A DNA stretch of 63,486 nt, the filler included, from Polymyxa betae A26-41 (Eukaryota > Protista > Endomyxa: Phytomyxea), in NCBI GenBank assembly GCA_003693705.1. It is 6 parts of 6 records of this genome, joined end to end, with 100 filler letters (N's around TTAATTAATTAA, not from the genome) between each part and the next. Parts side by side here need not be neighbours in the genome. Positions count along the whole stretch, not along the records: positions 25,105 to 32,612 come from RBZT01000245.1; 5 more parts are not named here. One strand, written 5' to 3'. Position numbers and translations under genes: made by a program. Below are positions 1 through 63,486 of the stretch, one piece after another; positions within the stretch are counted from its first letter, which is position 1, and each line of letters opens with the position of its first letter. The notes beneath the pieces are model-generated. The model was not told the DNA's origin and ran no database searches. It saw nothing but the letters and a program-made list of their open reading frames with translations.

Positions 1-242
1 CACGAAAAGATGCGCATTGGAATTGCCGATCCAGATTACAGCCCCACTTTATCAATCAAAGAAACTCTCGATGTCAACAGCGAAGGGGCGTGTTAGCATA
101 TGAGCGCTGTTAGATCAATCTCGAGATATCAATAGCGTTGACTCAAGCTAATTCAACCGGAAGCATTGTCTTCCGCTTGCATGCTATCAAATAAAACACT
201 TCTTCAAACACATTCCAGTTCAAAACCCTCTCCCGTCTAACA
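1..242 (+). mobile_element. 3' end of a short-LTR retrotransposon: ORF tail, PPT and 152-bp 3' LTR (91-242)
   Basis: LTR TGTTAG...CTAACA is near-identical to copies at 32370-32521, 50755-50906 and 58275-58424. It is preceded by purine tract GAAGGGGCG. An open frame HEKMRIGIADPDYSPTLSIKETLDVNSEGAC* ends inside the LTR. Confidence 0.85.
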
Positions 243-261
243 CAAGTCGTACCAATCTGCC

Positions 262-309
262 CGGATCAGTATATCAGCCAAGACCGGGGTTCGAGTCCCC
301 GTATCGGAA
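262..309 (+). pseudogene. tRNA-Glu-like remnant (partial D-arm, T-arm and 3' acceptor strand)
   Basis: AGAC-CGGGG-TTCGAGT-CCCCG-TATCGGA-A followed by a T run; intact B-box; anticodon arm missing. Confidence 0.65.
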
Positions 310-732
310 ACGTTTTTTTTTTAATTGCTGGACTCCGTTATGTTCAATACCGATCATAACCGACAGAAAATCTTGATTCAAGATCGAACTATAACTGTTT
401 GAAATGTTGCCCGAAAGAAGACATGTCAGCTCTGGAGCCAACCAATGGCTAAAGCCAAAATTGGGTGTAACCTAGAGATGAGAAGCCTGGGAACTTAATC
501 AATTTTGCATGACGGCTCGGGAACTTAGTCTCATCAACTTTCCGACATCGTCTTGTCAAGGATCGCAACGCTCACATGGATACCTCGAATCCGACAAACG
601 ACGTCACGACGCCCTTGCTAGAAAATGTGAACCGGGGCACGACGCCACCTATACAGGATGTGAAGAAGCAGCTGGCGGCGACGTCGCAGGAATGATCCTA
701 AGTCTCCACAGACTCAAGACGACGAGCAGGAT

Positions 733-1050
733 GTGACCAGCGACCTCGTGGTCGAGGCGATAACAGGCACGTGGTCGGATCTGATGAAGGACCGGGGAGG
801 CTTCGAAGCATACAACGTTAATGTCAGCGTTAATCTACAGGTCGGCGACAATCTATTACAATCTCACAAGATCGCCATGAATCTTGTCGAGTTAACATCC
901 GCATTTATAAGCCTTATAGTTGCTTATGTAGTATATCCTGGGACATCGAAATCTGTCATGTCGAATACTTCTCGCACCATACTACGATGGGTTTGCTTCC
1001 TGTTCTTTCTAATCGCTTTGGTGTTCGAGGGAGTCTTCAGATTCTGGTGA
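733..1050 (+). CDS. hypothetical two-TM small protein, paralog of 1223-1669 (start uncertain)
   Basis: Two hydrophobic helices; IAMNLVELTSAFISLIVAYVV aligns by eye with VALNSAELVSAVICLFLVYII of the convergent ORF. Confidence 0.45.
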   Translation: MTSDLVVEAITGTWSDLMKDRGGFEAYNVNVSVNLQVGDNLLQSHKIAMNLVELTSAFISLIVAYVVYPGTSKSVMSNTSRTILRWVCFLFFLIALVFEGVFRFW

Positions 1051-1222
1051 GGGTGGCTCCTCACGCTCGTGGAGTAACATCTTTACTGTACAAACGAAAT
1101 ATTGCATTTTTTGAAAGATTTTCCCCTCTCACGAAGCTGAATTTTTCACTTTCTGTTGAACACTTTGTGATTTTTTGGAGCTATACATGATCAAGATTTA
1201 TAAGATGAAGAATAATGAATGA

Positions 1223-1669
1223 TTACTTGGTGCGATGTTCAGGTCTCTTCTGGATGAGCTCGAGGATGATAGCAGCCACCATGAATATGAAGTGAGCGAT
1301 ACGCTGGCCGAACCTCCAGTTTTCATTGAGGAGATTCTTGGCTTTAGAAAAGGCGATGATATAGACCAGGAAGAGACAAATGACCGCAGAAACGAGCTCG
1401 GCCGAGTTCAGCGCAACCGATGAGTTTTCTCTTATACTGGTTAAAGATGAAGATATCAATCCGAACATCAATGTGGTCTGTTGGGATTTCTCTCCTGGAC
1501 CTAACTCTGCTAGTGTAGACCAACTTGATAGACTGCTGATGCTGATAGACGGCTCTGTAGACGGTGTAACATCAGGAGACACGATACCAGCTTCAGACAT
1601 GATGAGAGAGGTTACAATGGCAAGAGGAAGTGGTGGACGTGTTTGGGGTCGTACCAGTGAGCATGGCAA
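1223..1669 (-). CDS. hypothetical two-TM small protein, paralog of 733-1050
   Basis: Ser-rich N-terminus followed by two TM helices similar to the convergent ORF. Confidence 0.45.
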   Translation of the reverse strand: MPCSLVRPQTRPPLPLAIVTSLIMSEAGIVSPDVTPSTEPSISISSLSSWSTLAELGPGEKSQQTTLMFGLISSSLTSIRENSSVALNSAELVSAVICLFLVYIIAFSKAKNLLNENWRFGQRIAHFIFMVAAIILELIQKRPEHRTK

Positions 1670-3431
1670 GCAGCGGGTTGCACCGCGGACTGCGTCGTGC
1701 CCCCTTAACCGACCCGCTAAGTCACTGTTGGTGGTTACGGTATTAGCAACGTTACAAGTTACAACATGGCGTAACGTTATGCAGTGTGTATGGCTTTGGC
1801 ACTGGCTGGAATATCAGAGCACTGGATGATCATTGGCAACGATAAAAATTGATCCCTCATGGCCCTTATAGGTAATGAAGAGAACGATAACTGTTTAAGA
1901 AAACTTTTTGCCATCAGCGTTACCACCAGTTTCGAACTTGGCAATTTCATGATAGCGATGGTACATACTCAATTGGGAGAATGTGCTATCGATGAGTAGC
2001 CAATCAGATTACTGTCAAAATGTTGAAAACTTAAAAGAAAAAGTCCGATATAGTACAGGTTTCAGTAGATCAGGGTCTTCGCCAGTTTGAAAATCGGCAA
2101 CTCGTAGTTTTTTCAGTTTGAGAATCTACTTTGCTTCTTCCGCCGACAGAAAATCGATCGAAACACTCCGGCCACTCTAGGGCTTCTTTTGCCATCGTTC
2201 CTTCTTCTGCTAGCTGAATCAGATCACAGTTGTCGTTTTAACAGGTCTCATATTTCCAGACCTAACCCTAACCCTATTGCAAGAAGAATTAAGTCTAATT
2301 TTCTGTATGGTTTGCTTCAAAGCGGATATCTTTGGTGTTAAGTCTCCGGTGATGTTTATTGTGTGATTGGGATATGGGTTGTATTCTCATTGTTCTAGAG
2401 CGGTGTCGATGTCGTACCCGAAATCGCGTCTGCCCACAACTGTTCATTCCACGACTATTCCGTTTCAACGACCGGATCGGCAGCCGAAGGCTCAACAAAA
2501 AAATAGACTTTTTTATTTTTTAGACATTTTTTTATATTTTCTAAGTTGTCCTTAAAATTCTTACGAAATCTTCTCAGCCAAAACTATGGCGGCCGGGAAC
2601 GGCGTCAACGCGCCGGCGGGAGGACAGGCGGGCCCGAAAGTCGGGTCGTATTGTACGCTAAGAATAGACCGATTCAGTAGCTTCAAATCAAAACTTAATT
2701 CGAGCAGTAGCCCATTTCAGTAATTCCCCGATGTTGGCCGGCCGCAACACCTGGCATCAAAAACATTCATCCGCTTTTGAAAATACTATGTCATTCGTTT
2801 CAGCTTGGGCAGCATTCAGCCGAGTATCGGATCCTGAACGTGGCGGCCAGCACATTTTGAATCGTTAAGTCTTTTGTCACAAATGGTCCAGAATCTAGGC
2901 TTACGTGGGGTTTCTATCGAATCTCTGCAGTGTCAAGCCTGGAATCTCATACTGTGGCAATCTGATCAGCAGAGGCGATTATCTAGATTGTGTTTTGATT
3001 CGTCTCAGGAGAATTGCAGGCCACCAAAAATCAAATGAATAGCAGGTTGATGATTGCCGGAGCGTGACAGCTAATCAAAAAGGCGAAACCGCTTGGAAGT
3101 GAAACACAAGTTTTCAGAGTGGGACGAGGTTTTGGCGCAGATTGCGCAGGATTAAACCGTACTCTAAAATAATCACAAAAAAATCGATGGCGCAGAAGAA
3201 TAATCAAACATCGATTTTTAGTTACGCAATATTCCGGCCTCAAGTGGCGCAGAGAAAAATGTCGATTTCTAGAAGCGCAGTATTTCTGCCGCCTGTTTCG
3301 CAGTTCTGACCTAACTCTGGGGCTGCGCACTCGTGTCTATTCGTTACGACTGGTAAGGTTGGCCTCCCTTTTTGTCCCTTCTCTGGGGCTTAATCGTCGC
3401 CGTTGTCGAGGCGATCTTGCTGAACATCATC

Positions 3432-5891
3432 ATGGCCGAATCTGACCACGGTTCGCCTCCTTGGGGCCTTAAACCTGCTATGGTTATCGACAACGGCACC
3501 GGGTATGCTGGCCGCTGATGCTTCTCCCACTTCTGACTGTGTTTGGCTAGGTATACTAAGATGGGTTTCGCTGGCAATGCCGAACCTCAGTTCATTGTGC
3601 CTACCTTGATTGCAAACGCTGTGCCTGGCCAAGGCAAAAAAGTACTATTCTATATTTCGTTTTTATTGATTGTTTTTTTTGCTTCATCCATTTCGTTTTG
3701 CCATAAGGCTAGCCTCTCAAAATCTACCTTTCTGTGCGTGTTTTTGCAGTATTGATTTTCTGATTCTCAGATAGGTCAGCGACTTACAAGATCTGGATTT
3801 CGTCATCGGCAAAGAAGCTTCTGATGTGCGTCGTAATTACGCTGTTGATTACCCGATCCGACACGGCATCGTCGATAACTGGGACAATATGGAGAAGTTC
3901 TGGCAACGCTGCATTTTTCAATACTTACGTGCCGATCCTGAAGAGCATTATGGTATTGCTTTAATCGTTTTTCCGTTTTTGTTTTCCTTTATTTTTACTT
4001 TTACATCTGGCTCTTTAAACTTGTATGTTTTGTGATCTATCATGACTCTTCCGTTTGTGTTTCCTTGATTTTTACTTTTACATCTGGCTCTGTTAACTTG
4101 TATTTTTTGTGAGCTGTCACGATTCAGTCTCAAATTTTATTGTATTGTTTGGCCTGTTGCCAAACATTTTGCATAATGTTTGCAAATTCGTCTATATCCA
4201 TTGCGTTTTATATCATGGCTGTTATGTTTTCAGCGAAAACTGATGGAACTCTTTTCTGTAGTTCTGCTGACTGAGCCGCCCATGAATACTCCCGAAAATC
4301 GTGAACTGACAGCTGAGATTATGTTCGAGACCTTCAACGTCCCTGGAATGTATATCGGCGTTCAAGCTGTTTTGGCTTTGATAGCATCATGGGCTTCAGA
4401 GGCGGCTACGAGGACATTGACTGGAACCGTTATCGACTCGGGTGATGGTGTCACCCACGTCATTCCAGTCGTCGAGGGCTACGTTATTGGCAGCTGCATC
4501 AAGCACATTCCACTGGCTGGTAGTGATATTACAAAGTAAGTTTCTTCCGCTTTTATGGAAGACTCTTTATTTTATGGAAGACTCTTTAGCTTTTTTTGGA
4601 AGACTCTTTAGCTTTTATGGAAGACTCTTTTGCTTTCCTTGAAGACTCGTTAGCTTTTATGGAAGACTCTTTAGCTTTTTTGGAAGACTCTTTTGCTTTT
4701 ATTGAAGACTCTTTAGCTTTTATGGAAGACTCTTTGGTTTTATGGAAGACTCTTTTGCTTTATGGATTATATTCATGCTTGCTTGTAATGCTTGATTATT
4801 CCGCCTTCATCGGTTAGGTTTAACAGGGTTGCTTGTATTCTATGCCTGTTAAATTGTTAATGTTTATCGGTTAGGTTTAGGAACTCTTTCGTTATTTTTG
4901 CTTTACCGATCTCATTTTCGTTTGGTACCTGGCGTTTATTGTTTATCTAGGTTCATCCAGCAGCAACTTCGTGAGCGTAACGAGAAGCTGCCTCCCGAAG
5001 ACTCACAGGTGATTGCAAGACGAATCAAGGAGAAGTACTGCTACGTCTGTCCCGATATCGTCAAAGAATTCAGCAAGTACGATGCCGACCCTGACAAATT
5101 TTTCAAAACTGAGGGCGTTGTAAGTGTGCTTTATTCTTTGCTCTACCTTTTTTTAACTCTTAAACTAGTCTAATGCTAAAGGCTTACCATCCGCAGACAT
5201 CGATGTGGGCTACGAGCGGTTCTTGGGCCCAGAAATTTTCTTTAGCCCCGAGATTTTTTCGTCTGAATTCACGACCCCATTGCCCCAAATAGTCGACGAA
5301 ACCATTCAAGCGTGCCCGATCGATACTCGACGTCCGTTGTATAAGAACATCGTTCTTTCGGGAGGTTCCACTATGTTCAAAGATTTCGGTCGCCGCATCC
5401 AACGTGACGTCAAGCGCCTAAGTGATGCCCGGTTTGCCTTGGTATGTCATTATATCTCTTTCTGGTGTTTGCTGATCACGTCTTCGTGCTTTATTATGTC
5501 ATTTATTTTTGCATTTGTTTCTTCATTTGGACTTGAATCTTTTTGATCCTATATCCTATATCTCTTTCTGATGTTAGCTGATCACTTCTTCGTGCTTTAT
5601 TATGTCTTGTTTCTTCATTGGGACTTGATTCTTTTTGATTCTATTAATTTTTGTTATTGTCAGCTTTAACTAAGACTTTTACAGGCTGAGGTGGCCGCTG
5701 GTGGCCAGATTCAGTTAAACCGAACGGAGGTCAACGTTGTCACGCATCGAATGCAGCGGTTTGCTGTTTGGTTTGGCGGCAGTATGCTGGCTTCAATGCC
5801 GCAATTTTACAAGAACAGCTATTCCAAGAAAGACTATGAAGAAGTCGGCCCTCGTATCGCTCGTCATAACGCTGTCTTTTCTTTAGTGTAG
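3432..5891 (+). CDS. ARP3: actin-related protein 3, multi-exon
   Basis: Spliced exons give [75 protein letters not shown] and [14 protein letters not shown]; GT-AG introns. Confidence 0.95.
4549..4766. repeat. intronic minisatellite, about 10 x 21 bp (TTTTATGGAAGACTCTTTAGC)
   Basis: Tandem units visible immediately after the GTAAGT donor in an ARP3 intron. Confidence 0.95.
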
Positions 5892-6421
5892 TCACCGATG
5901 CAACTGCGCTTTTTTAGATATTTCAGCTGAATTCGATCACTCTTTTTGATTGTATCAATTCTCGATTTTGAATTCAACACGACACATCTCTTCTGACTTC
6001 ACCGAGTGATATTTAGAATTGCCATTCCCGTATAGCAAAGAAACCTGTAGTGTATTGTATCGCTTCAGTTCCTGAATCTTCTTTCATCGTCTAGAGCATT
6101 CCAAACACAAGACTTGTAAGTTCTCCACATTGTTCGCCAGCTTTGAACTTAGTTTCCGAATCCTGCTCCATATTTCAAGTACAATTGCAGATACCGACAT
6201 TTTGTCGCTAGATTTTTGTTAACCTTTGTCGAGCGTTGTTTCAGTCAGCCGATGTCTTAAACCACTGAGTTGTATCGGGATGTTGTGATTTGAAAAACAA
6301 AGCTACATGCTATTCAGGAGCCGCAAGTCTAATGCACCAAGATAAGGTCAAACTTCTGAATCGATCGATTCTAGGGTTTAGGGTTGACAAAGCTGCTGAG
6401 TACAACAATGGAATTATTTCA

Positions 6422-7989
6422 TTAGGAGACATAATTCTCGAGGTCGTGAATCTCATCGGAGATGACACTGTGCTCGCCCAGGACGGAGTGCATGGCAACG
6501 CTTAACGAATACGCATCCATTTGGTTGAGCTGCTCGGGGGTGTATTGGCTGACGGCCTTCGCGGCATACAGCAACGAGAACGCCATGTTCAGACCTCGGA
6601 CAGTACGAACGGCTCGGTAACCGGCCACGGTTGTCTTCATAACCTTGATCCCAGTCAGTTATGAAGACAAAGGAAACGAACACATGAAAGCATAACAACA
6701 AGATGGAATCATGAGAATGAAATGTCTCGCTCACAAAAAAATTGCAAATTGTTTTCGAAAATCAGAAAAAGAATGCGAAAATTTTCCATCTGTAATGTTA
6801 CCGATTCAGCCACGCGAAAAGCAGCAAACGCAGCTGCGGTTGCTTCCAAAACCAGACCGCCAGCCATACGTTTACTGGCCTCATTCTTACGCTTGTCGAT
6901 CTCGCAGATCAGGTGCTGAATCTCAATCTGCTTGATGGCTCGGCTCTCGCGCAAAACTCTGCGGTAATTCATCGCGTTTCCTAAGCGAGTTGTCTTCAGG
7001 TTGAACATCATCGCTGGAAGATTCCGAAGAAGTGTTTGCATTTAGAAGACGCTCGTGTTCAGATCCTCCAGCGTTGTCTTCATGGTGGTGTAAACTGACG
7101 TTTCCTGCAGCATCACCATCGTCAAGGAGATCGTGGCAGATTTCATGGTTGGCCCCTTTGAGGTCGCACAATAGAGGTCTCAAAGAAGACGAGTCGTTTG
7201 CTGACACCCAAAAAATCTTGCATGGTATCGTTTTAAACACCTTTTGAAAAGCATTCATGATGGCTTCAAATAACCTACAGAAATAGTTAGAGATGAAACT
7301 CTTGAAACAAAAGAATGACAGATTAAAGTCTATTGTGCCTTGAATGTAAAATGAGGAAATTTTTTGAATTAAATTGAGAAAAGGAAAGTTGAATTGAAGC
7401 GATGAGCGAAATCAGTAAGTTTCAGGAAATACAAAGCAAAACCAGAACTAATGATGGCAACATACAGATTGGTGTCTTCAGACATCGGGACAAGATCCAT
7501 CTTGTTTAGAACAAAAACAATTCCTTTGGCGATATTGGAGCCGCACGCCATCTGTAACGCAGTCAAGTTCCCGACCATATTGTCATGGTAACGGTCCAGT
7601 GCACTGATAACGTAATAGATACGTTTCAGCGGCTTGTCGAGATTATCGATGAGCGTGATGGCATCATCTAGGGCTTGTAACGTGTTAACACGTTCGGAGT
7701 CCGTACGGCGTCCGAATCCCGGCATCTCAATCAAATGCAGACTGTTCTCTGAGCCGACGTGTGTCATCAGTTTCGGCCGATCCGAGGGAAAAGCGACCCG
7801 TTTATAGGCCGGCAACGACAACTCTCCGCAAGGCATGTCCAGCACTTTCTCCAGGATGCGAGAACGTCCGGAGCCAGCACGACCCGTTAGAAGGACCGTA
7901 AACGACCCGTCAACGATGGCCTCGTCCAGATCGGCGGTATTGCTGGCCCCAGCTAAGGCCAGGGCAGCAACGACAAGCAGAACGATCAT
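6422..7989 (-). CDS. signal-peptide protein with degenerate TRAFAC-like GTPase domain; multi-exon, 3' end uncertain, possible frameshift near 6920-7040
   Basis: MIVLLVVAALALAGA signal; G1-like LTGRAGSGRS, G3-like LIEMPGFG, G4 FVLNKMD. Confidence 0.65.
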
Positions 7990-8669
7990 GATTGTTTGAA
8001 TCTGCGCCACGGACTCGGAATATCGTTCGGCGTGATTATTCCGAAAGCTCCGAAATTCTTTTTGCGGGGATGCAGAAAACCAAAATCCAACTATCTTGAG
8101 CATAATGGAAACCATAAAAACATGAGCGTCCCGGTTAGTTTCATGAGATACAGAAACTCAGGCGAAATTCTGATAAATTTCTGGATGCTGTTTGAAAAGG
8201 AGAATTCTACAACTGCATTTTGATTTGTCCCTTAGGGTAACCTGCTCATCTTAATAAGATGCAATGAGATGATGGAAGCTGAAAGATATGCTGCTGAAAG
8301 ATTCCAAATAGGGAAGCTGCCTTTGCGTTCACTTCATAGACAGAGATCTTGTATTGAAACTTGACGGCAAGGCCCTGATGACTGCAATCTTGATTGGATC
8401 AGTTTGCTGATATAACGGTCAGCCGGCAGCATTATAGACAGAGTTTAAGGCCTGAAATATTCACTCATATCTAAAGGCGCTGACGCTTCGAGATTGCGGA
8501 GCAACCCATCACACTCGTGATGAGATTGATGAAGAATGGGTGATGGACGAGACGCCCTGTAGTCGGATCAGCATTTCTTCCTCTACCATCAATATCACTA
8601 AAAATATGTCTGAGCAACACGTTATTTAACAGTAGTGGGTCAATGAATTGCACAGTAGAAAAAAAAACA

Positions 8670-8741
8670 GGGCTCAGCCGGTAATCGAAACCGGGACCTT
8701 CCCGACCCTAACAGGAAATCATGCCACTAGACCACTAAGCC
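8670..8741 (-). tRNA. tRNA-Pro(AGG)
   Basis: Cloverleaf GGCTTAG/CTGAGCC; anticodon arm TCCTG-TTAGGGT-CGGGA; T-arm CCGGT-TTCGATT-ACCGG; downstream T run. Confidence 0.9.
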
Positions 8742-9482
8742 GATTTTCGTTTCAAGGTTCTGGCCACCTTTCTACTTTGACGTCGTCCACTGACAGAAGT
8801 CCACCATTTAAGATCACTAAAAATATGTCCGATGTGGGTCAACTGATTGTTCCCCAAATGTAAAAATTACATTCTAAGTGATACCACGTTGTTGATAGAG
8901 GTCGAGTTCTCATAATCAGCAGAATGAATGGATATTGTAGCAGAGCTTCTGTAGCTGCTTTACCTGTTCGTGACTGGATTCGTTTTTTTTATAAAAATCA
9001 GCTATCATTGAGCTGAAGTCCACCTCTTAAGTTCACCTTCGTTCATCCAATGAAGCGTGACATGGACTGTGTCGTGCCCCGACAGCATGGCACTACACTG
9101 CCTCCCGAAGTAACGGTCGCGGTGGTTTGCGACCAGTCTCACGCCGTGGTCGTTCAAGTCTCCTGACATGGCCATCGCGCACTGTCTTGTCCGCAGACAA
9201 GACAGTGAAGTCTGTAGCCTCTACTAGTTTACTGTTGCTCCCGTGATTCTCTCTCTCCCTTTTTGATTCTAATTTTCGAATACACACGGAAGGTCTCATT
9301 CCGCTCACCTTTCTGTGTCTTTGTCTCTTTGAAGCACCACAGACTGATCCTTGCTCGGTAACGAAAGGGAATGTATTAGGGTTTAATCATGATATAAAAA
9401 GTATGTTGGGAAGGGACTGTTATGCGATAGCTGCATGTTGTATAGGAATATTAGATACAGAATCGCAAAGCTGGAAAAAACA

Positions 9483-9554
9483 GGGCTCAGCCGGTAATCG
9501 AAACCGGGACCTTCCCGACCCTAACAGGAAATCATGCCACTAGACCACTAAGCC
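9483..9554 (-). tRNA. tRNA-Pro(AGG), identical second copy
   Basis: Identical to 8670-8741; downstream T run. Confidence 0.9.
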
Positions 9555-11514
9555 GATTAACGCTACAATATTCCGGTCATAATATGAAATTGCGAGCTGC
9601 AATTGATAGAAGTGAAGACAGCTACAATCTCACCCACTATGATTGAATCCACCATCTGCTTTGTCCGACCTGATACTTTTTTGCCAATAGAAAGAACTTC
9701 ATGTTCTTAACCATTATTTTCACTGCTATCTTCTCTCTTCAAAATCCTCGCAGCCTAACCACTTCAAAGCTGCCGTCGTTGTCGATCATGATGTATTTGG
9801 CGGTACAAGTTCTAAGCGGTCAGAAAATCAATTTGCGGCTGGGGCCCGCAAAGTAGGTATCGGAATATCGCGATGTTTTGCAAATGTGACACTTCCTACC
9901 TTTAGTTACATACCTCTATCACAAGAGATTGCAATATGGACAGATGGCTGCCTCACCTGATGCCGCATAGACAGTGAGACTAAGCGTGGCGACAACCGCA
10001 ATCGTCCAAATCAAAGATCCCGACCATCACTCTAAAAACGACATTTTACGTTCGATAGCCAACAATCAACGGCGCCTTCGTTATCTTTTCTCAATCGAGT
10101 ACCATTCGATTTTTTTAACGGATCTGCAAAAACGTTGGTGGCTTTAGTATTTGGCAAGACTTGTGATATACCGGTAGTATAGCATTGCCTGCTTTATAGA
10201 TTTCATAACGACTATGCCGATATATAGTGCATCCTAATAACACAATCTGTGATTTGAGAGTGGGTGTAGTCTGAAACCGTACCTGATATAGCTGGACGGA
10301 ATTCTGGCGGCCTGCGTCCCAGCCAGGCTGCGTGGCGCTCACTCAAGTGGGGCAGTACGTCCTGGATGGCAGCGAGAAACCAAGCGAACCATCATGGCTG
10401 GGTTTCCGAAGGAGTCCACCCGCGGTTTATCGAAGGTAAGACCCACAACCAGCCCCCGCCGCCCCAAATCGCAATTTATCGGACCTTGAACAGTCAGCCA
10501 TCGGTGACGGACTGTCAGGCGCAGACTTCTCTCTGTCGAGCTCGCCTTATAAACAAGGACAAAAATCACGACCATCCTAACAAATTTTCACAGGATTCAC
10601 TACAGAGCACAATTAGCATGGTTAGCAAAGCCCAATTGGCTATCCGTACGCCTACCTCTAGTTTGATCTGGAATTCGCATTCCTCGCCTTTAGTCCCGAT
10701 CGTCAAGCCCGGGGAGGCCTTGAACAGGGCGGGCCGCATTGTGAGGCTCACAAACAGGACAGTAACACACAGCTAAACAACATAACCCGAACACAAGCAC
10801 AATGGCGAGAGGGAGAAATCTGACAGGACCTGCAGATTATTCTCTCAAATAGCATACATCACAGATGTCAGATGTGAAACGATAATTTTCATTGATCAAG
10901 CGACTACAATCAAGCCATTCCTGATTAGTGGTCCCATCATTCCTCGACTTTCAAGTAGGAGCTGCAACAGTTGAGGGAATACTCGACCAAATGTCGGTGC
11001 ATTTGCTCAGAGAAATCCAGCGGCAATCGTAATACTACTTAAAATTAGTGTAAAACAAAAAGGGCATCACAGTCGGACAGCTTAACTCGGTAATCAGTGG
11101 GAATTCGATACGAAAACTACGTTACGCAAAAGTTTGAATATTTGCGTGCAAACCTCGAAAATCGTGCAATAATTCGAGATTTATTTCCGTACCTATTCAA
11201 GATCGCTTAGAATTCGAAGTGGGATATTTTGATGTTGCCGATAAAGCTTCACAGCATACCCAATCGGTTTCAATGTTAAGGAGTTGCCTTCAGGACCATG
11301 TACAAAATATGCGTCTGTGAAACGATATGATTTCAGTGAAAATTTCCGACCTTCGCAACAGATATGCTTTCAAGAGCCAATGGAACAATTTAAGCCAAGA
11401 GATTGAAACCGAAATTGTAGTGACTGCGTGCAAAAGCATTGGCTGCACCCCAAAACATTTATTAAAAGGTCTTTTAATATGATCTTTTTGAAATCGATTT
11501 TCAAAAATATCACG

Positions 11515-12132
11515 TTATAAGACCCTATATCGTGATATTTTTGGAAACTTTTTCCATAATATCATCGTGGGATGGGTGGTATTCAACTCCGGGGAGATTA
11601 ATTTTATTTCATCTTTCAATTCATTTATTAAAATCATAAAAAACGGAACATATTTTAAATATTTAAGTCCATCAAATTCTTCACCTCCTCCTTGCCTTGT
11701 ATGGATTAAATTATATTCTTCAATCCCGGGTATTTCTTCCAATTCTTCGATAACTACTCCAATTTCATCATAAGTTTTATTTTTATATGTTTTAGTATAT
11801 TTCTTAAAATCAATTTTATCTAAAATTTTAGGTATATTCTCAATTTCATTCAATTTTTTAATATTAGTTTTTAATCGTCTTGAACTTGGGGTTAAAGGTA
11901 TACCGGAATCAAAATACGTTCCCGCGCAGTTAACATCTGATTGAAACCAAATCTGGTTGTCAGAACCTATATGATAAACCTCATTATTTGCCCCATCAAA
12001 TAAATAATGCTCGTCATCTGTCTGCGTTTCATATCTGTATGTATAACTTCCACTAGTAATTTTAAAACTACAATTTCCAGAATGAGTTAATTAAAAAGCA
12101 TCAGAACCTCTCATAATATTACTACCAGAAAC
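11515..12132 (-). pseudogene. virus-like tail-fibre protein C-terminus with peptidase S74 (intramolecular chaperone) domain; one in-frame stop; cut by contig end
   Basis: PSSRRLKTNIKKL...ILDKIDFKKY...IGVVIEELEEIP...LKYVPFFMILINELKDEI fits the S(D/S)xRLKxNI chaperone pattern; strongly AT-rich and intronless. Confidence 0.7.
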
Positions 12133-12232
12133 NNNNNNNNNNNNNNNNNNNNNNNNNNNNNNNNNNNNNNNNNNNNTTAATTAATTAANNNNNNNNNNNN
12201 NNNNNNNNNNNNNNNNNNNNNNNNNNNNNNNN
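12133..12232. other. artificial contig linker (N-TTAATTAATTAA-N)
   Basis: Six-frame stop spacer flanked by Ns. Confidence 0.99.
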
Positions 12233-12740
12233 AAATGTCGCAAAAGTAGGTCGGGAAATTGAAAAAAACAGAAACTTTTTTATTTTGGAATTTTTTTTTT
12301 GGAAATAAAAAAACATATGGAAAAATTTTTTTTTGATTTTTTTGAGTTTTGCGACCATACAAAAAGGGTATTTTGCGAGTTATTTTTACCATTTTTGCGA
12401 GTTTTGAAGTTTTTTTGCGAGTTCTAAAAATATAAAAATTGATTATCAAAAACATATAGATTAATTACTGTTTATGTTTTTTTATATAATTTAAAATCAA
12501 TTTAAAATATACAACTGGTTAGGTGCGGATGATTTGGATTAATATATGGGTTTAATCCCGATTTTTTTGAAAAGTTTTTTTAAAAAATCATTTTTTTTTA
12601 CACCATAGACAAGGAGACACGAATACCATAATCAAAAAATGACAAAAGATTTTTCAAAAATGACAAACCCTAATCCAAAAATGACACATTAAAAGACCTT
12701 TTAATACTTTGATTATGGTATTGGTGTCTCCTTGTCTGTA
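12233..12740. repeat. AT-rich non-coding island with TTTTGCGAG and AAAAATGACA repeats and a 30-bp inverted repeat (12607-12636 / 12708-12737)
   Basis: Direct inspection; shares the ATTAAAAGACCTTTTAAT hairpin with 11461 and 32843. Confidence 0.7.
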
Positions 12741-13205
12741 GAGAGTCAACAACCTGTCATCCAGCTCTATTATCACTAAGCTACGTCCTCAATATGGGTA
12801 TCAGGATTCACTGCTGGGCAACGCGATCTTTCTTAGCTTAAAAATGCTTCGAAACACCGGTTTCTGAATACATACTTGAGTTTGAGATTCTGTGACGGCG
12901 AACGGAACTCAAACTAAAACTAAAAAAATAGAGAACTTTCGGAACGCCTTTTAATCGTCTAATTTCAACTTCGCAACCGGTCACAGGAGCTCCAGAGAAT
13001 ATCGACAGGTTGCGCCGAAGTTGGAGTTCGAAGGCTTGTCCAGTTTGAGCGGCCTTTTGCTAGACGCCGATCTTTCTTCCAACTTCGCTCGTCACACTGT
13101 CAATGAGAATATATTCAGCAGGACGAGAGCTAAAGGGTTTCCGCTGTATATAATACATGCATTATTAAATTAAACAGCAACGCAACAACGATTAAAGTTC
13201 AAATC

Positions 13206-14111
13206 ATGTATTTCGATCTATCCCTTGACGAGTTGCTATCCAGTGAGAGCTCTGCCCAGGATAATAATTCTGCTCCTGAGGAGGCTCTAATCTCGGCAGG
13301 GTTCTTTCAAGCACCCAACGTTCCGCAGCCATCTAGCAATCCTGATTATGTAACAAACAAAACGTCAACACCAATCGCAAAAGGAGGGGCGCCTTCTCGT
13401 GGAAACTTTAACTGCTGGGACGACATTTTGCTGCTACAGGCCGTCAACCATCTTGCTCCATGGCAGACTGAGCGCGGAATCATGGAAACCTGGCAAAAAA
13501 TTGCTGACCAATTGCAAAATACGCCAGGATTCGGTGGTAAAAAAGATGGGAAAGGATGCAAAAACAGATTCGACCGGATCTATAGTCAGTTCCAATCCAA
13601 CAACAAGGCAGCCTTACGTCAGTCGGGGACCACAGCCGAGTACAGCCAAAGAGAACAGCTTCTTCAAGACATTCTGACCCGAGAGACGGACTACAAAACC
13701 AGAAAAGCAACAGCCAAAGCCATAGAAACGCAGAAGGCTAAAGCAATTGAGCAATCTGGACTAATATTGCGGCGCCAAGCAATGGGGACAGTCAGCGAGG
13801 ACGACAACAACGACGATAAGGATGGTAACAATGGGGACGCAGATGGGGTCCGTGAAGATAAAAAACCCCGCCGCAAACGCAAGTTTGTAAAAAAGAACAA
13901 AGTTGAGGCTTTTTTCGACGCCATCAAATCAGGAATTTCTGACATGAGCAGCTCTAACGAAAAGGCGCTCTTGTTAAAACAAGAAAAAATCGAGCTTGAT
14001 AAAGAACGGCTCAAATTACAAAAGGTTGAAACAGATCTTCGCATTAAATCTGAAAAGCGAAGAGAGGCAGAGAGTAAACGAAAGGACGACCAGATGGAGA
14101 TGCTTGATTAG
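13206..14111 (+). CDS. Myb/SANT-like DNA-binding accessory protein of the transposon
   Basis: FNCWDDILLLQAV...WQKIADQL...CKNRFDRI...SGTTAEYSQREQLLQDI plus a C-terminal coiled coil. Confidence 0.85.
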   Translation: MYFDLSLDELLSSESSAQDNNSAPEEALISAGFFQAPNVPQPSSNPDYVTNKTSTPIAKGGAPSRGNFNCWDDILLLQAVNHLAPWQTERGIMETWQKIADQLQNTPGFGGKKDGKGCKNRFDRIYSQFQSNNKAALRQSGTTAEYSQREQLLQDILTRETDYKTRKATAKAIETQKAKAIEQSGLILRRQAMGTVSEDDNNDDKDGNNGDADGVREDKKPRRKRKFVKKNKVEAFFDAIKSGISDMSSSNEKALLLKQEKIELDKERLKLQKVETDLRIKSEKRREAESKRKDDQMEMLD

Positions 14112-14152
14112 GCACATCATGGGTCGGCAAGAATAAATTCATTCATTTACTC

Positions 14153-15287
14153 TTAATTTGTCCCTAGGTATTCCTCTAGAGCGGGTGGATTGAGCCCGAA
14201 ATACATGGAGATTTGGTTACCGCGTGGCTGAATGCAACAGTGGCAGTTCGTTAATAGTGTAGCTACTAACCACATTCTCCCGACTGGGGTCTGACGGACC
14301 CTTTGCTTCTTATCAGATTGAAAGAAGGACAAGAGATTTTTAAGTCTGCCGAAACTCCATTCCACAGACTCGCGTACCGAGCTCATAGCAGTATTGAATG
14401 TTGCTTCCCTTGAGCCCGGTACAGCTATCGGAAATGGAGAACAGGTGTATTCTGTGCAGCCGTATGCTGTGTCGCCGTAGATCAAATTACCGTCAAAAAC
14501 TTTCGAGGATGTGAGCGGAGCGTGTCAAGCAATCCACTCATGGCCAGCATTGTCGAATCGTGTCTGCGACCTTCAACTGGCCCAAACATACTAATAATCA
14601 GTCCGTCTGGAGTAGTAACGCCTTGCCAATTGAGACAGTGACGTCGCGGATGTCCGTTGAACACGGAGCGCTGGAGATTCTCATATCGACTGGCAGGATG
14701 TTCTCGAGGAGATGGACGGCAAATGTATAGTTTGGTTCCATCAATAAACGCCCAACAAGTATGCAAAGCAGCGCCTGCGTTCCTGATTGCCACGGTGTAC
14801 TCCGCTATTCGAGTCTCTGCCAGATGAGAATTGAAAAAAATCAGCTGCTTGTGGGTTGTATACAACAAATTGAAAGTTTCGTCTAAAATGCGAGATATGG
14901 CTGAGACAGATCTTCCGAACTCATTGGCAACAGTAAATAGACGAGACGGCTCGGCCAGACGTCTGCACACGAGTGCTAAGGCATCAATTCCCGATATGGT
15001 ATCAATTTCCGCCGTTCTTATTATATCAGGAAATTTCAAAGCAACCCGAAGCCGCTCGAGTTCTTCGATGGAAAACCGGAATTTGTGGATAGCTGTGCTG
15101 TATCCATTAAACTATCAAAACTATTGCTGAAATCAACGATGGGTGGAGGCCTTCGTAGCCGAAGATGGTGATTTTCAATTAACACTTTCATAATTTGAAG
15201 AAATGTGGTGATATTGGAATTTGAATACGAATACACATGCATGCATAATGTGACCATTTCGGTTTTGCTAAGGGCAGGTAGAATCAT
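14153..15287 (-). pseudogene. DDE_Tnp_4 (HARBI1-type) transposase with two frameshifts (about 14490 and 15100)
   Basis: WAFIDGTK, FNGHPRRHCLNWQGVTTPDG, GPVEGRRHD, IYGDTAYG and MSSVRESVEWSFG are spread over frame-shifted ORFs. Confidence 0.9.
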
Positions 15288-16351
15288 CTCGAGGTTACCC
15301 TGAAAAAAGGTACGGTCTAAACGATCTGAAGTTGGAATGCACCAGGGTCCGAAAGCTGTTTTTATAAAGTCTAACTTCAGATACTGTGACCGAATGCAAA
15401 GTTGAAGTTGAAGTTGGAAAGTAGCCGCTCCGAAAGTTCTCTATTGTTGGGATAGAAATATTTTTCACTTCAGAAAAATGACAGCTAAGTTCGTCCAGTA
15501 GATTCTGAATATAGGCACGGATGCTGTTCAATGTAGTCTTGTACGAAACGGTAAACTTCTTCGTCCCAGCGAGCAGCGAGCGGATCGTTGCCTCGGCAAA
15601 CCAGAATAAACATCTCCGGTTTGGTCGAAGTTTCGGTTCCATCTTTAATTTACTTTTTTCACTGGGCCCCAAAATCAACGAACAGTTCGCCTAAGGTGTT
15701 CCGTAAACGTAATGTAGCACGAGACAACGCCAGCGCATGTCTTTGCTCTACATCCTGGACCACTGCAAACAGAAGAGGATCTTGATTGTCGCAGACCCCA
15801 GATTTCCAGAACGACGACCTCTTAATTCTGACCAGTAGTTTAAAGGGTGCTGTTTATAAAATTAAAAGCATCATTATGACTGATTTGCAGTCTAAATTAC
15901 AGTCAGGGGAAGGGTTTAAGGAAAGCGATTCGGGTCGTCAATAAATCGGGTCTTGCATTTTTGGGCAAAATTTTGAAAACGACAAATAAAGGTTATCACA
16001 CCAAAAAACGGGAATTAATTGGAGCAGCGATGCGCGCCAATACGCTTATAGAAACTTACTAGACTGGATGCTCTAGTTTCTAGTCATCAAATGGTAATAT
16101 AAAGAGCCCTGACGTAATTGTTTAAATACGGTACCAGGTGTTTGAGAGAAACTCTATAAAGAACAGATCTATGTGTAATATCATCTATCAATATGAGACA
16201 ATTAAAATGCATAGAATGGTATATTGAACCCAAAAGAGATATTAACACAATTTTGGTAAAATACCTAATTGAAATGACGTCACTACACTTGAAACACGAA
16301 TATTTAACTGAAAACATAAGCAGAATGGAGTGAAAAGAGAATGTTTATCTA

Positions 16352-16943
16352 TCAAGCTTCTTCTTTAGCAGGTTTGTTTTTTGGAATTTTAGGAAGTGTC
16401 ACACCCAGTGTTCTGTTCAATTTGGAAATAATTTGACCATTGGGAATAGCTTTACCAGTTTCATATTCAGCGATCACCTAAGAAAAAAATCAGATCAAAA
16501 ATAACATTAAAACTGATAGCAGCGTCATACTGTAGGTTTCTCGTTAATCAACTGTGCCAACTGTTTTTGGGTCAAATTCTTGTTTTGTCTCGCTTTTAGT
16601 AATGCAATCTGATAAAGACTGAGTGACATTTTAACCAAGAAGGCAATAGCTGATAAAGCAATACTTTGAAATCGTGTGTAATAGACCTGTGCTTTATGGC
16701 TTCGGTCTCATCATCAAGCGCACGTGCATTGGGCGCCGAGGTGCCCTTATTTGAACCTAAAAAAATGCATAAAGGAAACGGCAATGATAATTACAGGAGT
16801 CCAATACCTCCAGCAAACTTCTTTTGAGTCTGAATGCTTGCACCAGAGCGGACAGCTTCGTTCAAGGCAGTTTGTGTTTTGGGTTTGCCAGTGGCGTTGG
16901 ATTTGTGCTTTCTTAAGACAACAGGTTCCCAATCTTGATCCAT
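16352..16943 (-). CDS. MBF1: multiprotein bridging factor 1, multi-exon
   Basis: MDQDWEPVVLRK...ALDDETE...ARQNKNLTQKQLAQLINEKPT|VIAEYETGKAIPNGQIISKLNRTLGVTLPK. Confidence 0.93.
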
Positions 16944-17185
16944 AGTACAGATGATAGATGAATACACTGATAGTACGAGATAGTAACAATGAAATAATGG
17001 ATCTGAGATGATAGTGACGGTCCTTTGATCTTGTCATGACCTGAGAGTGCGGCCTCCAATACTAAAACTCAACTGACAAATTTCAATCATAGACTTCATA
17101 GTTGAACAAAGTGTTGAATTCTTGCTTACAAAACTTATACAAACATTGTATTTATCTAGATAAAGTAGAACATTGTCTAAGCTCA

Positions 17186-18820
17186 TTAAAAATGTTTGCT
17201 GTTTTCCAGATCTGGGTATCGGACAAATTTCGGTGGACCGAAGTCGTAAATATCAGTAAAGAGCTCCTCAGGAGGTAACTCAGAAGCTGCTTTGGCTTTA
17301 CTAACGGCTTCATCAACTCTAATAACGTAATAGTTATTATTTCAAATAAACCAACATCATGGTATTAACATACAGAGCCCTGTTCTTCTTATCGATTGAT
17401 TTCAGATCACCTTCTGTAGCCCATTCCTGCTTTAAAAGCAACGCTTTCACTTTGGCAAGACAATCCTTTTCAGTTCTCATTGTAGATACCTTAAATACAA
17501 TGTCATCTCTCCCAAAATTTTCATTGCTATAGAAATATATTGATAACCTCATCTCGTGTTCTATATGATATTCCTGGATCTGACATTGAATGTCCATGAT
17601 AACGATATGTTTTCATTTCCATAAACATAGGACCTGGGGGAAAGTTCCAGTTATACTATCAATAATCTCCTACAGATTAGTTACTTACCATTTCCATTTC
17701 GACACCAATTAGCAGCCCATTTAACAGCTTCACGAACAGCTACAACATCCATTCCATCAACTTTAATACCTGGGATTGTATCCCCTCGAGTATAGAATTC
17801 AGTATTCGCACTGGAACGTTTAATGGAAGTTCCCATTCTAAAAATCAATTAATTGATGTATATATCGAAGATGAATATTTACCCATATTGATTGTTTTCA
17901 CACATGAAAATGACAGGCAGCTTCCATAATGCTGCAATATTAGCAGCTTCATAAATCTGACCCTGGTTTGATGCCCCATCACCATACCTGATAACAACTA
18001 TCAGCCAGCAATTAAAACAAAAATTGTCCTTCACATTGCAACAGCAACATTATCTGTGTTGTTATAATGAGCAGCTAATGCCAGACCAGCTCCAAGAGGT
18101 ACCTACATCACTTAATCCAAATATACAATCAGAAATGTTCATGTGTAAACCTGGGCTCCAACAATGCCATTTCCACCAAAGAAACGTCCCTTTGTGTAAT
18201 AAAGATGCATAGAACCACCCTTGCCCTTAGAACATCCAGTTGATTTACCCAGTAATTCGGCCATAACCGACTCAATTGAATCACCTGAAAATGGTCAATT
18301 CAATGGGGATCATCAAACAGGTGAAGGGAATCTACCAGCCATATACTGCTGAGCATGATCACGATATGCTGTAATAGTGTAATCACCAGGCTTTAAACCT
18401 AACAATATTCAGTAAATCACTATAAAATGATATTATTGACTATCACCTGCTTTCATACCCATAGCAACTGCCTCTTGACCATCATATAAATGGCAGAACC
18501 CCCTAATCAGGCGATTCTTATACCTGAATTTCAAATTGAAAACCGAGATACCTCAGAACGCTCAATCAATTTACAGGTTATCACATTCAATTTCCATCCT
18601 TCGCATCAGCTGCATCTCTGAATAATATTCTATTAATTCAGACTTGGTAACGATCGCAGACCCTTCAGGTGGGTCGGCTCTATGCATTTTGAAGGGCTTC
18701 CATGATTTAAGCAGTGAAAGCAATATTGAAATATTAATTTACAGGTAACTGAATTTGGGTTGATTCATTGGCAGCTGAATTGACACAGCGATAAGAAGCA
18801 GCTCGAGCGATTCTCAACAT
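17186..18820 (-). CDS. PDHA1: pyruvate dehydrogenase E1 alpha subunit (mitochondrial), many short introns
   Basis: [74 protein letters not shown]. Confidence 0.95.
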
Positions 18821-19011
18821 GATCACAACAACAAATGTCGAATGAAACAAGTAGAAAGTCGCCTTTATGCGCAACCCAAACTTAATCTTAACAGCAAACA
18901 ACACGATAACTAACTTCTCTTCTGTGTTTATTAAGTTGTATATAACGAAATGACATGCATTGACATATATCTAAACACGACTCATTTATTTTCCTGATTC
19001 AGTACATTATA

Positions 19012-20602
19012 TTAAGAAACTAGTATTTCTGGTTCCGATGTAACCCATGAGGTTAGATTTCCATCCCATCCGACACTTAGTAATTGAGCAGAATCGCAAG
19101 TCCAAGAAGCAGCACAAACCATATCTACATCTGACTTCCTGGCAGTTCCTCCTTTAATGACCAGCTCTCCGCTTATATTATAGCTGTTTAATGAGCCATC
19201 ATCACCAGGAAGTGTTAACAATGAGCCATTCGGTGAGAAGCACAGCTTATTAGTCCTAGAAGCACATGCTATTTCCGTTAATGGTTTCTTCACAATTCGT
19301 ATATCAAATATTTGTACAGTACGATCTATATGGCATATAATGGTTAATAGCGATGGGCTTAAACATTTCCAGTTACCACCAACCTTCACTAGAACTAGCA
19401 ATTAGATCACCATGATGTCCTGTAGAAAATACAGCAGATGTGACCTCAGCAGTGTGACTTCGAAATATTGAAACAGATTGAGATGCTTGCCGTAAATCCC
19501 AAAGACATATTGTCTCATCTTGAGAAGCAGTTAATACCAACTTCGAGGACGTGGTTGTGCTCAGATTCGAAATACGGCCAGCATGACCCTTCAATCTTCG
19601 AGCTAATGTAGCAGTGCCATTTCCTTTGATAACAGCATATGTTTAGTTCTGTGTTCGTAAAATTACACCAATCTACCTATATCAAAGATTAAGCATTGCC
19701 CATCCCAGGAACCAGAAGCGATTTGCGATCCATCAAAGACCTATTCGAAATGATCAATTCAACTGGAAACAAAATGATTGTACTATTAACCCAATCGCTA
19801 GAAGTGACAGGACCATCATGTCCACGAAGAACCTGATCTGCTTCACTAATTGTTCGGCAATTTGAAAGAGATGGGACAGAATTACTTCTCTTCTTCTGTG
19901 CACTCTGGTCATTATCAATTTCAACAACTAAATCATTATCTAATCTGGGCCATGATAGTGATCGAACAGGTGAAAGATTTCGATGGAGCTCTACATCTTC
20001 TTCCTGATTAACTGCTACAGATGTAGTGGAAGCTGTTTGAGACGAGTGTCTGGTCTTTGCTAGATTAAAGATAGCAGATGTTTCGTCTCCAGACCCGGTT
20101 ACAATCATGGGTAAGGAAGGATGAAATCGAGCGGAATTAACAGCACCAGCATGATGATTAAATATATATGATTGCACTTTCCGACAAACATCCCAGACAA
20201 TGACAGAACAATCTACTGATGCAGTCTACTAGAACGATTAATGTCAAATATTACAGAAGATGGAGTCTTACTGCAGCGAAGTAGTGATTAATTGGAGAGG
20301 TTGACACATCTAATATGCCATCTTGATGTCCCGTTAATTGATGAACAGGCAACCATTGCTGTAGTTCAGGTTTAGCTACTTGCCGAAACATACTCTTGAA
20401 TCGATGGTCGATTCGAGATAGACCCAAACTGTTACGGTTCTGATTTTGGCGAAGTCTTCGCCTGAACATCAGAGCCATCAATTGGACATCATTGCTATTG
20501 AAAATGCATGAACCTGAGTGTCTCATTCTCGTGTACTAATTCAGCGAAAGCAACCGTTAACTCGTTTAGTAGTGTCTCAATTCGGCGTTCAAGTTCAGAC
20601 AT
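19012..20602 (-). CDS. WD40-repeat protein, WDR37-like, multi-exon
   Basis: N-terminal coiled segment (MSELERRIETLLNELTVAFAELVHENE) then GHQDGILDVS, HAGAVNSARFHP, GHDGPVTSSDW, LTASQDETICLWDLR. Confidence 0.8.
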
Positions 20603-20913
20603 TATGAATTCGGTCGGCCTACAGCAGGAGAGAGGTTCTTATGCCAGATTGATTGAATTGCAGGATTAACTGGCTTCTCTCTGACTTAAGGTACTGATTG
20701 GGACAGCCGTCTTGAACGAATCCAAAAACCAAGACAAAATAAACTCTGTAGACTCTCTAAGGGCAGGACACTTAATGTAATGTAACTTTTGAAACAAATT
20801 TATAAGCACAGTGCGTTTTCTTCAGAAACAGGCAACTAAGAGAACCATTTGCAAAAAAAAGATGGTTTAATATATATCACGATAAAATAATTTCGCTTAG
20901 TAATGGTAGAAGA

Positions 20914-23900
20914 TTACTCCCTTGTGTCGGGATTTAGACTCTCTGCTAGTCTGGTAATAATGGCCTCAACTTCAACTGAGCTTCTGACAAACTTCTTCGC
21001 TTGGCCAGCTTTGGCACCAACATTAACTGTGGTAACAAAGCAATTCTTGGGCAACTTCAGAGAGCAACATTTTTTCGAAGTCGGCGATTTTTCATTCCCG
21101 TTCTAGAAACTCTTTAGAGGAATTATAATCGTTTCAATTTGACCGCGAAACCTTGCCATTAACAGGCGTTGTCCCACATGAAAGAACTTCAAATACGTCT
21201 TCATCGCGACTTAGAAAATCTCCTAGGCACATGACAAATCCGATATCGGGTTGACGAGCTTGAATTAGGTTTAAAATACGCTCACACATCGCCCCTATGC
21301 AAACTAAAAAAACGAGCGAGGTGGCAAAAGTGGACGTTACCTTTGGAGATTCCTGCTGGACGAACCTGCAAAAGTTTGCAGCAGTTAACCACTTCAGTAG
21401 AAGTATTCACAAGCGGGCCAGCAACCTATAGATTATCGTAAGTTCAGGAGCCTATGCAGTGAAAAGATAATTACCAAATGCATAAGCAGATCCCTTGCTT
21501 GCAACTCGGCAAATTCACGGTCGGAATCTTCGTAATGCCATGAAATAAACGTGTCCTCCTTGAGACAAAACTTAACTTGAAAAGAGAAATGACCCAACAG
21601 AAATACCTTCTCAGTGAACGACTTCGGTGTTCTTTCTGTGAAGTAGTCAAACACTTTTTTCACTTCATCCATCCATGAGGAATCTACTTGTTCCTGCGAA
21701 TTCAATTGATCAGGCATATAGACTGGACGTCAATAATCATTTACCTGCATCGGCTCCCAATCGACATTTTCGCCAGCCTTAAGAAAGAAGCCGTTTTCGG
21801 CAGCAACCCAAGCTGGAGTAATTCCCAATACGGACTCGCACATGGCACGGTTACGAGATGTCAGGATGACCACAGTGGTATTCTCATCTTCTGCAAGCTT
21901 TCGAATGGCCGCGAGTGTGCGAGGATTGCATTTGGCGAACAATTGGAATCGGTCGTAGGACATTCCACTACTCAGCGATTAATAACATTTAAACGATGGA
22001 ATCAAATTTACCATGCCCGACGTTGAACTAAAGTGCCAACCAAGCCAAGAATAATTATCCGGTGCGATCTGGAAATTTTAGTCAAGAAACCGATAACGCT
22101 GTGTGATAATTCTTACAATGAACGTTCCTTGAATTCCCGAACCACATCATCAATATTTAAACGTTTCGGTACAAGCGGGACAGACACTGAATTCTTTGTC
22201 TGCCGTAGCTTGTTAACAAAAGTTTCCGCCCAATGTTGAGCCGTATGAGTGGAAACGTATTTCATCGCATAGCGATGATATTCCTAACCATATAGACGTT
22301 GTAAGAAATCTATGAGAATGACGAACATTCGTACCTGACGCTCGGTAGGACACATCTCTAACGCGTACTGTATAGCCTGGGCCGTCTCATCGATGTCCCA
22401 CGGATTGATTCGAATTGACCCAGCACCTGTAACCATCGAAGGCTGAATCGTACAACAGACAAATTAGCCATACCGAGAGATTGAGAAGCTCCACAAAATT
22501 CGCTAAGAATCAAAACTCCAGTTCCGTGAACAGCAGTCTGGCAGGCAATGTATTCATAAGAAACAAGGTTCATACCATCGCGTAGCGAAGTAATTAAGCA
22601 TATATCTGCCACTGAGTAAAGGGCAACCATCTGTAAATAAATGAACAAAAAGTCATGGCAACAGGTTATCTCTCACCTTGGCGAAAGGAATGGATTGGTC
22701 TAAGTAATGGATTGGAGAATGTGTGATCGATCCAAAACGTCCGTTAACACGCCCAACATGCTCGTGAACACCACGTGCGAGTTTCTATTAGCATCTGAGA
22801 TGAACGAGCCAAAGTATTAATGGAAATAACGAACTTGGTACTCTGGAACGTCAGTTCGAGACGGAACTGCGATTTGCACAAGAACGACCTTGCCGACCCT
22901 AAATTAAGTTTGAGAAGAAGGACAGTTGGCAATCATTATGGCATCCCATTGAGGATTCATCTCAAAGAAATGTTCCATGGCATGGATCTTATGTGGTATG
23001 CCTTTGATATAATCCAAACGATCAATACTAACGATGATTTTAAGGCCTTCAAACTGTTGCTTAAATTCTTTGATGTGATTTTCAACTGCAGGGGTAGTCA
23101 GAGCATCCTACAAGACATTCAGTACGAGGTTAGTGGTAGCGAAATCGTGGCGATTACCGTAAATCGACCAGGATCGATTCCAATAGGAAATGCTCCAATG
23201 ACAGCCAGGCCTCTACCCAATTGGACCCCAGTAGGAGGCGTATCCAAACCTAAAATACGTGTGCAGGCACTCATAAAATGCCTGACCCGATACATATAAG
23301 AACAGATAGAAATTTTTTAAAAGAAATCACCGGCAGTGATCATAAACTTGGAATCCAATCAGATCGCTTGACAGCAGACTGTGGACAAGCTCTACGGTAC
23401 GAAGAAGGGTATTAAAAATCACTGAAAGATTCAAAAGGGATTAAGACAAGCATTTACCCTCCCTCTGCGGTAGAACTCGGTAGATTTCAGATCTATAAAT
23501 ACAGTTACCTCACTGCAGAGTTCAGGCGATATATAAATATACGAAGGGAAAGGAGTGTGCAAAAAGAACCCGATTTTCATCTTGGGATATGCGGTACGTA
23601 AAAGTGCAGGAAGTAGCATAAGATGATAATCTTGGACCCATACAAGATCTCCTGGTTGATACACCTTACAAAAAACATATTAAATGATGAAATAACATTG
23701 AAATGGTCGATGCCTTACACTCATGACAGCATCAGCAAACATTTGGTTGGCAGCTTCATATGCCTCAAACATTTTGCCAGAGTTTTTCAAATCATCGATT
23801 GGCAATGGAATATAATGAAACAATGGCCAAAGTACATTGTTTGAGTATCCGCCATAATACAGATCGATGAGCTGCTTTGAGAGAAAGACAGGATGACAGC

Positions 23901-24599
23901 GCTTCTCCATTAGCAGATTAGAGATAGCCTGCAACATAATCATGACCTGAAAAACAACTGGCTGAGGCGAAATAGAAAGTACCTCTCTATCCTCAGAATC
24001 ATCAATTGCAGCACCTGGCCAGCCAATCCACACCATATCCATATTTTGTATGCCAAGCAGTGCTGAGACCAGTCCACCTGAACTCATGGAATACGACCAA
24101 GCTCCGGATTCGCCCTTCTTCAGCGACATGGGAAGACGATTTGCTACAATCAGTAGACGATACGAGGGCAGTTCCGATGAGGATTGCTTGGATGCTCTTG
24201 CCTGAAATATCATTGAATTTTAACAGACATCATAGAGTTCAGTTGTGATATTGATGATAATCAATTTTAATTACAAGAAATGACTTAAAGAGATCTGCTC
24301 TGACACCAACATTTGTATCACAATCCAATGATGCGAGTATAGAATTTGGCATAGAGGTAAAAAAAGAGAATCCACAAATCCCAATAGGGAGTAAGCAGGA
24401 TGATAAATAAACTGACCCTTGCAGCACCGGCTCTGCGTAATGACCGTTCTTCTGACACCTGACTAGATAGCTCTTGGATCTTCTCCTGCAGCGCCTTTTC
24501 TCGTGCTTTGCTTAGCTGATAGGCACACTGATCATCGCCTTCGGAATCGGAAGAACCGGCTGAGTACGGGACGGAAGCAGGAAGCAGATGATTGGACAT
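20914..24599 (-). CDS. TPS1: trehalose-6-phosphate synthase/phosphatase fusion (GT20 + HAD), multi-exon
   Basis: [82 protein letters not shown]. Confidence 0.93.
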
Positions 24600-25004
24600 G
24601 TTCGCTACTTGTTGCCCCAACTAAAGAGATTACGAAATGAAAAGAAGAAATGAATGCGAACACGGAATGAAATGCAATGCGGTTGAATCGGCCAACTATT
24701 TAGGGTTGCGCAGTGGATGAAGTGAGATTTCCCACTGGGCTTCCACAGGACGGCCGAACATTCCGACAGGCACGCAAATCCTCTCAAGTCACGCTAAATG
24801 TGTATTTCATACTAAGTGAGTGGACAGTTAGTTGTTGCCACCTGTCAATATTAAGTATTAACCCACTAATGACCGGGCTGCGCCCATTCATTGAGGATCC
24901 CCCACAATAGTCCCTTTCGTAATTTCAATAGTTTATAAACCACATTTTCGTAATGACTCAGGCCACGATTGATCATTAGCTATTTTGATGAAGCGATTAG
25001 ATGG

Positions 25005-25104
25005 NNNNNNNNNNNNNNNNNNNNNNNNNNNNNNNNNNNNNNNNNNNNTTAATTAATTAANNNNNNNNNNNNNNNNNNNNNNNNNNNNNNNNNNNNNNNN
25101 NNNN
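25005..25104. other. artificial contig linker
   Basis: N-TTAATTAATTAA-N. Confidence 0.99.
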
Positions 25105-25281
25105 GCGGCCTCTGGCGCGGCCTCTTTCTCCAAAATAAAATTGAGACAAGTTGTCGGTTTAAGACTGCCCGCACTGTAGAGGAAAAAAAGCGTGAGTGAG
25201 TCGCATACATAAAAGGTCCCATAATCGTTTCATTTAGTAAGTTCATTATAGCAGGTGCGTGTTATGCCCTGGATCAGACTC

Positions 25282-25476
25282 ATACTTACCTTGAAGGTGC
25301 TCAGTAGTTCAGCTACTTGATGGTCGATCATTAAGGACCGTGGGCTATAGTGGAGCGGCCCAACTGCACGCGTTGTGATATACGCAGGGTGTCTGTGAAG
25401 CTATATGGCTTCAGCACAAGCTGGGGTCGACTTCATAATTTATGAGTTGCGGGGACCAGAGTACGCTCTATCCTCG
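25282..25476 (+). ncRNA. U1: U1 spliceosomal snRNA (divergent, about 195 nt)
   Basis: 5' ATACTTACCT; GAAG...CTTC closing helix; stem-loop I loop GATCATTAAG; ACTGCAC (U1A-like site); Sm site ATAATTTATG; 3' hairpin AGAG-TACG-CTCT. Confidence 0.85.
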
Positions 25477-26531
25477 GCATACATTAATCAAAACGAAATT
25501 TTTCGATCTTCTTTCCATCTGCATAGATTCTGGCAGGTTTACCGTTTATGACATGCAAGTAAGTTTTCTGTATGACAAAACTTTGAAAATCTCCTGACAC
25601 GATATGCTGTTGATCTATCGTTTTTTTAATTGATAAAGGCAGCACATGATGATAGCTGTGACTGTGAAGATGGAACAGCAGAGCAAAGGAAGCTTGAATT
25701 CTTGTCTAAGAGTTTCCATGAAACGTGAAGTCCAAATCAACCAGAGTAGACTGACGGCGACGACAGCTGACAATTTAAGCAAAATAACGGCAGATTCATA
25801 AAAGACTCCCATTTGCCGTAGAGATGATTGATCGGATACAGTGGGAATCGCCAGTCTGACAATTGCAGATAATCGGGTGTAGCTTTTTATTCGATTTTCG
25901 TAAACTTGATTTAAACTAAAACAACGCAAATCGTAAATTGCCGATGGCTTTTGTAATTTTTCACAGCGTATTCTATCGACGAGATGTCAAACGCTTACCC
26001 TTTTTGTCTTTGAGACTGTGGGCAGTGGATTTCTCGATACCGGCAATACAGCTTTCATCAGTGAGAGAGAATGCACCAAAGTTGGATCGGTCCTCGACGC
26101 CCCTTGCCTCTTTTGCGCCAGAACGTCTCTGGCAGTACTCAACTGCTAGCATTTACGGTTCCTGCACGGAGTCTCACCGACGAAAACAGACACCATCGGG
26201 ATTGGCCAAAGTGCGTCCGCAAAGTTGAGCTGATTCAATCCAATACATCTCCAAACAGCTTCCAGCTGTATTGCTGCCGTCAGTTTTTCTTTTGTCGAAT
26301 ATCTTTCTGTAATCGTCTTCAGCTGTTGAGGTTTAGCGATTTACAGAATTCAGTTGCCCACTTCTTAATATCTCAGAGCCCTGATCCAAAAACTTATTGG
26401 CTTCTATCAGAGCTGTCACTTCACTGTAAGATGATATGCACTGTATTGTTGGAAACCCTAATCCAGTCAGGTGCGTGACAGCCAGACGAAACGCTGCTTC
26501 TTTTGGAAAACAAACTTGGGAAACTACTTCT

Positions 26532-27917
26532 GTCTGTCGACAGATATGCGTAGCTGCATCATCTGTCTCTCTCTCCGACTCTCCCTCTCTCTCCCTCTCT
26601 CTGGTCTATATCTGGCTCTGTCTGGTAGACGTTCGCAGACTATGCCTCTTAGACTTCAATATGACTTTATTGAAAGAACGGGCAGCGTGATCCTTTACGA
26701 TGATCTGCTGCCTCAGCGCCATTTTCCCGCATAATGTACAATTTTGCTGAGTCGCGGTCGATCTTTTTGAGCTTTGACAAATATTTATCATCTGGTTCGT
26801 TATTGGGAACGGAACCAGAACGAACAAGCTGTAGTCTTTGACAGGCTAGAGTATAGAGAGATGGTTACAGAGAACGCCATTCAGTTGGTAGAAGCGAAAC
26901 CTGTCAGTGTTGGAGTTGACAGACTCCGTGCGATCACGTGCTATCGATCGTTCCGTACTAATGGGGCATGCGACCCTAATAAACAATCGACATGATGTTA
27001 GGCCCCATCTAACGCATGCTCTCATGGCAGTAGGGCTATCTTGACGCTTCCCCGACGCTGTTACGTTACCAAGTAGAACCTCAAGTTCTAACAGTCAGTC
27101 CACATCAGCTAACAGGTTTTGAAACAGAGCAAGCAGTACATGGAAAGGATCGATTTGACTTGAAATTGCCACAGAACAAATGTGACGACAGCGGATATTG
27201 GTGCTTCGGAAAGAATCACAATTGCATGAAGCTCGGAACCGCACCAGTGGTCGATGTAACATTCCAGATAGCGATTGTCTCATCGCTCTCACCACAGACC
27301 TTGATAACGTTTGTTGATAAGACAGACGATACACCAATTTCAATTTTTCTTGACAAAATCGCTATATGCGCGCCGTTTTAGATCAGTTTAATGATTTTTC
27401 TTGATTCAGTTTCTTGCCGTCCAACAATGCCGATGAAGTGCTGAAGAAATTTGCAGCAGGCTAAATTTCCGCAGCTCGGGTTTGTCCCTTGATTCTTGAG
27501 TTTGACCCATCTGCCCGGAAACTGCCCACCGTTTTCGCAGTGAAATGTTTGGATGTATGAGCCCCGCACACTTTCTCTTTGTCAGAGTTCAGCTTCTGAA
27601 TGAAGCTCAATGCACTTGAACTACTGGCGTATTTGTTTTCGCACGACTGTAGCTGTCGTTGCAGTTGTTCAGTGATTGGATCTTCATAAATTGCAGAATT
27701 CATTTTAATGATGAACGGATCACTGAGCTGTCCAAACCCTATACAAAATTGAGATATTATGGAATAACGCGACGGCAAGCAACTGAGCGTAATTTTACGT
27801 GCACCAGCGGAGAACTGATAACGTATAATGGTTTGTGCAAAACAGGTGAGTTGTTAGCAAGATGATTCGCCGCCATTGCGAACGACAGATAGCAGGCTGC
27901 GCCATCTGTCGACAGAC
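26532..27917 (-). mobile_element. degenerate Mutator (MULE) transposon relic
   Basis: Inverted GTCTGTCGACAGAT ends. Internal fragments KVCGAHTSKHFTAKTVGSFRADGSNSRIKG (transposase C-part) and SWIM finger CNCDSFRSTNIRCRHI. Confidence 0.7.
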
Positions 27918-28520
27918 CCAACAAACTTGCGCGCTTTGGACACTGTTCAGGCTATTTCCAAGTGCAGAATCTCTCGTAATCTTGTAGCATTTCGGACGAA
28001 TTCATACTACTGTAAGTGAATTTTAAGCATCGTCTTACAAGATTGGGCTTCGCCCGATCCTTGCCCTAACCCAAAGGACCCGAATAATGACACATAAGCC
28101 AATTGGTCTAAAACAATTGACTTGGTTAGTCTGAATAGCACATCCCGCTATTTACTGAACTCAATAACACGTCTCCATTTCCAATCACAGGCTTGGACCA
28201 TTCAGTATGTCGACCCATCTTTGAGCAAGAATCCCAAATCTAGATGGATGAAACCCCAATTTTTGACCCCTGCACACTAAATTACAAGCACTTCGGTAAT
28301 TTTCTCCGAAGTTATTTCAAGTGTACAGATACGATTAGTTACCTATCAAGGCTATCATAAACTGAGCGACGCAGTTTCTGAAAATAGTTTTTTGTCTGCC
28401 AGTCTCGCACTTTTCCGCCCGAACATTTTGAAGAATCAACTTTTTCAAATGCGCGTGACGCAGCCCGCCGTCTTCTCTCACTCCAAAGGCAATATTTCTC
28501 GATTACAAAGATTGCACCCT

Positions 28521-29120
28521 ATGCTAGACGATATCATCGAATTGAATGTTGGCGGACAGCTCTTCTCCACAACCCGACAGTTAATGGAGTCATATCCGGA
28601 CTCCATGCTGGCCGCACTGGCTCGATTCCCTGGCCGTAATCATTTCATAGATCGGGACCCGAAACCCTTCGAGTATATCTTGTCTTTTATGCGCTCAGGG
28701 AACTTCCATTGGATGCCAAATAGTTCAGTTCCACTGCCCTTAATACTGCAAGAAGCTCGATACTTTATTCTTCCTCAGCTAGCTGGACAGATCGAGGCTC
28801 GAATTAAGGATGAACAACGCCCCAAGATCCAGCTGCAAGAGTTATCGATTCTCCCGCCATCTTTTGAAAGCGAATTTTTTTTCGATCTGCGACAGATATC
28901 GACGGATGGCTGGGTGTCGCCTTGCACTGAGTTCTCTAACGAATTTATACGCAGTGAGCGTTTAATGTCAGGTTTTGAGCCTTGGCTCAGAAATGCGATA
29001 TTAGCAGAAATCAACCGGATTAACATCGAGGAAGAACGCTGTGGACGCGTCTGGTTGATTCGAAGTGTTCAGCAGGAGGGCAAGGCGGTAGTTCTTCTAC
29101 TTCAACGAGAGCAAATTTGA
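28521..29120 (+). CDS. BTB/POZ (KCTD/T1-type) domain protein
   Basis: IIELNVGGQLFSTTRQLM...PDSMLA...FIDRDPKPFEYILSFMRSG...EARYFILPQL. Confidence 0.9.
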   Translation: MLDDIIELNVGGQLFSTTRQLMESYPDSMLAALARFPGRNHFIDRDPKPFEYILSFMRSGNFHWMPNSSVPLPLILQEARYFILPQLAGQIEARIKDEQRPKIQLQELSILPPSFESEFFFDLRQISTDGWVSPCTEFSNEFIRSERLMSGFEPWLRNAILAEINRINIEEERCGRVWLIRSVQQEGKAVVLLLQREQI

Positions 29121-29819
29121 GCAAATTCTCTGATGGCAGTTTATTCTTCTGACTACCATGAAGTTGAAAATGTCCCATTGAAAAATCCTTTTCATTAATC
29201 GCTCATCAAATTCAAAACGCGCTAACAATAACATCTTCTCTACTGAGAAATCGACTCCTATGGTGATCTGGGAATAGACTCGAAGCACAAAAGGACAGAT
29301 AGAGCCGGAAGTGGTATCGTCCTAGCTGTAGATTATCTGGATTAGATCCTGATAGGACGCAACCATCTGCAGATAAAAGGTCACAGCAATTACTCTCAGA
29401 GGTGTTGTATGGCCCTTCAATTAAAGATTATCAAACAGAGAATTTGAAGTCAATCTTGTATCTGCATCCCACAAATAATTGAACAAAATCAGGTCTTTCT
29501 CATCCTTTTGACTCGAATTTCACATTGAAGTTTATCACTTTTGGTGCCAATTTTGGCCCCCCCTTCGTTCGTATTCAAAAGAAATTTTCATAGTAATTTC
29601 AGATCCTGCAGCCGGTTGGCCTGAGAACTTGACGAATCCATTCCAATCTATTTATCGGCACATTCAATGTCGAATGCCAGTTTCCCGATGGCGTGGATAT
29701 TCCCGGGGTCGTCGGCCGTACCCGCCCCGGGTCCCCTGTTGGCTGGATATCACGCTCAAGGTCGAACTCCCCGAAAACGGGACCCGCCAGTGCTGCTACG
29801 GATCCGCAGCCCCAGTTCG

Positions 29820-31870
29820 ATGACGGAAGCGCGAGTCGATGGCGTCGTGCTGGTCGTCGCTGTGGTCGTCGTCATGCTGGCCCGCGCCGATTACCTGCAA
29901 CTGTTCGCGGATCCGTATCGTGCAATCGACGACACCATCGCATACAACTCCGTTTACGCAGCGCAGTCGTTGATCTCGTCGGTGGCGATCTCCGATCACG
30001 GATTCGCGCAGATCCGATCAGGAGCGGCCTCGTCCCAGCCAGTACTGTTCCGTGTCCATTCGGTCGACTCCGTGGTGAATCCTATCCCATCCGTCTACAT
30101 CACCCGAGACCTGCGTCTGGCCGTTAATATCACCACAACGTCTGGTCTGGAGACCTTCGTCGGGGCCAGTATTACCCCGGACACGTGGTTCGCGTTCGGA
30201 GTTGTGATAGTCAATGGTGGCAGTCGTCATGTCCTGCTGTATTATACGGAGATGAATTCGGATCCGAACGTATCGGAGGAGTTCCTGATGGCAGGAGATA
30301 TGTTGACTTCATCGACGGCCATGGTCACGGTCTCTCCTTTATCGATTTCGGACTCCGCCACTTTCTATCTGTCCTCGTTACGGATCTTCAATACGGACTT
30401 GACCTCGGACGATCTCGACTACGGGACCTGGGAGATACCGCCAGGTCCGTTCGCACGCGGACGGGCTCCTCGCTCGCCGCGTTCGCCTTCGAAAACTCCG
30501 ATTCGAACTGGAACATTTCCTGTCTCGGGGCCGTCATCAGTAACGTTACAAGGCGTTCTGGGGCCGCTCTATCGGCCTCTGGCCCCATCAAGCCCCCAAT
30601 CCGCAATGCGATTTCCCCGGCGCTCTCGTCGTCATACAGGCCCTGTGCGTGGGCCAGCCGTGGTGCCTGTTGCCTCTGAACCCGGAACAATATAATGAGG
30701 ATCCATGTCCAGGCAGTAAGAAATGGCTTCAGGCGTCAATGATCTGCGGACATTCAGCCACGGCGTTACCTCTGTCTTCGGCACCTTCACCCACGGCGTT
30801 ACCTCTGTCTTCGGCACCTTCAGCCAAGGCGTTGTCGCTGTCTTCAGCACCTTCAGGCTCGGCATTGCCGCCGTCTTCGGCAAAGTCGACGTTGGTGCTG
30901 ACGCCGACGCAAAAGCCGACCACCAACAAGGGGTCGTCGTCGCCCTCTATTAAGTCATCATCACCTTCGACGCCTTCGCAGAGCGCCAGGTCACAATCAT
31001 CACTATCGAAAAGTTCGGGATTTCTGTCTCTTAGTCCGTCTCCATCGGCTTTCAAAAGCGCCTTATCATCCTCAATATCCGCATCCATTTACAATGCCTG
31101 GAAAATCTCCCTTCCAATCAATCTGGGCTCTTCCAGCATGACGGATACGCAGCGGACGTTTTTGGTGTCGGCTTTCATCGCGGATATGAGCACGGAGTTG
31201 TTCTCATCACCCTCTCGTTTCACATCTGCCAACTTGATGCCAAAGACATCATCCGCATCATCGCTCTCATTCGTAGTTCTACCGAACTCCACAGACCCGG
31301 ATGCCTCCATTCTTTCGGCGTCTTTCTCACGGCAGATTCAGGACTACAACAGCCTTCTCCGATCCGGAACTTTACTGATCTATGTAGCTGCGCCTCCGGT
31401 TGCCGTAGACATCGAAGGACTTCACGCTGTTAAATGCGCTACGGATCTGTACGCCGTTAACTCATGTCAGAGCCCCGCCGCTCTTTCGTCAAGCGTTAAC
31501 GACAACACCACAAATGTAATTGCGGCCTCCGCCATTATCATTGCCGTGATTGTGGTGGGTCTGGGGTGTTGGGGTCGTAAGAGGCCGCGTCATGCTGCAA
31601 AAGCGTCGACGCTTTTAACCCAGATACATGGTGGCGTGGCGGTTGGAAACAGTGGGACTCCAGGTAGGAGAGCATATCTAGGGTTTAGGGTTTTCACGGG
31701 CTGTAGGTGGACATTCTGCGTCAGGCTCGGGGGCTGTACCATCAGGGTTTCTGCTTATGCTACCAAATACGCCCTTGCCTATGATGAGCACGCCGAACGG
31801 TGATGGAGGCGACTTTCGCTCGAATCTGATCAGCAGCAATGGAGCTGTTAGGACATGATTGGCTACAGGA
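29820..31870 (+). CDS. surface protein: signal peptide, LamG-like beta domain, galactose/rhamnose-binding (SUEL) lectin domain, Ser/Pro/Thr stalk, TM helix; frameshifted, 3' end approximate
   Basis: VVLVVAVVVVMLARA signal; NISCLGAVISNV / KAFWGRS...QCDFPGALVVIQALCVGQPWC...DPCPGSKKWLQASMIC across frame shifts; TM VIAASAIIIAVIVVGLGCW. Confidence 0.7.
30751..30882 (+). repeat. 4 x 33-bp coding tandem repeat (approx. PSATALPLSSA)
   Basis: Direct repeats CCTTCAGCCACGGCGTTACCTCTGTCTTCGGCA with variants. Confidence 0.9.
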
Positions 31871-32285
31871 TCAAGATGTAGCTTTGGGATTATTTAAAGT
31901 TGATTTGTGAATAGATAAAAGATTATTGATTAAAATCTGCTAAAAATCAATCCCACACGGCTTTGGATAATCAAACTTTCCTCTCGGTGATCTCTATAAA
32001 CATACCAAGTGGACAATTGAGTGAGGGGTTTGGCCCCGAGCAAGGGTATATGATCCCATCTCAATGGCAATTGATTGGTTTCAAATAATTCTCACAGAAT
32101 GTCTATGAATTTTGAAGTCTCATAACTTATCAAATGAATCAGAAAAAAGGTGCGCAGAACGCATGACAAGAAACTGCGTGGTTACGCCAAAATCTCTGCG
32201 CCCGCAATATGTGCTTACGTCCAAAGGTAGTACAAATCTCGATTGTAAACAGCCAGGAATGCCGAATGATCTGCTTAAAAAAGTT

Positions 32286-32358
32286 TTCCTGTACGGGGAA
32301 TTGAACCCCGGTCTCATACCTGAGAGGCAGGTATACTAAACCACTGTACTATACCGGA
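32286..32358 (-). tRNA. tRNA-Glu(CTC)-like gene, imperfect stems (possible pseudogene)
   Basis: TCCGGTA...CCTGC-CTCTCAG-GTATG-AGAC-CGGGG-TTCAATT-CCCCG-TACAGGA-A; mismatches at G4:A69 and in the anticodon stem. Confidence 0.7.
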
Positions 32359-32369
32359 CTTTTACGTTT

Positions 32370-32612
32370 TGTTAGACGGGAGAGGGTTTTGAACTGGAAT
32401 GTGTTTGAAGAAGTGTTTTATTTGTTAGAATGCAAGCGGAAGACAATGCTTCCGGTTGAATTAGCGTGAGTCAACGCTATTGATATCTCGAGATTGATCT
32501 AACAGCGCTCATATGCTAACACGCCCCTTCGCTGTTGACATCGAGAGTTTCTTTGATTGATAAAGTGGGGCTGTAATCTGGATCTCCATCTTCTGCAATT
32601 CCAATGCGCATC
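32370..32612 (-). mobile_element. 152-bp 3' LTR (32370-32521) plus PPT and ORF tail of the short-LTR retrotransposon
   Basis: Reverse complement of 9-242, with an in-frame 9-bp indel in the ORF tail. Confidence 0.88.
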
Positions 32613-32712
32613 NNNNNNNNNNNNNNNNNNNNNNNNNNNNNNNNNNNNNNNNNNNNTTAATTAATTAANNNNNNNNNNNNNNNNNNNNNNNNNNNNNNNN
32701 NNNNNNNNNNNN
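32613..32712. other. artificial contig linker
   Basis: N-TTAATTAATTAA-N. Confidence 0.99.
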
Positions 32713-32842
32713 TTTTTATTAATCCGCTCATTTTTTATTTTTAGGCGAAAATGTTAGTGTTTATGGTCACCAAGGTCAAGAATATCAATGGGCACTGCGA
32801 ATAGGTGCCCGTTTTACATTTTTTACTTTTTCAGATGGGGAA

Positions 32843-32950
32843 ATTAAAAGGTCTTTTAATGCGTCATTTTTGAGAATAAATTCTAAAAATGACACGTTAT
32901 AAGACCCTATAATGCGTCATTTTTTTGGTTTGAGTTCTGAAAATGACACT
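32843..32950. repeat. AT-rich hairpin array (ATTAAAAGGTCTTTTAAT; AAAAATGACACGTTATAAGACCCTATAATGCGTCATTTTT)
   Basis: Same arrangement as 11461-11542. Confidence 0.75.
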
Positions 32951-34131
32951 CTGGTTTTCTACTTCGAGTTCCGGAATTGACTCGAGCTCAGCGTGAATTG
33001 GTTGAATGCTTAAAGCTGCAATATCTCGACGCTGTTCGAAGAATTATAGGACGCGTGGCTCGATCTTGACACCTAAGGCTAACATGCAATTCTGGCTGCA
33101 AACCCGCCTCTAAGCCCACTTCAGTCGATTTAAACGAAGACGGCGCCGCATCTACAGTTAAACGAAGACTGCGCCGCATCTACAGTAGCGCCGGAACCGC
33201 GATAGTCGATTTTCGCAGTTGCAGCGGATCGTTCTGGTTATTGCGGAAAGAGGATGATTTTCACTGATGGCGGCTATATATTTTTCAATAAGTTATAACA
33301 AGCTTCCGCATGGGCAATCGCGTCCAAAATTGTAGGATCCCGATAACAGACTGCCCATTTACGATCTCTTTTTGGTTAGATAAAAGTTTACGTTTATTCA
33401 GCTATTCCGGATCTATCCAGGTTCTCGCTACTCGGCATTGCTGTCAAAACCATCCACTGCGAGCTGACGCCGAGGCCAACTCGCGCCAGCTCGTTTGTGT
33501 CTGAATATATGGAAGTGTGAGTTCGCGTTCATTCTTGCTCTTGTGACATCAATTCCAGAGGCGATCTTATTCGACATTTTCTCATAAATTTTTGACAATA
33601 TCGGTTCATGTTCTGTGTAGTTCGCGATAAATGACACCATCGACGACTCTAAGATTTTTCAGCGGGTTCCGTTAGAAATGCGATTCGGCGCGTTAAGTAT
33701 ATTCTGGAAATCTTATTGAAAACGAAAGAGAGAGAACAAAAATTATGAGAAATAGAGAGTGCACTTTCTTGTTAGCGGGGCGCAGCCCACCTCTGCTCGG
33801 CGCACTGCGAATTTTAGCTAGACGCGTTAATCTGTCTCATCTGTCACCTCGGCATAAAGTTGCCCCTGTCTCATCTGCCTGTCGTGCCCCAGCCTAAAGA
33901 AGGCCGCGTTTTGTGCTTGCCGTTACAGGACAGTCGTCCTCTTCCACGCTTGCTTTTTTCTTTCATTTTATATCAGAAGGTTTCATTCCGCTCAGACTTT
34001 TCTGTGTGTTGAAGCCAGGATCATCTCACTGTCACTTCGGCATAGACTTGCCGTTGATGAAAGTCATTTTAAATGGCTCTTACTAACTGAGACACAGGTA
34101 AAGACAATGATGAATCTGTTTTCCCGTATTC

Positions 34132-34467
34132 ATGGCGTGGGTTCAGATCGGGGCGCTGGCCTCTATCGTAGGGGCCATTCTCGCGATGGGCGACGGCACT
34201 CCAATGAAACTGCTGCACGTTGTAATCGCATCTGCGGTTGCTGTAATCATCGCATATTCCTTGGTGTCTGCTCCAAGTCGCGAACGGCAACGTCTAATAG
34301 ACGAAAACGAACGCCATCGCCAACGACCAAGAGACGAGTATGAACTACATTTAAGGAGAATGAAGGATTGCCTCGAGATCATTAAGCTTCTGAACAATAA
34401 TCAGAACTTTAGCGACGGACAGCTGAAAAGAATTATTCCAAAGATCGTCGAACAGTTTCTCAAATAA
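34132..34467 (+). CDS. hypothetical small membrane protein (2 hydrophobic segments plus charged helix)
   Basis: 111-aa ATG-initiated ORF with coherent architecture; no family recognised. Confidence 0.5.
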   Translation: MAWVQIGALASIVGAILAMGDGTPMKLLHVVIASAVAVIIAYSLVSAPSRERQRLIDENERHRQRPRDEYELHLRRMKDCLEIIKLLNNNQNFSDGQLKRIIPKIVEQFLK

Positions 34468-35199
34468 ATTCCGAATTCTCAACACATTAATGGCTTCGTC
34501 CGTTTCAGTTGTTCCAAAAAGAAGACTATCCACACATTTCGTAAACGCCTCCTTTTCTGGTCTTTCCTAATTACTGCAAGACATTCCACTAAAAGGTTTT
34601 TGGGTGCTCCACAACGATTGGTTGGCATTGTTGGTTTTGAAGAATGAAAAAGAATGACACGTGGACTTAGGGTTTTGCTATTTATTGACGCAACATAGAA
34701 CAAGTAACGACACGGCGTAATCCTAGTCAATCTTTTGAAGAACAGATCGCCCAAATTGTAGAAGAAAAGCAAGAAGATTACTAATGTTGCGTACTCGGCC
34801 AGGGCTGGATGGTCACGACTCAAACAATTCGACATCTGAAATTCTACGAATAGAATCCGAAGTTTAGGTCGCTGGCGTGCACGAACCGAATCATATCCCC
34901 ATGATTTTTTGTGCCCTTGAAACTGAAGTATGTAAATATTCTTGTATCAAGTGAATGGATGAACATTCAGACCTGGCGATATCGAGGTGCATTTGAAAAT
35001 CAAAAAAAGCCGTTATCTACAACAACGACTACAAGGTGTTTTCGTAACATTCTTTTAAACAAAAACACGGATAGAAGAGCATCATGTTGGTCGCCATTTT
35101 AGTGAGTGATGACTGAGTTCAAAAGCGACTTGTGGAAATAAACATAAACTTCATGTTATTGAAGCAAAACCAAATCTACAATGCGATTAGATATTTAAA

Positions 35200-59849: not shown

Positions 59850-62800
59850 ATGAAGTTGAAAAAGACCAAGAGCGGCGAACAAAAACGTTGCTTTTGCATA
59901 TCACACAGATGCAGAGGCAAAGTCAGACACCCGATAACATATCGAAAGCATCAGATCGATGATGTTCTGTTGCTCGAAAATCAGCAAGACGACAATCACC
60001 CTATCGCCGATGGTGAGCAAATGTTGAAATTATTTCCGGATCTGAAATTACACATCTTTCACAGTTGAGATTAGCGAAGAGGATAGCCGTATCAGCGACG
60101 CAGAGCTCCCAAAAATAACATTTGAAACAACGAGCTCAGCCCCACAGGAAGTGTCAGATTTGAAGGTCAGTTTCCTACTATGGTTGAAACACCTACTAAC
60201 CACACGAAAAGACGATTCAATTGCAAGCCAAACACTAGCAAATGATCAATCTGCCGATGAAAACAACGATAGCAATGACTCCGCCGAGATGGTTTCGATT
60301 GCAACTGATGTAACAAAGTCAGACTCGTCTTCAACGGATTATGAAAGAGATCCTGTTGATCAAGAGCGACATATTGATTCAATGGAGGACTCAATGTTCA
60401 AGTTTGAGCGTGATATTCTGAAAACCATGAACGATGCAAGAGCAATGTTACAAGCCCTACCTTGCATACAAGAGAATCAGATGAGAGAGCTTGGAATCGA
60501 TAACCTTGCCCATTTGCTGAAGATCAAACAGAAAATTATGCAATTTGCGGACCAGCGTTTCCGTTCGAGTATCAATAGCAAATGCTTTGATGAACTCCTT
60601 GGCATGTACCTTCAAGAGATTTCAACTCGGCCAGACCATGATTCCGGTGATCCCGTTAAAGTTTATGAGCGGTTTCCCGAAAACTGGAAACAGGCCAAAG
60701 AAACCATTCTCAGAGACATTTTCTTATCATTCAAGCCCATTGCCCTGGAGTCATGTCCTAATGGACATTGTATCTTTGTGCTTGAGTAGAGAATGAACAA
60801 GAATGTCCCGTTTGTAACAGCTCAAGGAAGCATGCTAAATCCTTTTTATATTGGCCCTTATCCTACGATATTCAGGTAAGGGAATTACTTTCGATTAGTC
60901 AGTTGCTGTCTGAATACATCATGCAGATTCGTTTTGCATATCCTTCAATGGCGAGCTTATTCTGGGAGGGGTTTGAAAAAATCACAGAACTGGTCCAACG
61001 ATATAAAGCTACCAATTGTAAGGAAGATATAATGACCGATTGGATGCAAGGCGACCTCTTTTATGATGTATATGCTCCTTTCCACCTTTCTCATGATGTT
61101 TAAAACACGGAGCAATCAGGTAACTTGGAATATATATCGTTCTGTGATAAGTATACTAATCAGTCTACAGATGTCGCGTCCATGATTGTCGCCTTATCAC
61201 ATTGTTACGACGGTGCCAGAATCCACAACAGTTCCAAAGTTTCGGTATGGCCTCATTTGTTTTCATATTTGACGTTGCCACCAACAGCAAGATGTAAACC
61301 ATCATCTGTCGTGATGACTTCATGCTCCTACTTTTCAAGTCAAGCCTTTTTCACTTTGGTCGCACACGAATTGAATATGATCAATCGAAAAGGGCTATAT
61401 ATCTTCGATTCGTCACGGTCAGCTTTGACTAAGGTATTGTGAAAGCATTTTTTGTTCTGTCAGTTGACATGAACGCAGGTAAAAATGGTATTGATGAGCA
61501 GCCTGGCCGATCTGCCAGCTTGGGCGAAAGCGTCCAGAAAAGCAGGATCTTCAAGTATAAATGGGGCATGCATCTGCAAAATTCAGGGTGTCAGATGTTG
61601 TCGGCGAACAGGTCGACTTGGTTCATACCGGATTCTACCGAAAACCCATCTGATTCGAAAAAAAGTTACTGTTCCCACTAAAATAGGATTGAGTCGAAAA
61701 AGTTCAGCACCAGAGTTCTTTACACAAGAAGAAATGCGCTCCATATGTGATTGATTGTGGCTTTTGTTTCCTGCTAATCTTACAATCATATTCAGGGACT
61801 GAATCAGAGAACTACGAAATGCGTAAGATCGAAGAAACGATGCAGCAATTACTAAAGGGAGGCAAAGATGTGAAGCTATATGACCGAACAAAGGATCAAC
61901 ATCATCCGTACAAACGTTTAGGCTTTTATGGCGTTGATGCTTTGTCCAAACACTTATCTTCCGGATGGAATCCCTGCCGCCAATTCAAGTCTGATTATAT
62001 GCATCATTTAGGAGTAAGAGCAACTGTATTGAAATCCAATTGGCGATTTATGTCAGTTATAGAACGTGGCCAAAACGCTGATTGGAGCGCTGGACTGTGA
62101 GGCAAGTGGCTCCGGGCTAGTTTTTGATGAAGAAGCTCGTGATGCTGAGTGAGCACTGAATCGGCTGGCGACTGTGTGGGACTACAGCACACGCTTGCCA
62201 TGGGCATTGATTAAAGGCAGCCAGGCTGAGATAACAGCTAGACTTAAAATGCTCAGAGCTCCAGAAGGCATGTTTATTTTATCTAATTGGGGTACAAACC
62301 ATGCTGAAACTGTAGTCTAGGATGTCCCGAGCAGTTCGATCCATATGTATCATCTCAAGTCCTCATTAAGAACGCGCAATGGCATATGATGCTGCATTGA
62401 TTATTTAAATTTTTGACCAAAGGTTTATTCGGAACTGATAGCTGTTCCAGACAATTCCAGAAAGTGCTTTATTTGTTCTTTGACAAGCCATCAGATTGCT
62501 TCTGCTTGGTTGCCAAGCGTTCGGGTTTAGAAAAGGTCCAGGTTGAGCTCACAGAAGCTCTAACATTGCTTGAAGAGGTTAGGCTTTATTGCTATTCTCA
62601 CTCAATCCTAACCTAAGCATGTTGAACAGCAACTTCCTTGTATGTTCATGACTCTTCCTGTGTACTTAATTTTGCACGTAGTTCCCTTTTTGCTTCACGA
62701 TTTAGGGCATTTAACAGGAACGTCATGGAATTTTTGGTCTGAGCGGTTTATGAGACCGACAAAATCGATGAGCCACGCCTCCAAAGGCCAAGCTATGAAC

Positions 62801-63486
62801 ATTATGAAGAATTTCTACGAACAGGTTATTGTAGCCTGTTTCAGGTAACCAACGGTCAACAATATCGATGATTACTAAGAAACAATTTAGGTATGAGCAT
62901 CATTAACAATTCTCCCATAGTGCCGAAAGAATATGGACTTTCGGGGCAGCAGGAGAAGATGTTAACGAAGGCAATTCCGAAAGTGCTTCCGTTGTATTTA
63001 ATCAAAACGATTCGCAGATAGGTATCAACTTGGGTGTGGACAGTTGACCAATATTTATTTTATCGATAGGGAAGTTCCACGAAGATCTGTTCCACAGCTT
63101 TGAAGAATATCGTCACGCTGTGATGGCTGTGAATTCCAAAATTGGAACTTCATTCAGCGACGAGAGATTGCAAGCAGAACCGATTGCATTTTTCCAACGC
63201 AACAGGGATGACTTGATTGCGTTTCTCATTGATGCAGGATTCGACAAATCATTGATAGCCGCATTGCAAGGTAAGTTTGTTATATCGTTCGTTTATTGCA
63301 ATATGGCCTTTTGGGGAAGTTTTTAGAGTTAGATGTAAATCACCATTGCCGGCTTTAATTTCAATTTGAAACTTGACATTAAAATAAACATACATAATTG
63401 GAAAGTTAATCAGATTTCAGAAAGAGCTCTTACGTTTTCGGGTCTCACCACCACTGTTGGATAGGGTGTCATGAATCTGCGCTACT
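59850..63486 (+). pseudogene. CACTA/EnSpm (Transposase_21-like) transposase, intron-containing and disrupted
   Basis: ESCPNGHCIF...CPVC, DWMQGDLF, CYDGARIHNSSKVSVWP...LTLPPTAR, LADLPA...GACIC, DYMHH, WNFWSERF. Confidence 0.8.

Follow-up and report, generated by a model that had tools for sequence, protein, structure and literature searches.

We consider it rather probable that the DNA at the right-hand end of the piece analysed here belongs to a family of LTR retrotransposons which, in the manner of Ty3, targets the start sites of Pol III genes, which is probably active, and which represents a new lineage for this behaviour. The geometry of the insertion, and the repeated use of one position independently of orientation, are shown by the sequences. 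Coordinates are those of the window, a stretch of 63,486 nucleotides, filler included, from Polymyxa betae A26-41. The piece analysed corresponds to positions 25,105-32,612 (RBZT01000245.1; GC content 47.1%), and its right edge, at 32612, cuts the element. Logan contigs of runs X1, X2, X4 and X8 were placed on 31600-32612; X1 and X2 are runs of one organism, coming from two separate studies. The features present at the junction are as follows.

32277-32282, minus strand: run of six T, 3 nt past the tRNA 3′ end by direct reading, which we take to be a standard Pol III terminator (read from 32282 to 32277).
32286-32358, minus strand: tRNA-Glu(CTC), the presumed Pol III target (ARAGORN and the Rfam tRNA model).
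32359-32369, minus strand: spacer of 11 nt, reading AAACGTAAAAG on that strand, which separates the mature tRNA 5′ end from the LTR.
32370-32521, minus strand: 3′ LTR of 152 bp, TGTTAG...CTAACA, recognised from its sequence, with borders taken from Logan contig breaks.
32533-32522, minus strand: putative polypurine tract, AGCGAAGGGGCG, abutting the inner edge of the LTR; 9 purines out of 12, a moderate match.
32522-32612, minus strand: last 91 bp of the internal region of the element, cut by the edge of the piece.

The sole tRNA gene found by ARAGORN in the piece is this tRNA-Glu, with anticodon CTC, at 32286-32358 on the minus strand. The Rfam tRNA model matched the same interval over the full model length, scoring 51.5 bits with E = 4.6e-09 (the gathering score being 29). 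The internal promoter is intact, both of its elements, the A box TAGTACAGTGG and the B box GGTTCAATTCC, being canonical when read on the minus strand. Two non-standard pairs appear in the Rfam alignment, a G.A at acceptor pair 4 and a C.U in the anticodon stem, and the base that restores the anticodon-stem pair is present in most of the paralogous contigs (A to C at 32316, 4 contigs). Judging from these pairs, and from the pairing base carried by most paralogs at 32316, the gene is a slightly decayed member of a small tRNA-Glu family. At one paralogous locus, the 3′ flank is about 90% identical over some 180 nt (32110-32285), apart from 67 nt, 32180-32246, which are absent from it (the joint connects 32179 to 32247). 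Since the flank is shared, gene and flank must have been duplicated together, before the LTR insertions took place. In at least one tRNA-Glu paralog, the 30 nt upstream are free of the LTR and consist of unrelated sequence (unaligned contig end at 32358).

Eleven nucleotides separate the tRNA-Glu 5′ end from the 3′ LTR, as had been stated in the original prediction, and ARAGORN, Rfam and the direct reading of the sequence all agree with this spacer. Its A-rich 6 nt adjoin the tRNA, while the other 5 nt (32365-32369), which read CGTTT on the plus strand at this locus, adjoin the LTR. That the 152 bp unit is the end of an LTR element, also claimed from the start, was borne out by its TG...CA ends with 6-bp inverted termini, by the purine tract, by an AATAAA placed at 32422-32417 on the minus strand, 47 nt before the LTR end, and by the contig break points described below. 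On the plus strand, neither a TGG-type primer-binding site past the LTR unit nor an AATAAA was found. The purine tract, the AATAAA and a plus strand devoid of both signals together designate the unit as the 3′ LTR of a minus-strand element, co-directional with the tRNA-Glu gene. All three minus-strand frames are open across 32522-32612, with just 30 codons each, so that this observation is uninformative. The piece ends before the 5′ LTR, the primer-binding site and the far copy of the target duplication, and contains no coding sequence of the element.

A search within the piece revealed no second LTR copy. A 35-nt segment of the element interior, 32531-32565, resembles 25605-25638 (score of 34, compared to 23.5 +/− 2.3 for 100 shuffles, with a maximum of 31). 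This match may be a relic of an older copy of the element, or be due to chance; no LTR-like sequence lies beside it, and LTR relics were otherwise not found elsewhere in the piece. Within the LTR itself, a B-box-like motif, GGTTGAATT (32453-32461), was considered and rejected, as its invariant C positions fail.

The remainder of the piece contains other features. A U1 snRNA-like gene is present on the plus strand at 25282-25477; it matches the Rfam U1 model end to end (1-166), scoring 46.5 bits with E = 2e-09, less than the gathering score of 69.5, and begins with the 5′ splice-site-pairing motif ATACTTACCT. It is probably a divergent U1 of the Polymyxa lineage. A CT-rich, microsatellite-like run made of TCTC/CCTC units occupies 26562-26600. 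The plus-strand ORF at 28392-29120 encodes a BTB_2 domain, of the potassium-channel tetramerisation type (Pfam E = 6e-14), whose best relatives, mainly unnamed metagenomic proteins, are only 40% identical. Finally, the interval 29667-31803, plus strand, is taken up by two long ORFs that overlap each other; they measure 342 and 384 aa, have a GC content of about 56-60% and are without relatives in the databases. They specify an N-terminal hydrophobic anchor, a Ser/Ala/Pro-rich region, within which at least 3 tandem repeats of 33 bp are found at 30750-30881, and a C-terminal transmembrane helix. The two probably form one gene for a lineage-specific, mucin-like surface protein, split by a frame change or an intron.

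The abundance of the LTR was examined in the public contigs, where summed contig depth, which by a caveat of the tool does not equal copy number, is used solely to call a sequence highly repeated. Single long contigs cover the unique flank, at a depth of 232 in X1 and 15 in X2. On the LTR, 154 contigs were placed for X1 and 74 for X2, with summed depths of about 50,000-68,000 and 1,700-3,600 respectively, which is about 200 fold above the flank. The adjoining 60-90 bp of the element interior are intermediate (10,000-13,000 in X1, 500-730 in X2). An LTR depth exceeding that of the interior is the pattern left by full-length copies together with a larger number of solo LTRs. One X2 contig covers 32493-32584 with no difference, at about 20 times the flank depth, meaning that the LTR and the inner sequence are repeated together, and contigs of X4 and X8 reach 381 nt further inside the element. 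In both studies, unaligned ends of Logan contigs pile up exactly at 32369/32370 and at 32521-32523, and several different continuations follow. These pile-ups, with their varied continuations, indicate that 32370 and 32521-32523 are true element borders, having many different neighbours.

A second LTR subfamily, with termini like TGTTAGACATG.../...CATGTCTAA..., was encountered directly beside copies of the 152-bp LTR. Its termini were found in unaligned contig ends at 32369, 32382 and 32519 (X4 and X8). Several related subfamilies thus seem to share insertion sites or clusters.

One X8 contig skips a 43-nt GT..AG segment, 31662-31704, which thus represents a spliceosomal intron of very small size, located in the 3′ portion of the gene for the Ser-rich membrane protein; the intron contains a telomere-like motif, TAGGGTTTAGGGTTT. 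Because its contig lacks this segment, run X8 is probably RNA-derived. In this run, the contig made of LTR plus interior has a depth of 374, compared to 4 for the neighbouring gene (about 90 times), and this high depth makes it probable that the element is transcribed. The high-copy LTR family is probably still mobile.

The distribution of the locus was followed by a sampled-word search of public runs. The X1 and X2 runs contain about 90% of the sampled words of 31900-32612. In runs under three other labels, as well as in soil and root metagenomes, the share was about 20%, which is the fraction expected from the LTR alone. The LTR was detected in this way in soil and root samples. Two probes, a 24-mer from the LTR core and a 25-mer from the LTR terminus, gave 0 matches in the metagenome, viral and prokaryote-genome contig collections.

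A second junction at the same nucleotide was found in X1. In a single contig of this run, the tRNA-side flank ending at 32369 is joined to 32521 on the opposite strand, which means that the LTR is inverted; the flank of this contig may belong to a paralog. The direct and inverted arrangements have in common just the 6-bp terminal repeat, far shorter than the 31-mer of the graph, so that the junction must exist in the reads. A junction of opposite orientation had been noted earlier at a site outside the piece, and the X1 contig corroborates this indirectly. The same contig supports the earlier view that the insertions are independent, rather than a single insertion later duplicated or a misassembly, since the same flank is found with the LTR inverted at the same nucleotide. 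Inverting an element precisely at its termini is beyond what a duplication can do, and the LTR copies resemble each other far more than their flanks do; the most economical reading is therefore that two independent insertions have hit the same nucleotide.

Two further joints, both near single copy and present in X1 and X2, consist of an LTR end, exactly 5 nt, and an LTR start. The 5 nt read AATGG in one case, and AATGA, after a variant LTR end, in the other. Re-integration at the same position with a 5-bp duplication predicts precisely such an LTR-5 nt-LTR structure, and finding the 5-nt spacing twice is not expected from random nesting. From these joints, which lie elsewhere in the genome, the target-site duplication is presumed to be 5 bp long, and positions 32365-32369 are presumed to be the duplication at this locus. 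Contig 9 of X2 follows the window from 31600 to 32369 with one difference, and its next 1743 nt do not match the window. The divergence begins precisely at the LTR edge, and the contig retains the presumed duplication before it, a structure that suggests an unoccupied, or differently occupied, allele.

The junction 32369/32370 in the orientation of the window was bridged by none of the displayed contigs. The consensus sequences of the 30-nt flanks at the LTR borders were weakly tRNA-like or ambiguous. One X4 flank contains T8 and AGTTGG in register after exactly 11 nt, and is equally readable as the end of the second LTR subfamily; in the five-contig consensus behind 32521, T8, G10 and A14 are in register, with an agreement of 0.5 only.

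The junctions seen all involve genes of the tRNA-Glu type, with spacers that resemble each other, and would therefore be compatible with an element specific for a single paralog family, or for the sequence upstream of it. An alternative to Pol III targeting is thus that the element recognises the DNA sequence upstream of tRNA-Glu paralogs and not the Pol III machinery, or else that tRNA-Glu and LTR were spread in part by segmental duplication. We regard this alternative as unlikely. Besides the common tRNA-Glu type of all known junctions, it is in keeping with the paralogous locus, given its 3′ flank of about 90% identity, and with the spacers at the direct and inverted junctions, which are at least 85% alike. 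Duplication, however, makes an inversion of the element exactly at its termini impossible. Moreover, the summed depth in X1 reaches 50,000 or more on the LTR, compared with about 1,000-2,900 on the tRNA; as the LTR is so much more abundant than tRNA-Glu-like sequence by this measure, most of its copies must lie elsewhere. Recognition of a sequence also fits poorly with the 5-nt spacers of the tandem joints, AATGG and AATGA, which differ from the CGTTT of this locus.

Less likely still is a chance adjacency, in which an ordinary, untargeted LTR family happened to lie beside a tRNA gene in a repeat-rich and badly assembled region. A single junction is directly visible in the piece, the contig breaks in the repeat, and LTR-LTR adjacency also arises in ordinary nested transposon clusters, where such neighbours are usual. 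Chance would nevertheless have to account for a second junction at the identical nucleotide with the LTR inverted, and for exact 5-nt tandems at two loci. As an illustration, under the assumption of about 400 tRNA genes, a genome of about 30 Mb (rhizarian genome scale) and a few hundred LTRs, the expected number of random insertions in the 20 bp preceding any tRNA gene is below 0.1, and that of two insertions sharing one offset is far smaller. Lastly, we consider it very improbable that the 152-bp unit is a short repeat of some other kind bounded by inverted termini, such as a miniature DNA transposon, as its small size, its 6-bp terminal inverted repeats and the lack of a second LTR and of a coding region in the piece would allow, but the TG..CA ends, the abutting purine tract and the oriented AATAAA speak against it, as do the adjoining 63-91 bp of interior, which are co-repeated and less abundant than the unit, like those of full-length elements accompanied by solo LTRs, and contigs that continue at least 381 nt further inside.

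For the reading that we prefer, a Ty3-like targeting of Pol III start sites, we infer the following mechanism. The piece would end in the 3′ end of an LTR retrotransposon, either autonomous or a short-LTR, non-autonomous derivative. By analogy with known elements, its intasome would be tethered to the Pol III pre-initiation complex, itself positioned by TFIIIC via the A and B boxes. As to the partner in this tether, the evidence favours neither TFIIIB, used by Ty3, nor TFIIIC, used by DGLT-A, and either could serve. Such a tethering would make the position of insertion independent of the local sequence. Integration would then occur through a 5-bp staggered cut, in either orientation, and at a constant place some 7 to 11 nt in front of the mature tRNA 5′ end; this point would be situated at, or just upstream of, the Pol III start site. 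The A-rich 6 nt beside the tRNA are the presumed Pol III start region, and this would imply a leader of only a few nt. Repeated hits at one tRNA gene would push the older copies outward, leaving LTRs exactly 5 nt apart. We put forward, more tentatively, a wider proposition: an active LTR family outside the ascomycete yeasts and the Dictyostelia may have independently evolved integration at the Pol III start site that is precise to a single nucleotide, independent of orientation, and productive of 5-nt-spaced LTR arrays.

By targeting Pol III genes, retrotransposons of compact genomes follow what textbooks present as a 'safe haven' strategy. To our knowledge, it has so far been documented in ascomycete yeasts and dictyostelid amoebae only, where the contacts differ (TFIIIB for Ty3, TFIIIC-Tfc4 for DGLT-A). 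If the wider proposition is true, Ty3-like targeting would have arisen independently for a third time in the Polymyxa family, and for the first time in the rhizarian supergroup. Convergence would gain a further independent example from a family that seems to be active and whose host lineage is unrelated and poorly sampled; such a family would also show, as a natural experiment, which component of the Pol III complex is used as the tether. Polymorphic tRNA-linked insertions would in addition provide strain markers for an organism that seemingly lives in soil and roots.

In either orientation, Ty3, Tj1, the Yarrowia Tyl elements, Tca8 and DGLT-A all insert upstream of tRNA genes, at distances that range from a few bp to about 30 bp (PMC5006619, PMC5911963, PMC6101501). 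The elements with such targeting are, in ascomycete yeasts, Ty3, Tj1, Tyl3/Ylt1/Tyl6 and beta/Tca8, and in dictyostelids, DGLT-A (PMC5911963, PMC5006619). Ty1 uses a broad window, and Skipper-2 inserts downstream (PMC5911963, PMC5006619); the opposition between a precise Ty3 and a broad-window Ty1, on which the original prediction relied, is thus in agreement with the literature (PMC5006619, PMC5911963). With regard to the contacts, the Ty3 integrase binds TBP/Brf1, and Tfc1 affects orientation, while the RNase H and the integrase N-terminal domain of DGLT-A bind Tfc4 (PMC6101501, PMC5006619). The trait is patchy, as a DGLT-A-like element of Protostelium does not target tRNA genes (PMC5006619).

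Ty3, of the Ty3/gypsy type in Saccharomyces cerevisiae, resembles the Polymyxa family by an LTR edge at a fixed, short distance upstream of the tRNA, in the Pol III start region. Other points of likeness are the use of both orientations, a 5-bp target duplication (inferred here), short LTRs and many solo copies. It differs by the distance itself: counted from the mature 5′ end, this is about 15-19 bp for the LTRs of Ty3, where the start site is situated about 10 bp upstream, and 11 bp here; a shorter leader would be required for the Polymyxa element. Furthermore, the Polymyxa host is not a yeast. What defines the mechanism of Ty3 is the contact between its integrase and TFIIIB.

DGLT-A, a Ty3/gypsy element of Dictyostelium and other dictyostelids, occurs in both orientations at about 13-33 bp ahead of tRNA coding regions, and is likewise hosted by a microbial eukaryote; it provides an example of convergent tRNA targeting. 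In contrast to the arrangement described here, it uses a window rather than one position, and its contact is the TFIIIC subunit Tfc4. It is thought to be inactive in D. discoideum, whereas the Polymyxa family looks polymorphic and transcribed. The hosts differ as well: with 47% GC and no close protein relatives, the present DNA is not that of a dictyostelid in the databases searched.

Tj1 of Schizosaccharomyces japonicus, Tyl3/Ylt1/Tyl6 of Yarrowia and beta/Tca8 of Candida albicans, all of the Ty3/gypsy type, share with the Polymyxa family an insertion upstream of tRNA genes, at 1-10 bp before the tRNA start site, or at 6-30 bp before the mature coding sequence. Unlike it, they are all elements of ascomycete yeasts. 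As for Ty1 of S. cerevisiae, which is of the copia type, the likeness is that the region upstream of Pol III genes is targeted, but it does so over a nucleosome-phased window of about 750 bp, via the Pol III subunit AC40, and not at a single nucleotide position.
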